DNA from: Escherichia coli
GTDB taxonomy: Bacteria; Pseudomonadota; Gammaproteobacteria; Enterobacterales; Enterobacteriaceae
DNA length: 64,000 nt
Assembly (NCBI RefSeq): GCF_045037415.1
Contig: NZ_CP173438.1
Direction: 5' to 3' (one strand)
Shown here: positions 1 through 64,000 of the stretch, one piece after another
Numbering within the stretch: position 1 is the first letter of the stretch
How the letters are laid out: every line of letters begins with the position of its first letter
Position numbers and translations under genes: made by a program
The notes under the pieces: generated by a model
What the model was told of the DNA's origin: nothing
Databases searched by the model: none
Seen by the model: the letters and a program-made list of their open reading frames with translations, nothing else

Positions 1-827
1 GCCACAATGTTGTTAGCGCCGGTATTTTGCTGCATGGAGTTGAGGAAGCTCAGGCTAAACGTGGCGGGATCTGCGCCGTTAATTGCGCCGGTGGTAATAT
101 CCTTTGTTGGATCTGAGGTCAGAACGCCATTGGCATTAAACACCAGCGTCGTTGCAGGGTTAGCTGTGCCTGTTGGATCACTGCTATCCAGGGTGTAAAC
201 ATCCCAGTTATTATCCCCGGTCTTCACAAAGTAGACGCTCATGTCATGAGCATTACCCTGACTATCGAAAACAGTCACCGAACCTTTTTTGTTATAGCTA
301 TCCGCATTGCTGGCATCAAATGCGTTAACAGAGGGAAGCGAATCACTGGAATTCAGGTTGATCTGCATCGACGCCGTGGTGGTAGTTTTCGCTGCCATCA
401 GGGTATTCGGAATCGAAATATTGGTCGGATTCGCCCCTTGCTGAATAGTCGGCGGCGTACCGGTTGCCGGGTAACCCGTCAGCTGTAAACCTTGCATATT
501 CACCAGGTTACGGTTTTCATCCAGCTTAAATTGTCCGTTACGGCTGTAGAATACCGAACCATTGCTGTCTACCAGACGGAAAAAACCGTTCTGGCTGATA
601 GCAACGTCCAGACCACGCCCGGTGTTGGTGGTCGTGCCATCGGTAAAGTCCTGAGTGATACCAGCAACTTTTACCCCCAGTCCCACTTTCGAACCGGCAA
701 ACATATCGGCAAAAGAGGCCGTGCCTGATTTAAAGCCGTAGGTGGCGGAGTTGGCGATATTGTTGCCAATAACATCGAGGTTGGTGGCGGCAGCGTTTAA
801 TCCGCTAACCGCTTGAGAAAAGGCCAT
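1..827 (-). CDS. flgE: Flagellar hook protein FlgE, N-terminal part only; gene runs off the window start
   Basis: Minus-strand ATG at 827 reads MAFSQAVSGLNAAATNLDVIGNNIANSATY, the FlgE N-terminus; lies directly downstream of flgD in the flgBCDE operon order. Confidence 0.9.
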   Translation of the reverse strand, partial: MAFSQAVSGLNAAATNLDVIGNNIANSATYGFKSGTASFADMFAGSKVGLGVKVAGITQDFTDGTTTNTGRGLDVAISQNGFFRLVDSNGSVFYSRNGQFKLDENRNLVNMQGLQLTGYPATGTPPTIQQGANPTNISIPNTLMAAKTTTTASMQINLNSSDSLPSVNAFDASNADSYNKKGSVTVFDSQGNAHDMSVYFVKTGDNNWDVYTLDSSDPTGTANPATTLVFNANGVLTSDPTKDITTGAINGADPATFSLSFLNSMQQNTGANNIV

Positions 828-851
828 GACTGACTCCTGAAATGTGAAGGC

Positions 852-1547
852 TTAAATTATCTGCCGTACTTCGTCGAGGGTAGTGGTGCCGTAAGTGCCA
901 AGATCCAGCGTATTACCGTTGTTGCCGCGGATCACCCCCTGCACCAGAGCAAACTGCAGCGGTTGGGCAACCAGTTGTGTACCACCGTTACTGGCGCTAA
1001 TCGCTACATTGTAAGAACCGTTCGGCGCAGTGCTGCCGTCAGTCAACGTACCGTCCCAGGTGAAACTGTGGACTCCGGCAGTCAGTTCACCGATATCAAT
1101 GGTACGGACGACCGCGCCGTTTTTATCGGTGATGGTGGCCGTCACTTTGTCTGCTGCCTGTTGCAACTCAACACCAAACGGCGTGGTCGTGGTCACAGCC
1201 CCTTCTTCACTGCCGGTTCCCGCAAGAACTGTGGTACCGGGGATCATCACGCCGTGACCGATAAGGTTACTGGCCTGTAACGACTGACTGTTATCAATCT
1301 GTCCGGAAATAGATCCGAGCGTGGTATTGAGTTTTTCAATCCCACTGACCGTGCTGATTTGTGCCAATTGCGACGTCAGCTCGTTGTTTTCCATTGGATT
1401 GGTCGGGTCCTGGTTTTTCAGCTGCGCCACCAACAAAGTCAGAAAACTGCTTTGTAAATCTGCGGCGTTGCTGCCCGTGAGCGAACTACTGCTGGTGGTA
1501 CTGACGCCGGTATTCGTCGGATCGGTGGTGGTTACCGCAATAGACAT
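852..1547 (-). CDS. flgD: Flagellar hook assembly/capping protein FlgD (231 aa)
   Basis: ORF-track protein MSIAVTTTDPTNTG...LDEVRQII matches FlgD; ATG confirmed at 1547; sits between flgC and flgE. Confidence 0.95.
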   Translation of the reverse strand: MSIAVTTTDPTNTGVSTTSSSSLTGSNAADLQSSFLTLLVAQLKNQDPTNPMENNELTSQLAQISTVSGIEKLNTTLGSISGQIDNSQSLQASNLIGHGVMIPGTTVLAGTGSEEGAVTTTTPFGVELQQAADKVTATITDKNGAVVRTIDIGELTAGVHSFTWDGTLTDGSTAPNGSYNVAISASNGGTQLVAQPLQFALVQGVIRGNNGNTLDLGTYGTTTLDEVRQII

Positions 1548-1558
1548 AGCTTTCTCCT

Positions 1559-1963
1559 TTATTGACCGAGCGTAAGGGTTTTCAGCATCATGCTTTTCAC
1601 CGTGTTGAGCACTTCAACATTGGCCTGATAACTGCGTGACGCCGACATGGTGTTAACCATCTCCCCGACGACATCAACGTTTGGCATTTTCACGTAGCCC
1701 TTTGCATCCGCCAGCGGATTACCCGGTTCATAAACCAGTTTGTCCGGGGCCTGACTTTCTATAACATCGGCAACCTTTACGCCGCCTGTCGCAGCACCTG
1801 GTGCAGCGTTAACCTGGAATACCACCTGTTTTGCCCGATATGGCTGTCCATCGGGACCGGTCACGCTATCAGCATTCGCCAGATTACTGGCCGCCACGTT
1901 CAGACGCTGGGACTGGGCAGTTAACGCCGACCCGGCGATATCAAAAATATTCAGCAGTGCCAT
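1559..1963 (-). CDS. flgC: Flagellar basal-body rod protein FlgC (134 aa)
   Basis: Protein [33 protein letters not shown]... is FlgC; ATG at 1963. Confidence 0.95.
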
Positions 1964-1966
1964 CCG

Positions 1967-2383
1967 TTAATTTCCGCTCTGTAAAACGTTCATCATGCCT
2001 TTAATTTGCCCGCTCAACGCGCTAAGGCTCATCTGGTATTGCAGGCTGTTATCGGCAAACTGGGTGCGTTCGCGATCCATATCGACAGTATTACCGTCAA
2101 GCGAAGGCTGGTCCGGAATACGGTATTGCAGTTCTGCGGAAGGAGGCGTCAGCGCCTGCGCCGGAATGTGTTGCGTTGAGGTCATCGTCAGAGCAACCAC
2201 ACTGGTTGCATCCCGTCCACGTTGCATGACTTTTTTAAGTTCACTGGCAAAATCGATATCGCGCGCCTGATAACCAGGGGTATCGGCATTGGCGATGTTT
2301 GCTGCCAGCACTTCCTGACGCTGGGCGCGCAGATTGAGCGCCTCTTGTTGAAAACGTAAGGCGGCGTCGAGCTTATCGAGCAT
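1967..2383 (-). CDS. flgB: Flagellar basal-body rod protein FlgB (138 aa)
   Basis: Protein [45 protein letters not shown]... is FlgB; ATG at 2383. Confidence 0.95.
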
Positions 2384-2537
2384 ATCTCCTCCGCAGGTAT
2401 CAAAATTCTGCCATCAGCTTAAATGCCTTTACGCGCGCGTTATCGGCGGAATAAACGCAAAATGGGTCGCTATTTATGCCGTTGATGGTCATTGCGGACA
2501 GGTACAATTCACGTTGTAGAAATGGCTGGGGGCGAAA
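2384..2537. promoter_or_regulatory. Divergent flgA / flgBCDE promoter region (flagellar class 2, FlhDC-dependent)
   Basis: 154-bp intergenic between divergently oriented flgB (minus) and flgA (plus). Class 2 promoter assignment is from established knowledge of the flagellar regulon; individual -35/-10 and FlhDC boxes were not mapped. Confidence 0.5.
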
Positions 2538-3197
2538 ATGCTGACAATAAAACGTAGCGTGGCGATCATCGCGATACTCTTCAGTCCGTTAAGTACGGCG
2601 AGCAATCTCACATCGCAATTGCACAACTTTTTTAGCGCCCAACTCGCGGGGGTAAGTGATGAGGTTCGTGTTTCTATTCGTACAGCGCCCAATCTGCTAC
2701 CGCCGTGCGAGCAGCCATTGCTTTCGATGAGCAATAATTCCCGCCTGTGGGGCAATGTGAATGTGTTGGCACGCTGCGGTAACGACAAACGATATTTACA
2801 GGTTAATGTACAGGCCACAGGAAATTATGTGGTTGCCGCGATGCCCATTGTGCGTGGAGGAAAGCTGGAAGCTGGCAATGTCAAACTGAAACGCGGACGG
2901 CTGGATACCTTGCCACCGCGTACGGTGCTGGATATCAATCAACTTGTTGATGCCGTTAGCCTGCGCGATCTATCACCCGATCAACCTATCCAGTTAACCC
3001 ACTTTCGCCAGGCATGGCGGGTAAAAGCGGGACAACGCGTCAACGTTATCGCCAGCGGTGATGGGTTTAGCGCCAACGCAGAAGGTCAGGCGCTGAACAA
3101 TGCAGCCGTCGCACAGAATGCGCGGGTGCGCATGATATCGGGACAAGTGGTCAGCGGCGTTGTTGATGCAGATGGGAATATTCTTATAAACCTGTAA
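2538..3197 (+). CDS. flgA: Flagellar P-ring assembly chaperone FlgA (219 aa)
   Basis: Protein MLTIKRSVAIIAILFSPLSTASNLTSQLHNFFSAQL... is FlgA; ATG at 2538. Confidence 0.95.
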   Translation: MLTIKRSVAIIAILFSPLSTASNLTSQLHNFFSAQLAGVSDEVRVSIRTAPNLLPPCEQPLLSMSNNSRLWGNVNVLARCGNDKRYLQVNVQATGNYVVAAMPIVRGGKLEAGNVKLKRGRLDTLPPRTVLDINQLVDAVSLRDLSPDQPIQLTHFRQAWRVKAGQRVNVIASGDGFSANAEGQALNNAAVAQNARVRMISGQVVSGVVDADGNILINL

Positions 3198-3202
3198 GCT
3201 GT

Positions 3203-3229
3203 TAAAGATTACCCGTCCCTTGCCGATAA
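3203..3229 (+). promoter_or_regulatory. Sigma-28 (FliA) class 3 promoter for flgMN
   Basis: TAAA (3203-3206), a 15-nt spacer, then GCCGATAA (3222-3229), matching the sigma-28 consensus TAAA-N15-GCCGATAA, about 45 bp upstream of the flgM ATG. Confidence 0.75.
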
Positions 3230-3272
3230 ATAAGCAACACATGATAAAAGCGCCCTCAATGAGGAATAAACC

Positions 3273-3566
3273 ATGAGTATTGATCGCACTTCGCCTCTGA
3301 AGCCAGTAAGCACCGTTCAACCGCGCGAAACCACTGACGCGCCGGTAACAAACACCCGAGCGGCAAAAACAACAGCCTCCACCAGCACCAGTGTGACGTT
3401 AAGCGACGCGCAAGCAAAACTGATGCAACCCGGCAGCAGTGATATCAATCTTGAACGTGTCGAAGCGTTAAAGCTGGCGATTCGTAACGGTGAACTAAAA
3501 ATGGACACTGGCAAAATTGCCGATGCGCTGATCAACGAAGCGCAGCAAGACTTGCAGAGTAATTGA
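3273..3566 (+). CDS. flgM: Anti-sigma-28 factor FlgM (97 aa)
   Basis: Protein [34 protein letters not shown]...[11 protein letters not shown] is FlgM; ATG at 3273. Confidence 0.95.
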
Positions 3567-3570
3567 TCGT

Positions 3571-3987
3571 ATGACGCGTCTTGCAGAGATCCTCGACCAG
3601 ATGTCCGCTGTGCTTAACGATCTCAAAACGGTAATGGATCAAGAGCAGCAACATCTCTCTATGGGGCAGATCAACGGCAGCCAGTTGCAATGGATTACAG
3701 AACAAAAAAGCTCACTGCTGGCGACGCTGGATTACCTCGAACAGTTACGCAGGAAAGAACCCAATACAGCAAATAGCGTTGATATTAGTCAACGCTGGCA
3801 GGAAATTGCTGTGAAAACGCAGCAACTACGCCAAATGAATCAACATAACGGCTGGTTACTGGAAGGACAGATTGAGCGCAATCAACAGGCGCTGGAAATG
3901 TTGAAACCGCATCAGGAACCGACGCTGTATGGGGCGAACGGTCAGACCTCAACCCCCTATCGCGGCAGTAAAAAGATTTCGATCTGA
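3571..3987 (+). CDS. flgN: Flagellar export chaperone FlgN (138 aa)
   Basis: Protein MTRLAEILDQMSAVLNDLKTVMDQEQQHLS... is FlgN; ATG at 3571, 5 nt after the flgM stop. Confidence 0.95.
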   Translation: MTRLAEILDQMSAVLNDLKTVMDQEQQHLSMGQINGSQLQWITEQKSSLLATLDYLEQLRRKEPNTANSVDISQRWQEIAVKTQQLRQMNQHNGWLLEGQIERNQQALEMLKPHQEPTLYGANGQTSTPYRGSKKISI

Positions 3988-3996
3988 AGATTATCT

Positions 3997-4017
3997 CCGG
4001 CCTGCACTGCAGGCCGG
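3997..4017. terminator. Near-perfect palindrome between convergent flgN and murJ (candidate bidirectional terminator)
   Basis: ccggcctgcactgcaggccgg is a near-perfect inverted repeat between the flgN stop (3987) and murJ stop (4027); no strong T-run on either side, so function is inferred from position. Confidence 0.4.
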
Positions 4018-4026
4018 AATGTATCG

Positions 4027-5649
<1,623 letters not shown>

Positions 5650-5671
5650 CTACCGCCAGATGTTACAGGGT

Positions 5672-6595
5672 TTATTCACTCATCGCATCGCGCCAGATCT
5701 TGTCAACGATACGTTGCGCCAGCACGGCCTGTTCGCCGGCTGTTTGCGGAACTGTCTGATTTTGCACGCATTCAATGAAGTGCCGCGCACAGTCGACAAA
5801 TCCACGTTGCTCAAGCGTACTCTGCCAACCAGGAATCGGTTTATGCACTACGCCCTGCCCGCGCTCCTCACGCCATTCGCGCATATCCGTAATGTCGATC
5901 AGCGCACCATCAGTCACGGCCTGCACGGTTTCACGCTGACTTCCGGCCCGGCGATGCATACAGGTGGTGATCTGCAAAGGACCAGCCGAAAAATGGTGCT
6001 CGGCAAACAGCATTTCGCCGGACTCATTGGTCAGCAACGTACCGCTTTCGAGAGTTGCATTGCCGCCAGACAACCACAGCGCGGTATCAACCACATGCAA
6101 ATAATCATCCAGCAATGTGAAATAAAGATCGTGTGGCCCGACGCTATTGGTACGATGTTTATCCATTCTTAGCGAGGACGCGGTGGCGAGTTGCGTTTTT
6201 AACTCACCGTAGAGTGGTGCGAAACGACGGTTAAAACCGACCATCAACGTCAGTTTTTTCCGCGCCGCCAGTTCCACCAGCCGTTCAGCATCGCGCAGAT
6301 TTTCTGCCAGCGGTTTATCGACACAGACATGTACCCCCGCATTGAGTAACGTACTGACCACGCCAAAGTGGCTGGCGGTGCTGGAATGCACAAAAACCGC
6401 ATCGCAACTGGCGGCAAGGCTGGATAACGAATCAGCATAAGGAATGCGCCAGCTGTCACAAATTGGCAGGGCTTTGGCGCGCGTAGGCGACCAGGCACCT
6501 TGTAACGTCCAGTCAGACGCTGCCGCCAGCACCGGTAACCACGCTTTTTGCGCGATGCCGCCTAACCCCACTACGCCGATACGTAATTTTTTCAC
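5672..6595 (-). CDS. mviM: Predicted NAD(P)-binding oxidoreductase MviM/YceM (307 aa), GTG start
   Basis: Protein (V)KKLRIGVVGLGGIAQKAWLPVLAAASDWTLQGAW... has a Gfo/Idh/MocA-type Rossmann motif; GTG at 6595 gives the expected 307 aa and abuts the yceH stop (6597). Confidence 0.85.
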   Translation of the reverse strand: MKKLRIGVVGLGGIAQKAWLPVLAAASDWTLQGAWSPTRAKALPICDSWRIPYADSLSSLAASCDAVFVHSSTASHFGVVSTLLNAGVHVCVDKPLAENLRDAERLVELAARKKLTLMVGFNRRFAPLYGELKTQLATASSLRMDKHRTNSVGPHDLYFTLLDDYLHVVDTALWLSGGNATLESGTLLTNESGEMLFAEHHFSAGPLQITTCMHRRAGSQRETVQAVTDGALIDITDMREWREERGQGVVHKPIPGWQSTLEQRGFVDCARHFIECVQNQTVPQTAGEQAVLAQRIVDKIWRDAMSE

Positions 6596-6596
6596 T

Positions 6597-7839
<1,243 letters not shown>

Positions 7840-8074
7840 TCTATACCTACTCCTTCCCGTAACGTCTTTAATACGCTGTAAGTATTACTATACCTGCGCA
7901 ACCAGACCCTGTGAAAAGTCCAGAATGCCATTTTCTGCATTATTCACATATTTGATAAAAACTCTCTATCAAAGCGACGTTTTGATAAAAAAATATTGTC
8001 CCCGAAGTGATGGGAAAAGTCTTAGCGGCAATGCAGAATAGAAAGTGCTCATCTTTTATTTCCCGGGAGGGGAA

Positions 8075-9283
8075 ATGTCCCGCGTGTCGCAGGCGAGGAA
8101 CCTGGGTAAATATTTCCTGCTCATCGATAATATGCTGGTCGTGCTGGGGTTCTTTGTTGTCTTCCCGCTGATCTCTATCCGCTTCGTTGATCAAATGGGC
8201 TGGGCCGCCGTCATGGTCGGTATTGCCCTCGGTCTACGCCAGTTTATTCAGCAAGGTCTGGGTATTTTCGGCGGCGCAATTGCCGACCGCTTTGGTGCCA
8301 AACCGATGATTGTCACCGGTATGCTGATGCGTGCCGCCGGATTCGCCACAATGGGTATCGCCCACGAACCGTGGCTACTGTGGTTTTCATGCCTGCTTTC
8401 GGGACTCGGCGGCACGTTGTTTGATCCTCCGCGTTCGGCGCTGGTGGTGAAACTAATCCGTCCACAACAGCGTGGTCGTTTTTTCTCGCTGTTGATGATG
8501 CAGGACAGTGCCGGTGCGGTCATTGGCGCATTGTTGGGGAGCTGGCTGTTGCAATACGACTTTCGCCTGGTCTGCGCCACAGGGGCAGTTTTGTTTGTGC
8601 TGTGTGCGGCGTTCAATGCGTGGTTGTTACCAGCATGGAAACTCTCCACCGTACGCACGCCCGTTCGCGAAGGCATGACCCGCGTGATGCGCGACAAGCG
8701 TTTTGTCACCTATGTCCTGACGCTGGCGGGTTACTACATGCTGGCTGTACAAGTGATGCTGATGCTGCCAATTATGGTCAACGACGTGGCTGGCGCGCCC
8801 TCTGCCGTTAAATGGATGTATGCCATTGAAGCGTGTCTGTCGTTAACGTTGCTCTACCCTATCGCCCGCTGGAGTGAAAAGCATTTTCGTCTGGAACACC
8901 GGTTAATGGCTGGGCTGTTGATAATGTCATTAAGCATGATGCCAGTGGGCATGGTCAGCGGCCTGCAACAACTTTTCACCCTGATTTGTCTGTTTTATAT
9001 CGGGTCGATCATTGCCGAGCCTGCGCGTGAAACCTTAAGTGCTTCGCTGGCAGACGCAAGAGCTCGCGGCAGCTATATGGGATTTAGCCGTCTGGGTCTG
9101 GCGATTGGCGGCGCTATTGGTTATATCGGTGGCGGCTGGCTGTTTGACCTGGGCAAATCGGCGCACCAGCCAGAGCTTCCGTGGATGATGCTGGGCATTA
9201 TTGGCATCTTCACTTTCCTTGCGCTGGGTTGGCAGTTTAGCCAGAAACGCGCCGCGCGTCGTTTGCTTGAACGCGACGCCTGA
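8075..9283 (+). CDS. mdtH: MFS multidrug efflux transporter MdtH (402 aa)
   Basis: Protein from [43 protein letters not shown]... is MdtH; ATG at 8075 (ORF-track extension trimmed). Confidence 0.93.
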
Positions 9284-9346
9284 TTTGATACTCCCCCCTG
9301 ACTCCTCCATACTGAAAGAGAACTGACAGCCAAATGGAGGAGTCAC

Positions 9347-9994
9347 GTGAAGCTATACATTTACGATCACTGCCCTTACTGCCTCAAAGCCCGCATGATT
9401 TTCGGCCTGAAAAATATCCCCGTCGAATTACATGTTCTGCTCAACGACGACGCAGAAACACCCACCCGGATGGTCGGTCAAAAACAGGTTCCCATTCTGC
9501 AAAAAGATGACAGCCGCTATATGCCAGAAAGCATGGACATCGTTCACTATGTCGATAAACTCGACGGCAAACCGTTACTGACCGGCAAACGTTCCCCTGC
9601 CATTGAAGAGTGGCTGCGCAAGGTCAATGGCTACGCCAACAAACTGCTGTTGCCGCGTTTTGCCAAATCGGCATTTGATGAGTTTTCTACTCCTGCCGCG
9701 CGCAAATATTTCGTCGACAAGAAAGAGGCCAGCGCGGGTAATTTTGCCGACCTGCTGGCCCACTCTGACGGTCTGATTAAGAATATCAGCGATGATTTAC
9801 GTGCGCTGGACAAACTGATCGTCAAACCGAACGCCGTGAATGGCGAACTTTCGGAAGATGATATTCAGCTATTTCCGCTCCTGCGTAATCTGACGCTAGT
9901 AGCCGGAATCAACTGGCCAAGCCGCGTTGCTGATTACCGCGATAATATGGCGAAACAGACACAAATCAATTTGTTATCATCAATGGCGATTTAA
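9347..9994 (+). CDS. grxB: Glutaredoxin 2 GrxB (215 aa); first codon is GTG in this sequence
   Basis: Protein (M)KLYIYDHCPYCLKARMIFGLKNIPVELHVLLNDD... is Grx2 with the CPYC active site; codon at 9347 is GTG, preceded by AGGAG. Confidence 0.9.
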   Translation: MKLYIYDHCPYCLKARMIFGLKNIPVELHVLLNDDAETPTRMVGQKQVPILQKDDSRYMPESMDIVHYVDKLDGKPLLTGKRSPAIEEWLRKVNGYANKLLLPRFAKSAFDEFSTPAARKYFVDKKEASAGNFADLLAHSDGLIKNISDDLRALDKLIVKPNAVNGELSEDDIQLFPLLRNLTLVAGINWPSRVADYRDNMAKQTQINLLSSMAI

Positions 9995-10126
9995 TCCTGA
10001 CCCGTCGCGGCAGCCTGTATTCGCGGGTTGCCGCCGTTTTCAGTTTTTTCTGCTGGCGCGTTATCGCTGGTGACACATGCTGCGTTGTGTCAGGATATTG
10101 ACGCAGATTTCATGTCGAGGACTACC

Positions 10127-10687
10127 ATGAACAAGTTTTTATTTGCCGCTGCATTGATCGTCAGTGGCCTGCTCGTTGGCTGTAATCAACTCACCCAATA
10201 CACCATCACCGAACAAGAAATTAACCAGTCGCTTGCGAAACATAATAATTTCTCAAAAGATATCGGTTTACCCGGCGTGGCTGACGCCCATATCGTTCTG
10301 ACAAACCTGACCAGCCAAATTGGTCGCGAAGAGCCGAATAAGGTTACCCTAACCGGAGACGCCAATCTGGACATGAACTCCCTGTTCGGTAGCCAGAAAG
10401 CGACCATGAAACTGAAGCTGAAAGCGCTGCCCGTGTTTGATAAAGAAAAAGGCGCGATCTTCCTGAAAGAGATGGAAGTGGTCGATGCGACGGTACAACC
10501 GGAAAAAATGCAAACGGTGATGCAAACGTTGCTTCCCTATTTAAACCAGGCATTACGCAATTACTTTAACCAGCAACCTGCTTACGTCCTGCGCGAAGAT
10601 GGCAGCCAGGGCGAAGCAATGGCGAAGAAACTGGCGAAAGGCATTGAAGTGAAGCCAGGCGAAATTGTCATTCCGTTTACTGATTAA
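10127..10687 (+). CDS. yceB: Lipoprotein YceB (186 aa)
   Basis: Protein MNKFLFAAALIVSGLLVGCNQLTQYTITEQ... has a lipobox (LVGC) signal peptide and matches YceB; ATG at 10127. Confidence 0.9.
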   Translation: MNKFLFAAALIVSGLLVGCNQLTQYTITEQEINQSLAKHNNFSKDIGLPGVADAHIVLTNLTSQIGREEPNKVTLTGDANLDMNSLFGSQKATMKLKLKALPVFDKEKGAIFLKEMEVVDATVQPEKMQTVMQTLLPYLNQALRNYFNQQPAYVLREDGSQGEAMAKKLAKGIEVKPGEIVIPFTD

Positions 10688-10692
10688 TCACG

Positions 10693-10719
10693 AGGGCGCA
10701 TTCGCGCCCTTTATTTTTC
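10693..10719 (+). terminator. Rho-independent terminator downstream of yceB
   Basis: Hairpin agggcgc-attc-gcgccct followed by ttattttt. Confidence 0.7.
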
Positions 10720-10792
10720 GTGCAAAGGAAAACGTTTCCGCTTATCCTTTGTGTCCGGCAAAAACATCCCTTCAGCCGGAGCATAGAGATTA

Positions 10793-11836
10793 ATGACTGC
10801 ACCATCCCAGGTTTTAAAGATCCGCCGCCCAGACGACTGGCACCTTCACCTCCGCGATGGCGACATGTTAAAAACTGTCGTGCCGTATACCAGCGAAATT
10901 TATGGACGGGCTATCGTAATGCCCAATCTGGCTCCGCCCGTGACCACCGTAGAGGCTGCCGTGGCGTATCGCCAGCGTATTCTTGACGCCGTACCTGCCG
11001 GGCACGATTTCACCCCGCTGATGACCTGTTATTTAACAGATTCGCTGGATCCTAATGAGCTGGAGCGCGGATTTAACGAAGGCGTGTTCACCGCTGCAAA
11101 ACTTTATCCGGCAAATGCAACCACTAACTCCAGCCACGGCGTTACGTCAGTTGACGCAATCATGCCGGTACTTGAGCGCATGGAAAAAATCGGTATGCCG
11201 CTACTGGTGCATGGTGAAGTAACACATGCAGATATCGACATTTTTGATCGTGAAGCGCGCTTTATAGAAAGCGTGATGGAACCGCTGCGCCAGCGCCTGA
11301 CCGCGCTGAAAGTCGTTTTTGAGCATATCACCACCAAAGACGCTGCCGACTATGTCCGTGACGGAAATGAACGGCTGGCTGCCACCATCACTCCGCAGCA
11401 TCTGATGTTTAACCGCAACCATATGCTGGTTGGTGGTGTGCGTCCGCACCTGTATTGTCTACCCATCCTCAAACGCAATATCCACCAACAGGCATTGCGT
11501 GAACTGGTCGCCAGCGGTTTTAATCGTGTATTCCTCGGAACGGATTCTGCGCCACATGCACGTCATCGCAAAGAGAGCAGCTGCGGCTGCGCGGGCTGTT
11601 TCAACGCCCCAACCGCGCTGGGCAGTTACGCTACCGTCTTTGAAGAGATGAATGCTTTGCAGCACTTTGAAGCATTCTGTTCTGTAAACGGCCCGCAGTT
11701 CTATGGCTTGCCGGTCAACGACACATTCATCGAACTGGTACGTGAAGAGCAACAGGTTGCTGAAAGCATCGCACTGACTGATGACACGCTGGTGCCATTC
11801 CTCGCCGGAGAAACGGTACGCTGGTCCGTTAAATAA
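10793..11836 (+). CDS. pyrC: Dihydroorotase PyrC
   Basis: Protein [46 protein letters not shown]... is class II dihydroorotase with the HxH metal motif; ATG at 10793. Confidence 0.95.
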
Positions 11837-11875
11837 TAAAAATCGTAGCTTCCTGTTGTCATTAGGTTATTTTAC

Positions 11876-11891
11876 CTGTATAAATAACCAG
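11876..11891 (+). promoter_or_regulatory. LexA (SOS) box upstream of dinI
   Basis: ctgtataaataaccag matches the CTGT-N8-ACAG LexA consensus (CCAG variant), about 25 bp upstream of the dinI ATG. Confidence 0.7.
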
Positions 11892-11912
11892 TATATTCAA
11901 CAGGGGGCTATT

Positions 11913-12158
11913 ATGCGAATTGAAGTCACCATAGCGAAAACTTCTCCATTGCCAGCTGGGGCTATTGACGCCCTGGCTGGCGAACTTTCCCGCCGTATTC
12001 AGTATGCGTTTCCTGATAATGAAGGCCACGTATCGGTACGTTATGCCGCAGCAAATAATTTATCGGTTATTGGCGCGACAAAAGAAGATAAACAGCGCAT
12101 TAGCGAAATTCTCCAGGAGACGTGGGAAAGCGCCGATGACTGGTTTGTCAGCGAATAA
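11913..12158 (+). CDS. dinI: DNA damage-inducible protein DinI (81 aa)
   Basis: Protein MRIEVTIAKTSPLPAGAIDALAGELSRRIQYAFPDNEGHVSVRYAAANN... is DinI; ATG at 11913. Confidence 0.93.
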   Translation: MRIEVTIAKTSPLPAGAIDALAGELSRRIQYAFPDNEGHVSVRYAAANNLSVIGATKEDKQRISEILQETWESADDWFVSE

Positions 12159-12179
12159 TATGCAGTGATTTTTGTTTTT

Positions 12180-12206
12180 GCCGGGTCGCCCCGGCTTTTT
12201 TATTTT
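12180..12206 (+). terminator. Rho-independent terminator downstream of dinI
   Basis: Hairpin gccggg-tcgc-cccggc followed by ttttttatttt. Confidence 0.8.
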
Positions 12207-12446
12207 ACTTGCGAATTGTGAGTACAAAATTTCTACACTTACTCAAAATAATTGCACAATATGCTAAAAAAATATGAATGACATGCTGTTTTATTGTTCA
12301 TATAAATCTTAAAAGCAGAAATTTATCTGTTCCCCCTTTAAAAATTCGGTGAATACCCTTACTTATTGGTATACTGAAGTTGCTTCAGATAAAAACGCAT
12401 TGAACCTCGAATAACGTTGTCTAGTAACACGAATTAGGGGGCCATG

Positions 12447-12701
12447 ATGGAAAAAAATAATGAAGTCATTCAGACTCATCCGCTCGTAGGGTGGGACATC
12501 AGCACCGTTGATAGCTATGATGCGCTGATGTTGCGTTTGCACTACCAGACCCCAAATAAGTCCGAGCAGGAAGGGACTGAAGTTGGTCAGACGCTCTGGT
12601 TAACCACTGATGTTGCCAGACAATTTATTTCGATATTAGAAGCAGGAATCGCCAAAATTGAATCCGGTGATTTCCAGGTAAACGAGTATCGGCGTCATTA
12701 A
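12447..12701 (+). CDS. bssS: Biofilm regulator BssS (84 aa)
   Basis: Protein MEKNNEVIQTHPLVGWDISTVDSYDALMLRLHYQTPNKSEQEG... is BssS; tandem ATGs at 12444 and 12447, second chosen to give 84 aa. Confidence 0.88.
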   Translation: MEKNNEVIQTHPLVGWDISTVDSYDALMLRLHYQTPNKSEQEGTEVGQTLWLTTDVARQFISILEAGIAKIESGDFQVNEYRRH

Positions 12702-12815
12702 CATGACATGACCATCCACCCAAAAGGCACCTCACCGGTGCCTTTACCATTTCTGGGTTGTATATCTGCATTCAGTTAATTACTCTGCTTAAACCATGAG
12801 AGCAGAGAGAAAAAA

Positions 12816-13934
12816 ATGAAATACGATCTCATCATTATTGGCAGCGGTTCCGTAGGCGCTGCCGCCGGGTATTATGCAACCCGCGCCGGTTTAAACGTGC
12901 TAATGACCGACGCCCATATGCCACCGCATCAACACGGCAGCCACCACGGCGATACGCGATTAATTCGCCATGCTTATGGTGAAGGCGAAAAGTATGTCCC
13001 GCTGGTCCTCCACGCGCAAATGCTGTGGGATGAACTTTCCCGCCACAACGAAGATGATCCCATTTTTGTACGCTCTGGTGTCATTAACCTCGGTCCGGCT
13101 GACTCCGCATTTCTCGCCAACGTCGCCCACAGCGCCGACCAGTGGCAACTCAACGTTGAAAAGCTCGACGCGCAAGGGATTATGGCCCGCTGGCCAGAAA
13201 TACGCGTCCCGGACAACTACATCGGTTTATTTGAAACTGATTCCGGTTTTTTGCGCAGCGAACTGGCGATTAAAACCTGGATCCAACTGGCGAAGGAAGC
13301 GGGCTGTGCGCAGCTGTTCAACTGCCCGGTCACCGCAATTCGTCATGACGATGATGGCGTAACTATTGAAACGGCAGACGGTGAGTATCAGGCGAAAAAA
13401 GCGATTGTCTGCGCGGGAACATGGGTAAAAGACCTACTCCCGGAGCTGCCTGTCCAGCCCGTACGCAAAGTATTTGCCTGGTATCAGGCCGATGGCCGCT
13501 ATAGCGTGAAGAATAAATTCCCGGCATTTACCGGTGAGCTGCCCAATGGCGATCAATATTATGGTTTTCCGGCAGAAAACGACGCGTTGAAGATTGGCAA
13601 ACATAACGGAGGCCAGGTTATCCATTCAGCGGATGAACGTGTTCCGTTTGCGGAAGTGGCCAGCGATGGTTCGGAAGCCTTCCCGTTCTTGCGCAATGTG
13701 TTGCCGGGTATCGGTTGCTGCCTGTACGGCGCTGCCTGCACCTATGATAATTCGCCTGACGAAGATTTTATTATCGATACCCTACCCGGCCACGATAATA
13801 CACTGCTCATTACCGGCCTGAGTGGGCACGGTTTTAAATTTGCGTCAGTTTTAGGGGAAATAGCTGCCGATTTTGCGCAAGACAAAAAAAGCGATTTTGA
13901 TTTGACGCCATTCAGGCTTTCCCGCTTCCAATAA
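12816..13934 (+). CDS. solA: N-methyl-L-tryptophan oxidase SolA (372 aa)
   Basis: Protein [34 protein letters not shown]... has an FAD GxGxxG motif and matches SolA (MTOX); ATG at 12816. Confidence 0.95.
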
Positions 13935-13942
13935 TCATCATT

Positions 13943-13968
13943 ACGGCCTCCAGAATGAGGCCGTTTTT
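13943..13968 (+). terminator. Rho-independent terminator downstream of solA
   Basis: Hairpin acggcctc-cagaat-gaggccgt followed by ttttt; begins 9 bp after the solA stop. Confidence 0.7.
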
Positions 13969-14095
13969 ACAGGAGTATTTAATGCGTCGACTGTTGCACT
14001 ATCTCATCAATAATATTCGCGAGCATCTGATGCTTTATCTTTTTCTCTGGGGATTGTTGGCAATTATGGATCTGATCTATGTGTTTTATTTTTAG
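13955..14095 (+). CDS. yceO: Small protein YceO (46 aa)
   Basis: Short ORF (below the track's size cut-off) read by hand: [46 protein letters not shown]. The ATG at 13955 lies in the loop of the solA terminator hairpin; an internal ATG at 13982 would give 37 aa. Confidence 0.6.
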
Positions 14096-14355
14096 TTTTC
14101 CGCACTGACATAAACTGACAAATATTTAATCTCCCTTTCATTTAGCGTGAAAAATTGAATGAGATTCTTCCTGCCTCTACAGCACTCACTAGACCTTCCA
14201 GATGCTTAACCCACTAAACTTATGAAGATTCTTTCATTATTAATTCAAAATTATTGAAATAAAAATAAATATCATTCAATTTGTTATTTTTGTGTTGCAA
14301 TTCATTCTCCGACACGCCATTTTCTTTCTCTCGCAAATTCGTTTTGGATGTACTT

Positions 14356-14922
14356 ATGTCATTCACAAATACCCCTGAACGCTATGGTGTTATATCTGCG
14401 GCCTTACATTGGCTAAGCGCAATTATTGTCTACGGCATGTTTGCTTTAGGTCTGTGGATGGTCACGCTCAGTTATTACGATGGCTGGTATCACAAAGCAC
14501 CCGAACTGCATAAAAGCATCGGTATTTTGTTAATGATGGGGCTGGTTATTCGCGTTCTGTGGCGTGTCATATCTCCACCGCCGGGTCCGCTGCCGAGTTA
14601 TTCGCCCATGACTCGTCTTGCAGCAAAAGCTGGACATCTCGCATTGTACCTATTGCTGTTCGCCATCGGCATCAGCGGCTATCTGATCTCAACTGCCGAT
14701 GGTAAACCGATCAGCGTTTTTGGCTGGTTTGACGTCCCCGCGACCCTCTCCGACGCTGGCGCACAGGCTGACTTTGCCGGTGCCCTGCATTTTTGGCTCG
14801 CGTGGAGCGTTGTAGTACTGTCCGTTATGCACGGATTTATGGCCCTGAAGCATCATTTCATCGATAAAGACGACACTCTGAAGCGCATGCTGGGAAAGTC
14901 GTCATCTGACTATGGAGTATAA
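14356..14922 (+). CDS. yceJ: Cytochrome b561 family protein YceJ (188 aa)
   Basis: Protein MSFTNTPERYGVISAALHWLSAIIVYGMFALGLWMVTLSYYDG... is YceJ; ATG at 14356. Confidence 0.92.
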   Translation: MSFTNTPERYGVISAALHWLSAIIVYGMFALGLWMVTLSYYDGWYHKAPELHKSIGILLMMGLVIRVLWRVISPPPGPLPSYSPMTRLAAKAGHLALYLLLFAIGISGYLISTADGKPISVFGWFDVPATLSDAGAQADFAGALHFWLAWSVVVLSVMHGFMALKHHFIDKDDTLKRMLGKSSSDYGV

Positions 14923-14925
14923 AAA

Positions 14926-15501
14926 ATGAAAAAAAGCCTGCTTGGTTTAACCTTCGCTTCCTTGATGTTCTCTGCCGGTTCAGCGGTTGCCGCCGATTAC
15001 AAAATTGACAAAGAAGGTCAGCACGCCTTTGTTAACTTCCGAATCCAGCATCTTGGCTATAGCTGGTTATATGGCACCTTCAAAGATTTCGACGGTACTT
15101 TTACCTTTGATGAAAAAAATCCAGCTGCCGATAAAGTGAATGTGACAATTAACACCACCAGCGTCGATACTAATCACGCCGAACGCGATAAACATCTTCG
15201 CAGTGCGGATTTCCTCAATACCGCAAAATATCCACAGGCAACATTCACCTCCACCAGCGTGAAGAAAGACGGTGACGAACTGGATATTACCGGCAATCTG
15301 ACGCTGAATGGTGTAACCAAGCCCGTCACACTGGAAGCGAAATTAATTGGTCAGGGTGACGACCCGTGGGGCGGTAAACGTGCAGGCTTTGAGGCCGAAG
15401 GCAAAATTAAGCTCAAAGACTTCAATATCAAGACAGATTTAGGTCCAGCGTCTCAGGAAGTGGATCTGATTATTTCAGTGGAAGGCGTACAGCAGAAGTA
15501 A
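14926..15501 (+). CDS. yceI: Periplasmic polyisoprenoid-binding protein YceI (191 aa)
   Basis: Protein [38 protein letters not shown]... has a signal peptide and matches YceI; ATG at 14926, 4 nt after the yceJ stop. Confidence 0.93.
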
Positions 15502-15511
15502 GAGTGAAATG

Positions 15512-15535
15512 TTGCCGGATGGCACGCATCCGGCA
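15512..15535. terminator. Shared hairpin between convergent yceI and yceA
   Basis: ttgccggatg-gcac-gcatccggcaa inverted repeat between the yceI stop (15501) and yceA stop (15543). Confidence 0.6.
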
Positions 15536-15542
15536 ATGATAT

Positions 15543-16595
15543 TTATTCTGTTGGATCAGGAATGCCCAGTGTTGTATTCAGACGTCCACGAGACTTATTA
15601 AAGATCTTATTGCCATTTTCACGTCCTGCCCGACGGCGTCGCTGTTCCTCTGGCGGTAACGCGCTTTCTTCGCAGCAAATCTCACTACAACAACCTTTGT
15701 ATTTTTCCGCACATACTGGACACTGAATAAACAGCAGATGGCAGCCATCATTTTTACAGTTGGTATGGCTGTCGCACGGCGCACCGCACTGGTGGCAGTG
15801 CGCGATAATCTCATCAGATATACGTTCGCCCATCCGCTCGTCAAAAACAAAATTTTTGCCAATAAAACGCACCGGCAAGCCCTGCTCGCGCGCCTTACGG
15901 GCGTATTCAATAATTCCGCCCTCGATATGCCAGACTTTGTTGAATCCGTTATGTTTCATCCAGGCACTGGCCTTTTCACAACGAATGCCGCCGGTGCAGT
16001 ACATGACGATTTTTTTATCTTTATGTGCCTGCATCATCTCAACTGCTTTTGGCAGCTGCTCACGGAAGGTATCTGCCGGTATTTCCAGCGCGTTTTCAAA
16101 GTGCCCCACTTCATACTCATAGTGGTTACGCATGTCGATAAACAATGCATCGGGATCGTCAAGCATGGCGTTCACTTCCGCCGCTTGCAGATACTCACCA
16201 ACATTGCTGGCATCAAAGTGAGGATCGTCAATACCGTCGGCAACAATGCGATCGCGTACCTTCATACGCAGTACCCAGAAGGATTTCCCGTCATCATCCA
16301 ACGCGATATTCAGGCGTAAACCCTCTAAAGCCGGATCGAAGGCATAGAGCTGTGCGCGAAATGTTTCAACATTGCTCGCAGGTACGCTGATTTGCGCGTT
16401 AATGCCCTCATGCGCCAGATACACTCGCCCAAAAACATTCAGCGCGGTAAACAGTTGATATAAAGCGTCACGGGTCACCTTAGGATCGGCAATGTGGAAA
16501 TACTTATAAAACGAAATGGTGGTTCGCGGTTCGCTCTCAGCCAACATTTTGGCTTTTAACGCGTCGTTGGAAATGCGGTTGTGTAACACTGGCAT
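15543..16595 (-). CDS. yceA: Rhodanese-domain protein YceA / TrhO (350 aa)
   Basis: Protein [38 protein letters not shown]... has a rhodanese active-site cysteine context ([10 protein letters not shown]) and C-terminal Cys cluster; ATG at 16595. Confidence 0.9.
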
Positions 16596-16819
16596 GGTGT
16601 ACGGTTCCTGCGAGATGGGAAAGTAAAAATCCGCGGCATGATATAGCAATTATCGATAATTAACATCCACACATTTTACGCTACATTTTAGCATTAAAAA
16701 TTATTTGTTATTTACAAGCGCGGCAATTTCGCCCAGTCTTCAGTCACAAATTTTGGTTGCGGACGAAAAAATGCGACAATACATACAATTGCCCGTATAG
16801 GTTGAAAAACAGGATTGAT

Positions 16820-17740
16820 ATGACGAATCTACCCAAGTTCTCCACCGCACTGCTTCATCCGCGTTATTGGTTAACCTGGTTGGGTATTGGCGTACTTTGG
16901 TTGGTCGTGCAATTGCCCTACCCGGTTATCTACCGCCTCGGTTGTGGATTAGGAAAACTGGCGTTACGTTTTATGAAACGACGCGCAAAAATTGTGCATC
17001 GCAACCTGGAACTGTGCTTCCCGGAAATGAGCGAACAAGAACGCCGTAAAATGGTGGTGAAGAATTTCGAATCCGTTGGCATGGGCCTGATGGAAACCGG
17101 CATGGCGTGGTTCTGGCCGGACCGCCGAATCGCCCGCTGGACGGAAGTGATCGGCATGGAACACATTCGTGACGTGCAGGCGCAAAAACGCGGCATCCTG
17201 TTAGTTGGCATCCATTTTCTGACACTGGAGCTGGGTGCGCGGCAGTTTGGTATGCAGGAACCGGGGATTGGCGTTTACCGCCCGAACGATAATCCACTGA
17301 TTGACTGGCTACAAACCTGGGGCCGTTTGCGCTCAAATAAATCGATGCTCGACCGCAAAGATTTAAAAGGCATGATTAAAGCCCTGAAAAAAGGCGAAGT
17401 GGTCTGGTACGCACCGGATCATGATTACGGCCCGCGCTCAAGCGTTTTCGTCCCGTTGTTTGCCGTTGAGCAGGCTGCGACCACGACCGGAACCTGGATG
17501 CTGGCACGGATGTCCGGCGCATGTCTGGTGCCCTTCGTTCCACGCCGTAAGCCAGATGGCAAAGGGTATCAGTTGATTATACTGCCGCCAGAGTGTTCTC
17601 CGCCGCTGGATGATGCCGAAACTACCGCCGCGTGGATGAACAAAGTGGTCGAAAAATGCATCATGATGGCACCAGAGCAGTATATGTGGTTACACCGTCG
17701 CTTTAAAACACGCCCGGAAGGCGTTCCTTCACGCTATTAA
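16820..17740 (+). CDS. lpxL: Lipid A lauroyl acyltransferase LpxL (HtrB), 306 aa
   Basis: Protein [41 protein letters not shown]... is LpxL; ATG at 16820. Confidence 0.93.
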
Positions 17741-17911
17741 ATCTTCCATGCTGGATGCTTCAGAATGGCATCCGGCATTACCACAGAAAATCCCCCTGAT
17801 TTAGCGATAAAAGCTCTCTGGATTGCGCCCCCTGGAAGTCGGGCGCATAATTAGTGTGCTTATCTTTTCTTCTTATGTTCACCGCGCCTGGCGCACCAAC
17901 AGCGGATTGCT

Positions 17912-19138
17912 ATGTCACCCTGTGAAAATGACACCCCTATAAACTGGAAACGAAACCTGATCGTCGCCTGGCTAGGCTGTTTTCTTACCGGTGCCGCCTT
18001 CAGCCTGGTAATGCCCTTCTTACCCCTCTACGTTGAGCAGCTTGGCGTTACCGGCCACTCCGCCCTGAATATGTGGTCCGGTATTGTCTTCAGCATTACA
18101 TTTTTATTTTCGGCCATCGCCTCACCGTTTTGGGGTGGACTCGCCGATCGTAAAGGCCGAAAACTCATGCTATTACGCTCTGCTCTCGGCATGGGCATCG
18201 TGATGGTGTTGATGGGACTGGCACAAAATATCTGGCAGTTTTTGATCCTGCGGGCGCTTCTTGGTTTACTTGGCGGATTTGTCCCCAACGCTAATGCTCT
18301 TATCGCCACACAAGTACCGCGTAATAAAAGCGGCTGGGCGCTGGGTACGCTCTCCACAGGCGGCGTTAGCGGCGCGTTGCTCGGCCCAATGGCTGGCGGT
18401 TTGCTCGCCGATAGCTACGGCTTACGTCCGGTATTCTTTATTACCGCCAGTGTGCTCATACTCTGCTTTTTCGTCACCCTGTTTTGCATCAGAGAAAAAT
18501 TCCAGCCGGTCAGCAAAAAAGAGATGCTGCACATGCGGGAAGTGGTGACATCACTTAAAAACCCGAAACTGGTACTCAGCCTGTTTGTCACCACGTTAAT
18601 CATCCAGGTGGCGACGGGCTCAATTGCCCCCATTCTGACGCTGTATGTCCGCGAACTGGCGGGTAACGTCAGTAACGTCGCCTTTATCAGTGGCATGATC
18701 GCCTCGGTGCCAGGCGTGGCGGCTCTGCTAAGTGCACCACGACTCGGCAAACTTGGCGATCGAATCGGACCCGAAAAGATCCTGATTACGGCGCTGATCT
18801 TTTCTGTACTGCTGTTGATCCCAATGTCTTACGTTCAGACGCCATTGCAACTTGGGATTTTACGTTTTTTGCTCGGTGCCGCCGATGGTGCACTACTCCC
18901 CGCCGTACAGACACTATTAGTTTATAACTCGAGCAACCAGATCGCCGGGCGTATCTTCAGCTATAACCAATCGTTTCGTGATATTGGCAACGTTACCGGA
19001 CCATTGATGGGAGCAGCGATTTCAGCGAACTACGGTTTTAGGGCGGTATTTCTCGTCACCGCTGGCGTAGTGTTATTCAACGCAGTCTATTCATGGAACA
19101 GTCTACGTCGTCGTCGAATCCCCCAGATATCGAACTGA
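17912..19138 (+). CDS. mdtG: MFS multidrug efflux transporter MdtG (408 aa)
   Basis: Protein [45 protein letters not shown]... is MdtG; ATG at 17912. Confidence 0.93.
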
Positions 19139-19220
19139 TTTTTCGCCTTTCATACTTGCAAAAGCGGAGAATCAGCTATCCTTTTCCCTGAAACCTCATC
19201 AACTCAAAGGGAGAATCGTG

Positions 19221-19595
19221 ATGACCATGTACGCAACGCTTGAAGAAGCCATTGACGCTGCACGCGAAGAATTTCTTGCAGACAACCCCGGCATCGACGC
19301 CGAAAACGCGAATGTGCAACAGTTCAATGCCCAAAAATACGTTTTGCAGGACGGCGACATCATGTGGCAAGTTGAGTTTTTTGCCGACGAAGGGGAAGAA
19401 GGTGAATGTTTACCCATGCTTAGCGGTGAAGCTGCGCAAAGTGTCTTTGACGGCGACTATGATGAGATAGAGATCCGCCAGGAGTGGCAAGATGAGAATA
19501 CATTACATGAATGGGACGAGGGGGAATTTCAGCTTGAGCCACCGCTGGATACCGAGGAAGGACGCACAGCAGCTGATGAGTGGGATGAACGTTAA
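19221..19595 (+). CDS. msyB: Acidic protein MsyB (124 aa)
   Basis: Protein MTMYATLEEAIDAAREEFLADNPGIDAENANVQQFN..., strongly acidic, is MsyB; ATG at 19221 (an in-frame GTG sits at 19218). Confidence 0.9.
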   Translation: MTMYATLEEAIDAAREEFLADNPGIDAENANVQQFNAQKYVLQDGDIMWQVEFFADEGEEGECLPMLSGEAAQSVFDGDYDEIEIRQEWQDENTLHEWDEGEFQLEPPLDTEEGRTAADEWDER

Positions 19596-19823
19596 TCACT
19601 CATACGGGCCATGATGAATGTCGATCGGCAGCAGTAAGGTATCGAAAACCAGGGAGAATGGCAGATCAAGGATCGTGACGTAACGCCAGGCGGAGTCACG
19701 CACGTCCCATTGCACACCGGGATAATATTGGTTGCCATGCCCCTGCCCCGGTATAGTGCGACTAATGATGCTGCCACAGCCACTCAGCAAGGTCACCATT
19801 ATGCTCACCACAATTAAACGCAT
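19596..19823 (-). CDS. yceK: Lipoprotein YceK (75 aa)
   Basis: Protein MRLIVVSIMVTLLSGCGSIISRTIPGQGHGNQYYPGVQWD... has a lipobox (LSGC); ATG at 19823. Confidence 0.85.
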   Translation of the reverse strand: MRLIVVSIMVTLLSGCGSIISRTIPGQGHGNQYYPGVQWDVRDSAWRYVTILDLPFSLVFDTLLLPIDIHHGPYE

Positions 19824-19886
19824 TTGATACCTCTTCCGTAAAAAATACCGGCATAACGCCGGTATTTTTATTGGCTCGTTGTTTTT

Positions 19887-19994
19887 GCCGGATGCGGCGT
19901 GAACGCCTTGCCAGACCCACAAAATCTTGCAAAATCAATAAATTGCAGGAACGATGTAGGCCTGATAAGCGTAGCGCATCAGGCAACTACGTTT

Positions 19995-20016
<22 letters not shown>
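19887..20016. repeat. Cluster of REP (repetitive extragenic palindromic) units
   Basis: Copies of the gccggatgcggcgtgaacgcc... / gtaggcctgataagcgtagcgcatcagg family between opgH and yceK; the last unit overlaps the opgH 3' end. Confidence 0.8.
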
Positions 20017-24177
<4,161 letters not shown>

Positions 24178-24459
24178 TCAGCACACTGGCTCATGGATTA
24201 AGCACCTGATTGCAACCGTTTTCACTTTCCGTGCTTCTCCTAAAGACAGAAGCATCGACTTCGTGTAGGGTTTGCCAGCAAATTTATTTATCAACCGTCT
24301 TACAGACGCTTCCATTCTGGTTAGTGGTAGCGATGATGCTATGCATAAAAACCTTGAAGCCTGCGCCTGGCGCGGTCAGGTCGGTGTCACTATGGCAACA
24401 AGCCTAAAGGCATAACCCGACAGGGATAAGACGAAAAATCTGAGATCAGTTAACCATAT

Positions 24460-25617
24460 ATGAATCCAGTACCCGCGCAACGTGAATATTTCCTCGACTC
24501 CATCCGCGCCTGGCTGATGTTGTTAGGGATCCCTTTTCATATTTCTTTAATCTATTCGAGCCATACATGGCATGTGAATAGCGCCGAGCCGTCATTGTGG
24601 CTGACCCTTTTTAATGACTTCATCCACTCGTTCCGCATGCAGGTGTTTTTCGTTATATCCGGGTACTTTTCCTACATGCTTTTTTTACGCTATCCCTTGA
24701 AAAAATGGTGGAAAGTACGTGTCGAACGTGTAGGTATCCCGATGTTAACAGCCATCCCCTTACTGACATTGCCGCAATTTATTATGCTGCAATACGTCAA
24801 AGGCAAAGCGGAAAGTTGGCCTGGGCTGTCATTGTATGACAAATATAATACGTTGGCCTGGGAATTAATATCACACCTGTGGTTTTTACTGGTGTTAGTG
24901 GTCATGACGACGCTGTGCGTATGGATATTTAAACGCATCAGAAATAATTTAGAAAATTCTGATAAAACGAATAAAAAATTCTCGATGGTAAAATTATCGG
25001 TGATTTTTTTGTGCCTCGGCATCGGTTATGCGGTAATAAGAAGAACGATTTTTATTGTGTATCCACCCATTCTGAGTAACGGCATGTTCAATTTTATTGT
25101 CATGCAAACGTTATTTTATTTGCCGTTCTTTATCCTCGGCGCACTGGCTTTCATTTTCCCTCATCTTAAAGCCTTGTTTACCACGCCTTCTCGTGGCTGT
25201 ACCCTTGCAGCAGCATTGGCGTTTGTCGCTTATTTACTCAACCTGCGCTATGGCAGTGGCGATGCCTGGATGTATGAAACCGAGTCGGTGATCACCATGG
25301 TCCTCGGTCTGTGGATGGTGAATGTGGTCTTCTCCTTTGGCCACCGTTTGCTTAACTTCCAGTCAGCGCGGGTGACTTATTTTGTTAACGCATCGCTGTT
25401 TATCTATCTGGTTCACCACCCGTTAACGCTGTTTTTCGGCGCATACATTACACCACACATCACCTCCAACTGGCTTGGTTTTCTCTGTGGCCTGATATTC
25501 GTAGTAGGGATTGCGATAATTCTGTATGAAATTCATTTACGCATCCCATTATTGAAGTTTTTGTTCTCTGGTAAACCGGTTGTTAAGCGTGAGAACGATA
25601 AAGCACCTGCCCGTTAA
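24460..25617 (+). CDS. opgC: OPG succinyltransferase OpgC (MdoC), 385 aa
   Basis: Protein [40 protein letters not shown]... is the acyltransferase-3 family membrane protein OpgC; ATG at 24460, divergent from opgGH. Confidence 0.93.
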
Positions 25618-25624
25618 GCCGCGT

Positions 25625-27046
25625 TTACAATAACCATTCCACGGGCAATATCGACGCCAGTTTGACCATAACCCGCTTCCAGAAACTGGTGGCGGGTTCT
25701 TTTTTGAGAATAATCTCTTTCTTTGCATGACGATCAACCCAGTTGATCCGTCCCCACCTGTCCAGACGGAGCTGCCAGGCCGCATCATACTGGCTCTGAA
25801 TAAAGCGTTTATCAATTAACTGTGCCAGCGTTTCGCTCTCTATCACGAAGCCCATTTCAGTATTGAGCAATGTTGAACGCGGATCGAAATTGAAAGAGCC
25901 AATAAACACCGTTTTACCATCGATGCTAAAGGTTTTAGCATGCAGGCTGGCACCGGAATTACCGGTTATACCGCGATCGTGTAATGTACTACTTTGTTCA
26001 CGCGTCGGCTTGAGTTCATATAATTCCACCCCATAGCGAAGCAATTTTTTGCGCCAGCGCGCGTATCCGGCATGGACGACAGCAACATCGTTAGCGGCAA
26101 GAGAATTGGTTAGGATCGCAATCTTTACCCCTTTTCTCACCATCCGTAAGAGTTGCGCCACACCTGCACGTGTCGGTACAAAATAGGAAGAGATAATATC
26201 GATGCGTTCACTGGGTGAGCCCATGATATCGAACAGGCGCTGCGGTAACAGTGAATGCCGTTTTGCCTTGCCCTCCCCTTTCGCCGGATCATCACTTAAT
26301 AAACATGTTTTCGCCCAGATAAGCGGCAACGTTCCATCAACCAGATGATGTATAAACGGACTGGATTCCATTTTGCGTAAGTAACGATGCGTCATGACAT
26401 CGTTATGCCAGGAGGCGGGTAACTCGATGTGATCCGCCATTTCACCTTCCGGGACATCCAGCACCTGCTGTAAGGGGGAAACCGATTTGCAATACCAGTA
26501 GCGGGCGAAATCATCGGCAACGTCCTCTACCACGGGTCCTATTGCCATGACATCTAAATCCGAAAAAAGTGGCTCTTCCCCTGCCCCAAAATAGGCATCA
26601 CCAATATTTCGTCCTCCCACCAGCGTCACCACGCCATCGACAGTGAAACTTTTATTGTGCATACGGCGATTGAGACGGGAAAAGTCGGTGATATAACCAA
26701 GCGGACGTAGCAAACGAAACGAGAAAGGATTAAAAAGCCGGACTTCAATGCGTGGATGGCTGTCAAGCAAGCGTAAAATGTCATCAAGTCCGGGCGTATT
26801 GTTGTCGTCCAGCAACAAACGGACGCGAACGCCACGCTTTGCTGCGGCTAACAGGGCGGAAAACAGTAACCGACCCGACATATCGTCCTGCCAGATGTAA
26901 TACTGAACATCCAGCGTATGCTCTGCCATTTCAGCCAGACGATACCGGGCGGCAAACGCATCCAGACTTTTCTCCAGAGGAAAAAGTCCACACTGACCGG
27001 GATGTTGCGAACACAGTGGCAGCACCGCGCTCGCCAGCCGAGGCAA
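25625..27046 (-). CDS. clsC: Cardiolipin synthase C ClsC (YmdC); start codon uncertain
   Basis: Protein ...LPRLASAVLPLCSQHPGQCGLFPLEKSLDAFAARYRLAE... has two phospholipase-D HKD-type regions. TTG at 27046 directly follows the ymdB stop and gives 473 aa; an in-frame ATG at 27055 (476 aa) would overlap ymdB. Confidence 0.85.
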   Translation of the reverse strand: MPRLASAVLPLCSQHPGQCGLFPLEKSLDAFAARYRLAEMAEHTLDVQYYIWQDDMSGRLLFSALLAAAKRGVRVRLLLDDNNTPGLDDILRLLDSHPRIEVRLFNPFSFRLLRPLGYITDFSRLNRRMHNKSFTVDGVVTLVGGRNIGDAYFGAGEEPLFSDLDVMAIGPVVEDVADDFARYWYCKSVSPLQQVLDVPEGEMADHIELPASWHNDVMTHRYLRKMESSPFIHHLVDGTLPLIWAKTCLLSDDPAKGEGKAKRHSLLPQRLFDIMGSPSERIDIISSYFVPTRAGVAQLLRMVRKGVKIAILTNSLAANDVAVVHAGYARWRKKLLRYGVELYELKPTREQSSTLHDRGITGNSGASLHAKTFSIDGKTVFIGSFNFDPRSTLLNTEMGFVIESETLAQLIDKRFIQSQYDAAWQLRLDRWGRINWVDRHAKKEIILKKEPATSFWKRVMVKLASILPVEWLL

Positions 27047-27047
27047 A

Positions 27048-27581
27048 TCATTCATCTCCTTGTTGGGTAAGGAGTCTTTCGTAGAGGTGGGCGTTTTCTT
27101 CATCATAACAGACAAAGTATACCTGTTCGGGTAAAGCGTGACGGGTAATAAATTCTGAAACGGTTTTTACTGCGATTTCAGCCGCTGCCGCACGGGGATA
27201 ACCATAAACCCCAGTACTGATTGCAGGAAAAGCCACTGACGTATAGCTGTTTGCCGCCACCAGTCGTAGGCTATTGAGATAGGCATCCTGCAAAAGCTGG
27301 TCTTCGTTTTGTTCACCACCACGCCAGACTGGCCCGACGGTGTGCACTACGGCTTTAGCGGGAAGATCGCCTGCAAGCGTAATAACGGCATGCCCCGTAG
27401 GGCAATCGCCCTGCTGCTGCCTGACTTTTAAACAGGCATCCAGCAGGGCCGGACCCGCTGCGCGATGAATGGCCCCATCGACGCCGCCGCCTCCCATTAA
27501 TGACGGATTAGCCGCATTCACAATCACATCAACGGCCAGTTTGGTAATATCACCCTGCACAACATGAATACGCGTTTTCAT
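27048..27581 (-). CDS. ymdB: Macrodomain protein YmdB (O-acetyl-ADP-ribose deacetylase), 177 aa
   Basis: Protein [43 protein letters not shown]... is a macro domain; ATG at 27581. Confidence 0.95.
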
Positions 27582-27675
27582 AACGCCTCCTTACACCTTC
27601 TTGTTTCCTAAGTGTACAGCAGGCTTTTTAGTTAAATCGCATTTTTCTGCTTAGCAACGTGAGTTGTTCAGAAAC

Positions 27676-28078
<403 letters not shown>

Positions 28079-28079
28079 G

Positions 28080-28440
<361 letters not shown>

Positions 28441-28451
28441 ATTCTTCTCCC

Positions 28452-28480
28452 GAAAAAAAAACAGGGCTTACGCCCTGTTT
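28452..28480 (-). terminator. Rho-independent terminator after csgA (csgBA transcript end)
   Basis: On the minus strand: hairpin aaacagggcg-taag-ccctgttt followed by a run of about 9 T, between the csgA stop and csgC start. Confidence 0.8.
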
Positions 28481-28499
28481 CTTTCATACAGATGATGTA

Positions 28500-28958
28500 T
28501 TAGTACTGATGAGCGGTCGCGTTGTTACCAAAGCCAACCTGAGTGACGTTAACGCTGGAGTTAGATGCAGTCTGGTCAACAGCAGCACCGTTACCGCCAC
28601 CGAACTGTTTAACAGTCATAGTAGAATCTTTACCATTCCACTGATCAAGAGTAGCGCTGTTGCCGAAACCACGCTGAGTCAGATCGATTGAGCTGTCATC
28701 AGAACCTTGGCCAACATCTGCACCATTACCGCCGCCGTGCTGGGTAATGGTCAGATCAGAGTTGCGGGCGTCAGCTTGCAGAGCAAGAGCAGAGTTACCG
28801 CCACCGTACTGGTAAATATTCAGCTCTGAATTCGGGCCGCTGTTATTACCGCCACCACCGTGGTTGCCGCCACCGCCGCCGTACTGAGGAACAACACCTG
28901 CCAGAGCGCTACCGGAGAATACGATTGCTGCAATTGCTGCTACTTTTAAAAGTTTCAT
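28500..28958 (-). CDS. csgA: Major curlin subunit CsgA (152 aa here)
   Basis: Protein MKLLKVAAIAAIVFSGSALAGVVPQYGGGGGNHGGGGNNSGPNSELNIYQYGGGNSALALQ... with five imperfect amyloid repeats; ATG at 28958. Confidence 0.95.
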   Translation of the reverse strand: MKLLKVAAIAAIVFSGSALAGVVPQYGGGGGNHGGGGNNSGPNSELNIYQYGGGNSALALQADARNSDLTITQHGGGNGADVGQGSDDSSIDLTQRGFGNSATLDQWNGKDSTMTVKQFGGGNGAAVDQTASNSSVNVTQVGFGNNATAHQY

Positions 28959-28998
28959 GTAAAACCCCCATCGGATTGATTTAAAAGTCGAATGGAAA

Positions 28999-29454
28999 TT
29001 AACGTTGTGTCACGCGAATAGCCATTTGCGACTGTCTCTGCACTACAATTGCCGTTTTTTGAGTACCATACTGTGTAATATTTGCTTTATTACCAGAACC
29101 TTTCTGGATAATCATCGCAGTATTACCATAAGCACCTTGCGAAATACTGGCATCGTTGGCACTGCCCGCCTGATCAATATATGCAAGGTTATAATCTCCT
29201 GTCTGGTCAATCTTTGCCCGGTTGCTACTACCTTCTTGCGCAACAACCGCCAAAAGTTTTGAGCCTCCCTGCCGTAACTGAGCACTATTATTAGTCCCAG
29301 CTTGACCAATTATGGCTGCCTGATTAAATGAAGACTTACTCAATTCATTTACCGCAAAGTTATATTCTGAATTAGCTAAATCATAACCTGCTGCGGCTGC
29401 AATCCCAGGCGCACCCAGTATTGTTAACATCATAAATAACAATTTGTTTTTCAT
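28999..29454 (-). CDS. csgB: Minor curlin / nucleator CsgB (151 aa)
   Basis: Protein MKNKLLFMMLTILGAPGIAAAAGYDLANSEYNFAVNELSKSS... is CsgB; ATG at 29454. Confidence 0.93.
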   Translation of the reverse strand: MKNKLLFMMLTILGAPGIAAAAGYDLANSEYNFAVNELSKSSFNQAAIIGQAGTNNSAQLRQGGSKLLAVVAQEGSSNRAKIDQTGDYNLAYIDQAGSANDASISQGAYGNTAMIIQKGSGNKANITQYGTQKTAIVVQRQSQMAIRVTQR

Positions 29455-30206
29455 GTTGTCACCCTGGACCTGGTCGTACATTTAAGAAATTAAATCATTT
29501 CAACTTGGTTGTTAACGCAACCCGTATTTTGTTAACGCTGCGTTACGATGGAAAGTATGTCTGCGGAAATATTTTTAATAACTCACCCGCGCGTTGTATT
29601 TTTCTTTTTTTGTTCATACCAAAGTATTAAAACCCACGTAAATACGCTGTTATCTACGCAAAAAATATTTTGTTTTCTTTTAAATCTCCGTTTTCCGCTA
29701 TCAAAAATCACCAGACAGTCATTCTTCTTGCCCGTCGCTGATTGCTGCGATATGTCTTGCGCACAAGCCGTGACAAACCTCGTCTTTTTGCAGTAAAAAA
29801 TTGTCCACGGTGGTATGGAGAAAAAACAAGAACGTTTTACATGACGAAAGGACTACAGCGAAATATTTTTTATATGCATTATTAGTAAGTTAGCACCATT
29901 TGTATGATTTTTTAAAATTGTGCAATAAAAACCAAATGTACAACTTTTCTATCATTTCTAAACTTAATAAAACCTTAAGATTAACATTTTAATATAACGA
30001 GTTACATTTAGTTACATGTTTAACACTTGATTTAAGATTTGTAATGGCTAGATTGAAATCAGATGTAATCCATTAGTTTTATATTTTACCCATTTAGGGC
30101 TGATTTATTACTACACACAGCAGTGCAACATCTGTCAGTACTTCTGGTGCTTCTATTTTAGAGGCAGCTGTCAGGTGTGCGAACAATAAAAAAGCGGGGT
30201 TTCATC
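29455..30206. promoter_or_regulatory. csgBAC / csgDEFG divergent intergenic control region, including the csgD promoter and long 5' UTR
   Basis: 752-bp, visibly AT-rich non-coding block between divergent csgB and csgD. Known to integrate many regulators and small RNAs; individual sites were not mapped here. Confidence 0.8.
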
Positions 30207-30857
<651 letters not shown>

Positions 30858-30861
30858 AGCC

Positions 30862-31251
30862 ATGAAACGTTATTTACGCTGGATTGTGGCGGCAGAATTT
30901 CTGTTCGCCGCAGGGAATCTTCATGCCGTTGAGGTAGAAGTCCCGGGATTGTTAACTGACCATACTGTTTCATCTATTGGCCATGATTTTTACCGAGCCT
31001 TTAGTGATAAATGGGAAAGTGACTATACGGGTAACTTAACGATTAATGAAAGGCCCAGTGCACGATGGGGAAGTTGGATCACTATAACGGTCAATCAGGA
31101 CGTTATTTTCCAGACTTTTTTATTTCCGTTGAAAAGAGACTTCGAGAAAACTGTCGTCTTTGCACTGATTCAAACTGAAGAAGCACTAAATCGTCGCCAG
31201 ATAAACCAGGCGTTATTAAGTACGGGCGATTTGGCGCATGATGAATTTTAA
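30862..31251 (+). CDS. csgE: Curli secretion specificity factor CsgE (129 aa)
   Basis: Protein [47 protein letters not shown]... is CsgE; ATG at 30862. Confidence 0.95.
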
Positions 31252-31275
31252 ATAATAAATTGTTCGGAGGCTGCA

Positions 31276-31692
31276 ATGCGTGTCAAACATGCAGTAGTTC
31301 TACTCATGCTTATTTCGCCATTAAGTTGGGCTGGATCCATGACTTTCCAGTTCCGTAATCCAAACTTTGGTGGTAACCCAAATAATGGCGCTTTTTTGTT
31401 AAATAGCGCTCAGGCACAAAACTCTTATAAAGATCCGAGCTATAACGATGACTTTGGTATTGAAACGCCATCAGCGTTAGATAACTTTACTCAGGCCATC
31501 CAGTCACAAATTTTGGGTGGGCTACTGTCGAATATTAATACCGGTAAACCGGGCCGCATGGTGACCAACGATTATATTGTTGATATTGCTAACCGCGATG
31601 GTCAATTGCAGTTGAACGTGACAGATCGTAAAACCGGACAAACCTCGACCATCCAGGTTTCGGGTTTACAAAATAACTCAACCGATTTTTAA
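31276..31692 (+). CDS. csgF: Curli assembly component CsgF (138 aa)
   Basis: Protein [48 protein letters not shown]... is CsgF; ATG at 31276. Confidence 0.95.
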
Positions 31693-31718
31693 GCCCCAGC
31701 TTCATAAGGAAAATAATC

Positions 31719-32552
31719 ATGCAGCGCTTATTTCTTTTGGTTGCCGTCATGTTACTGAGCGGATGCTTAACCGCCCCGCCTAAAGAAGCCGCCAGACCGA
31801 CATTAATGCCTCGTGCTCAGAGCTACAAAGATTTGACCCATCTGCCAGCGCCGACGGGTAAGATCTTTGTTTCGGTATACAACATTCAGGACGAAACCGG
31901 ACAATTTAAACCCTACCCGGCAAGTAACTTCTCCACTGCTGTTCCGCAAAGCGCCACGGCAATGCTGGTCACGGCACTGAAAGATTCTCGCTGGTTTATA
32001 CCGCTGGAGCGCCAGGGCTTACAAAATCTGCTTAACGAGCGCAAGATTATTCGTGCGGCACAAGAAAACGGCACAGTTGCCATTAATAACCGAATCCCGC
32101 TGCAATCTTTAACGGCGGCAAATATCATGGTTGAAGGTTCGATTATCGGTTATGAAAGCAACGTTAAATCGGGCGGTGTTGGGGCAAGATATTTTGGGAT
32201 CGGTGCAGACACGCAATACCAGCTTGATCAGATTGCCGTGAACCTGCGTGTCGTCAATGTGAGTACCGGTGAGATCCTCTCCTCGGTGAACACCAGTAAG
32301 ACGATACTTTCCTATGAAGTTCAGGCGGGGGTCTTCCGCTTTATTGACTACCAGCGCTTGCTGGAAGGGGAAGTAGGTTACACCTCGAACGAACCCGTTA
32401 TGCTGTGCCTGATGTCGGCTATCGAAACAGGCGTCATTTTCCTGATTAATGATGGTATCGACCGCGGCCTTTGGGATTTGCAAAATAAAACAGAACGGCA
32501 GAATGACATTCTGGTGAAATACCGCCATATGTCGGTTCCACCGGAATCCTGA
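31719..32552 (+). CDS. csgG: Curli outer-membrane secretion channel lipoprotein CsgG (277 aa)
   Basis: Protein MQRLFLLVAVMLLSGCLTAPPKEAARPTLMPRAQSYKDLTHLP... has a lipobox (LSGC); ATG at 31719. Confidence 0.95.
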   Translation: MQRLFLLVAVMLLSGCLTAPPKEAARPTLMPRAQSYKDLTHLPAPTGKIFVSVYNIQDETGQFKPYPASNFSTAVPQSATAMLVTALKDSRWFIPLERQGLQNLLNERKIIRAAQENGTVAINNRIPLQSLTAANIMVEGSIIGYESNVKSGGVGARYFGIGADTQYQLDQIAVNLRVVNVSTGEILSSVNTSKTILSYEVQAGVFRFIDYQRLLEGEVGYTSNEPVMLCLMSAIETGVIFLINDGIDRGLWDLQNKTERQNDILVKYRHMSVPPES

Positions 32553-32563
32553 TAGATAAAAAC

Positions 32564-32587
32564 GCCGGAATTAATAATCCGGCATTT
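32564..32587. terminator. Bidirectional rho-independent terminator between csgG and ycdZ
   Basis: Hairpin gccgga-attaataa-tccggc with T-rich runs on both strands, between the csgG stop (32552) and ycdZ stop (32617). Confidence 0.7.
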
Positions 32588-32616
32588 TACTGTTTAAGCG
32601 AAAGCGTGAGTGCCCC

Positions 32617-33108
32617 TCACGCTTTATTTTTGATTTGCTGCTCACGGTGAGCGGTCTTCGTACTACGCGCCGCCAGCCACAGGCCGCTGTTTTTCATTGC
32701 GTAACCAAATACCAGTCCAAGCGCCAGCGAAGGTAACACCAGTTTCCAGTCCCCCTGCCCGGCAAACGTCGCGCATGCGCCTATAAACGTCCCCGGAACA
32801 AATGAAAGCAGCAGCTGTTTGGCCTGAATACACATCAGAAACGCGACAATACCGGTTATTACATAACCGAGAATTTCCAGATGTGGTGCCAGTGCACTAC
32901 CGTAAATAATGACCATCGCCCACACCACGCCACTAAGCAGGGTTGCAGCGGAGATCGCCAGCCCTTTCAGCCCACCTTGCGGGCAGGCAAAGTAGGCCGT
33001 ACAGCCCAGGAAGCCCGCCCAGCTTAGTAAGCCCAGGGAAACAGCCACCCATCCCCAGATACCGGAGAGAATGCCTGTTGTGATTGCAATAGAGAGAAGT
33101 ATGTTCAT
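32617..33108 (-). CDS. ycdZ: Inner membrane protein YcdZ (DUF1097), 163 aa
   Basis: Protein MNILLSIAITTGILSGIWGWVAVSLGLLSWAGFLGCTAYFA..., polytopic and hydrophobic; ATG at 33108. Confidence 0.88.
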   Translation of the reverse strand: MNILLSIAITTGILSGIWGWVAVSLGLLSWAGFLGCTAYFACPQGGLKGLAISAATLLSGVVWAMVIIYGSALAPHLEILGYVITGIVAFLMCIQAKQLLLSFVPGTFIGACATFAGQGDWKLVLPSLALGLVFGYAMKNSGLWLAARSTKTAHREQQIKNKA

Positions 33109-33209
33109 GCCGCGCATGATAGCAGAAAACGCGGCCATGAATGAGATCGAGCACACATTTTATGCAACAACAAATTATCAGTTGCAGTTATGAGTGATGC
33201 AGATCACAT

Positions 33210-33764
33210 TTACTCTTCAGAATCTTCTTCCAGCTCGTCCCACATTGCACTAATAGCATCGCGGGTTAGCGGTGCCATGGTGCGCCAGAAAGGCGTAGTT
33301 GCATGGGCCTCCACTTTGCCAAGGAACGCACCACACCAGGGTAACAGATACTCACTGAACAGTGTTTCCAGTGCTTCGCTCTCATCTTCCGTTGACTGAT
33401 CTTCCAGCCAGGAAGCCGCAAGCAGCAATGTGCCGATGTGATCGGCTGGCGTATCCGCTAGTGGCATCCCTCGTTCGGAAAGAAAAGCGCGCACTTCCGC
33501 TTCCGTTGCGCCCTCAACCCATGCGCTACGATATGGCGGCACAGCACATTCATCGCCGATAAACAACGCATTGTAATCGGCAGAGACTTGCGTCATATCA
33601 CAGCTTTTCTGTAAACGCGTCAGTAACTCATCCTGCTCCAGTGGCCAGTTCGCAGCCAGTTTCCCCTCACGAATCAGGGTAAACAACGGCACCAGTAAAG
33701 GATCTTGCGGTTGGCGGTAATAGAGCGAACCCAGCACACGACAGAGGATAGAAAACTCGTTCAT
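33210..33764 (-). CDS. ycdY: TorD-like chaperone YcdY (184 aa)
   Basis: Protein MNEFSILCRVLGSLYYRQPQDPLLVPLFTLIREGKLAANWPLEQ... is YcdY; ATG at 33764. Confidence 0.92.
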   Translation of the reverse strand: MNEFSILCRVLGSLYYRQPQDPLLVPLFTLIREGKLAANWPLEQDELLTRLQKSCDMTQVSADYNALFIGDECAVPPYRSAWVEGATEAEVRAFLSERGMPLADTPADHIGTLLLAASWLEDQSTEDESEALETLFSEYLLPWCGAFLGKVEAHATTPFWRTMAPLTRDAISAMWDELEEDSEE

Positions 33765-33787
33765 TAATATATTTCCATTACTAGTAA

Positions 33788-34525
33788 TTAAAGGTCTGCA
33801 AATTCCGCAATCGGTGCCATACCGCGAGATTCAAGGAAGTTCAGTAAGCGGCGCGGAGAAACATTCAAAATGCGTTCTGGCGGAAAATCTACCGCGTCGA
33901 GGATTTTAAGACACTCTTCAAATTCCCCCATGGTAAATGCAGTGTGAGAATCCGAGCCTAATGCCACCCAACCTCCAGCGTCACGTACCGCTGCAGCTAC
34001 CGCACGACAGTTGTCTTCACTGCCCTTACGTGAGTGTAAAAATGAGGAATTATTGATTTCCAGCGCCACCTGATATTTCGCGGCTGCTTCAGCAACGGCT
34101 TTAACATCTATCTCATATTTCGGATTTCCGGGATGGCTTATTATATGCACATTGCCGCTGGCGATAGTGGCGATCATCGCTTGTGTATTGGTTGCTTTGT
34201 CATGTGGCGCAAAAACCGGCTCATGAAAACCGGCAATAATCAGATCCAGCGAATCAAACATTTTGCCGCTGCAATCAATTTCACCATCAACATTTTTAAT
34301 GTTAGCTTCGATGCCGCGCAGGATCCCTACCCCATCAACCACTCGCGGCCAGATACGCATGTTAATGAAGTGCCAGTGATGCGGCGCATCTTCCATATCC
34401 GGGCCATGATCGGTGATCGCAAAAAGTTTAATGCCCTTTTGTTTGGCCTGGGCAATGTAATCACTCAATGTGCTATATGCATGCGTGCTGGCAACGGTAT
34501 GCATATGAAGGTCGACGGGATACAT
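33788..34525 (-). CDS. ycdX: PHP-domain zinc phosphatase YcdX (245 aa)
   Basis: Protein [44 protein letters not shown]... has the PHP His motifs; ATG at 34525. Confidence 0.93.
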
Positions 34526-34579
34526 AACTCTCTCCTGTATTCAATTCCCGCCAAGGATAGCAGGAAACCTGATGCTTTA

Positions 34580-35557
<978 letters not shown>

Positions 35558-35751
35558 TTATCGTTATGATCTACAAAGGCCACCAGCATAACAAATCCGT
35601 GGTCGGTGACAAAAAAAGCAAATTTCGCTTATTAAAACTACATATTGATTGAAGTTTGAATAATCGAGCGATTTTTTAAAAAAGTTTGTTGACCTCAGGT
35701 CATGATTTCCCTAAATTAGCGCCCGTTCCAGCAAGACAGGAACGACAATTT

Positions 35752-35839
35752 GGTGAGGTGTCCGAGTGGCTGAAGGAGCACGCCTGGAAAGTGTGTATAC
35801 GGCAACGTATCGGGGGTTCGAATCCCCCCCTCACCGCCA
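35752..35839 (+). tRNA. serX: tRNA-Ser (anticodon GGA)
   Basis: GGTGAGGTGTCCGAGTGGCTGAAGGAGCACGCCTGGAAAGTGTGTATACGGCAACGTATCGGGGGTTCGAATCCCCCCCTCACCGCCA: acceptor stem pairs with the 3' end, long variable arm typical of class II Ser tRNA, GGA anticodon, encoded CCA. Confidence 0.93.
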
Positions 35840-35848
35840 TATTTAAAG

Positions 35849-35880
35849 AAGAGCTCGTACGAAAGTACGAGCTTTTTTTT
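35849..35880 (+). terminator. Rho-independent terminator of serX
   Basis: Hairpin gagctcgtac-gaaa-gtacgagc followed by 8 T. Confidence 0.85.
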
Positions 35881-35943
35881 CGTATATTGCATACACCGGG
35901 GGGATGAGAAGCCCCAGGCGGAGGTTGACAACTAGCGACAGAC

Positions 35944-37311
35944 TCATTCATCATCCTTGCGGTTGATAAGAATTTCTGCCTCTTTTACTACCACCTTATT
36001 ACGCCCGGTCTCTTTCGCCTCGTAAAGTGCGTTATCAGCCAGTTGATAGATCTCCTTAGGGTTTAACTCATTTTTCTGCGTTACAACAGCGCCAATACTA
36101 ATCGTCACTTTTTGTGGTATGGCGTATTCAGGATTATCGCCAGTTAAACGTTCAACATTTTCCCGAATCCTTTCCGCTAAAGCTTTCGCACATTCAGTAT
36201 CGATCTCCGTCAGCAAGACGCCAAACTCTTCGCCGCCAACGCGCGCTAAAAGGTCATCTGGTCGTATGCTTTTCCCAATGATATTCACCACTGTCTTTAT
36301 CACTTGATCGCCAACCGGATGTCCCCAGGTGTCGTTGACTTTTTTGAAGTGGTCAATATCCATAATCATGACGCAATAAGGTGTTTTTTTGGCCGATGCT
36401 GATTGAACCGTCAGTTCATTAAAAAAATAATTTCTGTTGAATATATTGGTTAAGGGATCGCGATGTGCAATGTCCTTTGTTACTCGTAGCGCACTGAATA
36501 TATGGCACATAAAAATTACCAAAACGGTTAACTTACTGACTACTTCAATAGTGCGACTAATATACCAAATGGACACGCTATACCTGCTCATAAATAACAG
36601 AGAGATATTGTACAGCACGGCACAAAAAGCAATCACCGACACCCCGTTCCAGATATCACAGCGTAAACCATTAAAGTATAGATTAACCGAAAGCAAGGTT
36701 AACCACATGAAAATCATTATGGTAACATATGAGGCTTTCCAAACCACCTGACCATTTTCATTGGTTAACTCGGCAATGTGTAAATCGTAGCTCTCATAAT
36801 GGCTAGAAAATATGTGAGCAACTATCGGCCCCCCAAGAACAAAAAACAAACTTATGCACAAAGTCACTTTTTTGGAAAATAAATTGCGCTGTTTTGTGTT
36901 TTCACTAACTTTATTTATCAATGCCAGAAATATTAACATGCACAAACTCATCTGACGAAACAAATAATAAATTGCAATGTCATTTTGAACAACACTGCTT
37001 GTCAAACGCCCCTCAATAATTTGCTGAATGATAATGACGGTTTTAACAAAGTAAATCAAACAACTTAGAAAAGCCAAACTAAGTATACAGTTTGAAAATT
37101 GCCTACGGTCATAAATGAAATACAACTGCATAAAAATAAATGCAACAGTATCGATAAAAAATAAAGCAATCATAACCATCAGATAGGTTGATCGTGGAAC
37201 AACTTCCTCAACGGTTGGCTGATTGAACCAACTATTAACCAAAACCAATGCAAGCCCAAACAATAAGCTCACTAATACAGTACTACTAATTCCCAAATAG
37301 TCTTTTTCCAT
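35944..37311 (-). CDS. dgcT: Membrane-anchored diguanylate cyclase DgcT (YcdT); about 455 aa from this ATG
   Basis: Protein from MEKDYLGISSTVLVSLLFGLALV... has multiple N-terminal TM helices and a C-terminal GGDEF domain (RVGGEEFGVLL); ATG at 37311. The track extension to 37434 starts on TTG right after a stop and was trimmed. Confidence 0.88.
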   Translation of the reverse strand: MEKDYLGISSTVLVSLLFGLALVLVNSWFNQPTVEEVVPRSTYLMVMIALFFIDTVAFIFMQLYFIYDRRQFSNCILSLAFLSCLIYFVKTVIIIQQIIEGRLTSSVVQNDIAIYYLFRQMSLCMLIFLALINKVSENTKQRNLFSKKVTLCISLFFVLGGPIVAHIFSSHYESYDLHIAELTNENGQVVWKASYVTIMIFMWLTLLSVNLYFNGLRCDIWNGVSVIAFCAVLYNISLLFMSRYSVSIWYISRTIEVVSKLTVLVIFMCHIFSALRVTKDIAHRDPLTNIFNRNYFFNELTVQSASAKKTPYCVMIMDIDHFKKVNDTWGHPVGDQVIKTVVNIIGKSIRPDDLLARVGGEEFGVLLTEIDTECAKALAERIRENVERLTGDNPEYAIPQKVTISIGAVVTQKNELNPKEIYQLADNALYEAKETGRNKVVVKEAEILINRKDDE

Positions 37312-37434
37312 AAAGCTACACCAACCTGTAGGTTGTAGATCCCTTTTTATTATTAATAGATATAAGAACTGTACTGTTGTCAATATGAAAATCCACCCAC
37401 AAACAATACCGATGATGATAGTTGCAGAATGCAA

Positions 37435-37896
37435 TTATTATCACTTTAATGCTTTATACATTTTTTGCTGCAAGGCAGGCGCAAATACTTATAAAAGATT
37501 ATAATAAAATCCTTATAAAGCATTAATTAATAGATACATTAGGAATAACAATTAAATCCGTGAGTGCAGTAGCGCTGCCTTTCATCAGGACTTTCGAAAA
37601 ATCCGAAATCATGCATCGGAATTTACTGATTTAATTATTTTAATCCTAATTTATTTTGAAAAAGGTATTGGGATTTATGCCGTATTCCTGAAGATCCTCA
37701 TCATTGGAATGGATTTTCGGGCGAGAAAAGGATTTTATATGGACACTCTGCTCATCATTTCTTCTTCTCATCATCAACAATTCACGTCTCTCTTCCGCGT
37801 TTAATAACGGATTATGAGATGCAAAAATATCTTTCTTTTCAGTTACCTGTAATTAGATACAGAGAGAGATTTTGGCAATACATGGAGTAATACAGG
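37435..37896 (+). promoter_or_regulatory. ycdT / pgaA divergent intergenic region with the long pgaA leader (CsrA-regulated)
   Basis: 462-bp AT-rich non-coding block with several GGA motifs, including caggatg overlapping the pgaA Shine-Dalgarno and ATG. CsrA repression of pgaA via leader GGA sites is established; exact sites were not mapped. Confidence 0.7.
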
Positions 37897-40320
37897 ATGT
37901 ATTCAAGTAGCAGAAAAAGGTGCCCGAAAACCAAATGGGCTTTGAAAATTCTTACTGCTGCATTTTTAGCAGCGAGTCCCGCGGCGAAGAGTGCTGTTAA
38001 TAACGCCTATGATGCATTGATTATTGAAGCTCGCAAAGGAAATACTCAGCCAGCTTTGTCATGGTTTGCACAAAAATCAACACTCAGTAATAACCAAATT
38101 GCTGACTGGTTACAGATTGCCTTATGGGCCGGGCAAGATAAACAGGTTATTACCGTTTACAACCGCTATCGTCATCAGCAATTACCAGCGCGTGGTTATG
38201 CAGCTGTCGCCGTCGCTTATCGTAACCTGCAACAATGGCAAAACTCGCTTACACTGTGGCAAAAGGCGCTCTCTCTGGAGCCGCAAAATAAGGATTATCA
38301 ACGGGGACAAATTTTAACCCTGGCAGATGCGGGTCACTATGATACTGCGCTGTTTAAACTTAAGCAGCTTAAATCTGGAGCACCGGACAAAGCCAATTTA
38401 CTCGCAGAAGCCTATATCTATAAACTGACGGGGCGTTATCAGGATGAATTACGGGCGATGACAGAGTCATTACCTGAAAATGCATCTAAGCAACAATATC
38501 CCACAGAATACGTGCTGGCATTACGTAATAATCAACTAGCTGCCGCGATTGACGATGCCAATTTAACGCCAGATATTCGCGCTGATATTCATGCCGAACT
38601 GGTCAGACTGTCGTTTATGCCTACGCGCAGTGAAAATGAACGTTATGCCATTGCCGATCGCGCCCTCGCCCAATACGCTGCATTAGAAATTCTGTGGCAC
38701 GATAACCCAGACCGCACTGCCCAGTACCAGCGTATTCAGGTTGATCATCTTGGCGCGTTATTAACTCGCGATCGTTATAGAGACGTTATTTCTCACTATC
38801 AGCGTTTAAAAAAGACGGGGCAAATTATTCCGCCCTGGGCGCTATATTGGGTTGCGTCGGCTTATCTCAAAGATCAGCAGCCGAAAAAAGCACAGTCAAT
38901 AATGACCGAGCTCTTTTATAACAAGGAAACCATTGCCACGGATTTATCCGATGAAGAACTTGCGGATCTCTTTTACAGCCACCTGGAGAGTGAAAATTAT
39001 CCCGGCGCGCTAACTGTCACCAAACATACCATTAATACTTCGCCGCCTTTCCTTCGGCTAATGGGCACGCCTACGAGCATCCCGAATGATACCTGGTTAC
39101 AGGGGCATTCGTTTCTCTCAACCGTAGCAAAATATAGTAATGATCTTCCTCAAGCTGAAATAACAACCAGAGAACTTGCTTATAACGCACCAGGAAATCA
39201 GGGACTGCGCATCGATTACGCGAGTGTGTTACAAGCCCGCGGTTGGCCTCGTGCGGCAGAAAATGAATTAAAAAAAGCAGAAGTGATCGAGCCACGTAAT
39301 ATTAATCTGGAGGTTGAACAAGCCTGGACAGCATTAACGTTACAAGAATGGCAGCAGGCAGCTGTCTTAACCCACGATGTTGTCGAACGTGAACCGCAAG
39401 ATCCCGGCGTTGTACGATTAAAACGTGCGGTTGATGTACATAATCTTGCAGAGCTTCGTATCGCTGGCTCAACAGGAATTGATGCCGAAGGTCCAGATAG
39501 TGGCAAACATGATGTCGACTTAACCACCATCGTTTATTCACCACCGCTGAATGATAACTGGCGCGGTTTTGCTGGATTCGGTTATGCCGATGGACAATTT
39601 AGCGAAGGAAAAGGGATTGTTCGCGACTGGCTGGCAGGTGTTGAGTGGCGGTCACGTAATATCTGGCTCGAGGCGGAGTACGCTGAACGCTTTTTCAATC
39701 ATGAGCATAAACCCGGCGCGCGCCTGTCTGGCTGGTATGATTTTAATGATAACTGGCGTATTGGTTCGCAACTGGAACGCCTCTCTCACCGCGTTCCATT
39801 ACGGGCAATGAAAAATGGTGTTACAGGCAACAGCGCACAGGCTTATGTTCGCTGGTATCAAAATGAGCGGCGTAAGTACGGTGTCTCCTGGGCTTTCACT
39901 GATTTTTCCGACAGTAACCAGCGTCATGAAGTCTCAATTGAGGGTCAAGAACGCATCTGGTCTTCACCATATTTGATTGTCGATTTCCTACCCAATCTGT
40001 ATTACGAACAAAATACAGAACACGACACCCCATACTACAACCCTATAAAAATGTTCGATATTGTTCCGGCATTTGAGGCAAGTCATTTGTTATGGCGAAG
40101 CTATGAAAATAGCTGGGAGCAAATATTCAGCGCAGGTGTTGGTGCCTCCTGGCAAAAACATTATGGCACGGATGTCGTCACCCAACTCGGCTACGGGCAA
40201 CGTATTAGCTGGAATGACGTGATTGATGCTGGCGCAACGCTACGCTGGGAAAAACGACCTTATGACGGTGACAGAGAACACAACTTATACGTTGAATTCG
40301 ATATGACATTCAGATTTTAA
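37897..40320 (+). CDS. pgaA: Poly-beta-1,6-N-acetylglucosamine (PGA) outer membrane export porin PgaA (807 aa)
   Basis: Protein MYSSSRKRCPKTKWALKILTAAFLAASPAAKSAVNNAYDALIIEARKGN..., TPR-like N-terminus and beta-barrel C-terminus; ATG at 37897. Confidence 0.95.
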   Translation: MYSSSRKRCPKTKWALKILTAAFLAASPAAKSAVNNAYDALIIEARKGNTQPALSWFAQKSTLSNNQIADWLQIALWAGQDKQVITVYNRYRHQQLPARGYAAVAVAYRNLQQWQNSLTLWQKALSLEPQNKDYQRGQILTLADAGHYDTALFKLKQLKSGAPDKANLLAEAYIYKLTGRYQDELRAMTESLPENASKQQYPTEYVLALRNNQLAAAIDDANLTPDIRADIHAELVRLSFMPTRSENERYAIADRALAQYAALEILWHDNPDRTAQYQRIQVDHLGALLTRDRYRDVISHYQRLKKTGQIIPPWALYWVASAYLKDQQPKKAQSIMTELFYNKETIATDLSDEELADLFYSHLESENYPGALTVTKHTINTSPPFLRLMGTPTSIPNDTWLQGHSFLSTVAKYSNDLPQAEITTRELAYNAPGNQGLRIDYASVLQARGWPRAAENELKKAEVIEPRNINLEVEQAWTALTLQEWQQAAVLTHDVVEREPQDPGVVRLKRAVDVHNLAELRIAGSTGIDAEGPDSGKHDVDLTTIVYSPPLNDNWRGFAGFGYADGQFSEGKGIVRDWLAGVEWRSRNIWLEAEYAERFFNHEHKPGARLSGWYDFNDNWRIGSQLERLSHRVPLRAMKNGVTGNSAQAYVRWYQNERRKYGVSWAFTDFSDSNQRHEVSIEGQERIWSSPYLIVDFLPNLYYEQNTEHDTPYYNPIKMFDIVPAFEASHLLWRSYENSWEQIFSAGVGASWQKHYGTDVVTQLGYGQRISWNDVIDAGATLRWEKRPYDGDREHNLYVEFDMTFRF

Positions 40321-40328
40321 GGATAAAT

Positions 40329-42347
40329 ATGTTACGTAATGGAAATAAATATCTCCTGATGCTGGTGAGTATAATTATGCTCACCGCGTGCATTAGCCAG
40401 TCAAGAACATCATTTATACCGCCACAGGATCGCGAATCTTTACTCGCCGAGCAACCGTGGCCACATAATGGTTTTGTGGTGATTTCATGGCATAACGTTG
40501 AAGACGAAGCTGCCGACCAGCGTTTTATGTCAGTGCGAACATCAGCACTGCGTGAACAATTTGCCTGGCTGCGCGAGAACGGTTATCAACCGGTCAGTAT
40601 TGCTCAAATTCGTGAAGCACATCGAGGAGGAAAACCGCTACCGGAAAAAGCAGTAGTGCTGACTTTTGATGACGGCTACCAGAGTTTTTATACCCGTGTC
40701 TTCCCAATTCTTCAGGCCTTCCAGTGGCCGGCTGTATGGGCTCCCGTCGGCAGTTGGGTCGATACTCCAGCGGATAAACAAGTGAAATTTGGCGATGAGA
40801 TGGTCAGTCGAGAATATTTTGCCACGTGGCAACAAGTGCGAGAAGTTGCGCGTTCCCGGCTCGTTGAGGTCGCTTCTCATACATGGGATTCTCACTACGG
40901 TATTCAGGCTAATGCCACCGGCAGCTTATTGCCTGCATATGTAAATCGTGCATATTTTACTGACCACGCACGGTATGAAACCGCAGCAGAATACCGGGAA
41001 AGAATTCGCCTGGATGCTGTAAAAATGACGGAATACCTGCGTACAAAGGCTGAGGTAAATCCACACGTTTTTGTTTGGCCTTATGGCGAAGCGAATGGCA
41101 TAGCAATAGCGGAATTAAAAAAACTCGGTTATGACATGTTCTTCACCCTTGAATCAGGTTTGGCAAATGCGTCGCAATTAGATTCCATTCCGCGAGTATT
41201 AATCGCCAATAATCCCTCATTAAAAGAGTTTGCCCAGCAAATTATTACCGTACAGGAAAAACCACTACAACGGGTAATGCATATCGATCTTGATTACGTT
41301 TATGACGAAAACCGCCAGCAAATGGATCGCAATATTGATGTGCTAATTCAGCGGGTAAAAGATATGCAAATATCTACCGTGTATTTGCAAGCATTTGCTG
41401 ATCCCGATGGTGATGGGCTGGTTAAAGAGGTCTGGTTTCCAAATCGTTTGCTACCAATGAAAGCAGATATTTTTAGTCGGGTTGCCTGGCAATTGCGTAC
41501 CCGCTCAGGTGTAAACATCTATGCGTGGATGCCGGTATTAAGCTGGGATTTAGATCCCACATTAACGCGAGTAAAATACTTACCAACTGGGGAGAAAAAA
41601 GCACAAATTCATCCTGAACAATACCGCCGTCTCTCTCCTTTCGATGACAGGGTCAGAGCACAAGTTGGTATGTTATATGATGATCTTGCCGGACATGCTG
41701 CTTTTGATGGCATATTGTTCCACGATGATGCTTTGCTTTCAGATTATGAAGATGCCAGTGCAGCGGCTATCGCGGCTTATCAGCAAGCTGGCTTTAGCGG
41801 GAGTCTGAGCGAAATTCGACAAAACCCGGAGCAATTTAAACAGTGGACCCGCTTTAAAAGTCGTGCGTTAGCTGACTTCACTTTAGAACTTAGTGCGCGC
41901 GTAAAAGCCATTCGTGGTCCACATGTTAAAACTGCACGAAATATTTTTGCACTTCCGGTAATACAACCTGAAAGTGAAGCCTGGTTTGCACAGAATTATG
42001 CTGATTTCCTAAAAAGCTATGACTGGACCGCTATTATGGCTATGCCTTATATGGAAGGCGTCACAGAAAAATCGGCTGATCAATGGTTAATACAATTGAC
42101 CAATCAGATGAAAAGCATCCCGCAGGCTAAAGACAAATCAATTTTAGAATTACAGGCACAAAACTGGCAGAAAAATGGTCAGCATCAGGCTATTTCTTCA
42201 CAACAACTCGCTCACTGGATGAGCCTATTACAACTGAATGGAGTGAAAAATTATGGTTATTATCCCGACAATTTTCTGCATAACCAACCTGAAATAGACG
42301 TTATTCGTCCTGAGTTTTCAACAGCCTGGTATCCGAAAAATGATTAA
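40329..42347 (+). CDS. pgaB: PGA N-deacetylase lipoprotein PgaB (672 aa)
   Basis: Protein [44 protein letters not shown]... has a lipobox and polysaccharide deacetylase domain; ATG at 40329. Confidence 0.95.
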
Positions 42348-43665
42348 TCGCATCGTATCGTTTTTTATATTATGTCTGGTGTTATGCATACCCCTATGCG
42401 TAGCGTACTTTCACTCTGGTGAACTGATGATGAGGTTCGTTTTCTTCTGGCCGTTTTTTATGTCCATTATGTGGATTATTGGCGGCGTCTATTTCTGGGT
42501 CTATCGTGAACGCCACTGGCCGTGGGGAGAAAACGCACCAGCCCCCCAGTTGAAAGATAATCCATCTATCTCCATTATCATTCCCTGTTTTAATGAGGAG
42601 AAAAACGTTGAAGAAACCATACATGCCGCTTTAGCACAGCGTTATGAGAACATTGAAGTTATTGCCGTAAATGATGGTTCAACAGACAAAACCCGTGCCA
42701 TCCTGGATCGCATGGCTGCACAAATTCCCCGTCTGCGGGTCATTCATCTGGCGCAAAACCAGGGGAAAGCCATTGCGCTTAAAACCGGAGCTGCCGCGGC
42801 GAAAAGTGAATATCTGGTGTGCATTGATGGCGACGCGTTATTAGACCGCGATGCAGCGGCATATATTGTGGAACCGATGTTGTACAACCCGCGTGTGGGT
42901 GCCGTAACCGGTAATCCTCGTATTCGCACACGTTCTACCCTGGTGGGTAAAATTCAGGTTGGCGAGTATTCCTCAATTATTGGTTTGATCAAGCGGACCC
43001 AGCGTATCTATGGAAACGTATTTACCGTTTCCGGTGTTATTGCCGCATTTCGTCGCAGCGCCCTGGCAGAAGTGGGTTACTGGAGTGACGATATGATCAC
43101 CGAAGATATTGATATTAGCTGGAAGCTGCAGTTGAATCAGTGGACGATTTTTTACGAGCCACGGGCGCTGTGCTGGATATTAATGCCTGAAACGTTAAAA
43201 GGGCTGTGGAATCAGCGCCTGCGCTGGGCTCAGGGCGGTGCAGAAGTATTCCTCAAAAATATGACAAGGTTGTGGCGCAAAGAAAACTTTCGAATGTGGC
43301 CACTGTTTTTTGAATACTGTCTGACGACAATATGGGCCTTTACCTGCCTGGTCGGTTTCATTATTTACGCAGCCCAACTTGCAGGTGTACCGTTAAATAT
43401 TGAATTGACACATATCGCAGCGACACATACTGCCGGAATATTATTGTGTACGTTATGTTTACTGCAATTTATTGTCAGTCTGGTGATTGAGAATCGCTAT
43501 GAGCACAATCTGGCTTCATCGCTTTTCTGGATTATTTGGTTCCCGGTTATTTTCTGGATGCTAAGCCTGGCAACGACGTTGGTATCATTTACACGAGTCA
43601 TGTTGATGCCTAAAAAACAACGCGCTCGTTGGGTAAGTCCCGATCGTGGGATTCTGAGAGGTTAA
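42340..43665 (+). CDS. pgaC: PGA synthase glycosyltransferase PgaC (GT2), 441 aa
   Basis: Protein [41 protein letters not shown]... with GT2 D,D,D and QRLRW motifs; ATG at 42340 overlaps the pgaB stop by 8 nt. Confidence 0.95.
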
Positions 43666-43666
43666 T

Positions 43667-44080
43667 ATGAACAATCTAATTATTACGACCCGACAATCGC
43701 CAGTACGTTTACTGGTTGATTATGTTGCCACAACTATCTTGTGGACATTATTTGCTTTATTCATATTCTTATTCGCCATTGATCTGCTGACGGGTTATTT
43801 CTGGCAAAGCGAGGCCAGAAGCCGACTTCAGTTCTATTTTTTGCTGGCAGTGGTGAATGCCGTCGTGTTAATCGTCTGGGCGTTGTACAATAAGCTGCGT
43901 TTTCAAAAACAGCAGCATCATGCAGCATACCAATATACGCCGCAAGAATATGCAGAGAGCTTAGCAATACCTGATGAGCTTTATCAGCAACTACAAAAAA
44001 GCCACAGGATGAGCGTACATTTCACCAGCCAGGGACAAATAAAAATGGTGGTTTCAGAAAAAACGCTAGTCCGGGTATAA
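43667..44080 (+). CDS. pgaD: PGA synthase accessory subunit PgaD (137 aa)
   Basis: Protein [47 protein letters not shown]... is PgaD; ATG at 43667, 1 nt after the pgaC stop. Confidence 0.93.
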
Positions 44081-44093
44081 ACACCCAAAACAA

Positions 44094-44112
44094 AGCCCGG
44101 TTCGCCCGGGCT
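44094..44112. terminator. Hairpin between convergent pgaD and phoH (candidate terminator)
   Basis: agcccgg-ttcg-cccgggct inverted repeat between the pgaD stop (44080) and phoH stop (44130). Confidence 0.5.
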
Positions 44113-44129
44113 CTGCACCGATAATACAC

Positions 44130-45194
44130 TTAACTGTATGCATGTAGCGTACGTTGGCAAAGTGCCGAACGTACGCAATCCTCTTTACCGAATCGGACGA
44201 TCCCGACCATTTCATCCTCTTCGAAACGTTCCAGCGCGTCACTTAATCCGGAGCGCACGCCGCGAGGCAAATCGCATTGCGTGATATCACCGTTGACGAT
44301 AACCGTCACGTTCTCCCCGAGGCGGGTTAAAAACATTTTCATTTGCGCGGCAGTCACATTCTGCGCCTCGTCAAGAATGACGACTGCATTTTCAAAGGTA
44401 CGTCCACGCATATAGGCGAACGGCGCAATTTCCACCTTCCCTATTTCCGGTCGCAGGCAGTACTGCATAAAGGAAGCCCCTAAGCGACGGACCAGCACGT
44501 CGTAGACCGGGCGAAAATAGGGAGCAAACTTTTCTGCGATATCACCAGGTAAGAAACCAAGATCTTCATCGGCTTGCAGAACTGGACGGGTGACGATAAT
44601 CCTGTCAACATCCTTATGTATCAGGGCCTCTGCCGCTTTTGCTGCGCTGATCCAGGTTTTTCCGCACCCGGCTTCACCCGTGGCAAATATCAGCTGCTTA
44701 CTCTCAATAGCCTTCAGATAGTGCAATTGCGCTTCATTTCGCGCGAGGATGGGCGAGGTATCGCGACTGTCGCGGGCCATACCAATGGCTTCTACGCCGC
44801 TCATTTGCACAAGCGAGGTGACCGATTCTTCTTCACGCTGCTTATGGCTGCGCGAATCCCGTCTCAGCACACGTTTTGCCTCGCGACGAGCTTTGATCAC
44901 TGCTTTTTGTCTTCCCATGGAGAGCACCTTGAGTTGTTTGTATTCATCACACGCGCCGTTGGCAGCGCGATTATGCGCACGAACATCAGAGGGTTGGCTT
45001 CCTTGTAAGCCATAGTTTGCTTTTGGATAAAATGCCGAAAAACGGCTACGCGCACCGTTTACGGCGTCGGTAACACATGAAAAGAAAGGATGAGGTTGAA
45101 AATACAAAGTGACGAGATGACTACCGGAGGAGAAATCTCCGCGAGTGGTGGCGCGCTGATTCTCTAAAACATGTCCAGTACAGGACGTTACCAT
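44130..45194 (-). CDS. phoH: PhoH, phosphate starvation-inducible ATPase (354 aa)
   Basis: Protein MVTSCTGHVLENQRATTRGDFSSGSHLVTLYF... with Walker A GEAGCGKT; ATG at 45194. Confidence 0.93.
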   Translation of the reverse strand: MVTSCTGHVLENQRATTRGDFSSGSHLVTLYFQPHPFFSCVTDAVNGARSRFSAFYPKANYGLQGSQPSDVRAHNRAANGACDEYKQLKVLSMGRQKAVIKARREAKRVLRRDSRSHKQREEESVTSLVQMSGVEAIGMARDSRDTSPILARNEAQLHYLKAIESKQLIFATGEAGCGKTWISAAKAAEALIHKDVDRIIVTRPVLQADEDLGFLPGDIAEKFAPYFRPVYDVLVRRLGASFMQYCLRPEIGKVEIAPFAYMRGRTFENAVVILDEAQNVTAAQMKMFLTRLGENVTVIVNGDITQCDLPRGVRSGLSDALERFEEDEMVGIVRFGKEDCVRSALCQRTLHAYS

Positions 45195-45343
45195 CCGCGA
45201 TCTCCATAGTGACTGACTATCACTGCCGGGAACTTCCGCTGCTACTTAATAAGTACAACAGATTTCGCATTCATTGCAACAATATATTCACTTATATTTA
45301 ACCATAAAACACCATTTCAGTGACATTAGTTTCTACTGGAAAG

Positions 45344-45362
45344 ATGACAGAGTGATGACAGT
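45344..45362 (-). promoter_or_regulatory. Pho box (PhoB binding site) upstream of phoH
   Basis: Minus strand reads CTGTCATCACTCTGTCATC: two CTGTCAT direct repeats 11 bp apart, matching the Pho box consensus, about 150 bp upstream of the phoH ATG. Confidence 0.7.
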
Positions 45363-45410
45363 GATGAAAAAAGCTGTGTGCTTTCAGCAGGATTCGCGGT
45401 ACTGGTAAAA

Positions 45411-45540
45411 GCTTGCCGGATGCGGCGTGAACGCCTTATCCGGCCTACCGACCCGCACCGATTGTAGGCATGATAAGACGCGCAAGCGTCGCATCAGCGC
45501 ACGAACGCCTGGTGCGGCGTAAACGCCTTATACGCCTAAA
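45411..45540. repeat. Cluster of REP (repetitive extragenic palindromic) units
   Basis: gcttgccggatgcggcgtgaacgccttatccggcctac, gtaggcatgataagacgcgcaagcgtcgcatcagcgc and cgcctggtgcggcgtaaacgccttatacgcc between phoH and efeB. Confidence 0.8.
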
Positions 45541-45544
45541 AACA

Positions 45545-46816
45545 TTAAACCCGCAATAATGCGCTTCCGAGATAATCGTTCGCGTCCTTCACACCCGGCA
45601 GCGCAAAGAAATAGCCGCCACCGATAGGTTTGACATATTCCTCCAGCGCCTCGCCATTCAACCTTTTTTGTACTGTCAGGAAGCCCTTTTCCAGATCGTG
45701 TTGGTAGCAGACAAACAGTAGCCCCATATCGAGTTGCCCGGAATTGGTGACGCCCAACGAATAACTGTAGCCACGACGCAGCATCAGGCTGGACTCGCTC
45801 TCCGCCGTGCGGGGATTCGCCAGCCGGATATGGCTGTCCAGCGCAATCACCTTCCCTTCCGGATCGCTAGCGTAATCGGGAACATCATGCTCATGCTGCA
45901 TGCCCAGCGGCGCACCGGTTTGCTTATCACGACCAAATATCGTCTGCTGCTCTTTCAGCGGCGTTCTGTCCCAAAATTCCACTCGAAACTGAATCAAGCG
46001 TACTGCCTGATAGCTGCCACCGATTGTCCACGCAGGCTCCTGCTGATCTGCCGTCACCCACACCACTTTTTGCATCAACTTCGCATTCTGGCTATCGGGA
46101 TTGGCGGTGCCGTCTTTAAAGCCCAGCAAATTTATCGGCGTCTCTTTGCCTTTACTACGCGCTGCGTGGTCGGAAATAAACCCTTCCCGCTTCCAGCGCA
46201 CGCTGAGCAAATCCGGCGTGTGTTTGATGATATCGCGCAGCGCATGGATCACCGTGTCCTGGGTGTTGGCGCAAATTTGTAGCAACACATCACCATGACA
46301 TAACGCCGCATCCAGCGAGTCGTTGGGGAAACGCGTCATCTTCTGCAACTTTTTTGGCATCTGTGGCGCAAGGCCAAAGCGCTCATCAAACAATGAGTGA
46401 CCCACCGATAACGTGATGGTGAGATTATCGGGCGCAATGTAGCCGCCAAGAATGCCGGAATCGAGTGGTGGCAGGCGCGGATTTGGCGTTTCTGGTGCCG
46501 CTCCGCCCTGAGTCAGAAAAGCAAAACGCTGAGTCAACAAGCGAAACAACCGTTCAAGATCGGCTTTATCGCTGGCAAGCACATCAAACGCCACCAGCAT
46601 CATTGCAGCCTGTTGTGGTGTCAGGATCCCTGCCTGATGCTCACCATAAAACGGCTGTTTCTCATTGCGTGCATCCGGTGAAAGCGTACCCGGCGCACTT
46701 TGCGTTTTTTGTGCATGAGCAACCGGACAACTTCCCGCCAGCGCCAGCGCACCAATCCCTTTCAGTAAACGTCGGCGTGACGGTTCATTCACGCCGTTTT
46801 CATCTTCATACTGCAT
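45545..46816 (-). CDS. efeB: Tat-exported Dyp-type haem peroxidase EfeB (YcdB), 423 aa
   Basis: Protein [36 protein letters not shown]... has a twin-arginine signal (SRRRLLKG); ATG at 46816. Confidence 0.95.
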
Positions 46817-46821
46817 AACGC

Positions 46822-47949
46822 TTAGTCCAGCCCCAGCACACCACGAAGTTGCGCCAGATCTTCCGCCAGCGCAGTAATCGGTCCTTTCAGTGCGTTCCGG
46901 TCGGCATCGGTCAGTTTGTCGTAATTTTCAAAACCCTCTTTAGTGCGGTATTTCGCCAGAATGGTATCGACCTTTTTGAAGTTGGCATCGACTTTTGCCA
47001 ACAGTTCCGGATTCGCTTTTTGTAGTTGTGGACGCAGCAGATCGACAATTTTCTGCGAGCCTTCAACGTTAGCCTGGAAATCCCACAGATCGGTGTGGCT
47101 GTAGCGATCTTCTTCACCGCTGATTTTGCTGGCCGCCACTTCCTCAATCAGTCCGGCTGCACCGCCGACCACTTTTGAAGGAGGGAAAGCCAGTTCACTG
47201 ATGCGTTTTTGCAAATCGACCACATCGGTATAAAGCTGGTCAGCATACTTATCCATCCCTTTGGTGGTGTTATCGCCAAACAATGCTTTTTCCAGACGGT
47301 GGAAACCGGTGAATTTTGGATCGGCGGCTTTTTGCTCGTAATCATCTTCACGGGCGTCAATGCTGCCATCCAGATCGGAGAACAGTTCAGCAATCGGTTC
47401 GATGCGCTCATAGTGCTGCCGCGTCGGCGCATACAGTGCTTTCGCTTTTTCGATATCGCCTGCTTTAATAGCGTCGGTAAAGGCTTTGGTGTCGGTCACC
47501 AGTTGCGTGGTTTCCGCCATGACATACGCTTTATATGCAGTAATTGCACCACCAAGACTTAACAGCGCATCACTTTGCGCCGCATCCGCCGTTGCTTCAC
47601 CTTTGACGATCAACTTCCCTTTCGGGTTAGTCAGCAGACCGCAGGTCATATCGTATTCGCCAGGCTGTAAATTCGCCGTCATTTTCTGGCTAAAACCAGG
47701 GGCGATATTTTCCCGCTCTTCCACCACCATCACGCCTTTGAGGATCTCCCACTCCAGCGCCTTCTGGCTGTGGTTCTGAATAATGAACTGTGTTTTCCCG
47801 GCGTTAACCGTAATGGTCATCGGCTCGCACTGCTTATCTGTCACAGTGACTTTGACTTGCGGAATATCGGCGGCGTTAGCCATAAAAGCAGAAGAGAACA
47901 GCGCAGCCACGCTCAACTGCAATGCGTTACGACGGAAGTTAATGGTCAT
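46822..47949 (-). CDS. efeO: Periplasmic iron-uptake component EfeO (YcdO), 375 aa
   Basis: Protein [44 protein letters not shown]... is EfeO; ATG at 47949. Confidence 0.95.
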
Positions 47950-48006
47950 GACGAGACTATCCCTTTAAAGTATGTTGTAACTAAGCAAGAGTTTGCGTCG
48001 TATTTG

Positions 48007-48837
48007 CTACACGGAGCGGGACGCAGTCGCCCCTGCGCGTGGTGGCAGAACAAATGCCACCAGCGCCGGGATGAGATAAATAAACCAGACGGCGACTTCG
48101 CTGACGCTCGGTGCTTCCTGATAGCCAAAAATCCCTTCCATCAGTGTGCCAAACAGCGAGTGAGTTGAGAGCACCGCGCTCATATCGAAGGCGATTTCCT
48201 GAAAGTGGTTCCACAATCCGGCTTCATGAAATGCGCGAATGGCACCAGCTGCCAGCCCTGCGGCGACGAAGAGAATAAACAGACTGGTCCATTTAAAAAA
48301 TGCACCAAGATTGAGGCGAATACCGCCCCAGTAGAGCAGGAAGCCAAGCACCACGGCTGTAGCAAGACCGAGCATTGCACCCAGCGGCGGCCAGACCCCG
48401 ACATCTTGTTGAAATGCCGCCAGCAGGAAAAAGACCGACTCCAGCCCTTCCCTTGCAACGGCAAAAAAGACCATCATCACCAGCGCCCAGCCATGATGAT
48501 TTCCACGCTGCAATGCGCTATCGACCGCCTGCTCCAGTTGTACTTTGACGTTGCGCGACACTTTGCGCATCCAGAAAACCATCCAGGTAAGGATCACCAC
48601 GGCGATCACCGCCACAATGCCTTCAAACAGTTCCTGTTCTTTTTGCGGAAATTCGCCGGTGGTTTCGTTAATGAAGATACCCAAGCCCAGGCACAACGCA
48701 GCGGCAAGCAACACGCCAATCCACATTACACCAATCCATCGGCCTCGCTGGGTACGCTTAAGATAGCTGGCAATCAAACTGACAATCAGCGCGGCTTCAA
48801 GTCCTTCGCGCAACATAATGAGAAACGGAACAAACAT
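48007..48837 (-). CDS. efeU: Ferrous iron permease EfeU (Ftr1 family), 276 aa, intact reading frame
   Basis: Protein MFVPFLIMLREGLEAALIVSLIASYLKRTQRGRWIGVMW... with REGLE motifs; uninterrupted frame from ATG at 48837 to the stop at 48007. Confidence 0.92.
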   Translation of the reverse strand: MFVPFLIMLREGLEAALIVSLIASYLKRTQRGRWIGVMWIGVLLAAALCLGLGIFINETTGEFPQKEQELFEGIVAVIAVVILTWMVFWMRKVSRNVKVQLEQAVDSALQRGNHHGWALVMMVFFAVAREGLESVFFLLAAFQQDVGVWPPLGAMLGLATAVVLGFLLYWGGIRLNLGAFFKWTSLFILFVAAGLAAGAIRAFHEAGLWNHFQEIAFDMSAVLSTHSLFGTLMEGIFGYQEAPSVSEVAVWFIYLIPALVAFVLPPRAGATASRSV

Positions 48838-49056
48838 GCCACCCACCCTTAAACGTTTTTCTTAGTCAATCTATGCAAAGAAAAGTAAATCGCAGTGATA
48901 GCGATTATCATTACGATGAAGAAAAATACAAGTGAAATGTAGTGATAATGATGAGAAGATGTAAAAATATTTTGAGAAAAAACGCAGAGGGCAATCACTG
49001 ATTGCCCTCTGCCTGCTTCCTGTTATGACGTGAAATTTTCGGTAAAACGCCTTCCC

Positions 49057-50565
<1,509 letters not shown>

Positions 50566-50751
50566 CTAAAGTCTCCAAAAAATTATTATCGGCAATGTCG
50601 AAACTTGCCGTTATATCTGCCACCGGAACGGGGTAACAGAGTTTATGTTTTACCAGGGCGACCGTATCCTGCCGGAAGCGCTGGTTATTCACAATCGATT
50701 TAACACACCATTTACATTAAATTTTAGTGCTCAGCGACACTATTTTTCATC

Positions 50752-50961
50752 AGGTTGCACTCTCTCACATTTTTTGCGGTTGCACCTTTCAAAAATGTTA
50801 ACTGCCGCAGAGAAAAAGTCTGAGTTATTTTTTTAATCCCTGTCATATCGATTTCGTTTATTAACATTTCATTCATTTTTAAGCTTGCTACGCAGGTCAC
50901 ATTTAACATGGTTGCACAAAGTTGCAACATCATGGATATTTCACGATAACGTTAAGTTGCA
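50752..50961. promoter_or_regulatory. put control region: five GTTGCA PutA operator motifs between divergent putP and putA
   Basis: GTTGCA at 50752, 50779, 50911, 50921 and 50956; the 50921 copy is part of the palindrome gttgcaac. PutA autorepression through GTTGCA operators is established. Confidence 0.75.
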
Positions 50962-50987
50962 CCTTTCAGAACAACAGGAGTAATGGC

Positions 50988-53900
50988 ATGGGAACCACCA
51001 CCATGGGGGTTAAGCTGGACGACGCGACGCGTGAGCGTATTAAGTCTGCTGCGACACGTATCGATCGCACACCACACTGGTTAATTAAACAGGCGATTTT
51101 TTCTTATCTTGAACAACTGGAAAACAGCGATACTCTCCCGGAGCTACCTGCGCTGCTTTCTGGCGCGGCCAATGAGAGCGATGAAGCACCGACTCCGGCA
51201 GAGGAACCACACCAGCCTTTCCTCGACTTTGCCGAACAAATATTGCCCCAGTCGGTTTCCCGCGCCGCGATCACCGCGGCCTATCGCCGCCCGGAAACCG
51301 AAGCGGTTTCTATGCTGCTGGAACAAGCTCGCCTGCCGCAGCCAGTTGCTGAACAGGCGCACAAACTGGCGTATCAACTGGCCGATAAACTGCGTAATCA
51401 AAAAAACGCCAGTGGTCGCGCAGGTATGGTTCAGGGGTTATTGCAGGAGTTTTCGTTGTCATCGCAGGAAGGCGTGGCGCTGATGTGTCTGGCGGAAGCG
51501 TTGTTGCGTATTCCCGACAAAGCCACCCGTGACGCGTTAATTCGCGACAAAATCAGTAACGGTAACTGGCAGTCACACATTGGTCGTAGCCCGTCCCTGT
51601 TTGTTAATGCCGCTACCTGGGGGCTGCTGTTTACCGGCAAACTGGTTTCCACCCATAACGAAGCCAGCCTCTCCCGCTCGCTGAACCGCATTATCGGTAA
51701 GAGCGGTGAACCGCTGATCCGCAAAGGTGTGGATATGGCGATGCGCCTGATGGGCGAGCAGTTCGTCACGGGCGAAACCATCGCGGAAGCGTTAGCCAAT
51801 GCCCGCAAACTGGAAGAGAAAGGTTTCCGTTACTCTTACGATATGCTGGGCGAAGCCGCACTGACTGCCGCAGACGCACAGGCGTATATGGTTTCCTATC
51901 AGCAGGCGATTCACGCCATTGGTAAAGCGTCTAACGGTCGTGGCATCTATGAAGGTCCGGGCATTTCAATCAAGCTGTCGGCGCTACATCCGCGTTATAG
52001 CCGCGCCCAGTATGACCGGGTAATGGAAGAGCTTTACCCGCGTCTGAAATCACTCACCCTGCTGGCGCGTCAGTACGATATTGGTATTAACATCGATGCC
52101 GAAGAGGCCGATCGCCTGGAGATCTCCCTCGATCTGCTGGAAAAACTCTGTTTCGAGCCTGAACTGGCAGGCTGGAACGGCATCGGTTTTGTTATTCAGG
52201 CTTATCAAAAACGCTGCCCGTTGGTGATCGATTACCTGATTGATCTCGCCACCCGCAGCCGTCGCCGTCTGATGATTCGCCTGGTGAAAGGCGCGTACTG
52301 GGATAGTGAAATCAAGCGTGCACAGATGGACGGCCTTGAAGGTTATCCGGTTTATACCCGCAAGGTGTATACCGACGTTTCTTATCTTGCCTGTGCGAAA
52401 AAACTGCTGGCGGTGCCAAATCTAATCTACCCGCAGTTCGCGACGCACAACGCCCATACGCTGGCGGCAATTTATCAACTGGCGGGTCAAAACTACTACC
52501 CGGGTCAGTACGAGTTCCAGTGCCTGCATGGTATGGGCGAGCCACTGTATGAGCAGGTCACCGGGAAAGTTGCCGACGGCAAACTTAACCGTCCGTGTCG
52601 TATTTATGCTCCGGTCGGTACACATGAAACGCTGCTGGCATATCTGGTGCGCCGCCTGCTGGAAAACGGTGCTAACACCTCGTTTGTTAACCGTATTGCC
52701 GACACCTCTTTGCCACTGGATGAACTGGTCGCCGATCCAGTCACTGCTGTAGAAAAACTGGCGCAACAGGAAGGGCAAACTGGATTACCGCATCCGAAAA
52801 TTCCCCTGCCGCGCGATCTTTACGGTCACGGGCGCGACAACTCGGCAGGGCTGGATCTCGCTAACGAACACCGTCTGGCCTCGCTCTCTTCAGCCCTGCT
52901 CAATAGTGCACTGCAAAAATGGCAGTCCTTGCCAATGCTGGAACAACCGGTAGCGGCAGGTGAGATGTCGCCCGTTATTAACCCTGCGGAACCGAAAGAT
53001 ATTGTGGGCTATGTGCGTGAAGCCACGCCGCGTGAAGTAGAACAGGCGCTGGAAAGTGCGGTTAATAACGCGCCAATCTGGTTTGCCACTCCTCCGGCTG
53101 AACGCGCGGCAATTTTGCATCGCGCTGCCGTGCTAATGGAAAGCCAGATGCAGCAACTGATTGGTATTCTGGTGCGTGAAGCCGGAAAAACCTTCAGTAA
53201 CGCCATTGCCGAAGTGCGCGAAGCGGTCGATTTTCTCCACTACTATGCCGGACAGGTGCGGGATGATTTCGCTAACGAAACCCACCGTCCATTAGGGCCT
53301 GTGGTATGTATCAGTCCGTGGAACTTCCCGCTGGCTATTTTCACCGGACAGATCGCTGCCGCACTGGCGGCAGGTAACAGCGTGCTGGCAAAACCGGCAG
53401 AACAAACGCCGCTGATTGCCGCGCAAGGGATCGCCATTTTGCTGGAAGCGGGTGTACCGCCAGGCGTGGTGCAATTGCTGCCAGGTCGGGGTGAAACCGT
53501 GGGCGCGCAACTGACGGGTGATGATCGCGTGCGCGGGGTGATGTTTACCGGTTCAACCGAAGTCGCTACGTTACTGCAGCGCAATATCGCCAGCCGCCTG
53601 GACGCTCAGGGTCGCCCTATTCCGCTCATCGCTGAAACCGGCGGCATGAACGCGATGATTGTCGATTCTTCAGCACTGACCGAACAAGTCGTAATAGATG
53701 TGCTGGCCTCGGCGTTCGACAGTGCAGGTCAGCGTTGTTCGGCACTGCGCGTGCTGTGCCTGCAAGATGAGATTGCCGACCACACGCTGAAAATGCTGCG
53801 CGGCGCAATGGCCGAATGCCGGATGGGTAATCCGGGTCGCCTGACCACCGATATCGGTCCGGTGATTGATAGCGAAGCGAAAGCCAATATCGAGCGTCAT

Positions 53901-54950
53901 ATTCAGACCATGCGTAGTAAAGGCCGTCAGGTGTTCCAGGCGGTGCGGGAAAACAGCGAAGATGCCCGTGAATGGCAAAGCGGCACCTTTGTCGCTCCGA
54001 CGCTGATCGAACTGGATGACTTTGCCGAATTACAAAAAGAGGTCTTTGGTCCGGTGTTGCATGTGGTGCGTTACAACCGTAACCAGCTCCCAGAGCTGAT
54101 CGAGCAGATTAACGCTTCCGGTTATGGTCTGACGCTTGGCGTCCATACGCGCATTGATGAAACCATCGCCCAGGTCACTGGCTCGGCGCATGTCGGTAAT
54201 CTGTACGTTAACCGTAATATGGTGGGCGCAGTGGTTGGGGTGCAACCGTTCGGCGGCGAAGGATTGTCCGGCACCGGGCCGAAAGCAGGCGGTCCGCTCT
54301 ATCTCTACCGTCTGCTGGCGAATCGCCCGGAAAGTGCGCTGGCGGTGACGCTCGCGCGTCAGGATGCGGAGTATCCGGTCGATGCGCAGTTGAAAGCCGC
54401 ATTGACTCAGCCGCTAAATGCACTGCGGGAATGGGCGGCAAACCGTCCAGAATTGCAGGCGTTATGTACGCAATATGGCGAGTTGGCGCAGGCAGGAACA
54501 CAACGATTGTTGCCAGGGCCGACGGGTGAACGCAACACCTGGACGCTGCTGCCGCGTGAGCGCGTGTTGTGTATTGCGGATGATGAACAGGATGCGCTGA
54601 CTCAGCTCGCCGCCGTGCTGGCGGTGGGTAGCCAGGTGCTGTGGCCGGATAATGCGCTGCATCGTCAGTTAGTGAAGGCATTGCCATCGGCAGTCAGCGA
54701 ACGTATTCAACTGGCGAAAGCGGAAAATATAACCGCTCAACCATTTGATGCGGTGATCTTCCACGGTGATTCGGATCAGCTTCGCGCATTGTGTGAAGCC
54801 GTTGCCGCGCGGGATGGTGCAATTGTTTCGGTGCAGGGTTTTGCCCGTGGCGAAAGCAATATCCTTCTGGAACGGCTGTATATCGAGCGTTCGCTGAGTG
54901 TGAATACCGCTGCCGCTGGCGGTAACGCCAGTTTAATGACGATCGGTTAA
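50988..54950 (+). CDS. putA: Bifunctional proline dehydrogenase / P5C dehydrogenase and transcriptional repressor PutA (1320 aa)
   Basis: Protein MGTTTMGVKLDDATRERIKSAATRIDRTPHWLIKQAIFSYLEQLE... (N-terminal ribbon-helix-helix DNA-binding domain) through to an aldehyde dehydrogenase domain; ATG at 50988. Confidence 0.95.
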   Translation: MGTTTMGVKLDDATRERIKSAATRIDRTPHWLIKQAIFSYLEQLENSDTLPELPALLSGAANESDEAPTPAEEPHQPFLDFAEQILPQSVSRAAITAAYRRPETEAVSMLLEQARLPQPVAEQAHKLAYQLADKLRNQKNASGRAGMVQGLLQEFSLSSQEGVALMCLAEALLRIPDKATRDALIRDKISNGNWQSHIGRSPSLFVNAATWGLLFTGKLVSTHNEASLSRSLNRIIGKSGEPLIRKGVDMAMRLMGEQFVTGETIAEALANARKLEEKGFRYSYDMLGEAALTAADAQAYMVSYQQAIHAIGKASNGRGIYEGPGISIKLSALHPRYSRAQYDRVMEELYPRLKSLTLLARQYDIGINIDAEEADRLEISLDLLEKLCFEPELAGWNGIGFVIQAYQKRCPLVIDYLIDLATRSRRRLMIRLVKGAYWDSEIKRAQMDGLEGYPVYTRKVYTDVSYLACAKKLLAVPNLIYPQFATHNAHTLAAIYQLAGQNYYPGQYEFQCLHGMGEPLYEQVTGKVADGKLNRPCRIYAPVGTHETLLAYLVRRLLENGANTSFVNRIADTSLPLDELVADPVTAVEKLAQQEGQTGLPHPKIPLPRDLYGHGRDNSAGLDLANEHRLASLSSALLNSALQKWQSLPMLEQPVAAGEMSPVINPAEPKDIVGYVREATPREVEQALESAVNNAPIWFATPPAERAAILHRAAVLMESQMQQLIGILVREAGKTFSNAIAEVREAVDFLHYYAGQVRDDFANETHRPLGPVVCISPWNFPLAIFTGQIAAALAAGNSVLAKPAEQTPLIAAQGIAILLEAGVPPGVVQLLPGRGETVGAQLTGDDRVRGVMFTGSTEVATLLQRNIASRLDAQGRPIPLIAETGGMNAMIVDSSALTEQVVIDVLASAFDSAGQRCSALRVLCLQDEIADHTLKMLRGAMAECRMGNPGRLTTDIGPVIDSEAKANIERHIQTMRSKGRQVFQAVRENSEDAREWQSGTFVAPTLIELDDFAELQKEVFGPVLHVVRYNRNQLPELIEQINASGYGLTLGVHTRIDETIAQVTGSAHVGNLYVNRNMVGAVVGVQPFGGEGLSGTGPKAGGPLYLYRLLANRPESALAVTLARQDAEYPVDAQLKAALTQPLNALREWAANRPELQALCTQYGELAQAGTQRLLPGPTGERNTWTLLPRERVLCIADDEQDALTQLAAVLAVGSQVLWPDNALHRQLVKALPSAVSERIQLAKAENITAQPFDAVIFHGDSDQLRALCEAVAARDGAIVSVQGFARGESNILLERLYIERSLSVNTAAAGGNASLMTIG

Positions 54951-54958
54951 ACAGGTAG

Positions 54959-54986
54959 CCGGAGGATGTTACACCTTCCTCCGGCA
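54959..54986. terminator. Shared hairpin between convergent putA and rutR
   Basis: gccggagga-(loop)-tcctccggc inverted repeat between the putA stop (54950) and rutR stop (54990); no strong T-run. Confidence 0.45.
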
Positions 54987-54989
54987 CCA

Positions 54990-55628
54990 TTAGCGTGGTC
55001 GAATCCCCTCAATAATAATCCGCTGCACGTTTTCAACCGTTTGATTGAAAAATACCTCATCGCGCAACGTCGCGCCTGTCACCGCCTCCACCTGAGGGGC
55101 AAAATCGGCGTAATGTTGAGTGGAAGCCCAAATCATAAAAATCAAATGCTGCGGATCAATCGGCGCGAGTTTGCCGCTTTTAACCCAACCGGCAATCAGC
55201 GCCGATTTCTCATCAATTAATGCCTTCAAATCGCCCGTCAGTTCATCCATTAACAGCGGTGCACCTGCCAGCATCTCCATACAGAACAGGCGCGAAGCCT
55301 GCGGATAATCGCGGGAAACTTCCAGCTTCAGACGGATGTACTCTTTGATCGCCGCCAGCGGGGCGAAATCTTCTCGAAACGCTTTTAACGGTGCCAGCCA
55401 GATATCGAGAATCTGCCGCAGTACGGCTATATACAGCGCCTCTTTTGACGGAAAGTAATACAGCAGATTGGTTTTTGAAACACCCGCCAACTCCGCGATC
55501 TGCTCCAGCCTTGTGCCGTGAAAACCGAATTGTGAAAAAGTGTCCAGTGCTGCGCTAAGAATCGCTTTTTTCTTCGCGCTCACTGCGCGCGAACGTTTAC
55601 CCGTTGTTTTCACTGCGCCTTGCGTCAT
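54990..55628 (-). CDS. rutR: TetR-family pyrimidine utilisation regulator RutR (212 aa)
   Basis: Protein MTQGAVKTTGKRSRAVSAKKKAILSAALDTFSQFGFHGTRLEQIAELAGVSKTNLLYYF... with TetR HTH; ATG at 55628. Confidence 0.93.
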   Translation of the reverse strand: MTQGAVKTTGKRSRAVSAKKKAILSAALDTFSQFGFHGTRLEQIAELAGVSKTNLLYYFPSKEALYIAVLRQILDIWLAPLKAFREDFAPLAAIKEYIRLKLEVSRDYPQASRLFCMEMLAGAPLLMDELTGDLKALIDEKSALIAGWVKSGKLAPIDPQHLIFMIWASTQHYADFAPQVEAVTGATLRDEVFFNQTVENVQRIIIEGIRPR

Positions 55629-55814
55629 GCGCTCTCCCCTCTTGTAGATTGGCAACAGGATAGCAAAACCCCCGCCCGGCCTCGACCTTCTGCACTCTCA
55701 TCGCGCACGAATGCATGTTTTATGTGCAACTGTTTTGACCGTTTAGTCCACTTTTTTTCAGGCATTTTAGACAACTTAACATTAACACATTAATAACATT
55801 CACTTTTTAAAAAC

Positions 55815-55830
55815 TGGCATCCGCTTTGCA
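55815..55830 (+). promoter_or_regulatory. Sigma-54 (-24/-12) promoter of rutA
   Basis: TGGCAT-ccgct-TTGCA matches the sigma-54 consensus TGGCAC-N5-TTGCA, about 30 bp upstream of the rutA ATG. NtrC dependence of rut is established knowledge. Confidence 0.75.
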
Positions 55831-55858
55831 AACAAGCCATTACGCGGCTGAAAAGGAT

Positions 55859-57699
<1,841 letters not shown>

Positions 57700-57710
57700 G
57701 GAGTTTAACG

Positions 57711-58097
57711 ATGCCAAAATCCGTAATTATTCCTGCTGGCAGCAGCGCACCGCTGGCCCCCTTCGTTCCCGGCACGCTGGCTGATGGCGTGGTGTATGTC
57801 TCCGGTACGCTGGCTTTTGATCAACATAACAACGTGCTGTTTGCCGATGACCCAAAGGCGCAAACCCGCCACGTTCTGGAAACCATCCGCAAGGTCATCG
57901 AGACGGCGGGTGGCACGATGGCGGATGTGACTTTCAACAGCATCTTTATTACCGACTGGAAAAATTACGCCGCGATTAACGAAATCTACGCCGAGTTTTT
58001 CCCGGGTGACAAACCGGCGCGATTCTGCATTCAGTGCGGACTGGTAAAACCTGACGCGCTGGTGGAAATCGCCACAATTGCGCATATCGCCAAGTGA
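57711..58097 (+). CDS. rutC: RidA/YjgF-family protein RutC (128 aa)
   Basis: Protein [44 protein letters not shown]... ; ATG at 57711. Confidence 0.93.
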
Positions 58098-58104
58098 GGC
58101 CGCG

Positions 58105-58905
58105 ATGAAACTTTCACTCTCACCTCCCCCTTATGCTGATGCGCCCGTAGTGGTGTTGATTTCGGGTCTTGGCGGTAGCGGCAGTTACTGGTTACCGCAA
58201 CTGGCGGTGCTGGATCAGGAGTATCAGGTAGTCTGTTACGACCAGCGCGGCACCGGCAATAATCCCGACACGCTGGCAGAAGATTACAGTATCGCCCAGA
58301 TGGCAGCGGAACTGCATCAGGCGCTGGTAGCCGCAGGGATTGAGCGTTACGCGGTGGTCGGCCATGCGCTCGGTGCGCTGGTGGGAATGCAGCTGGCGCT
58401 GGATTATCCCGCGTCGGTAACTGTGCTGGTCAGCGTTAACGGCTGGCTACGAATAAACACCCATACGCGCCGCTGTTTTCAGGTTCGCGAACAGTTACTA
58501 CATAGCGGCGGCGCGCAGGCATGGGTGGAAGCGCAGCCGTTGTTCCTCTATCCCGCCGACTGGATGGCGGCCCGCGCACCTCGCCTTGAGGCAGAAGATG
58601 CGCTGGCACTGGCGCATTTTCAGGGCAAAAATAATTTACTGCGTCGACTTAACGCCCTCAAACGCGCTGACTTTAGTCACCATGCGGATCGTATCCGCTG
58701 CCCGGTGCAAATCATCTGCGCCAGTGACGATCTGCTGGTGCCAACAGCATGTTCCAGTGAACTTCATGCCGCCCTGCCCGATAGCCAGAAAATGGTGATG
58801 CGCTATGGCGGACACGCCTGCAACGTGACCGATCCCGAAACGTTTAATGCTCTGTTACTCAACGGGCTTGCCAGCCTGTTACATCACCGTGAAGCCGCTC
58901 TGTAA
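58105..58905 (+). CDS. rutD: Alpha/beta hydrolase RutD (266 aa)
   Basis: Protein [51 protein letters not shown]... with GHALG nucleophile elbow; ATG at 58105. Confidence 0.93.
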
Positions 58906-58914
58906 GGAATTGCT

Positions 58915-59505
58915 ATGAACGAAGCCGTTAGCCCAGGTGCGCTTAGCACCCTGTTCACCGATGCCCGCACTCACAACGGCTGGCGGGAGCCCCCCGTCAG
59001 CGATGAGACGTTACGGGAGATTTATGCCCTGATGAAATGGGGGCCGACATCAGCTAACTGTTCTCCGGCCCGGATCGTGTTTATCCGCACTGCAGAAGGA
59101 AAAGAACGTCTGCGCCCGGCGCTTTCCAGCGGCAATCTGCAAAAAACCCTGACCGCGCCCGTCACCGCTATCGTCGCCTGGGACAGTGAATTTTATGAAC
59201 GGTTACCACAGCTGTTTCCTCACGGCGATGCCCGCAGTTGGTTTACCTCCAGTCCACAACTTGCCGAAGAAACAGCGTTTCGCAACAGTTCCATGCAGGC
59301 GGCCTATCTGATCGTCGCCTGCCGTGCGCTGGGGCTGGATACCGGCCCGATGTCGGGCTTTGACCGTCAATACGTTGACGACGCCTTTTTTGCGGGCAGC
59401 ACGCTGAAGAGCGATCTGCTGATTAATATCGGCTATGGCGATTCCAGCAAACTTTTTGCGCGCCTGCCACGTCTGTCCTTTGAAGAAGCCTGCGGGCTGT
59501 TGTAA
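58915..59505 (+). CDS. rutE: Nitroreductase-family malonic semialdehyde reductase RutE (196 aa)
   Basis: Protein [56 protein letters not shown]... ; ATG at 58915. Confidence 0.93.
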
Positions 59506-59515
59506 GGAGCAAACA

Positions 59516-60010
59516 ATGAACATTGTCGATCAACAAACCTTTCGCGATGCGATGTCCTGTATGGGCGCGGCGGTCAATATCATCACTACGGACGGTCCAG
59601 CCGGGCGCGCCGGGTTCACCGCCAGCGCCGTCTGCAGCGTGACCGACACGCCGCCCACATTACTGGTGTGCCTGAATCGTGGGGCGTCCGTCTGGCCGGT
59701 ATTCAATGAAAATCGAACGCTGTGTGTAAATACACTTAGCGCCGGGCAGGAGCCGCTTTCAAACCTTTTTGGCGGCAAAACGCCCATGGAACACCGCTTT
59801 GCCGCCGCCCGCTGGCAGACTGGTGTGACCGGATGCCCGCAACTGGAAAAGGCACTGGTTTCGTTTGACTGCCGTATCAGCCAGGTGGTGAGCGTCGGCA
59901 CCCACGACATTTTGTTTTGCGCCATCGAAGCGATTCATCGTCACGCCACACCCTACGGGCTGGTGTGGTTCGATCGCAGTTATCACGCGCTGATGCGCCC
60001 TGCTTGTTAA
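59516..60010 (+). CDS. rutF: Flavin reductase RutF (164 aa)
   Basis: Protein [54 protein letters not shown]... ; ATG at 59516. Confidence 0.93.
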
Positions 60011-60030
60011 CCTCCTTAAGGAGACAGCTG

Positions 60031-61359
60031 ATGGCAATGTTCGGTTTTCCTCACTGGCAGTTAAAATCGACCTCTACAGAGAGCGGCGTGGTCGCGCCGG
60101 ACGAACGATTGCCGTTTGCTCAAACGGCAGTAATGGGCGTTCAACACGCGGTGGCGATGTTTGGCGCGACGGTGTTAATGCCGATTCTGATGGGGCTGGA
60201 TCCCAATCTTTCCATTTTAATGTCGGGGATCGGCACGTTACTGTTTTTCTTTATTACCGGCGGGCGCGTGCCCAGTTATCTCGGTTCCAGCGCGGCTTTT
60301 GTCGGCGTGGTGATTGCCGCGACGGGCTTTAATGGTCAGGGAATTAATCCGAACATCAGCATCGCGCTGGGCGGGATTATCGCCTGTGGGCTGGTTTATA
60401 CCGTCATTGGCCTGGTGGTGATGAAAATCGGTACGCGCTGGATTGAACGACTAATGCCGCCGGTTGTGACGGGTGCGGTAGTGATGGCGATTGGCCTGAA
60501 CTTAGCGCCTATCGCAGTGAAAAATGTATCGGCTTCGGCCTTTGATAGCTGGATGGCGGTAATGACGGTGCTGTGTATTGGGCTGGTGGCCGTATTTACC
60601 CGTGGCATGATCCAGCGATTATTGATTCTCGTAGGATTAATTGTCGCCTGTCTGCTGTATGGCGTGATGACCAACGTTTTAGGGCTGGGAAAAGCCGTCG
60701 ATTTTACTCTCGTCAGCCATGCTGCCTGGTTCGGTCTGCCACATTTTTCCACTCCTGCTTTTAATGGTCAGGCAATGATGCTGATTGCGCCCGTGGCGGT
60801 GATTCTGGTGGCGGAAAACTTAGGTCATCTCAAGGCGGTCGCCGGGATGACCGGACGCAATATGGACCCGTATATGGGGCGGGCATTCGTAGGCGATGGG
60901 CTGGCGACGATGCTTTCTGGCTCTGTCGGCGGTAGCGGCATAACCACCTACGCCGAGAATATCGGTGTGATGGCCGTGACAAAAGTCTACTCGACGCTGG
61001 TGTTTGTTGCCGCTGCCGTCATCGCCATGCTGTTGGGCTTTTCGCCGAAATTTGGCGCGCTGATCCATACTATTCCGGCTGCGGTGATTGGTGGTGCATC
61101 AATTGTTGTGTTCGGGCTGATTGCCGTCGCAGGCGCACGGATCTGGGTACAAAACAGTGTGGATTTAAGCCAGAACGGTAATTTGATTATGGTCGCAGTA
61201 ACCTTAGTGCTGGGTGCGGGTGATTTTGCTCTCACACTGGGCGGTTTTACGTTGGGAGGGATCGGTACAGCCACCTTTGGCGCGATTTTACTCAATGCGT
61301 TGTTAAGCAGAAGGTTGGTTGACGTTCCACCGCCAGAAGTTGTTCATCAGAAGCCATAA
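60031..61359 (+). CDS. rutG: Pyrimidine permease RutG (NCS2 family), 442 aa
   Basis: Protein MAMFGFPHWQLKSTSTESGVVAPDERLPFAQTAVMGVQHAVAMFGATVLMP... ; ATG at 60031. Confidence 0.93.
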   Translation: MAMFGFPHWQLKSTSTESGVVAPDERLPFAQTAVMGVQHAVAMFGATVLMPILMGLDPNLSILMSGIGTLLFFFITGGRVPSYLGSSAAFVGVVIAATGFNGQGINPNISIALGGIIACGLVYTVIGLVVMKIGTRWIERLMPPVVTGAVVMAIGLNLAPIAVKNVSASAFDSWMAVMTVLCIGLVAVFTRGMIQRLLILVGLIVACLLYGVMTNVLGLGKAVDFTLVSHAAWFGLPHFSTPAFNGQAMMLIAPVAVILVAENLGHLKAVAGMTGRNMDPYMGRAFVGDGLATMLSGSVGGSGITTYAENIGVMAVTKVYSTLVFVAAAVIAMLLGFSPKFGALIHTIPAAVIGGASIVVFGLIAVAGARIWVQNSVDLSQNGNLIMVAVTLVLGAGDFALTLGGFTLGGIGTATFGAILLNALLSRRLVDVPPPEVVHQKP

Positions 61360-61376
61360 ACAGAAAACCGCCGGGG

Positions 61377-61409
61377 CTACCGGCGGTGATGGCGTTTTGA
61401 CGAGCTACA
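61377..61409 (+). terminator. Candidate rho-independent terminator after rutG
   Basis: Hairpin accgccgg-ggctac-ccggcggt, followed a few bases later by a short T-run. Confidence 0.5.
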
Positions 61410-61441
61410 GACAAAAATGCATGCGTCATTGATTAGCCCGG

Positions 61442-61615
61442 CTAGTTGTCGCTTTTACCGTGACTGCTCTTGCCACCTTTTTTACCTGCTTCAGATGCGC
61501 GCTGCGGGTCATTTTTGAAATTACCTCCGCTGTGCTGTCCACCTTTTTTACCTGCTTCTGATGCTCTTTCGCGGTCTTCTGCAAAATTGCCGGAACCGCC
61601 TCGATGGTTTGCCAT
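61442..61615 (-). CDS. ymdF: KGG-repeat stress-induced protein YmdF (57 aa)
   Basis: Protein MANHRGGSGNFAEDRERASEAGKKGGQHSGGNFKNDPQRASEAGKKGGKSSHGKSDN with two RASEAGKKGG repeats; ATG at 61615. Confidence 0.9.
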   Translation of the reverse strand: MANHRGGSGNFAEDRERASEAGKKGGQHSGGNFKNDPQRASEAGKKGGKSSHGKSDN

Positions 61616-61969
61616 TACTGACCTCCGTCTGGGTATAGACATCATATTGCATAGAATTAACGCGGCGTATGGCGGCTGCCATATTTTCGCTACGTGGAAC
61701 TAAGCTTAGTGAACTGACGCGGGCAGATCCGCGTTTGGTAATATCCTGCAACAGCTTCTTAGCGAGAATAGATATCATCTCCAATAATTATCCATAAGCC
61801 GCTCTTATGATTAAAAAAACGCGATGAGATAAAAATGTGTCATTTTGCGACAAAATTACGTGCTTGTGAAAGTTGTTATAAATCAAATAAGTGGTTGTGA
61901 AATTTGCACTCTGAAAAGGACGTCTTATCTTTAAATAAGTGGTAGCGAATCGCTACGGAATAGAGATAA

Positions 61970-62584
<615 letters not shown>

Positions 62585-62604
62585 TCTTCAACAGGAGGAT
62601 ACGC

Positions 62605-62832
62605 ATGCCAACTCAAGAAGCGAAAGCTCATCACGTCGGTGAATGGGCATCTCTGCGCAATACGTCGCCGGAAATAGCCGAGGCCATTTTCGAAGTCGCC
62701 GGGTACGACGAAAAAATGGCGGAAAAGATTTGGGAAGAAGGTAGCGATGAAGTGTTAGTCAAAGCCTTTGCTAAGACCGATAAAGATTCGCTTTTTTGGG
62801 GCGAACAGACCATCGAACGTAAAAACGTTTAA
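62605..62832 (+). CDS. yccJ: Small conserved protein YccJ (75 aa)
   Basis: Protein [46 protein letters not shown]... ; ATG at 62605 with AGGAGG upstream. Confidence 0.9.
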
Positions 62833-62839
62833 CCAGCGA

Positions 62840-62868
62840 CTCCCCCGCTTCACGCGGGGGAGTTTTCT
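62840..62868. terminator. Terminator hairpin between convergent yccJ and agp
   Basis: Hairpin ctcccccg-cttcacg-cgggggag followed by ttttctgttattt; the agp stop lies at 62870. Confidence 0.65.
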
Positions 62869-62869
62869 G

Positions 62870-64000
62870 TTATTTCACCGCTTCATTCAATACGCGATCA
62901 AACTTATCCATTGGGCAAAAACCGTTGGCATCTATCGGGCAACCGCTTAATTCCAGCGTCACGCGCTGCGCAGGTGCCTGCAGGGTTAACGCATCGGCAT
63001 TACGTAACTGTTCCGCACTCTGGTACACATATTCAATTTTCATCAAATCGCGATTGGCTTTGCTGTCATGCCAACGCTGGAAAACGATTTTGCCGCCAAT
63101 CGGCGTGCGTTCGTTCTGGTCATGCAACTGATACGGTTTGAAATCCAGCGCCGTTAACAGAGAGGCAATGTTGGAGTCGTGCCCAACTAATACCGTGATT
63201 TTCGGTGCACTGGTGCGTTCAGTGACCAGGGCTTTGTCGATATAACTGACCAGCGGTTTCGCAACATTGCGCGCCACTTCCGGTGAGGTAAACAGGCTGT
63301 CCTGGTAACCGTTTTTCAGCTTCGACAACACCTTCCACTGCTGGTCAGATTTGATTTCTCCCCAGGCCACCTGATCCATCGGAAAACCTTCGTAGTATTG
63401 CAAAGTAAACGCATCTACCAGCGAGTTGCCGACTTTCAGCGGCCCGGAAACGCCCGGTTCTTGTTGATACTTCGCGCTAAAGGTATTTTTGCCATCTACA
63501 AGCGAACATTGTTGCTTCTCTTTACACGCAGGAGAATCTTTATAGTTAACGATTTGTTCCAGTAGCTTGTAGCTGTCGGTAAGCTGGAGTTTGCTGAGCT
63601 CTTTCTCCATTGCCGCCACCGCCTGTTCACTGAATGCGGCGGAATCATCGGTGATCACTGGGTTAAAGGTGGGGTCCATAGTGCCCATTTTTTCCTGGTG
63701 ATGAACAGGAATATCACACCCCGGGAATGCGCCGGTAATGAAGAACTGTGCGGTCGCAACGGTGCGTTGCAGACTATTGGCATAGGCATAAACGGTGTCC
63801 GGTGGCGGGCATTCCCCTGATTTCACCATCCCCTGTTCTGCCAGCCATTCACGCATATAATGGCCCATATACACTTCGAGCACGCCCCCTTTAGTGGTGA
63901 GCTGCCCACCGGGGACGTCCCATTCAGGCCATTTATTCGGCGTCGACTGCTCCAGCACACTGCCATTGTTCGCCAGCGGCGCACGTAAGTTATGACGGCT
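62870..64000 (-). CDS. agp: Periplasmic glucose-1-phosphatase Agp, C-terminal part only; start lies beyond the window end
   Basis: In-window protein ...[45 protein letters not shown]...RVLNEAVK is a histidine acid phosphatase and matches Agp; frame is open to the window edge. Confidence 0.9.

Follow-up and report, generated by a model that had tools for sequence, protein, structure and literature searches.

Near-identity to K-12 points to an NhaR-dependent promoter and a two-level CsrA operator upstream of pgaA in an Escherichia coli strain

The window analyzed here, a stretch of 64,000 nucleotides, derives from E. coli and matched E. coli with annotated pgaA and dgcT at 100%. [quoted passage not shown] The divergent genes dgcT and pgaA and the segments that lie between them are the following.

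35944 to 37311, minus strand: dgcT (ycdT) coding sequence, a MASE4-GGDEF diguanylate cyclase with start ATG at 37311 (RefSeq annotation of strain 1436 and ORF list).
37307 to 37390, minus strand: 5' control region of dgcT itself, from the minus-strand sequence and an alignment of four dgcT-pgaA loci; the promoter and CsrA-site assignments are putative.
37400 to 37538: poorly conserved spacer between the divergent control regions (84% identity to K-12 in 37400 to 37499).
37539 to 37662, plus strand: pgaA promoter region, -124 to -1, 98.4% identical to K-12.
37663 to 37896, plus strand: pgaA 5' untranslated leader of about 234 nt (published leader length and untranslated region [UTR] coordinates).
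37897 to 40320, plus strand: pgaA coding sequence, 807 amino acids (ORF list, annotation, and 97% identity to E. coli PgaA).

When the RefSeq features of strain 1436, which is 100% identical, are transferred to the window, dgcT/ycdT starts at 37311 and its translation begins MEKDYLGISS. The interval of the first-pass annotation begins at 37435; however, this position is just the edge of the maximal minus-strand ORF (TTG start at 37434) and not the dgcT start. The dgcT-pgaA intergenic region spans 37312 to 37896 (585 bp), and pgaB follows pgaA from 40329. The distal part of the intergenic region (37312 to 37538) is 89.5% identical to K-12, with indels, compared to 98 to 99% for the pgaA promoter and leader; dgcT (94.3%) is likewise more diverged than the leader. 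K-12 carries an IS3/ycdU insertion downstream of dgcT, which is missing from the present strain. A scan of 35500 to 38500 against Rfam 15 returned no match in 37312 to 37900, even at an E value of ≤1, and the sole matches in the scanned segment were a tRNA-Ser and sub-threshold noise around 35741 to 35925. No intrinsic terminator was found by a consensus scan.

The pgaA transcription start site (TSS) was taken as +1 = 37663 (numbering of Wang et al. 2005 and Figueroa-Bossi et al. 2014) or 37665 (UTR annotation, Potts 2017), an uncertainty of ±2. The 462-bp interval upstream of pgaA had been read as the leader in its entirety, but only its final ~234 nt are transcribed. On the plus strand, 37435 to 37899 contains 11 GGA triplets (37542, 37588, 37618, 37671, 37706, 37711, 37730, 37741, 37809, 37884, and 37895), of which the first three lie in promoter DNA; these are absent from the pgaA mRNA and are irrelevant to CsrA, since they are outside the transcript. 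In published K-12 work, the fragment from -124 to +234 alone was enough for regulated pgaA expression, and pgaABCD is activated by NhaR. Two promoter elements were assigned.

37594 to 37606, plus strand: candidate NhaR box TCGAAAAATCCGA (LysR type, T-N11-A), -69 to -57.
37652 to 37657, plus strand: likely -10 hexamer TATTTT, assigned from the alignment and from its distance to the published TSS.

The candidate NhaR box, whose position was deduced from secondary sources, matches the proposed NhaR consensus TCgaAAAAatCtA at 10 of 13 positions and is located in a conserved block of the cross-genus alignment. The counterparts of TATTTT in the alignment are TATAGT in Citrobacter and TACTTT in a divergent Escherichia. 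A consensus promoter scan gave no sigma-70 match on the plus strand, as expected for an activator-dependent promoter.

The leader is identical to that of K-12 at 232 of 234 positions (99.1%), without indels. The two substitutions, T/C at 37666 (+4 C>U) and A/G at 37819 (+157 G>A), are not inside any GGA, and all GGAs, the +61 to +107 hairpin, the rut region, the Shine-Dalgarno (SD) sequence, and the AUG are unchanged. Therefore, published K-12 results should carry over: the mechanism is demonstrated in the K-12 literature, and its transfer to this strain would follow from the near-identity. In K-12, six CsrA sites have been reported in the 234-nt pgaA UTR (Wang et al. 2005; Figueroa-Bossi et al. 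2014). The leader features (all plus strand) are as follows.

37664 to 37681: predicted 5'-terminal hairpin, stem 37664-37668/37677-37681 with the 8-nt loop UGGGAUUU (folds of growing prefixes).
37680 to 37797: equivalent of the in vivo CsrA CLIP-seq peak, about +18 to +135 (Peak_111, Potts 2017 supplement; K-12 1092388-1092506).
37706 to 37713: GGA +44 and GGA +49 (UUGGAAUGGA), inside the CLIP peak and not conserved outside Escherichia.
37723 to 37769: anti-terminator hairpin, +61 to +107, whose left arm (37723 to 37743) carries sites 1 and 2 (published structure and mutational analysis).
37728 to 37732: CsrA site 1, AAGGA, in the hairpin left arm.
37739 to 37743: CsrA site 2, AUGGA, in the hairpin left arm.
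37739 to 37804: 21-codon leader ORF (MDTLLIISSSHHQQFTSLFRV*), from the sequence and ORF comparison across loci.
37744 to 37800: rut (Rho utilization) region, C-rich and G-poor (published rut assignment and Rho termination).
37807 to 37811: putative CsrA site 3, ACGGA (+145 to +149), assigned by elimination from the six reported sites.
37861 to 37869: putative CsrA site 4, AGAGAGAGA, without GGA.
37882 to 37887: CsrA site 5, AUGGAG, over the SD GGAG at 37884 to 37887 (sequence and published site over the SD).
37891 to 37899: CsrA site 6, UACAGGAUG, whose GGA (37895 to 37897) overlaps the pgaA ATG (37897 to 37899; published site over the AUG).

Of the published CsrA sites, two cover the SD and AUG and are required for translational repression of pgaA in K-12, and two are at +68 and +79; one reported site is apparently a GGA-less AGAGA. 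The caggatg motif (37893 to 37899) had been described as covering both the ribosome binding site and the start codon. Its GGA indeed shares an A with the ATG at 37897, whereas the SD is a different GGA, namely GGAG, 9 nt upstream of the ATG. AUGGA and CAGGA at the start site (+220 to +224 and +231 to +235) are 11 nt apart, as are AAGGA and AUGGA upstream (+66 to +70 and +77 to +81), and both spacings fall within the published range of 10 to 63 nt for CsrA dual-site binding. Folding with RNAfold predicted unpaired probabilities of 0.64 to 0.79 for the SD GGA and of 0.81, 0.86, and 0.42 for the AUG GGA, the last value being that of the A shared with the AUG. No other leader GGA is predicted to be unpaired for the most part. 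Where exactly footprints 3 and 4 lie was reconstructed from secondary sources. ACGGA is listed among the primary CsrA motifs; AGAGA is listed as a secondary site, with reference to Wang et al. 2005 for pgaA, and AG-rich degenerate CsrA sites in pgaA are mentioned in the literature. For the K-12 allele, footprinting, gel shifts, and CLIP-seq have documented direct binding by CsrA, and the translation efficiency of pgaA increased in a csrA mutant (ribosome profiling). The core of the first-pass annotation, a CsrA-repressed pgaA leader, is right, the leader being 99.1% identical to the one in which binding and repression were demonstrated, but translational repression is just part of a mechanism that includes Rho termination.

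Two CsrA sites in +61 to +81 govern the Rho terminator through the +61 to +107 hairpin in K-12, and termination inside the leader that depends on Rho and CsrA has been demonstrated with the K-12 sequence, both in vitro and in vivo. The hairpin was recovered by RNAfold in every folding context (local dG of -6.4 kcal/mol). The +68 and +79 GGAs are predicted to lie in its paired left arm and not in loops (unpaired probability of the Gs, ≤0.16). The minimum free energy (MFE) of the whole leader was no better than that of shuffled sequence (z = -0.21), so that the case for structure depends on the local hairpin rather than on global stability. Across six related leaders, the lower helix of the hairpin was 80% paired, with three pairs changed on both sides; its covariation was 0.229 compared to 0.138 in shuffles, and 0 of 500 shuffles scored as high. 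MFE folding of the related leaders failed to yield the E. coli hairpin. The rut segment contains 21 C versus 4 G in 57 nt, which ranks in the top 0.1% of plus-strand windows for C minus G.

The leader contains 8 GGAs versus 2.5 in mononucleotide shuffles (P = 0.002), so that an excess over base composition holds, but the excess over dinucleotide shuffles is marginal (5.5; P = 0.09); for 37435 to 37899, the values are 11 versus 7.0 in dinucleotide shuffles (P = 0.03). An equal count occurs in about 1% of the 237-nt windows across the 64 kb. These modest figures would fit a reading in which the triplets are a by-product of base or dinucleotide composition in AT-rich intergenic DNA and functionless in this strain, and by count alone the GGA excess is suggestive, not decisive. 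However, the excess is confined to the sense strand (same-strand TCC, 3 versus 2.7, is not enriched), and the conservation of GGA positions appears to be stronger evidence than their number. In six Escherichia/Citrobacter-like leaders (73 to 80% PgaA identity), 12 of 24 GGA positions were invariant compared to 44 of the remaining 213 positions of the leader (Fisher P = 0.0027), and the longest invariant runs were AAAGGA (37727 to 37732; site 1) and TACAGGATG (37891 to 37899; site 6), site 6 (UACAGGAUG) being unchanged in all six. The GGAs of site 2 (+79), site 3 (+147), and the SD are each absent from at least one related lineage. Furthermore, the leader is more conserved relative to K-12 than are the third codon positions of pgaA (99.1% versus 95.9%), and a compositional origin is contradicted by published footprint, CLIP, and mutational data on essentially identical sequence. 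We regard it as almost certainly wrong. A second reading, in which the intergenic region is a shared bidirectional element and the same GGA motifs control ycdT/dgcT together with pgaA, is very improbable. The two genes are divergent neighbors in four Escherichia-like lineages with a constant spacing of ~581 to 586 bp, both are upregulated in a csrA mutant, and both feed PGA production. However, CsrA binds RNA, and the plus-strand GGAs are absent from the ycdT transcript. Within about 75 nt of its ATG, ycdT has conserved elements of its own: a perfect TTGACA (37383 to 37378) and, about 31 nt before the ATG, a conserved A(A/U)GGGA/UGGA (GGA at 37342 to 37340), with an AUGGA also spanning the start codon (37311 to 37307). 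The ycdT TSS is predicted near 37350. The promoter-like element and GGA, in 37312 to 37390, are outside 37435 to 37899, at a distance of about 280 bp from the pgaA TSS. Conservation in the region is lowest in the spacer (37400 to 37538), the -124 to +234 fragment by itself reproduces pgaA regulation, and Citrobacter loci carry the same leader without a divergent dgcT. According to the literature, ycdT is a CsrA target whose only site lies around the SD, and it was strongly derepressed in a csrA mutant (log2 values of 4.4 for ribosome-protected fragments [RPF] and 3.1 for RNA; Potts 2017). The suggested co-control of both genes is therefore borne out by derepression, but CsrA co-represses ycdT/dgcT in trans, on a separate opposite-strand mRNA, and not via shared motifs.

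A further reading concerns the leader ORF, the AUG of which lies within site 2, with the AAGGA of site 1 located 6 nt upstream. Sites 1 and 2 could represent its ribosome binding site and start codon, and translating ribosomes could shield rut; CsrA would then repress the ORF, uncouple transcription from translation, and thereby allow Rho to terminate, instead of or alongside the opening of the hairpin. Five of the six related leaders retain the sequence AAAGGAUUUNAUAUG (in the sixth, L011, only AAAGGA holds at this position and the AUG is 4 nt further downstream), and of the four non-E. coli lineages, three (L003, L004, and L005) lost the site 2 GGA while keeping the AUG. An ORF of 19 to 21 codons ends at the homologous TAA in four of five lineages, with length differences in multiples of three and a common ...SLF... 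tail. The ORF spans the rut segment, and repression of iraD by CsrA via a leader ORF provides a precedent. However, the idea was tested by Figueroa-Bossi et al. (2014), and mutation of the AUG had no effect. A frameshift in one Citrobacter lineage shortens the ORF to 10 codons, and the peptide lacks sequence conservation across genera. Moreover, an open frame is weak evidence, as C/U-rich sequence is naturally stop-poor. Overall, we consider a role of this ORF in termination unlikely.

The 5'-terminal hairpin is the only predicted leader hairpin with a GGA in its loop (37671 to 37673; +9), and this GGA is absent from the six published CsrA sites. A GGA in a short hairpin loop is the canonical high-affinity presentation to CsrA. 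In all six sequences, the +9 GGA was invariant and the inner 4 bp were paired, including one GC-to-AU compensatory change; in the present strain, +4 C>U converts a C-G pair into U-G, and the hairpin is predicted to be weaker than in K-12. The GGAs at +9, +44, and +49 were nevertheless disfavored as independent CsrA sites: site 1 mutations abolish CsrA binding to the +1 to +137 RNA, the CLIP peak begins at about +18, and +44 and +49 are not conserved. Judged from alignment and folding, both the GGA-loop hairpin and the leader-ORF start appear to be conserved in the Escherichia/Citrobacter-like clade in a way that the published model does not explain. It is conceivable, though doubtful, that the six-site picture is incomplete at the 5' end and that one of these elements anchors CsrA as a seventh site, stabilizes the 5' end, or shields rut in a translation-dependent manner in native hosts or under untried conditions.

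Taken together, the interval very probably constitutes the NhaR-dependent promoter and the ~234-nt leader of pgaABCD, the leader being a multisite CsrA operator that works at two levels. During transcription of the leader, a marginally stable +61 to +107 hairpin would pair the GGAs of sites 1 and 2 with the 5' half of rut. A CsrA dimer would nucleate at the AAGGA of site 1 (+66 to +70), the published nucleation site, and open the hairpin, thereby exposing rut and allowing Rho to terminate transcription inside the leader. On transcripts that escape, a CsrA dimer would bridge AUGGAG at the SD and CAGGAUG at the start codon, 11 nt apart, and exclude the 30S subunit, so that translation is repressed and the mRNA is destabilized. 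Titration of CsrA by CsrB, CsrC, or McaS would relieve both levels. Base-pairing by McaS as the primary regulator was rejected, since the published evidence is that McaS titrates CsrA.

This arrangement corresponds to the same locus in K-12, where the pgaABCD 5' UTR was described as a six-site operator with a CsrA-activated Rho attenuator (Wang et al. 2005; Figueroa-Bossi et al. 2014). It resembles CsrA repression of the glgC/cstA type, in which a GGA in or near the SD and an upstream GGA are bridged by one CsrA dimer, in its paired A(N)GGA motifs over the SD and start codon, which are predicted to be single stranded. Unlike glgC/cstA, pgaA exceeds all other known mRNA targets in its number of sites and has the Rho layer, and its functional upstream GGAs are predicted in a stem arm instead of a hairpin loop. 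As with Bacillus subtilis TRAP at the trp leader, an RNA-binding protein remodels the nascent leader and decides between termination and read-through; however, CsrA on pgaA exposes a Rho loading site, whereas TRAP favors an intrinsic terminator hairpin. The iraD leader similarly has a short ORF with CsrA motifs over its ribosome binding site and AUG. In iraD, this CsrA-repressed upstream ORF is translationally coupled to the main gene, whereas the stop of the pgaA leader ORF is 92 nt upstream of the pgaA start, without overlap or coupling, and its AUG mutant has no phenotype.

The contig scan for related loci returned four loci. Distant pgaA homologs (35 to 58% identity) in Klebsiella, Plesiomonas, IncX/IncFIB plasmid copies, Enterobacter, and a metagenomic lineage do not carry the pgaA leader, and the architecture would therefore be confined to the Escherichia/Citrobacter-like clade. 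Some of these distant homologs have a different small ORF directly upstream. The pgaA leader is an already known system, characterized between 2005 and 2017, and nothing scientifically new is claimed for it here. The comparative increment is that site 1, site 6, and the lower helix of the hairpin are supported by cross-genus conservation as the core under constraint. For annotation, the CsrA/Rho/NhaR control region of PGA biofilm synthesis is intact and K-12-like in this strain, whose biofilms are therefore expected to be regulated as in the textbook circuit.

Several RefSeq chromosomes matched the region 37300-37950 at 100% identity and K-12 matched it at ~95.6%; all matches were annotated as pgaA or dgcT (ycdT). 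The locus is not a mere lookalike but the previously described E. coli pgaA leader itself, whose control by CsrA is already known. The first-pass annotation had ended ycdT at 37434, the TTG to which the mechanical minus-strand open reading frame (ORF) extends. The RefSeq dgcT start, taken from a 100%-identical strain, maps to an ATG at 37311; therefore, the true intergenic region comprises 37312-37896 (585 bp), and the previously proposed 462-bp upstream region was an artifact of the maximal ORF. The following features were located.

37897-40320, plus strand: pgaA, 807-codon ORF
From 40329, plus strand: pgaB, next after pgaA
37594-37606 (-69 to -57), plus strand: candidate NhaR box TCGAAAAATCCGA, conserved and fitting the proposed T-N11-A consensus
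37652-37657, plus strand: candidate -10 element TATTTT, aligned with TATAGT in Citrobacter
37664-37681, plus strand: 5′-terminal hairpin found by folding, 8-nt loop with the +9 GGA
Within 37727-37804 (including the SD-like AAGGA), plus strand: 21-codon leader ORF MDTLLIISSSHHQQFTSLFRV with stop codon, overlapping the Rho utilization (rut) site
37383-37378, minus strand: perfect, conserved TTGACA of the dgcT control region
37342-37340, minus strand: conserved GGA ~31 nt 5′ of the dgcT ATG
Across the dgcT start codon, minus strand: conserved AUGGA of the dgcT control region

The K-12 pgaABCD transcript has a 234-nt 5′ UTR (Wang et al. 2005, as reported in PMC4052769). Since the alignment to K-12 is free of indels from ~37512 to the ATG, +1 was assigned to 37663; the UTR annotation of Potts et al. 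2017 would put it at 37665. Only two substitutions separate the leader from that of K-12 (37666, T/C; 37819, A/G). By position and alignment, TATTTT is the likely pgaA -10 element. The promoter is activated by NhaR, which is itself translationally repressed by CsrA, and TCGAAAAATCCGA may represent the NhaR box. As first noted, the plus strand of 37435-37899 holds 11 GGA triplets, and caggatg is present at 37893-37899, its GGA sharing the A of the pgaA ATG; the true Shine-Dalgarno (SD) sequence is a second GGA (GGAG, 37884-37887), nine bases 5′ of the ATG. The extent originally assigned to the leader was wrong: three of the GGAs (37542, 37588, and 37618) are promoter DNA and therefore cannot be CsrA sites, while the other eight lie within the mRNA at +9, +44, +49, +68, +79, +147, +222 (SD), and +233 (AUG).

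Eight GGAs in 237 nt compare with 2.5 expected from mononucleotide shuffles (P = 0.002) and 5.5 from dinucleotide-preserving shuffles (P = 0.09). Among all 237-nt windows of the 64 kb, this count ranks in the top ~1%, and the excess is limited to one strand (TCC, 3 versus 2.7 expected). Judged by count alone, the GGAs exceed chance only moderately; conservation is the stronger argument. Identity to K-12 is 99.1% for the leader, 98.4% for the promoter (-124 to -1), 95.9% for pgaA third codon positions, and 89.5% for the distal intergenic sequence (37312-37538). Leaders of related loci were compared from a divergent Escherichia (L003; PgaA, 80% identity), another lineage (L011; 76%), and two Citrobacter loci (L004 and L005; 73 to 74%). 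Across the six aligned sequences, invariance was seen at 12 of 24 GGA positions versus 44 of 213 positions elsewhere in the leader (Fisher one-sided P = 0.0027). The +9, +68, and +233 GGAs were unchanged in all six leaders, and the SD GGA was retained in five, with a 1-nt shift in Citrobacter. No invariant runs in the entire leader were longer than AAAGGA (37727-37732) and TACAGGATG (37891-37899).

An Rfam search matched no family to the leader. Among more distant pgaA homologs, it was absent from those checked, namely, Klebsiella, Plesiomonas, Enterobacter, plasmid-borne copies, and a metagenomic lineage at 58% identity. In Enterobacter-type pga loci (PgaA, 49 to 52% identity; L014, 1232-1468; L015, 1140-1370), a conserved ORF of ~76 to 78 amino acids without a Pfam hit replaces the long CsrA-type leader immediately 5′ of pgaA. 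A second, distant pgaA type (37% identity) occurs on many plasmids of E. coli, Enterobacter, and Klebsiella (H70-H91, e.g., L009, NZ_CP080068.1), and GGA motifs are scarce or absent upstream of its annotated start; the L009 copy adjoins IS26.

The minimum free energy of the whole leader was no better than that of shuffled sequence (z = -0.21), so globally exceptional structure was not found. A discontinuous hairpin at +61 to +107 (37723-37769), the one described by Figueroa-Bossi et al., was recovered in every fold and every 5′ prefix. Its lower helix was 80% paired over the six sequences, with three pairs altered on both sides, and its covariation score of 0.229 exceeded both the shuffles (0.138 ± 0.028; 0/500 as high) and all slid controls, for sequences that are few and related and a structure taken from one of them. 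When folding was used, as originally proposed, to see which GGA motifs sit in hairpin loops, only the +9 GGA was predicted in one. Folding pairs the +68 and +79 GGAs in the left stem arm of the +61 to +107 hairpin (unpaired probability of the Gs, ≤0.16), and the SD and AUG GGAs alone are predicted to be mostly single stranded (0.64 to 0.86 for five of six bases, the exception being the A in common with the AUG, at 0.42). The right arm of the hairpin forms the beginning of a tract rich in C and poor in G (37744-37800), which contains 21 C versus 4 G and ranks in the top 0.1% of windows.

In the K-12 pgaA leader, six sites are protected by CsrA. The pair covering the SD and AUG is in competition with the 30S subunit and is responsible for most translational repression. 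The translation efficiency of pgaA rises in a csrA mutant. The in vivo CsrA CLIP-seq peak spans ~+18 to +135 (equivalent to 37680-37797). Most simply, the two further sites would be ACGGA (37807-37811) and the GGA-less AGAGAGAGA (37861-37869) in our reconstruction; AGAGA is cataloged as a secondary CsrA motif in an entry that cites the pgaA paper. The spacing is 11 nt within each functional pair (+68/+79 and +222/+233), inside the 10 to 63 nt reported for dual-site binding by one CsrA dimer. In K-12, nucleation of CsrA at the first of the +68/+79 sites opens the hairpin, and transcription is then terminated by Rho within the leader. Stabilizing and destabilizing hairpin mutants fit this model in vivo and in purified transcription (Figueroa-Bossi et al.), and a 2025 review still gives it as accepted. 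The leader has the sequence features of a direct CsrA target (A(N)GGA motifs in pairs, and one over SD and AUG that is accessible) together with those of a pgaA-type Rho attenuator (a hairpin and adjacent rut site). The mechanism was shown for K-12; from the near-identity (99%) of the RNA, CsrA binding and Rho termination probably extend to the present allele. The original reading of a CsrA-repressed leader stands but was incomplete, as it left out Rho termination.

Two conserved features, the 5′-terminal hairpin and AAAGGAUUUNAUAUG, are without explanation in the published model. The inner 4 bp of the hairpin (GCAU/AUGC) were paired in all six leaders; the L011 stem (ACAU/AUGU) carries one GC-to-AU compensatory change, and the source strain single-nucleotide polymorphism (+4 C>U) turns a C-G pair into U-G. 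With six sequences, this pattern falls short of statistical significance. The hairpin could present its +9 GGA as an independent CsrA-binding element. However, this GGA is outside the six published sites, CsrA no longer binds +1 to +137 RNA when site 1 is mutated, and the CLIP peak begins just 3′ of the hairpin. AAAGGAUUUNAUAUG (SD-like AAGGA, 6-nt spacer, and AUG) was conserved in five of six leaders; L011 keeps only AAAGGA there, with an AUG 4 nt farther downstream. Three of four non-E. coli lineages (L003, L004, and L005) have lost the site 2 GGA but retained the AUG. An ORF of 19 to 21 codons across the rut site was retained in four of five lineages and is frameshifted in one Citrobacter lineage (NCU1). 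Figueroa-Bossi et al. considered a leader peptide, and their AUG mutant had no phenotype. Together, the hairpin and the leader ORF start are minor leads, unlikely to prove significant, rather than findings.

A tRNA-Ser gene (anticodon GGA, serX position, 35752-35839) lies directly downstream of dgcT. In K-12, this area contains an IS3 element, a pseudogene fragment, and ycdU; the source strain and strain 1436 have the order ghrA-tRNA-Ser-dgcT without IS3 or ycdU. In the otherwise 100%-identical strain 23366 (NZ_CM190134.1), an IS1 transposase is inserted in the dgcT-pgaA region, the match to 37300-37950 falling in two pieces spanning 1,427 bp; pgaA could there be cut off from its promoter or leader. 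A hypervariable spacer with small indels (37400-37538) separates the two control regions (37400-37499, 84% identity to K-12; flanks, 96 to 100%). An imperfect inverted repeat, CUACAACC...GGUUGGUGUAG, lies directly 5′ of the AUG in the minus-strand dgcT leader (37312-37345), with the conserved GGA just 5′ of it and AUGGA over the start codon. The one CsrA site reported around the ycdT SD may correspond to this region.

ycdT is a genuine CsrA target: a csrA mutant shows log2 increases of 4.4 in ycdT ribosome footprints and 3.1 in ycdT RNA. CsrA acts on the ycdT mRNA itself, which is transcribed from the opposite strand. The dgcT elements all lie within 37307-37390, outside the interval first considered, ~280 bp from the pgaA transcription start, with the most poorly conserved stretch of the region in between. 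The -124 to +234 fragment by itself suffices to reproduce pgaA regulation, and the Citrobacter loci have the same leader without a divergent dgcT. The proposed co-control of both biofilm genes is therefore real but occurs in trans, through no shared element.

Follow-up and report, generated by a model that had tools for sequence, protein, structure and literature searches.

An intact efeU frame in the efeUOB operon of a non-K-12 Escherichia coli

The stretch of E. coli DNA analysed here (64,000 nucleotides, hereafter called the window) very probably carries an ordinary wild-type efeUOB operon with an intact iron permease gene; the source strain is not K-12 and apparently has an ST131-type B2 background. 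The efeU frame is uninterrupted, it lacks the single-nucleotide deletion that inactivates the gene in K-12, and the three encoded proteins are almost identical to those of strains that represent known EfeUOB systems.

Reading frame, protein family and operon layout

The efeU gene is a single open frame on the minus strand of the window, from ATG 48837-48835 to TAG 48009-48007. It is 831 nt long (276 codons plus the TAG stop) and contains no internal stops. A sequence-only reading of this DNA had reported an uninterrupted frame from the ATG at 48837 to the stop at 48007, and the list of open reading frames and the sequence agree on this; the 276-codon frame is the right reading and its coordinates had been given exactly. 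Neither the list of open reading frames nor the alignment with K-12 reveals an overlooked frameshift or premature stop. The longest mechanical frame at this position opens three codons earlier, at GTG 48846. We favour the ATG because in the RefSeq annotation of SK1144 the identical gene, named efeU (WP_000497959.1), starts at this codon, and because a Shine-Dalgarno-like AAGGG lies 8 nt before ATG 48837 but directly abuts GTG 48846. Three frames that overlap efeU or run antisense to it (48205-48852, plus strand; 47770-48168, plus strand; 48180-48464, minus strand) were rejected as mechanical; none has a Pfam match. Since efeU has a match in 5,417 of the 5,426 complete E. coli genomes that formed our population set, a chance frame is excluded. 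The three genes of the operon are:

48007-48837, minus strand: efeU, Ftr1/OFeT-type inner-membrane iron permease (basis: open frame, Pfam, NCBIfam, motifs and an identical annotated gene)
46822-47949, minus strand: efeO, periplasmic protein with cupredoxin and M75 (imelysin) domains, 375 aa
45545-46816, minus strand: efeB, Tat-exported DyP-type haem peroxidase/deferrochelatase, 423 aa

The EfeU protein matches Pfam PF03239 (FTR1) over residues 1-275 of 276 with 298.8 bits (cut-off 25.3, E 5e-89). It also scores 331.3 bits against NCBIfam NF041756, the EfeU equivalog (cut-off 255), and 348.8 bits against TIGR00145 (cut-off 303.8). REGLE motifs are present twice, at residues 10-14 and 129-133, both within hydrophobic segments; they are of the REXXE type, the signature by which this family handles iron. 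The description of the product as an Ftr1-type permease with REGLE motifs is thus borne out by family scores above the curated cut-offs and by the two motifs. Kyte-Doolittle analysis over 19 residues, a crude method, gave six segments at or above 1.6 (approximately residues 5-23, 38-56, 70-88, 152-170, 185-203 and 248-266); a seventh (approximately 119-137), which bears a REGLE motif, reaches 1.59 and is therefore just below the threshold. This predicted pattern fits the seven-helix Ftr1/OFeT layout. A sequence search of the PDB with EfeU detected no solved relative, and residue-level checks were therefore limited to the motifs.

For both partner proteins, E. coli structures of nearly identical sequence have been solved. 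EfeO contains the Pfam domains Cupredoxin_1 (1e-24) and Peptidase_M75 (1.5e-42), scores 480 bits against the NCBIfam EfeO equivalog and matches the EfeO structure 7wgu with an E value of 6e-228. It has a signal-like N-terminal sequence, and an HxxE motif (HRLE) is located at residue 217. EfeB contains both the N- and the C-terminal Dyp_perox domain and reaches 617.5 bits (cut-off 428) against TIGR01412, for which NCBIfam gives the name deferrochelatase/peroxidase; its E values with the structures 2y4f and 3o72 are about 1e-265. The twin-arginine motif SRRRLL (residues 13-18), GFKDG (232-236) and the residues D235, H329 and R347 are all present. The latter three are presumably the catalytic residues, in the numbering of the O157 EfeB structure paper, the title of which names Asp235.

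All three genes are encoded on the minus strand, with 57 nt between the efeU stop and the efeO start and 5 nt between the efeO stop and the efeB start. The location of efeU directly upstream of efeO and efeB, which had also been described, is therefore confirmed, and both downstream genes are intact. The order efeU-efeO-efeB matches that in the annotated records of K-12, SK1144, O157:H7 and ABU 83972. Upstream of efeU lies putP (49057-50565) and downstream of efeB lies phoH, and the order of the neighbourhood, putA-putP-efeUOB-phoH-pgaD, is the same in annotated genomes. Past the efeB stop, the minus strand of 45400-45544 contains REP-like palindromic units, for instance GCCGGATAAGGCGTTCACGCCGCATCCGGC; a scan of 45400-49200 found no canonical hairpin plus T-run terminator after efeB.

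Two neighbouring genes are annotated differently among genomes. The phoH frame (44130-45194, minus strand) extends over 354 aa, in agreement with the 1,065 nt annotated in MG1655, and PGAP gives only 789 nt (262 aa) in other records, so the choice of the start codon differs among annotations. Between putA and putP, a 69-aa frame (50724-50933, minus strand) corresponds, as compared by size and relative position, to a 210-nt PGAP 'hypothetical protein' of K-12, SK1144 and ABU 83972; the MG1655 annotation has the tiny ymdG in this interval instead.

The K-12 frameshift and its distribution

In K-12 MG1655 the orthologous locus is located between putP and efeO, as in the window. There, efeU is annotated as the pseudogene b4490 (830 nt), and the gene is labelled 'frameshifted' in another K-12 record. 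Global pairwise alignment of the efeU gene of the window with b4490 revealed 18 substitutions over 831 nt and one gap (97.8% nucleotide identity); over a 1-kb efeU query K-12 and the window share only 97.4% identity. The K-12 allele is thus not identical across the frame. The gap falls on the following position:

48731-48732, minus strand: GG of efeU codon 36 (GGT), of which only one G is present in K-12 (alignment with b4490)

Loss of the single G in codon 36 turns the K-12 product into ...W34 I35 V36 with a stop at codon 37 (frame 0 reads ...RGRWIV and then stops). Re-insertion of the G restores a K-12 EfeU that is identical to the EfeU of the window at 273 of 276 positions. The earlier statement that K-12 efeU is cryptic through a frameshift holds, with the G missing from codon 36 and b4490 annotated as a pseudogene, and the pairwise alignment that had been proposed as a check located the frameshift as predicted.

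EfeUOB (YcdNOB) is reported to function in O157:H7 and to be cryptic in K-12 (Cao et al. 2007, Mol Microbiol 65:857, cited after secondary sources). The O157:H7 strain compared here is 86-24, not the strain used by Cao et al. (2007). The gene content and gene order of its operon agree with the window, and its proteins are identical to those of the window at 273 of 276 (EfeU), 371 of 375 (EfeO) and 419 of 423 (EfeB) positions; the EfeU changes V148I, V263A and V276A are all conservative. As a proxy for Nissle 1917 we used ABU 83972, taken to be of the ST73 lineage as well. This B2 strain has an intact Ftr1-like permease that is identical to the EfeU of the window at 274 of 276 positions (the changes M8I and V148I are conservative), and between putP and efeU it hardly differs from the window. 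The Nissle 1917 EfeU (YcdN) itself is reported to be a ferrous permease (Grosse et al. 2006, Mol Microbiol 62:120). Altogether, EfeO and EfeB of the window are approximately 99% identical to those of 86-24 and ABU 83972, and all EfeU changes relative to O157:H7, repaired K-12 and ABU 83972 are V/I, V/A or M/I exchanges.

The frequency of the K-12 deletion was determined with an 81-nt probe, an exact match to which counts as the K-12 allele; the count covers this one disabling mutation of efeU. Exact matches were found in 368 of the 5,417 genomes with efeU (approximately 7%), and the other 5,049 differ from the probe. In the non-K-12 rows among the matches listed, 81 query bases are aligned to 82 record bases, showing that the extra G is present. 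The 60 exact matches listed of the 368 are all, or nearly all, K-12 laboratory strains, identified by names such as MG1655, DH5alpha, DH1, C600, J53 and NCM3722 or by a laboratory label on the record. The BL21-derived C43(DE3) has an efeU that aligns without a net indel. Thus, approximately 93% of the complete E. coli genomes are without the K-12 deletion; an intact efeU is ordinary and the K-12 lineage is the exception.

Some genomes depart from this picture. The isolate TUM12357 (NZ_CP134370.1, chicken meat, 5.03 Mb) is not a laboratory strain and carries the same efeU frameshift as K-12; its PutA, PutP, EfeO and EfeB proteins are identical to those of K-12. The deletion may therefore be older than the domestication of K-12, or may be present in wild K-12-like lineages. 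An efeU match is lacking in nine of the 5,426 complete genomes. Seven of the efeU matches fall on plasmid-classed records, and two copies occur in at least one genome.

Across the 20 kb of the segment 40000-60000, many isolates from human clinical sources match the window with 100% identity, among them one recorded as O25b:H4. This record and several of the identical strains are presumably ST131, phylogroup B2, and the source strain is apparently of such an ST131-type B2 background. A non-K-12 background had been deduced from the intact efeU. This is correct, but the gene is a weak marker: because approximately 93% of the complete genomes lack the K-12 deletion, an intact efeU excludes only the K-12 lineage. 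Over efeU, SK1144 (NZ_AP018784.2) and the window share 100% identity.

The region upstream of efeU

The spacer between putP and efeU (48838-49056) is 219 nt long in the window and contains three candidate elements:

48984-49012, minus strand: intrinsic-terminator-like hairpin with T-run (13-bp stem with 8 G-C pairs, then GTTTTTTCTC)
48897-48915, minus strand: Fur-box-like site CGTAATGATAATCGCTATC, 15/19 matches to GATAATGATAATCATTATC, at -78 to -60 from the efeU ATG
48875-48889, plus strand: CpxR-box-like site GCAAAGAAAAGTAAA, 9/10 matches to GTAAA-N5-GTAAA, between the Fur box and the ATG

The two protein-binding sites are predictions based on consensus matching and on secondary sources. The Fur-box-like site is the sole one that reaches 15/19 within the 64 kb; it is conserved in four strains besides that of the window, with an identical sequence in K-12, O157:H7 and ABU 83972. 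A computational search in an ExPEC study likewise placed a Fur box upstream of efeU. Three CpxR-like sites of 9/10 quality occur in the 64 kb, and the one at 48875-48889 is, taken alone, only suggestive. The literature describes repression of efeU by CpxR and its regulation by Fur. The terminator-like hairpin directly follows putP and parts it from the efeU promoter region. A scan of 45400-49200 for the sigma-70 consensus found no convincing promoter; the single weak site (48936-48965, TTTACA-18-TACATT) is no more than shuffled sequences give.

The 78 nt before the ATG equal the K-12 and O157:H7 86-24 sequences except for one base, at -26 (48863), which is A in the window and C in K-12, 86-24 and ABU 83972. 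The proximal 81 nt with A at -26 are common to 545 of the 5,417 genomes (approximately 10%), and the A looks like a lineage marker. Beyond approximately 80 nt upstream of the ATG, the window diverges from both K-12 and O157:H7. In K-12 the spacer is 542 nt long, and the surplus consists of a TRIP1b repeat, described in PMC10888264, and REP-like sequence. In the window and in ABU 83972, both with a 219-nt spacer, the putP terminator runs straight into the efeU upstream block without TRIP1b or REP. O157:H7 86-24 differs from the window in the distal upstream region, where an extra 1.3-kb gene is located between putP and efeU (1,344 nt, opposite strand, annotated as 'hypothetical protein'; spacer approximately 2.7 kb). 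SK1144 has an IS1A inserted just after putP, approximately 280 nt upstream of efeU, which is lacking in the window. Because TRIP1b, IS1 and an extra gene are found there, the putP-efeU interval is, judged from these comparisons, a hotspot of structural variation.

A deletion that shortened the spacer and removed the efeU promoter was considered and rejected: the 78 nt next to the gene are conserved, and ABU 83972 and many genomes have the short spacer as well. K-12 is the one with the extra TRIP1b repeat. There is a slim chance that the short spacer without TRIP1b and REP, together with the A at -26, gives efeUOB of ST131-type strains an expression unlike that in K-12 and O157:H7. If so, altered leader stability or altered occupancy by CpxR or Fur could aid iron acquisition in acidic niches such as urine.

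Probable function and alternative readings

EfeUOB is very likely functional in the source strain because its EfeU is identical at 273 of 276 positions to that of O157:H7 and at 274 of 276 to that of ABU 83972, and because the literature describes working systems. We therefore consider the earlier judgement 'probably functional' a reasonable one to draw from these identities and the literature. For transport activity and regulation in this strain we infer by analogy with O157:H7, Nissle 1917 and yeast Ftr1p/Fet3p the following course. Low iron and low pH would lift repression by Fe-Fur and by CpxR, the latter acting at high pH. EfeO would be exported by Sec and EfeB by Tat, and periplasmic Fe2+ would be captured, and probably oxidised, by EfeO/EfeB. 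EfeU would then pass the iron across the inner membrane into the cytoplasm through its REXXE motifs. The system would thus act mainly under low-iron, acidic conditions. One review places its activity at low pH and low iron under aerobic conditions, and another states that it acts both aerobically and anaerobically. Of the growth conditions that had been proposed for testing an efeUOB mutant, low pH and low iron thus stand, but anaerobiosis is not required according to the reviews.

The permease of the yeast Ftr1p/Fet3p (OFeT) system resembles EfeU in the Pfam FTR1 domain, the seven helices (predicted for EfeU) and the paired REXXE motifs. It differs in size, EfeU having 276 aa and Ftr1p approximately 45 kDa, and in its partner: yeast has the multicopper oxidase Fet3p, which is lacking in the bacterial system, where EfeO and the haem peroxidase EfeB are found instead.

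The literature debates whether Fe2+, Fe3+ or haem iron is the substrate and disputes the roles of EfeO and EfeB. A functional operon whose main role is not the import of free Fe2+, but haem iron extraction by EfeB or Fe3+ import by EfeU, is possible but doubtful here. It would agree with the NCBIfam name of EfeB, with the statement in reviews that EfeB may promote haem iron extraction even in K-12 with its broken EfeU, and with a reviewed proposal that EfeU carries Fe3+ after oxidation by EfeO. Cao et al. (2007) and Grosse et al. (2006) count against it. These chemistries look alike in sequence, and such a role would refine the mechanism and contradict nothing in the finding of an ordinary intact operon.

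That the frame is intact and yet efeUOB is only weakly expressed in this lineage, or regulated in another way, and contributes little in practice, appears very improbable. The divergence of the spacer beyond approximately -80, a putP terminator approximately 150 nt from the ATG, the restriction of the A at -26 to 545 of the 5,417 genomes and the missing strong sigma-70 match speak for such a change. However, the stretch from -78 to -1 with its Fur and CpxR-like boxes otherwise equals that of K-12 and O157:H7, and the same short spacer in ABU 83972, another B2 strain, indicates a widespread arrangement and not a recent lesion. In addition, efeU, efeO and efeB are reported to be serum-induced in an ExPEC strain, and the 99% protein identity of the three coding sequences argues for continued selection. 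A spurious G, i.e., a sequencing or assembly error that hides a gene frameshifted like that of K-12, is close to impossible and was rejected on the population alleles and the independent identical assemblies. No support for an error was found at 48731-48732, where the site is merely a GG doublet. The 5,049 of 5,417 genomes without an exact K-12 match, with the extra G in the rows listed, and the many independent assemblies that match the window at 100% over 20 kb argue against it, and with 18 other efeU differences from K-12 the gene is no miscalled copy of the K-12 one.

Both the K-12 frameshift and the functional allele of other E. coli are already known, having been published in 2006-2007 and entered in the RefSeq annotation, and the finding has little importance beyond correct annotation. 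The window is to be annotated with a complete efeUOB operon, and the strain is not K-12. Conclusions on iron uptake drawn from K-12, in which the system is dead, are not transferable to the source strain. In this respect the laboratory reference strain is the exception among E. coli: approximately 7% of the complete genomes carry the deletion, and the matches listed are nearly all laboratory derivatives of K-12.

Follow-up and report, generated by a model that had tools for sequence, protein, structure and literature searches.

The spacer between the putP and putA genes in the Escherichia coli DNA considered here (the window, i.e., the whole 64-kb stretch that was analysed) carries the hexamer GTTGCA five times, and the locus raises the question whether these copies are operators of the PutA protein or whether promoter elements, chance, or another regulator account for them. 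The five hexamers can be identified with high confidence as the PutA operators of the E. coli put control region, and this operator array is real but ordinary, since it is already known, published, and structurally characterised.

PutA binds operators located between putA and putP and represses both genes at low proline (PMC5879082, PMC8249747), and when proline is present the protein moves to the membrane (PMC5879082, PMC8249747, PMC5293562). In genomic SELEX PutA selected no target in the K-12 genome other than the putA/putP spacer (PMC8249747), and gel shifts with put control DNA of 420 bp gave a Kd of about 45-58 nM for PutA (PMC5293562). The recognition sequence for the PutA structure 2rbf is tabulated as cGGTTGCACc (PMC4655474).

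The put Locus and Its Five Hexamers

Both flanking genes were assigned by NCBIfam equivalogs with scores far above the curated cutoffs: the putP product matches NF011948 with E=0 and 1140 bits (cutoff 955), and the putA product matches NF008772, which stands for the combination of transcriptional regulator, proline dehydrogenase, and glutamate-semialdehyde dehydrogenase. In RefSeq, DNA identical to this region is annotated accordingly, with putP named and the putP/putA layout divergent. The intergenic region between the putP ATG at 50565 (minus strand) and the putA ATG at 50988 has a length of 422 bp and a G+C content of 38.8%. The features of the locus are as follows.

49057-50565, minus strand: putP, sodium/proline symporter (open reading frame and NF011948 equivalog)
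50566-50987: put control DNA, the putP/putA divergent intergenic region, which holds all five operators and both promoters
50988-54950, plus strand: trifunctional putA, whose product reads the operators (NF008772 equivalog, full length, 2660 bits)
50753-50760, plus strand: operator 1, exact 8-mer GGTTGCAC, hexamer 50754-50759, closest to putP
50778-50785, plus strand: operator 2, exact 8-mer GGTTGCAC(C), hexamer 50779-50784
50910-50917, plus strand: operator 3, exact 8-mer GGTTGCAC, hexamer 50911-50916
50920-50929, both strands match: operator 4, AGTTGCAAC, hexamer 50921-50926, contains the palindrome GTTGCAAC
50955-50962, plus strand: operator 5, AGTTGCAC, hexamer 50956-50961

The plus-strand hexamers were located by exact search of the 64-kb window, and all five have the same orientation, that of the putA sense direction, with 25, 132, 10, and 35 bp between successive hexamer starts. 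Four of the start coordinates proposed in the earlier note (50779, 50911, 50921, and 50956) are exact, while the fifth, 50752, was two bases early: position 50752 is the A of AGGTTGCA, and the hexamer itself starts at 50754. The array from 50754 to 50961 spans 208 bp, in agreement with the spread of about 210 bp that had been described. The copy at 50921 had also been described as palindromic, and it is: positions 50921-50928 form the perfect 8-bp palindrome GTTGCAAC, which is matched on both strands and explains the single minus-strand GTTGCA found within the array (50923-50928).

The flanks of the hexamers are not uniform. Operators 1-3 match exactly the crystallographic contact sequence (c)GGTTGCAC(c), whereas operator 5 (AGTTGCAC) has one mismatch to GGTTGCAC and operator 4 (AGTTGCAA) has two. 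The context of operator 2 reads cGGTTGCACc, the same as the sequence tabulated for the PutA-DNA structure 2rbf. Operators 2 and 5 also have in common the exact 13-mer GTTGCACCTTTCA (50779-50791 and 50956-50968).

Pairwise alignment with K-12 MG1655 (NC_000913.3) revealed three SNPs in the intergenic DNA (50856 G/T, 50895 G/T, and 50968 A/T) and no indels. None of the SNPs falls inside a hexamer, the one at 50968 being 7 nt beyond the 3' end of the hexamer in operator 5, and therefore the motif positions are exactly those of the K-12 put control DNA, the comparison that the earlier note had proposed. By this alignment the hexamers of operators 1-5 correspond to 1079116-1079111, 1079091-1079086, 1078959-1078954, 1078949-1078944, and 1078914-1078909 of NC_000913.3, read on the complement strand. 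The intergenic DNA is 100% identical in many E. coli genomes, and at least 80% of the region is found in 5,412 of 5,426 complete genomes. The protein side is equally close to the reference, as residues 1-52 of the PutA encoded in the window are identical to the crystallised ribbon-helix-helix domain, represented in the PDB by 2gpe (domain alone) and 2rbf (domain on operator DNA).

PDB 2rbf is taken here to be PutA52 bound to operator 2. According to Zhou et al. 2008, five operators were reportedly mapped, each with GTTGCA; putA repression is said to depend critically on three of them and putP repression on two. PutA is said to contact a 9-bp segment made of the hexamer and three flanking base pairs, and the flanks of operator 4 placed in operator 2 reportedly cut the affinity about 15-fold. 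The array seen here, with two hexamers towards putP, three towards putA, and flanks that deviate in operators 4 and 5, fits this account.

Several other features of the neighbourhood were recorded. In the E. coli genome search seven matches to the put control region were located on plasmids and not on chromosomes, and a few genomes contained two copies. The efeUOB iron-uptake genes (45545-48846) adjoin putP, and the 279-amino-acid open reading frame at 48007-48846, which occupies the position of efeU in the annotation of the identical region, looks intact, whereas efeU in K-12 carries a frameshift. In strain SK1144 an IS1A element lies between efeU and putP (positions 3776-4473 of locus L001), and the window is without it.

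Conservation of the Operators in Enterobacteriaceae

The comparative set included 80 loci, one genome per species, which were found with the first 200 residues of PutA and from which 79 distinct putP/putA intergenic regions were extracted and aligned. In these regions identity amounts to 99.8-100% for the hexamers of operators 1-4, against a mean column identity of 66% to the window (n=79), and among the 417 six-base windows of the alignment 30 are conserved at 98% or more in every column, 24 of which lie on operators 1-4 and their immediate flanks. The operator 1 block AGGTTGCACT and the operator 4 sequence GTTGCAACAT are identical in 79 of 79 Enterobacteriaceae sequences, conservation of the operator 2 hexamer is 100%, and that of operator 3 is 99.8%, the sole exception being E. 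whittamii with GTTGCG. The same substitution is the only one that interrupts the block GGTTGCACAAAGTTGCAACAT, otherwise invariant in the 79 regions. Spacing is preserved as well, with 25 bp between operators 1 and 2 in 78 of the 79 regions and 10 bp between operators 3 and 4 in all of them.

In relatives with trifunctional PutA operators 1-4 are thus conserved, but operator 5 is not, its column identity over the 79 sequences being 31%. Among the 79 regions this site is carried by the window and by the loci L004-L008, which represent E. coli, further Escherichia species, and E. whittamii, and it is absent in E. albertii, Salmonella, Citrobacter, Klebsiella, Enterobacter, and other genera. Within E. 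coli it is nearly fixed, since the surrounding 32-mer is found exactly in 5,372 of 5,426 complete genomes. As judged from this alignment, the fifth operator (50956) is lineage-specific, a leader-proximal site at -32 that belongs to the E. coli clade only. It lies 15 nt upstream of the putA Shine-Dalgarno sequence AGGAG (50976-50980), in the putative putA 5' leader. Due to the lack of conservation beyond the E. coli clade, the status of operator 5 as an operator depends on experimental work and not on the sequence. At the place homologous to the operator 5 flank E. albertii has ACCTTT with the hexamer absent, and therefore the flank shared by operators 2 and 5 predates the operator 5 hexamer or is independent of it.

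Outside the operators just three fully conserved blocks were observed, one of which is CCGGAACG (50623-50630) in the putP 5' leader, conserved at about 99% over 79 species. The sequence TTAACA or its complement TGTTAA occurs four times (50699-50705, 50796-50802, 50861-50866, and 50903-50908), each copy being highly conserved over Enterobacteriaceae; the first falls on the putP start site P1, and for the remaining three the candidate roles are -35-like elements or a site of another factor.

The putP Side of the Control Region

For conversion of the published start sites to the window, position 1078528 of U00096.2 was assumed to be the putP ATG. Transcription of putP was reported to start 137 (P1, -136/-137), 94-95, and 13-17 nt upstream of the ATG (PMC2760140), and Cappable-seq placed putP starts on the plus strand of U00096.2 at 1078392, 1078434 (score 43.9, the strongest), 1078448, and 1078518 (PMC4782308). 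The converted coordinates, which reproduce the putP offsets of PMC2760140, are given below.

50701, minus strand: putP start site P1
50659, minus strand: putP start site at -94, the strongest
50645 and 50575, minus strand: weaker putP start sites

Operators 1 and 2 are centred approximately 55 and 80 bp upstream of P1 (50701) and lie about 97-122 bp upstream of the strongest start site (50659), and they cover no putP -10 or -35 element. Being located so far upstream of the putP starts, they fail to explain putP repression by simple occlusion of the -10 and -35 elements.

A weak CRP-like site, TGTGAGAGAGTGCAAC, was noticed on the minus strand at 50769-50754, with 3 mismatches in the 10 specified bases; operator 1 forms the right half of the site, the GTGA core is conserved, and the site is centred about 60.5 bp upstream of P1. 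Should it prove genuine, PutA on operators 1 and 2 would repress putP by blocking the access of an activator and not by occluding the core promoter, and competition of PutA with an activator is thus a possible putP mechanism suggested by the layout of the region. The broader reading, in which an invariant core of four sites is accompanied by a fifth site that was turned over between lineages and in which operator 1 overlaps the weak CRP-like site, is offered tentatively and, taken as a whole, appears rather doubtful.

A better CRP-like site, TGCTACGCAGGTCACA, is present at 50886-50901 just upstream of operator 3, with 2 mismatches to TGTGA-N6-TCACA and a conserved GGTCACA half. In Salmonella arizonae/diarizonae, E. 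albertii, and Kluyvera the left half of this site reads TTGCAAC, which produces an extra minus-strand GTTGCA. The IHF consensus WATCAANNNNTTR was not found in the intergenic region at up to 1 mismatch, and its single match, within the putP coding sequence, is at chance level.

Two short reading frames have been annotated on the minus strand of this region. The small open reading frame ymdG of K-12 (b4737, 8 codons, MKNSVAEH) corresponds to 50724-50750, its ATG being 4 nt from operator 1 and upstream of every mapped putP start (50701 and below); this stretch is poorly conserved beyond Escherichia. A 69-amino-acid hypothetical protein, WP_000979522.1, was annotated by RefSeq/PGAP in strain SK1144 at about 50724-50933, and since operators 1-4 and the AT-rich, poorly conserved middle of the region all lie within it, it is probably a spurious call.

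The putA Side of the Control Region

On the putA side a promoter can be proposed from the sequence and its conservation, with the following putative elements.

50912-50917, plus strand: putative putA -35 element TTGCAC, within operator 3 (from sequence and conservation)
50935-50940, plus strand: putative putA -10 element GATATT, 17 bp downstream of TTGCAC (read from the sequence)

GATATT is conserved at 99.4% over 79 sequences, and the spacing of the two elements would imply a putA start site near 50947. In this arrangement the putA -35 element is probably covered by operator 3 and the spacer by operator 4, and the predicted putA transcript would contain operator 5 at about +10. A putA start site is absent from the supplements of PMC2760140, and there is none near the expected position among the Cappable-seq entries listed in PMC4782308. 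A generic sigma-70 scan returned one weak minus-strand candidate and nothing for putA, which is missed because TTGCAC scores 3/6.

These elements suggest the explanation that operators 3 and 4 are conserved as parts of a promoter, with TTGCAC as -35 or CAACAT as -10, and that the repeated hexamer is a by-product. With TTAACA/CAACAT as the putA promoter, transcription would begin near 50937 and the -10 element would fall on operator 4. The 17-bp distance from TTGCAC to the 99%-conserved GATATT, the presence of TTAACA (50903-50908) 16 bp upstream of CAACAT, and the conservation itself, which is expected of promoter elements, speak for it; but operators 1 and 2 are equally invariant although they are upstream of all mapped putP starts and in no -10 or -35 element, and the recurrence of the same 8-mer would be left unexplained. 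Moreover, the overlap of operator and promoter is normal for repressors, so this explanation is an addition to PutA binding rather than an alternative, and as the full account of the repeats it is very improbable.

Local Enrichment and the Choice of Regulator

The enrichment of the hexamer was estimated with 20,000 dinucleotide-preserving shuffles of the 422-bp intergenic region (50566-50987). The shuffles contained on average 0.20 plus-strand copies of GTTGCA, and none of the 20,000 reached 5; on both strands the mean was 0.39 and the largest number 5, so the observed 6 was again reached in 0 of 20,000. The comparison with a shuffled background, suggested in the earlier note, thereby bears out the local excess, and the possibility raised there that the motif count lies within chance expectation is rejected. 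In the intergenic region GTTGCA is the commonest hexamer, tied with AAAAAT, while over the 64 kb 53 copies were observed against 56.6 expected from shuffles, i.e., without enrichment, and the put signal is therefore a local cluster. The 8-mer GGTTGCAC occurs exactly 5 times in 64 kb, 3 of them in the put region (50753, 50778, and 50910).

That the cluster is a functionless chance product of an AT-rich intergenic region can hardly be maintained against these numbers. This view could appeal to the absence of window-wide enrichment, to the stretch 32942-33303, which also holds four copies with no obvious meaning, and to the single extra copies in other genera, which occur at about the chance rate; but no shuffle attained the observed counts, the five copies are co-oriented and three of them carry the full 8-mer, and operators 1-4 with their spacings are near-invariant in 79 regions on a background identity of 66%. 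For operators 1-4 chance is excluded by the shuffle and conservation tests, and for the cluster as a whole its probability is negligible.

The stretch 32942-33303 is the sole other 423-bp stretch of the window with four GTTGCA (32942 plus, 33163 minus, 33181 plus, and 33298 plus); it was considered as a meaningful array and rejected, as it lies mostly within two minus-strand open reading frames and has unrelated flanks, and it is treated as chance. The extra hexamers in other genera include a minus-strand copy at about -102 in Salmonella arizonae and diarizonae, E. albertii, and Kluyvera, a minus-strand copy at -42 in Pluralibacter-like genomes, and a plus-strand copy at about -103 in Enterobacter mori and Pseudocitrobacter. 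By hand count there are about 26 of them over 79 regions against 0.39 expected per region; with a total so near the chance rate they were not called as further operators, and for the same reason a fifth site cannot be certified from the sequence alone.

Another regulator for which the hexamer could be a target is CytR. The CytR site in RegulonDB consists of two GTTGCATT octamers, direct or inverted and preferably 2 bp apart (PMC3013702). The explanation of the five copies as CytR sites, with the pair of GTTGCATT octamers as the optimal site, is exceedingly unlikely and was rejected on flanks and spacing: the first six bases of GTTGCATT are indeed GTTGCA, but the TT extension is present in none of the five copies (GTTGCAct, GTTGCAcc, GTTGCAca, GTTGCAac, and GTTGCAcc), the spacings of 25, 132, 10, and 35 bp include no pair about 2 bp apart, the conserved flanks GG (5') and C (3') are the PutA contact pattern, and the adjoining gene encodes a regulator that recognises a GTTGCA sequence.

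PutA Repression and the Operator Array

The identification of the hexamers as PutA operators is based on what was established directly on this DNA, namely, the motif positions and their enrichment, the identity to K-12, the identity of the DNA-binding domain, and the conservation of four sites with their spacing. The earlier proposal that PutA represses its own gene through GTTGCA is well supported by the K-12-identical sites, the domain identical to that in 2rbf, the recognition sequence, the SELEX result, and the conservation. For PutA binding, repression, and the redox switch we rely on the literature, and the overlap of each operator with promoter elements is what we infer from their positions.

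Taken together, the following course of regulation may be proposed. When proline is scarce, PutA would stay in the cytoplasm, where its N-terminal ribbon-helix-helix dimer would insert a two-stranded beta-sheet into the major groove at GTTGCA and its flanks, with GGTTGCAC as the optimal sequence. Operators 3 and 4, one helical turn apart, would be occupied on the putative putA -35 element and spacer, and operator 5 in the early transcribed leader, so that operators 3-5 would jointly shut off putA, and operators 1 and 2, nearest to putP, would contribute to putP repression. Proline would reduce the PutA flavin and direct the protein to the membrane, leaving the operators empty and allowing transcription of both putA and putP.

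As a discovery the array matters little, because it belongs to a textbook autoregulatory circuit of the best-studied bacterium, with sites mapped and crystallised in 2008. The additions made here are modest and comprise the numbers on conservation, the restriction of operator 5 to one lineage, and the location of operators 1 and 2, which lie upstream of the putP promoters that have been mapped. The locus is useful as a positive control, and it indicates that a genuine operator array can be recovered by reading the bare sequence and is cleanly confirmed when a local shuffle test is combined with a phylogenetic footprint. For the research of PutA and of regulatory evolution the interest consists in the quantified footprint, with its rigid 25-bp and 10-bp spacing over 79 species, and in the lineage-specific fifth operator.

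Comparison with Known Systems

The closest known system is the put control DNA of K-12, where this very locus carries the five hexamers at unchanged positions, together with an identical ribbon-helix-helix domain and the recognition sequence cGGTTGCACc as operator 2; it differs from the window solely by the three strain-level intergenic SNPs. The put regions of Salmonella, Citrobacter, Klebsiella, Enterobacter, Kluyvera, and other Enterobacteriaceae have the same divergent layout, operators 1-4, spacings, and GATATT, but are without the E. coli operator 5, and some of them possess a different extra hexamer. The CytR operators share GTTGCA only, since the flanks, the spacing, and the TT extension do not fit, and CytR is a regulator of the LacI/GalR family.

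In its fold PutA is related to Arc, MetJ, CopG, NikR, and the antitoxins ParD/CopA, in which the beta-sheet of the dimer is likewise placed in the major groove, and the PDB matches of PutA to CopG-family regulators have E of about 1e-4. Most other ribbon-helix-helix repressors recognise inverted repeats that are bound as dimers of dimers, whereas each short PutA site appears to be occupied by one dimer alone (PMC2777438), the sites being direct repeats in a dispersed arrangement. PutA also differs from the other ribbon-helix-helix repressors in being fused to two enzymes, and its switch is the reduction of flavin together with membrane binding and not a small-molecule corepressor.

Follow-up and report, generated by a model that had tools for sequence, protein, structure and literature searches.

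The spacer between rutR and rutA raises the question of which elements control these two genes, and whether the RutR-like box found there is the operator of the locus or only a degenerate match. The DNA analyzed here (the window, 64,000 nucleotides from Escherichia coli) has the gene content of the E. coli putA–rutR–rutABCDEFG region, with putA upstream and rutB-E downstream of the rutR/rutA pair in the RefSeq annotation. An earlier note, made from the letters alone, had proposed a strong sigma-54 promoter under NtrC control in front of rutA and, upstream of it, a loose RutR site with imperfect half-sites.

The rutR–rutA control region of the window

Several complete E. coli genomes match the 501 bases around the rutR–rutA site at 100% identity, and this stretch occurs in 5,421 of 5,426 genomes. 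The corresponding 306 bp of K-12 MG1655 are 97% identical to the window, without indels, the two differing by 12 substitutions in the spacer, none of them in the NtrC half-sites, the RutR box, or the sigma-54 motif. With the same 16 bp at the same 114.5 bp from rutR and with the same neighbors as in the K-12 rutR–rutABCDEFG operator (Shimada 2007/2008; Nguyen Ple 2010; Nguyen Le Minh 2015), the element of the window shows no difference of substance from the published operator and promoter, being the same element and not a mere relative. The control region is therefore an already known and well-studied switch, and the flagged box is not new. The features discussed below are collected in Table 1.

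Table 1. Features of the rutR–rutA region, in coordinates of the window
Feature	Sequence	Position	Strand	Remarks
rutR CDS		54990..55628	-	TetR-family regulator, 212 aa; RefSeq annotation of an identical E. coli genome
Conserved block near rutR	CAGGATAGCAAAA	55656..55668	-	reads TTTTGCTATCCTG on the rutR strand (TGnTATnCT), extended -10-like; speculative
Candidate distal NtrC site	TGCACTCTCATCGCGCA	55691..55707		3 mismatches to TGCACC-N5-GGTGCA; conserved
Candidate proximal NtrC site	TGCATGTTTTATGTGCA	55712..55728		3 mismatches; conserved
RutR operator (RutR box)	TTGACCGTTTAGTCCA	55735..55750		center at about -98.5 from the predicted rutA start; 114.5 bp from the rutR ATG
IHF-like site	TATTAATGTGTTA	55783..55795	-	1 mismatch to WATCAANNNNTTR; between operator and promoter; putative
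rutA sigma-54 promoter	CTGGCATCCGCTTTGCA	55814..55830	+	-24 GG at 55816-17, -12 GC at 55828-29; predicted start near 55841
Leader motif	GCAGGATGC	55861..55869	+	CAGGAWG in a GCA/UGC mini-hairpin
rutA CDS		55916..57007	+	363 aa, PGAP start; K-12 record: ATG at 55859, 382 aa

A sigma-54 promoter faces rutA

The TGGCAT-N5-TTGCA string that the earlier note had called a strong sigma-54 element is confirmed. It corresponds to TGGCATCCGCTTTGCA (55815-55830), which has a GG-N10-GC core and one mismatch to TGGCAC-N5-TTGCW, lies on the plus strand oriented toward rutA, and is 85 nt upstream of the rutA start at 55916. This is the sole match with at most one mismatch in the 64-kb window, a count that proves nothing alone because 3.8 are expected by chance. 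The identical 17-mer is reported as the sigma-54 ChIP-seq site OS10, assigned to rutA with a distance of 18 (PMC4591121; Bonocora et al. 2015), and this distance, taken with the K-12 start codon at 55859, predicts a rutA transcription start at 55841. Moreover, the locus is a peak of the RpoN holoenzyme in genomic SELEX, at 1073268 (PMC8743547; Shimada et al. 2021), and the motif is found with zero or one mismatch upstream of rutA in all 78 of the scanned loci described below.

Since PMC4591121 reports widespread sigma-54 sites without known transcripts, and the motif count in the window is not above chance, it could be argued that this is a non-productive site and not the promoter of rutA. However, its orientation is correct, its predicted start precedes the K-12 start codon by 18 nt, and the same survey enters OS10 as an intergenic sense site for rutA that had been previously predicted. 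Also, the motif is accompanied by upstream NtrC-like dyads in the 78 loci, and rut expression is reported to be NtrC-dependent (PMC10891134; Kremer et al. 2024), all of which makes a non-productive site very improbable. A scan of the rutR–rutA spacer for sigma-70 promoters gave no match by the criteria of that scan.

The RutR box is the mapped operator

A RutR box is defined as the 16-bp dyad TTGACCAnnTGGTCAA, with arms of 7 nt and a center of 2 nt. Read in this ordinary register, 55735-55750 matches the consensus in 11 of the 14 specified positions, with mismatches at positions 7, 11, and 15 and the spacer unchanged, and it carries the consensus A at position 4 and T at position 13. The 4-bp spacer attributed to it before was a parsing error, the half-sites having been cut at 6 nt instead of 7. 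Counting of consensus matches alone does not make the site rare in 64 kb, three matches with up to three mismatches being found in the window against 2.7 expected by chance, but better tests, namely a weight matrix and recurrence across species, exclude chance.

For the first of these tests, a symmetrised weight matrix was built from the 18 other sites in Table 1 of PMC2475637, the rutA site being excluded. With this leave-this-site-out matrix, 55735-55750 scores 16.15 bits and ranks first among 63,985 positions of the window, the next-highest score being 12.9 bits. The 15 other EMSA-positive RutR sites score between 3.7 and 20.0 bits, with carA at 20.0. Within the intergenic region, for which the earlier note had suggested such a scan, the box stands far above background and the rest scores at or below about zero. 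A second RutR site in the E. coli spacer was considered and rejected, the best remaining position (55759-55774) scoring about 0 bits and a single complex being seen by EMSA (PMC2952853).

Three further matches in the window, at 7781-7796, 12136-12151, and 29707-29722, score 11.4 to 12.9 bits and are apparently distant from rut. Many intragenic binding sites are known for RutR, and these matches could be minor RutR targets or chance.

The published data lead to the same place. By ChIP-chip and EMSA, Shimada et al. 2008 (PMC2475637) list in their Table 1 a rutA intergenic site, TGGACTAAACGGTCAA, with an 11/14 match at -114.5 from the nearest start codon, and report that this motif coincides with an earlier footprinted site. 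Read as its reverse complement, this sequence is exactly 55735-55750, and the distance from the center of the box (55742.5) to the rutR ATG (55628) is 114.5, equal to the published value. According to the same authors, consensus bases at positions 4 and 13 separate high-affinity from low-affinity RutR sites. RutR binds the rutA–rutR fragment in one complex with a KD of 8.6 nM, compared with 9.5 nM for carAB, and is released by uracil with an I0.5 (half-maximal release) of about 9 nM (PMC2952853; Nguyen Ple et al. 2010). Finally, four operator-constitutive substitutions in the box abolish the uracil-sensitive negative autoregulation of rutR (PMC4325133; Nguyen Le Minh et al. 2015). [quoted passage not shown]

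The earlier note was thus right about the place of the string and its relation to RutR, and the comparison with the mapped operator and carAB that it proposed shows identity with the published site and a similar affinity for both. What does not hold is its description of the box as loose, weak, or degenerate, given the match, the matrix score, and the nanomolar KD. The outcome that it named as refuting its proposal, a mapped operator elsewhere in the intergenic region with 55735-55750 at background, does not apply, the mapped operator being exactly 55735-55750. The reading of this sequence as a weak, mis-spaced site, with the real operator at another place in the spacer, could appeal to the three mismatches and to the frequency of such matches by chance (about 2.7 per 64 kb). 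Nonetheless, a published site with an affinity equal to that of carAB, a single EMSA complex, consensus bases at both discriminating positions, the top matrix score of the window, and no other positive-scoring site in the spacer already refute it, and we give it practically no credence.

Conservation of the elements and their spacing in Enterobacterales

Recurrence was assessed in a set of one genome per species with RutA, comprising 80 loci from Enterobacteriaceae, Erwiniaceae, Yersiniaceae, and relatives. Two of these loci had no upstream DNA, and 78 were scanned (79 including the E. coli reference locus). rutR is divergent from an adjoining rutA in 75 of the 80 loci. About 75 of the 78 loci have a RutR box that scores 13 bits or more and keeps a constant distance to the sigma-54 motif, the background rate of such sites elsewhere in the loci being 0.02 per kb. 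The distance is 79 to 81 bp in Enterobacteriaceae and 88 to 90 bp in the other families. Upstream, the GTGCA half of the proximal NtrC-like site is separated from the RutR box by 6 to 7 nt in 74/78 loci, covering three families. In alignments of 34 species of Enterobacteriaceae (A1) and of 37 species (A2), discrete conserved blocks stand amid freely varying sequence, and they correspond to the two NtrC-like sites, the RutR box, the IHF-like site, and the sigma-54 motif. What this analysis shows directly is the register of the RutR box, its score, and the conservation of every element with its spacing.

Erwiniaceae, Yersiniaceae, and relatives (L027-L080, for example L065:2256-2476 and L072:2227-2447; A2) have two tandem RutR-like boxes, the first scoring 13 to 20 bits and the second, nnGACCAnnTGCTCCA, being weaker (8 to 14 bits) and starting 19 bp downstream. 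In Enterobacteriaceae, E. coli among them, box 1 stands alone, with a distance from box to promoter about 9 bp shorter (80 versus 89). A helical phasing of the box relative to the promoter, for which the first scan gave distances of about 70, 80, and 89 bp, was discarded on alignment, the distance of 70 being that of the weaker second box in the 89-bp genomes. No phasing is claimed, because only two lineage-specific classes exist (79-81 and 88-90), which are too few independent events.

Candidate NtrC and IHF sites upstream of the promoter

The NtrC control of rut proposed before is supported by the reported NtrC dependence, and two NtrC-like dyads are conserved upstream of the promoter, 21 bp apart from center to center. 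Among 34 Enterobacteriaceae the distal one, TGCAC-N7-GCGCA, hardly varies, and its distance to the sigma-54 motif is constant; the proximal block reads TGCnT-N7-GTGCA, and its GTGCA half is invariant in both A1 and A2. Between the operator and the promoter, the IHF-like block is conserved in A1 as fits WATYAA-N4-TTR, with perfect matches in some species, and the lone K-12 difference inside it falls at an N position. Matches of this quality are common in the window, 22 being found against 34 expected for the NtrC pattern with three mismatches, and 77 against 63 for the IHF pattern with one.

The dyads and the IHF-like site keep their sequence and position in 70-odd species, and by consensus matches alone none of them reaches significance. 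A model in which NtrC would activate from dyads centered at about -142 and at about -121, and in which the DNA would bend at an IHF-type site near -52, is well supported by the sequence comparison. The rutAG promoter is drawn in PMC10891134 with NtrC sites and the RutR site; our literature search for coordinates of a rutA site from NtrC ChIP-seq found none.

On the other side of the dyads, 27 to 40 bp upstream of the rutR ATG, the CAGGATAGCAAAA block is nearly invariant in A1, with its variable column exactly at the n of TGnTATnCT, and reads TGCTATGAT in A2. CGACC at 55683-55687 was noted alongside it. From its sequence, TGnTATnCT (55657-55665 on the minus strand) may mark a further promoter of rutR, although it went uncalled in the sigma-70 scan. 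In that case, its upstream region would share DNA with the NtrC-like sites, an arrangement like that of glnAp1. The rutR promoter described in the literature is on the other side of the RutR box from this block.

A proposed two-signal model for the control of rutA

The explanation that we hold with high confidence for the locus as a whole is that rutA has an NtrC-dependent sigma-54 promoter and that the RutR box represses both rutA and rutR, this repression being released by uracil. The binding of sigma-54, the binding of RutR at this exact sequence with nanomolar affinity, its release by uracil, and the need of the box for autoregulation are shown in the literature. In the mechanism that we propose, the rutA promoter would need NtrC, the activator of nitrogen limitation, most likely bound at the two dyads about 120 to 140 bp upstream (55691-55728), and an IHF-type bend at about 55783-55795 would lie between these dyads and the promoter. 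One RutR dimer would occupy the 16-bp box, next to the proximal NtrC-like site on its promoter side and before the bend. In the absence of uracil, RutR would hold down rutA, and also rutR itself from downstream of the rutR start site, and the binding of uracil would release RutR from the box. The outcome would be an AND gate, with nitrogen limitation and pyrimidine availability both required.

As to how RutR would block a sigma-54 promoter from this position, we favor an interference with the assembly of the NtrC oligomer or with the loop that would join NtrC, IHF, and the promoter. This mechanism is preferred because a RutR footprint of about 26 to 28 bp would extend as far as the border of the proximal NtrC site, the DNase I footprint of RutR at carAB extending about 8 and 6 bp beyond the box.

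Another possibility is that the box is a roadblock that lies downstream of the rutR start and serves the autoregulation of rutR alone, without a direct effect on the sigma-54 promoter of rutA, which NtrC alone would control. The mutational evidence that we found concerns only a rutR-lacZ fusion (PMC4325133), and deletion of rutR left rutA mRNA without a rise in exponential phase (PMC10891134), which is what would be expected if NtrC is limiting and is also compatible with a minor role of RutR. Moreover, the literature on the effect of RutR at rut is not uniform, as PMC2952853 words its effect on rutABCDEFG as "activation." Nonetheless, PMC10891134 terms RutR the repressor of rutAG and rutR, and several papers, this one and PMC4325133 among them, describe it as a repressor of both wings. 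Also, the box is held in three families at 6 to 7 nt from the NtrC-like site and at 79-81 or 88-90 bp from the sigma-54 motif, and a pure roadblock in the rutR leader is disfavored because it needs no fixed spacing to either an NtrC site or a promoter. Based on this, a box devoted to rutR only appears unlikely.

Two further readings can be considered tentatively, as ones that we find possible though rather doubtful. In the first, RutR would be an anti-activator that blocks the assembly of the NtrC oligomer and not the polymerase; in the second, the CAGGAWG motif of the rutA leader would add a post-transcriptional input. The first is suggested by the strict conservation of the 6 to 7 nt that separate the RutR box from the proximal NtrC-like site, and under it the second, weaker RutR-like box of Erwiniaceae and Yersiniaceae would reinforce the anti-activation. 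No description of either reading was found in the available papers.

Comparison with related regulatory systems

The RutR box at carAB P1, TTGACCATTTGGTCCA, is like the rutA box in having the 16-bp register and the TTGACC and GTCCA arms, with similar affinities for both (PMC2952853). The rutA box differs from it by a G at position 7 and an A at position 11. The two sites also differ in their effect, RutR being positive at carAB, where it acts from -184.5 apparently by countering PepA, and negative at the rutR–rutA site, where its box adjoins the putative NtrC enhancer.

A likeness in architecture is offered by glnHp2, a promoter with NtrC, IHF, and sigma-54. At rutA as at glnHp2, tandem NtrC dyads, which are candidate sites in the case of rutA, lie about 100 to 140 bp upstream of a GG-N10-GC core, and an A/T-rich site of the IHF type, again a candidate at rutA, is found near -50. 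However, at rutA the site of a TetR-family repressor lies between the enhancer and the bend, and the binding of NtrC and IHF is predicted from the sequence comparison.

A conserved motif in the rutA leader and the start of rutA

Downstream of the promoter, GCAGGAWGC (GCAGGA-GC) is invariant in 35 aligned rutA 5′ leaders from three families, whereas the remaining leader diverges; the motif is present in 58 of 79 leaders. The motif region spans 55859-55878, with AAGGAT upstream at 55853-55858. We take CAGGAWG to be equal to the CsrA-binding CAGGA(U/A/C)G repeat of CsrB, and our literature search found no paper linking CsrA to rutA. A structured RNA in the leader was considered and rejected, RNAalifold giving a 2-bp hairpin with no covariation and the fold of the single sequence being no better than those of shuffled sequences (z = +1.28); a comparison of the leader with Rfam gave no match at E up to 10.

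The motif overlaps the K-12 rutA start codon at 55859. Between this ATG and that at 55916, in-frame stops or frame shifts occur in many relatives, including one E. coli genome. An upstream ORF or an N-terminal extension starting with MQDAAPR was also rejected, its ATG not being conserved in Erwiniaceae and its frame relative to MKIGVF being variable, with in-frame stops. The comparison of sequences suggests that this extension does not code for part of RutA and that a conserved peptide is unlikely. Moreover, several RutA crystal structures have 363 to 364 residues and one has 382. The K-12 start, with its 19-codon extension, is thus probably too far upstream, and the shorter form is probably the real one.

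Implications

The value of this follow-up is that of a correction, the flagged box being a real, mapped, and strong RutR operator and the sigma-54 promoter being established by experiment; the finding itself brings no new biology. The evidence on the start of rutA could support a re-annotation of this gene. Moreover, a small mechanistic study of the silencing of an enhancer-dependent promoter by a TetR-family repressor could draw on the comparative by-products of the analysis, namely the fixed spacing of the NtrC-like site and the RutR box, the second box of other families, the leader motif, and the K-12 rutA annotation, which is probably too long.

Follow-up and report, generated by a model that had tools for sequence, protein, structure and literature searches.

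In a window of 64,000 nucleotides (the whole stretch of Escherichia coli DNA that was analyzed), an intact ORF of 57 codons, closed by a TAG stop, lies on the minus strand at positions 61442-61615 and encodes the product MANHRGGSGNFAEDRERASEAGKKGGQHSGGNFKNDPQRASEAGKKGGKSSHGKSDN. The gene and its flanking signals were delimited as follows.

61442-61615, minus strand: ymdF CDS, with the TAG stop at 61442-61444 (intact translation, RefSeq ymdF coordinates in strain SK1144, Pfam KGG match).
61622-61626, minus strand: Shine-Dalgarno sequence GGAGG, 6 nt upstream of the annotated ATG, as read from the sequence.
61358-61387, minus strand: intrinsic terminator of ymdF, an 8-bp G+C-rich hairpin followed by UUUUCUGUUU (terminator scan and RNA fold).

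The original prediction had named this gene ymdF, and exact RefSeq coordinates together with the rutG and wrbA flanks bear out the name; the 57-codon frame that it described, for which it gave no strand, shows no disruption in the minus-strand translation. Base for base, window positions 61442-61615 are the ymdF CDS of E. coli SK1144 in RefSeq (100% DNA identity), and K-12-type genomes encode the identical protein, WP_001273658.1, from a gene with four synonymous differences from that of the window. A query of 691 nt that includes the ORF aligns at 100% identity with many complete genomes of E. coli and detects the locus in 5417/5426 complete genomes of the species. The gene is flanked by rutD-E-F-G and, beyond its other end, by wrbA, yccJ, and agp, and the synteny rutG-ymdF-wrbA-yccJ-agp matches exactly; by protein and by chromosomal neighborhood alike, the gene belongs to the ymdF orthologous group (E. 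coli b4518-type). RefSeq labels it “general stress protein” or, in newer annotations, “con-10 family general stress protein.”

The 57-codon start is favored over an in-frame ATG at 61645 because the Shine-Dalgarno hexamer GGAGGT is invariant in 49/49 aligned orthologous upstream regions. The longer, 67-codon ORF that would begin at ATG 61645 was rejected, as it has no Shine-Dalgarno sequence and its frame is broken by a TGA in Citrobacter and Salmonella. At the other end of the gene, the terminator lies 55 nt past the stop codon and is shared back-to-back with the end of rutG, and its hairpin is present in both the minimum-energy and the centroid structures. The sole site returned by a consensus promoter scan is a weak sigma-70-like one at 61870-61842.

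The earlier assignment to the KGG-repeat stress protein family holds: Pfam KGG (PF10685) matches YmdF with an E value of 1.6e-18 and 67 bits (cut-off, 20.4) over two stretches, one for each repeat, the better of which covers residues 32-52. A search of NCBIfam with the protein gave no family, and a PDB sequence search gave no match even at an E value of ≤10. The locus is, very probably, the chromosomal ymdF gene, composed of two 22-residue KGG units and a short tail, with an internal duplication older than the split between ymdF and its paralog yciG. The gene, its KGG repeats, and its family membership are already annotated and published; what is gained here is the 22-codon unit, the apparent antiquity of its duplication, the lack of general concerted evolution, and the lineage-specific nature of the perfect 10-residue repeat.

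The repeat was resolved into the following elements.

61535-61600, minus strand: KGG repeat unit 1, codons 6-27, GGSGNFAEDRERASEAGKKGGQ.
61469-61534, minus strand: KGG repeat unit 2, codons 28-49, HSGGNFKNDPQRASEAGKKGGK; it includes the best-scoring Pfam KGG stretch.
61539-61564, minus strand: 26-nt core, copy 1, GCATCAGAAGCAGGTAAAAAAGGTGG, encoding ASEAGKKGG (codons 18-26).
61473-61498, minus strand: 26-nt core, copy 2, GCATCTGAAGCAGGTAAAAAAGGTGG, encoding ASEAGKKGG (codons 40-48).
61445-61468, minus strand: C-terminal tail SSHGKSDN, which separates YmdF from YciG and is variable among orthologs.

Two near-identical RASEAGKKGG segments in near-identical DNA had been described in ymdF. The peptide does occur twice, at residues 17-26 and 39-48, and in a diagonal scan of the CDS (in effect, a self-dot-plot) one direct repeat stands out, pairing nt 52-77 with nt 118-143 at 25/26 identical positions and an offset of 66 nt, or 22 codons. 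The likeness of the DNA stops short of the first residue, however: the R codons of the two copies differ (AGA vs. CGC), and the near-identical DNA therefore spans ASEAGKKGG, not the full 10 codons. The scan score is 23, against 13 for the best of 2000 mononucleotide shuffles and 14 for the best of 2000 codon shuffles, such that 0/4000 shuffles reach it. Over positions 61300-61750, find_repeats (seed 6) returned 0 direct families, and Tandem Repeats Finder reported no repeat.

A full repeat unit spans 22 codons rather than 10. Each of the two tandem units is composed of a Gly-rich linker (GGSGNF in one, SGGNF in the other) and a charged segment that runs into RASEAGKKGG, and each ends in KKGG plus one residue (Q27 and K49). 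Residues K24, G25, and G26 of the first unit, like K46, G47, and G48 of the second, are invariant in an alignment of 25 sequences. Compared over their full length, unit 1 and unit 2 of ymdF agree at 14/22 amino acids and 44/66 nt; outside the 26-nt core, only 17/36 nt are the same.

To place this duplication in time, the units of ymdF can be set against those of yciG, with which YmdF shares 44/48 residues over the first 48 positions, the units corresponding position by position, in the alignment that the original prediction had proposed. Unit 1 of ymdF agrees with unit 1 of yciG at 19/22 amino acids, and unit 2 with unit 2 at 21/22 amino acids and 55/66 nt. Units in the same position of the two genes are thus closer to one another than are the sister units of ymdF (14/22 amino acids), and the internal duplication therefore appears to predate the gene duplication. 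As judged from these sequence comparisons, the 66-bp tandem duplication is very probably ancient rather than recent, older than the ymdF/yciG split and retained by selection on the peptide.

Relatives were collected with a degenerate DNA pattern encoding GNFKNDPQRA, which, searched in a single genome of each species, yielded 120 loci; relatives elsewhere carry 2-6 KGG units. In about 25 enterobacterial genera, ymdF- and yciG-type genes have two copies of the 22-residue unit, and three to six copies occur in ORFs of Pseudomonas, Alcanivorax, Erwinia persicina, alphaproteobacteria, and candidate-phylum genomes. Within the ymdF-type genes, unit 1 reads RASEAGRKGG in most genera, with CGT or CGA at position 23 and a core identity of 15-23/26. 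Lysine at position 23 occurs only in Escherichia (AAA) and in Citrobacter amalonaticus (AAG, in both units), where core identity is 23-25/26. In other Escherichia, core copy 2 differs at two more synonymous sites (GGA, and GGG or GGC), which gives 23-24/26. On these alignments, the perfect 10-residue repeat is a state of Escherichia and C. amalonaticus.

The identity of the core DNA in E. coli lies somewhat above what the peptide and codon usage lead one to expect. Given the shared peptide and the codon usage of the window, an identity of at least 25/26 nt arises in 0.4% of synonymous draws (P=0.004), and at least 7/10 identical codons arise in 3.3%; it is plausible that something beyond peptide identity contributes. 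The preferred reading of the 26-nt near-identity is an ancient duplication under purifying selection for ASEAGKKGG, helped by a small number of codon coincidences specific to the lineage or, in Escherichia, by conversion over a very short tract; the simpler form of this reading does without conversion. Two further processes, one acting on RNA and the other on DNA, were weighed alongside it.

Within unit 1, we observed a short block in which synonymous codons vary little.

61553-61570, minus strand: synonymous-site constraint block, codons 16-21 (GAA AGA GCA TCA GAA GCA), all of which end in A.

Across 52 orthologs, codons 16-21 have a normalized synonymous entropy of 0.18, compared with a gene mean of 0.58, and a 6-codon window this low was obtained in 4/20000 column permutations. 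The rare codon AGA encodes R17 in 50/52 orthologs, and the choice of codon is almost as uniform at A18 (GCA, 49/52), S19 (TCA, 46/51), and A21 (GCA, 48/52). At the homologous positions of unit 2, codon choice is close to saturated, and the commonest codon is present in at most 28/52 orthologs. Pairwise synonymous-codon difference is 0.15 over codons 16-22 and 0.46-0.54 in the other windows of the CDS past the first four codons; the same codons in 24 yciG-type genes differ at 0.50. The constraint on codons 16-21 across about 25 genera is real, and given this nucleotide-level constraint in unit 1, sequence conservation in the repeat is not wholly explained by the protein.

Overlapping reading frames were considered as its cause and rejected: in Enterobacter-type genes, an ORF in frame 3 runs into a stop at GGT AAT, and the overlapping +1 ORF is open only through the lack in YmdF of codons with T at position 2, its candidate GTG start being GCG in E. 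coli. The sRNA RydC, whose sequence was confirmed by Rfam (RF00505), was likewise set aside, as its best site in ymdF falls in the Shine-Dalgarno/UTR region and not in codons 16-21.

Codons 16-21 could instead carry an RNA-level control site, of which three forms come into question: an Hfq-type (A-R-N)n site, a target of an sRNA or a protein, or one strand of a helix formed with a motif of the 5'UTR, AUGCAAUAUGAUGU. We regard such a site as a tentative possibility, somewhat doubtful on balance. The motif in question is located as follows.

61636-61652, minus strand: conserved upstream motif ATGCAATATGATGTCTA / AUGCAAUAUGAUGUCUA, upstream of the Shine-Dalgarno sequence, conserved across genera, and probably within the 5'UTR; further conserved elements lie at 61793-61853.

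In favor of an RNA element are the local nature of the constraint, both by permutation and by comparison with the rest of the CDS and with yciG-type genes, and the codons themselves, all six of which end in A and include the rare AGA. If reading starts at the last A of codon 16, one base off frame, the block becomes AAG AGC AUC AGA AGC AGG, in which 5/6 triplets fit A-R-N. The UTR motif is complementary to the block (UGAUGU with GCAUCA and UGC with GCA, joined in Enterobacter-type leaders by UUUCAC with GUGAAA). Wherever the UUUCAC arm exists, R15 is always encoded by CGU (GUGAAA lies in codons 15-17), and one lineage in which GCAUCA has changed to GCGUCG retains all pairs through G-U pairing. 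A long 5'UTR has also been reported for Salmonella ymdF (PMC5437024).

Several results weigh against the helix: both sides are nearly invariant and show no compensatory covariation, the helix is absent from the RNAalifold prediction, the E. coli duplex does not surpass shuffled sequences in energy (z-score of -0.09; mean, -0.94), and partition-function base-pair probabilities give the block no consistent partner. The pairing of the 5'UTR motif with codons 16-21 is accordingly graded as weak. Against an RNA element of any form, an Rfam search of window positions 60800-62300 at an E value of ≤1 gave no match, the best RydC site ranks only in the top 1.2% of background windows, and ymdF is not among the interactions tabulated in the Hfq CLASH and RIL-seq supplements searched: it is absent from the Hfq-CLASH supplements and from a 2025 RIL-seq supplement set, and two other sets list it only in expression or annotation tables. 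Were codons 16-21 nonetheless to act at the RNA level, the DNA likeness of the two units would be partly a by-product of that element, and the block would offer a handle on the post-transcriptional control of an abundant, mechanistically obscure family of stress proteins.

The second process is a recent exchange of sequence between unit 1 and unit 2 by intragenic gene conversion in Escherichia, which would have made their DNA more alike than selection on the peptide alone; we consider it unlikely. It would account for the excess of core identity over the synonymous draws (P=0.004 given the peptide and window codon usage), and it fits the direction of two sets of changes: the R23 codon of unit 1, CGT or CGA elsewhere, is AAA in Escherichia, as in unit 2 (with AAG in both units of C. 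amalonaticus), and unit 2 of E. coli (window and K-12), compared with that of Escherichia albertii and divergent E. coli, has GGT in place of GGA and GGT in place of GGG or GGC, both toward the codons of unit 1. Two synonymous changes toward the sister unit have a chance probability of about 1/9, however, and the 7/10 identical codons of E. coli are no outlier, as two orthologs that lack the K substitution reach 7/9. Moreover, with 17/36 nt identical outside the core, any tract could have been at most about 26 nt long. Concerted evolution between units was rejected at the level of the family: in 52 nonidentical orthologs of ymdF, unit 1 and unit 2 have the same codon at a fraction of 0.437 of positions within genomes and 0.443 when genomes are paired at random by shuffling, that is, there is no family-wide excess.

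The view that the ORF is merely a chance open frame in low-complexity DNA, its repeat without coding meaning, can be dismissed: on the same strand a 52-aa ORF at 61426-61584 shows the +1 frame to be likewise open, open frames being cheap at such composition, but this is due only to the near absence from YmdF of codons with T at position 2, and chance is ruled out by comparative data, namely, a Shine-Dalgarno sequence and start context that are invariant in 49 orthologs and amino acids that are conserved while synonymous sites vary across about 25 genera, and further by a Pfam score far over threshold and by detection of the protein by mass spectrometry in Salmonella (PMC5437024). We thus retain an old duplication of a 22-codon unit, held by selection on its peptide, as the preferred account of the repeat, and turn to the protein that it encodes.

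YmdF is strongly hydrophilic and basic, with a GRAVY of -1.71, only three hydrophobic residues, 11 K+R vs. 7 D+E, and a pI of 9.9. Hydrophilins, as Garay-Arroyo et al. 2000 are said to have defined them, combine a glycine content of >6% with a mean hydrophilicity index of >1.0. YmdF exceeds both values, at 21.1% Gly and an index of 1.71 (Kyte-Doolittle). An AlphaFold2 model built on the 25-sequence alignment is of low confidence (mean pLDDT of 59.8, pTM of 0.27, no residue at ≥90) and contains only two weak helices, residues 15-24 in unit 1 and 37-46 in unit 2, each over the RASEAGKK core. This model hints at one weak helix per KGG unit, and the low confidence of the prediction, together with the lack of a relative in the PDB search, is consistent with disorder in YmdF. 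YmdF, YciG, and Salmonella STM14_1829 have been described as intrinsically disordered, the finding of disorder in solution being credited to Oguri et al. 2019 (PMC7161692; bioRxiv 10.64898/2026.04.09.717482).

A Walker-A-like pattern, GxxxxGK[ST], following the KGG motif belongs to the Pfam description of the family and is said to be in YciG only (PMC9262955). Our regular-expression search contradicts this restriction: YmdF has two matches (AGKKGGKS at residue 43 and GKSSHGKS at residue 48), and YciG has one. In YmdF the pattern is probably a chance match in low-complexity sequence, because a disordered chain of 57 residues rich in G, K, and S cannot form a P-loop fold.

Published work ties ymdF to the general stress response. 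Together with yciG and Salmonella STM14_1829, it was listed among small sigma-S-dependent genes whose products are seen by mass spectrometry (PMC5437024), and transcripts of all three are reduced in rpoS mutants by qRT-PCR (PMC7161692); the sigma-S dependence of ymdF is also given in bioRxiv 10.64898/2026.04.09.717482. The main text of Maciag et al. 2011, on sigma-S promoters, does not mention ymdF. The wrbA-ymdF region has been listed among CsgD targets, and in a BACTH screen in Salmonella enterica serovar Paratyphi A, YciG contacted the c-di-GMP phosphodiesterase YhjH.

Deletion of ymdF in E. coli leaves a patchy monolayer biofilm with approximately 10-fold fewer cells and raises sensitivity to peroxide approximately 100-fold, and ymdF and PA2146 of Pseudomonas aeruginosa cross-complement (PMC9262955). 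In Salmonella Typhimurium at pH 4.5, single deletions are silent, and yciG ymdF double mutants and triple mutants grow slightly worse (bioRxiv 10.64898/2026.04.09.717482). Phenotypes differ among strains, with motility effects in one Salmonella background that are absent in another (PMC7161692). No desiccation or enzyme-protection assay of YmdF is reported in the KGG-protein literature surveyed.

A mechanism that would connect these reports with the anatomy of the protein can be outlined as follows. From published work, sigma-S RNA polymerase would transcribe ymdF in stationary phase, acid, and biofilm, and YmdF would accumulate as an intrinsically disordered hydrophilin. Each KGG unit might then serve as a low-affinity module on a flexible, Gly-rich chain, with binding that is weak and multivalent, and the module may turn helical upon binding or dehydration. 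Such binding could shield or modulate partner macromolecules, and a larger number of KGG units could confer higher avidity. On the published phenotypes, cells that lose YmdF would form less biofilm and tolerate peroxide, antibiotics, and acid less well, with paralogs that appear partly redundant. We infer that weak, multivalent binding is most likely the mode of action of YmdF.

Comparison with known systems places YmdF among five kinds of proteins, as follows.

(i) YciG of E. coli and Salmonella is a KGG paralog. It too has two units, carries the RefSeq name “con-10 family general stress protein,” is of nearly the same composition (GRAVY of -1.67, 24% Gly, pI of 9.9), and is sigma-S dependent (PMC5437024, PMC7161692). 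It differs from YmdF in its tail, QQSGGNKSGKS, the two sequences diverging after residue 48, and in its locus, which lies next to trpA, upstream of and co-oriented with yciF and yciE (the yciGFE operon). Unit 1 of YciG has D20 and R23, and its internal DNA repeat is therefore weaker, at 18/26; unlike ymdF, yciG has no synonymous constraint at codons 16-21.

(ii) PA2146 of P. aeruginosa and YmdF1-3 of Klebsiella pneumoniae, which we compared by description, resemble YmdF as small KGG proteins that are strongly induced in biofilms (PMC9262955). When E. coli ymdF is supplied to a strain deleted for PA2146, both the architecture of the biofilm and its tobramycin tolerance return, and PA2146 in turn rescues E. 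coli that lacks ymdF. PA2146 differs in genus and in regulation, being placed downstream of SagS (PMC9262955, again by description).

(iii) STM14_1829 (SEN1538), the third Salmonella paralog, resembles YmdF in having 60 residues, two KGG repeats, and RpoS regulation (PMC7161692), and differs from it in N terminus and tail. Strains deleted for STM14_1829 are less resistant to antimicrobial peptides and to heat (PMC7161692), and at pH 4.5 the protein is redundant with YmdF and YciG (bioRxiv 10.64898/2026.04.09.717482). A third paralog locus was not seen in most E. coli: in a blastn search with ymdF, the median number of matching places in a genome is two and the maximum is 5; the two that were identified correspond to ymdF and yciG.

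(iv) Hydrophilins and LEA-like proteins resemble YmdF in their short repeated units and induction by stress, hydrophilins being a physicochemical class and not a homologous family. YciG has been explicitly classed among the hydrophilins (PMC5437024).

(v) The last group comprises KGG proteins with more units. Bacillus subtilis GsiB and Neurospora con-10 are multi-unit KGG proteins. Among the loci from our scan, five ORFs with four to six units share with YmdF the tandem 22-residue pattern ..SGGNFKNDPxRAxEAGxKGG... They differ not only in having more units but also in the DNA of those units, as neighboring units of multi-unit ORFs are often identical at 54-62/66 nt. Identity of this order points to recent amplification in those lineages, unlike E. 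coli ymdF, which consists of two old, diverged units.

Synonymous sites are strongly constrained in the first KGG unit of ymdF, at codons 16-21 (61553-61570, - strand), among 52 orthologs from approximately 25 genera (permutation P = 4/20000). All six of these codons end in A, and the block includes a rare AGA codon that is kept in 50 of the 52 orthologs. The constraint is seen neither in the homologous codons of unit 2 nor at these codons in yciG-type paralogs. The constrained block is complementary to a motif lying 10 to 35 nt 5' of the ymdF Shine-Dalgarno (SD) sequence that is itself kept across genera and that varies mostly at the three positions separating ATGCA from TGATG; neither covariation nor energy supports a pairing of the two. 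This motif and two more conserved elements, which lie approximately 180 to 240 nt 5' of the ymdF ATG at 61793-61853 (- strand), are as follows.

61636-61652, - strand: motif ATGCAATATGATGTCTA(AT), conserved across genera; columns 42-58 of A1, the alignment of ymdF-orthologous upstream regions.
61793-61809, - strand: conserved palindrome CATAAGAGCGGCTTATG, wrbA-ymdF intergenic region.
61831-61853, - strand: conserved element TTGTCGCAAAATGACACATTTTT, wrbA-ymdF intergenic region.

In Kluyvera, both arms of the palindrome are altered together, from ATAAG/CTTAT to ATAAT/ATTAT. The only match to a consensus promoter (TTCACA-17-CAAAAT, 61870-61842, - strand) overlaps the more distal element, and the two elements could represent a promoter, an operator, a 5' hairpin of a long ymdF leader, or regulatory sites of wrbA.

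Situated 5' of the SD-proximal motif is a short hairpin (61668-61683, - strand; at the corresponding positions of loci L004 and L045, among others) whose sequence depends on lineage, being TATGGCagccGCCATA in E. coli, TGAGGtatcactCCTCA in Citrobacter and Salmonella, and GTGAAAGAatccTCTTTTAC in Enterobacter-type leaders. The E. coli hairpin falls off the homologous position in the alignment because approximately 20 nt are deleted there in E. coli.

The leader also contains an in-frame ATG ATG 30 nt 5' of the ymdF start (61616-61645, - strand), which would add MMSIPRRRSV to YmdF and yield a 67-amino-acid open reading frame (ORF). This upstream ATG has no SD sequence, its frame is closed by a TGA in Citrobacter and Salmonella, and it is out of frame in Enterobacter-type leaders; on these grounds, we retain the annotated start.

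Within the protein, the Walker-A regular expression [GA]xxxxGK[ST] matches E. coli YmdF twice (AGKKGGKS and GKSSHGKS; residues 43-55, 61442-61489, - strand). The Walker-A motif has been said to be confined to YciG (PMC9262955), and the match in YmdF is probably due to chance in a sequence rich in G, K, and S.

KGG ORFs of three to six units occur in genomes of Pseudomonas, Alcanivorax, Erwinia persicina, and alphaproteobacteria (loci L025, L016, L031, L056, L073, and L089), with neighboring units identical at 54 to 62 of 66 nt. Outside the enterics, the number of units carried by members of this family is dynamic in evolution. A Citrobacter amalonaticus assembly (JARDVN010000001.1) has two further KGG paralogs (L091 and L092) that are out of frame, the frame being lost at an A7 run (GGTAAAAAAAGG) that is A6 in others; this run could reflect a homopolymer sequencing error or slippage-type pseudogenization. 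Both E. coli ymdF units carry an A6 run at their KK codons.

In strain SK1144, the RefSeq annotation places a partial pseudogene, labeled "hypothetical protein" and lacking its N terminus, just past agp (L001, 5593-5691; downstream of agp and beyond window position ~63958). In the river isolate E. coli AVS0155, IS1 has inserted into the ymdF/wrbA neighborhood: the region matched by the ymdF query (H1; NZ_CP124420.1, 163206-164673) falls into two pieces and contains an annotated IS1 family transposase.
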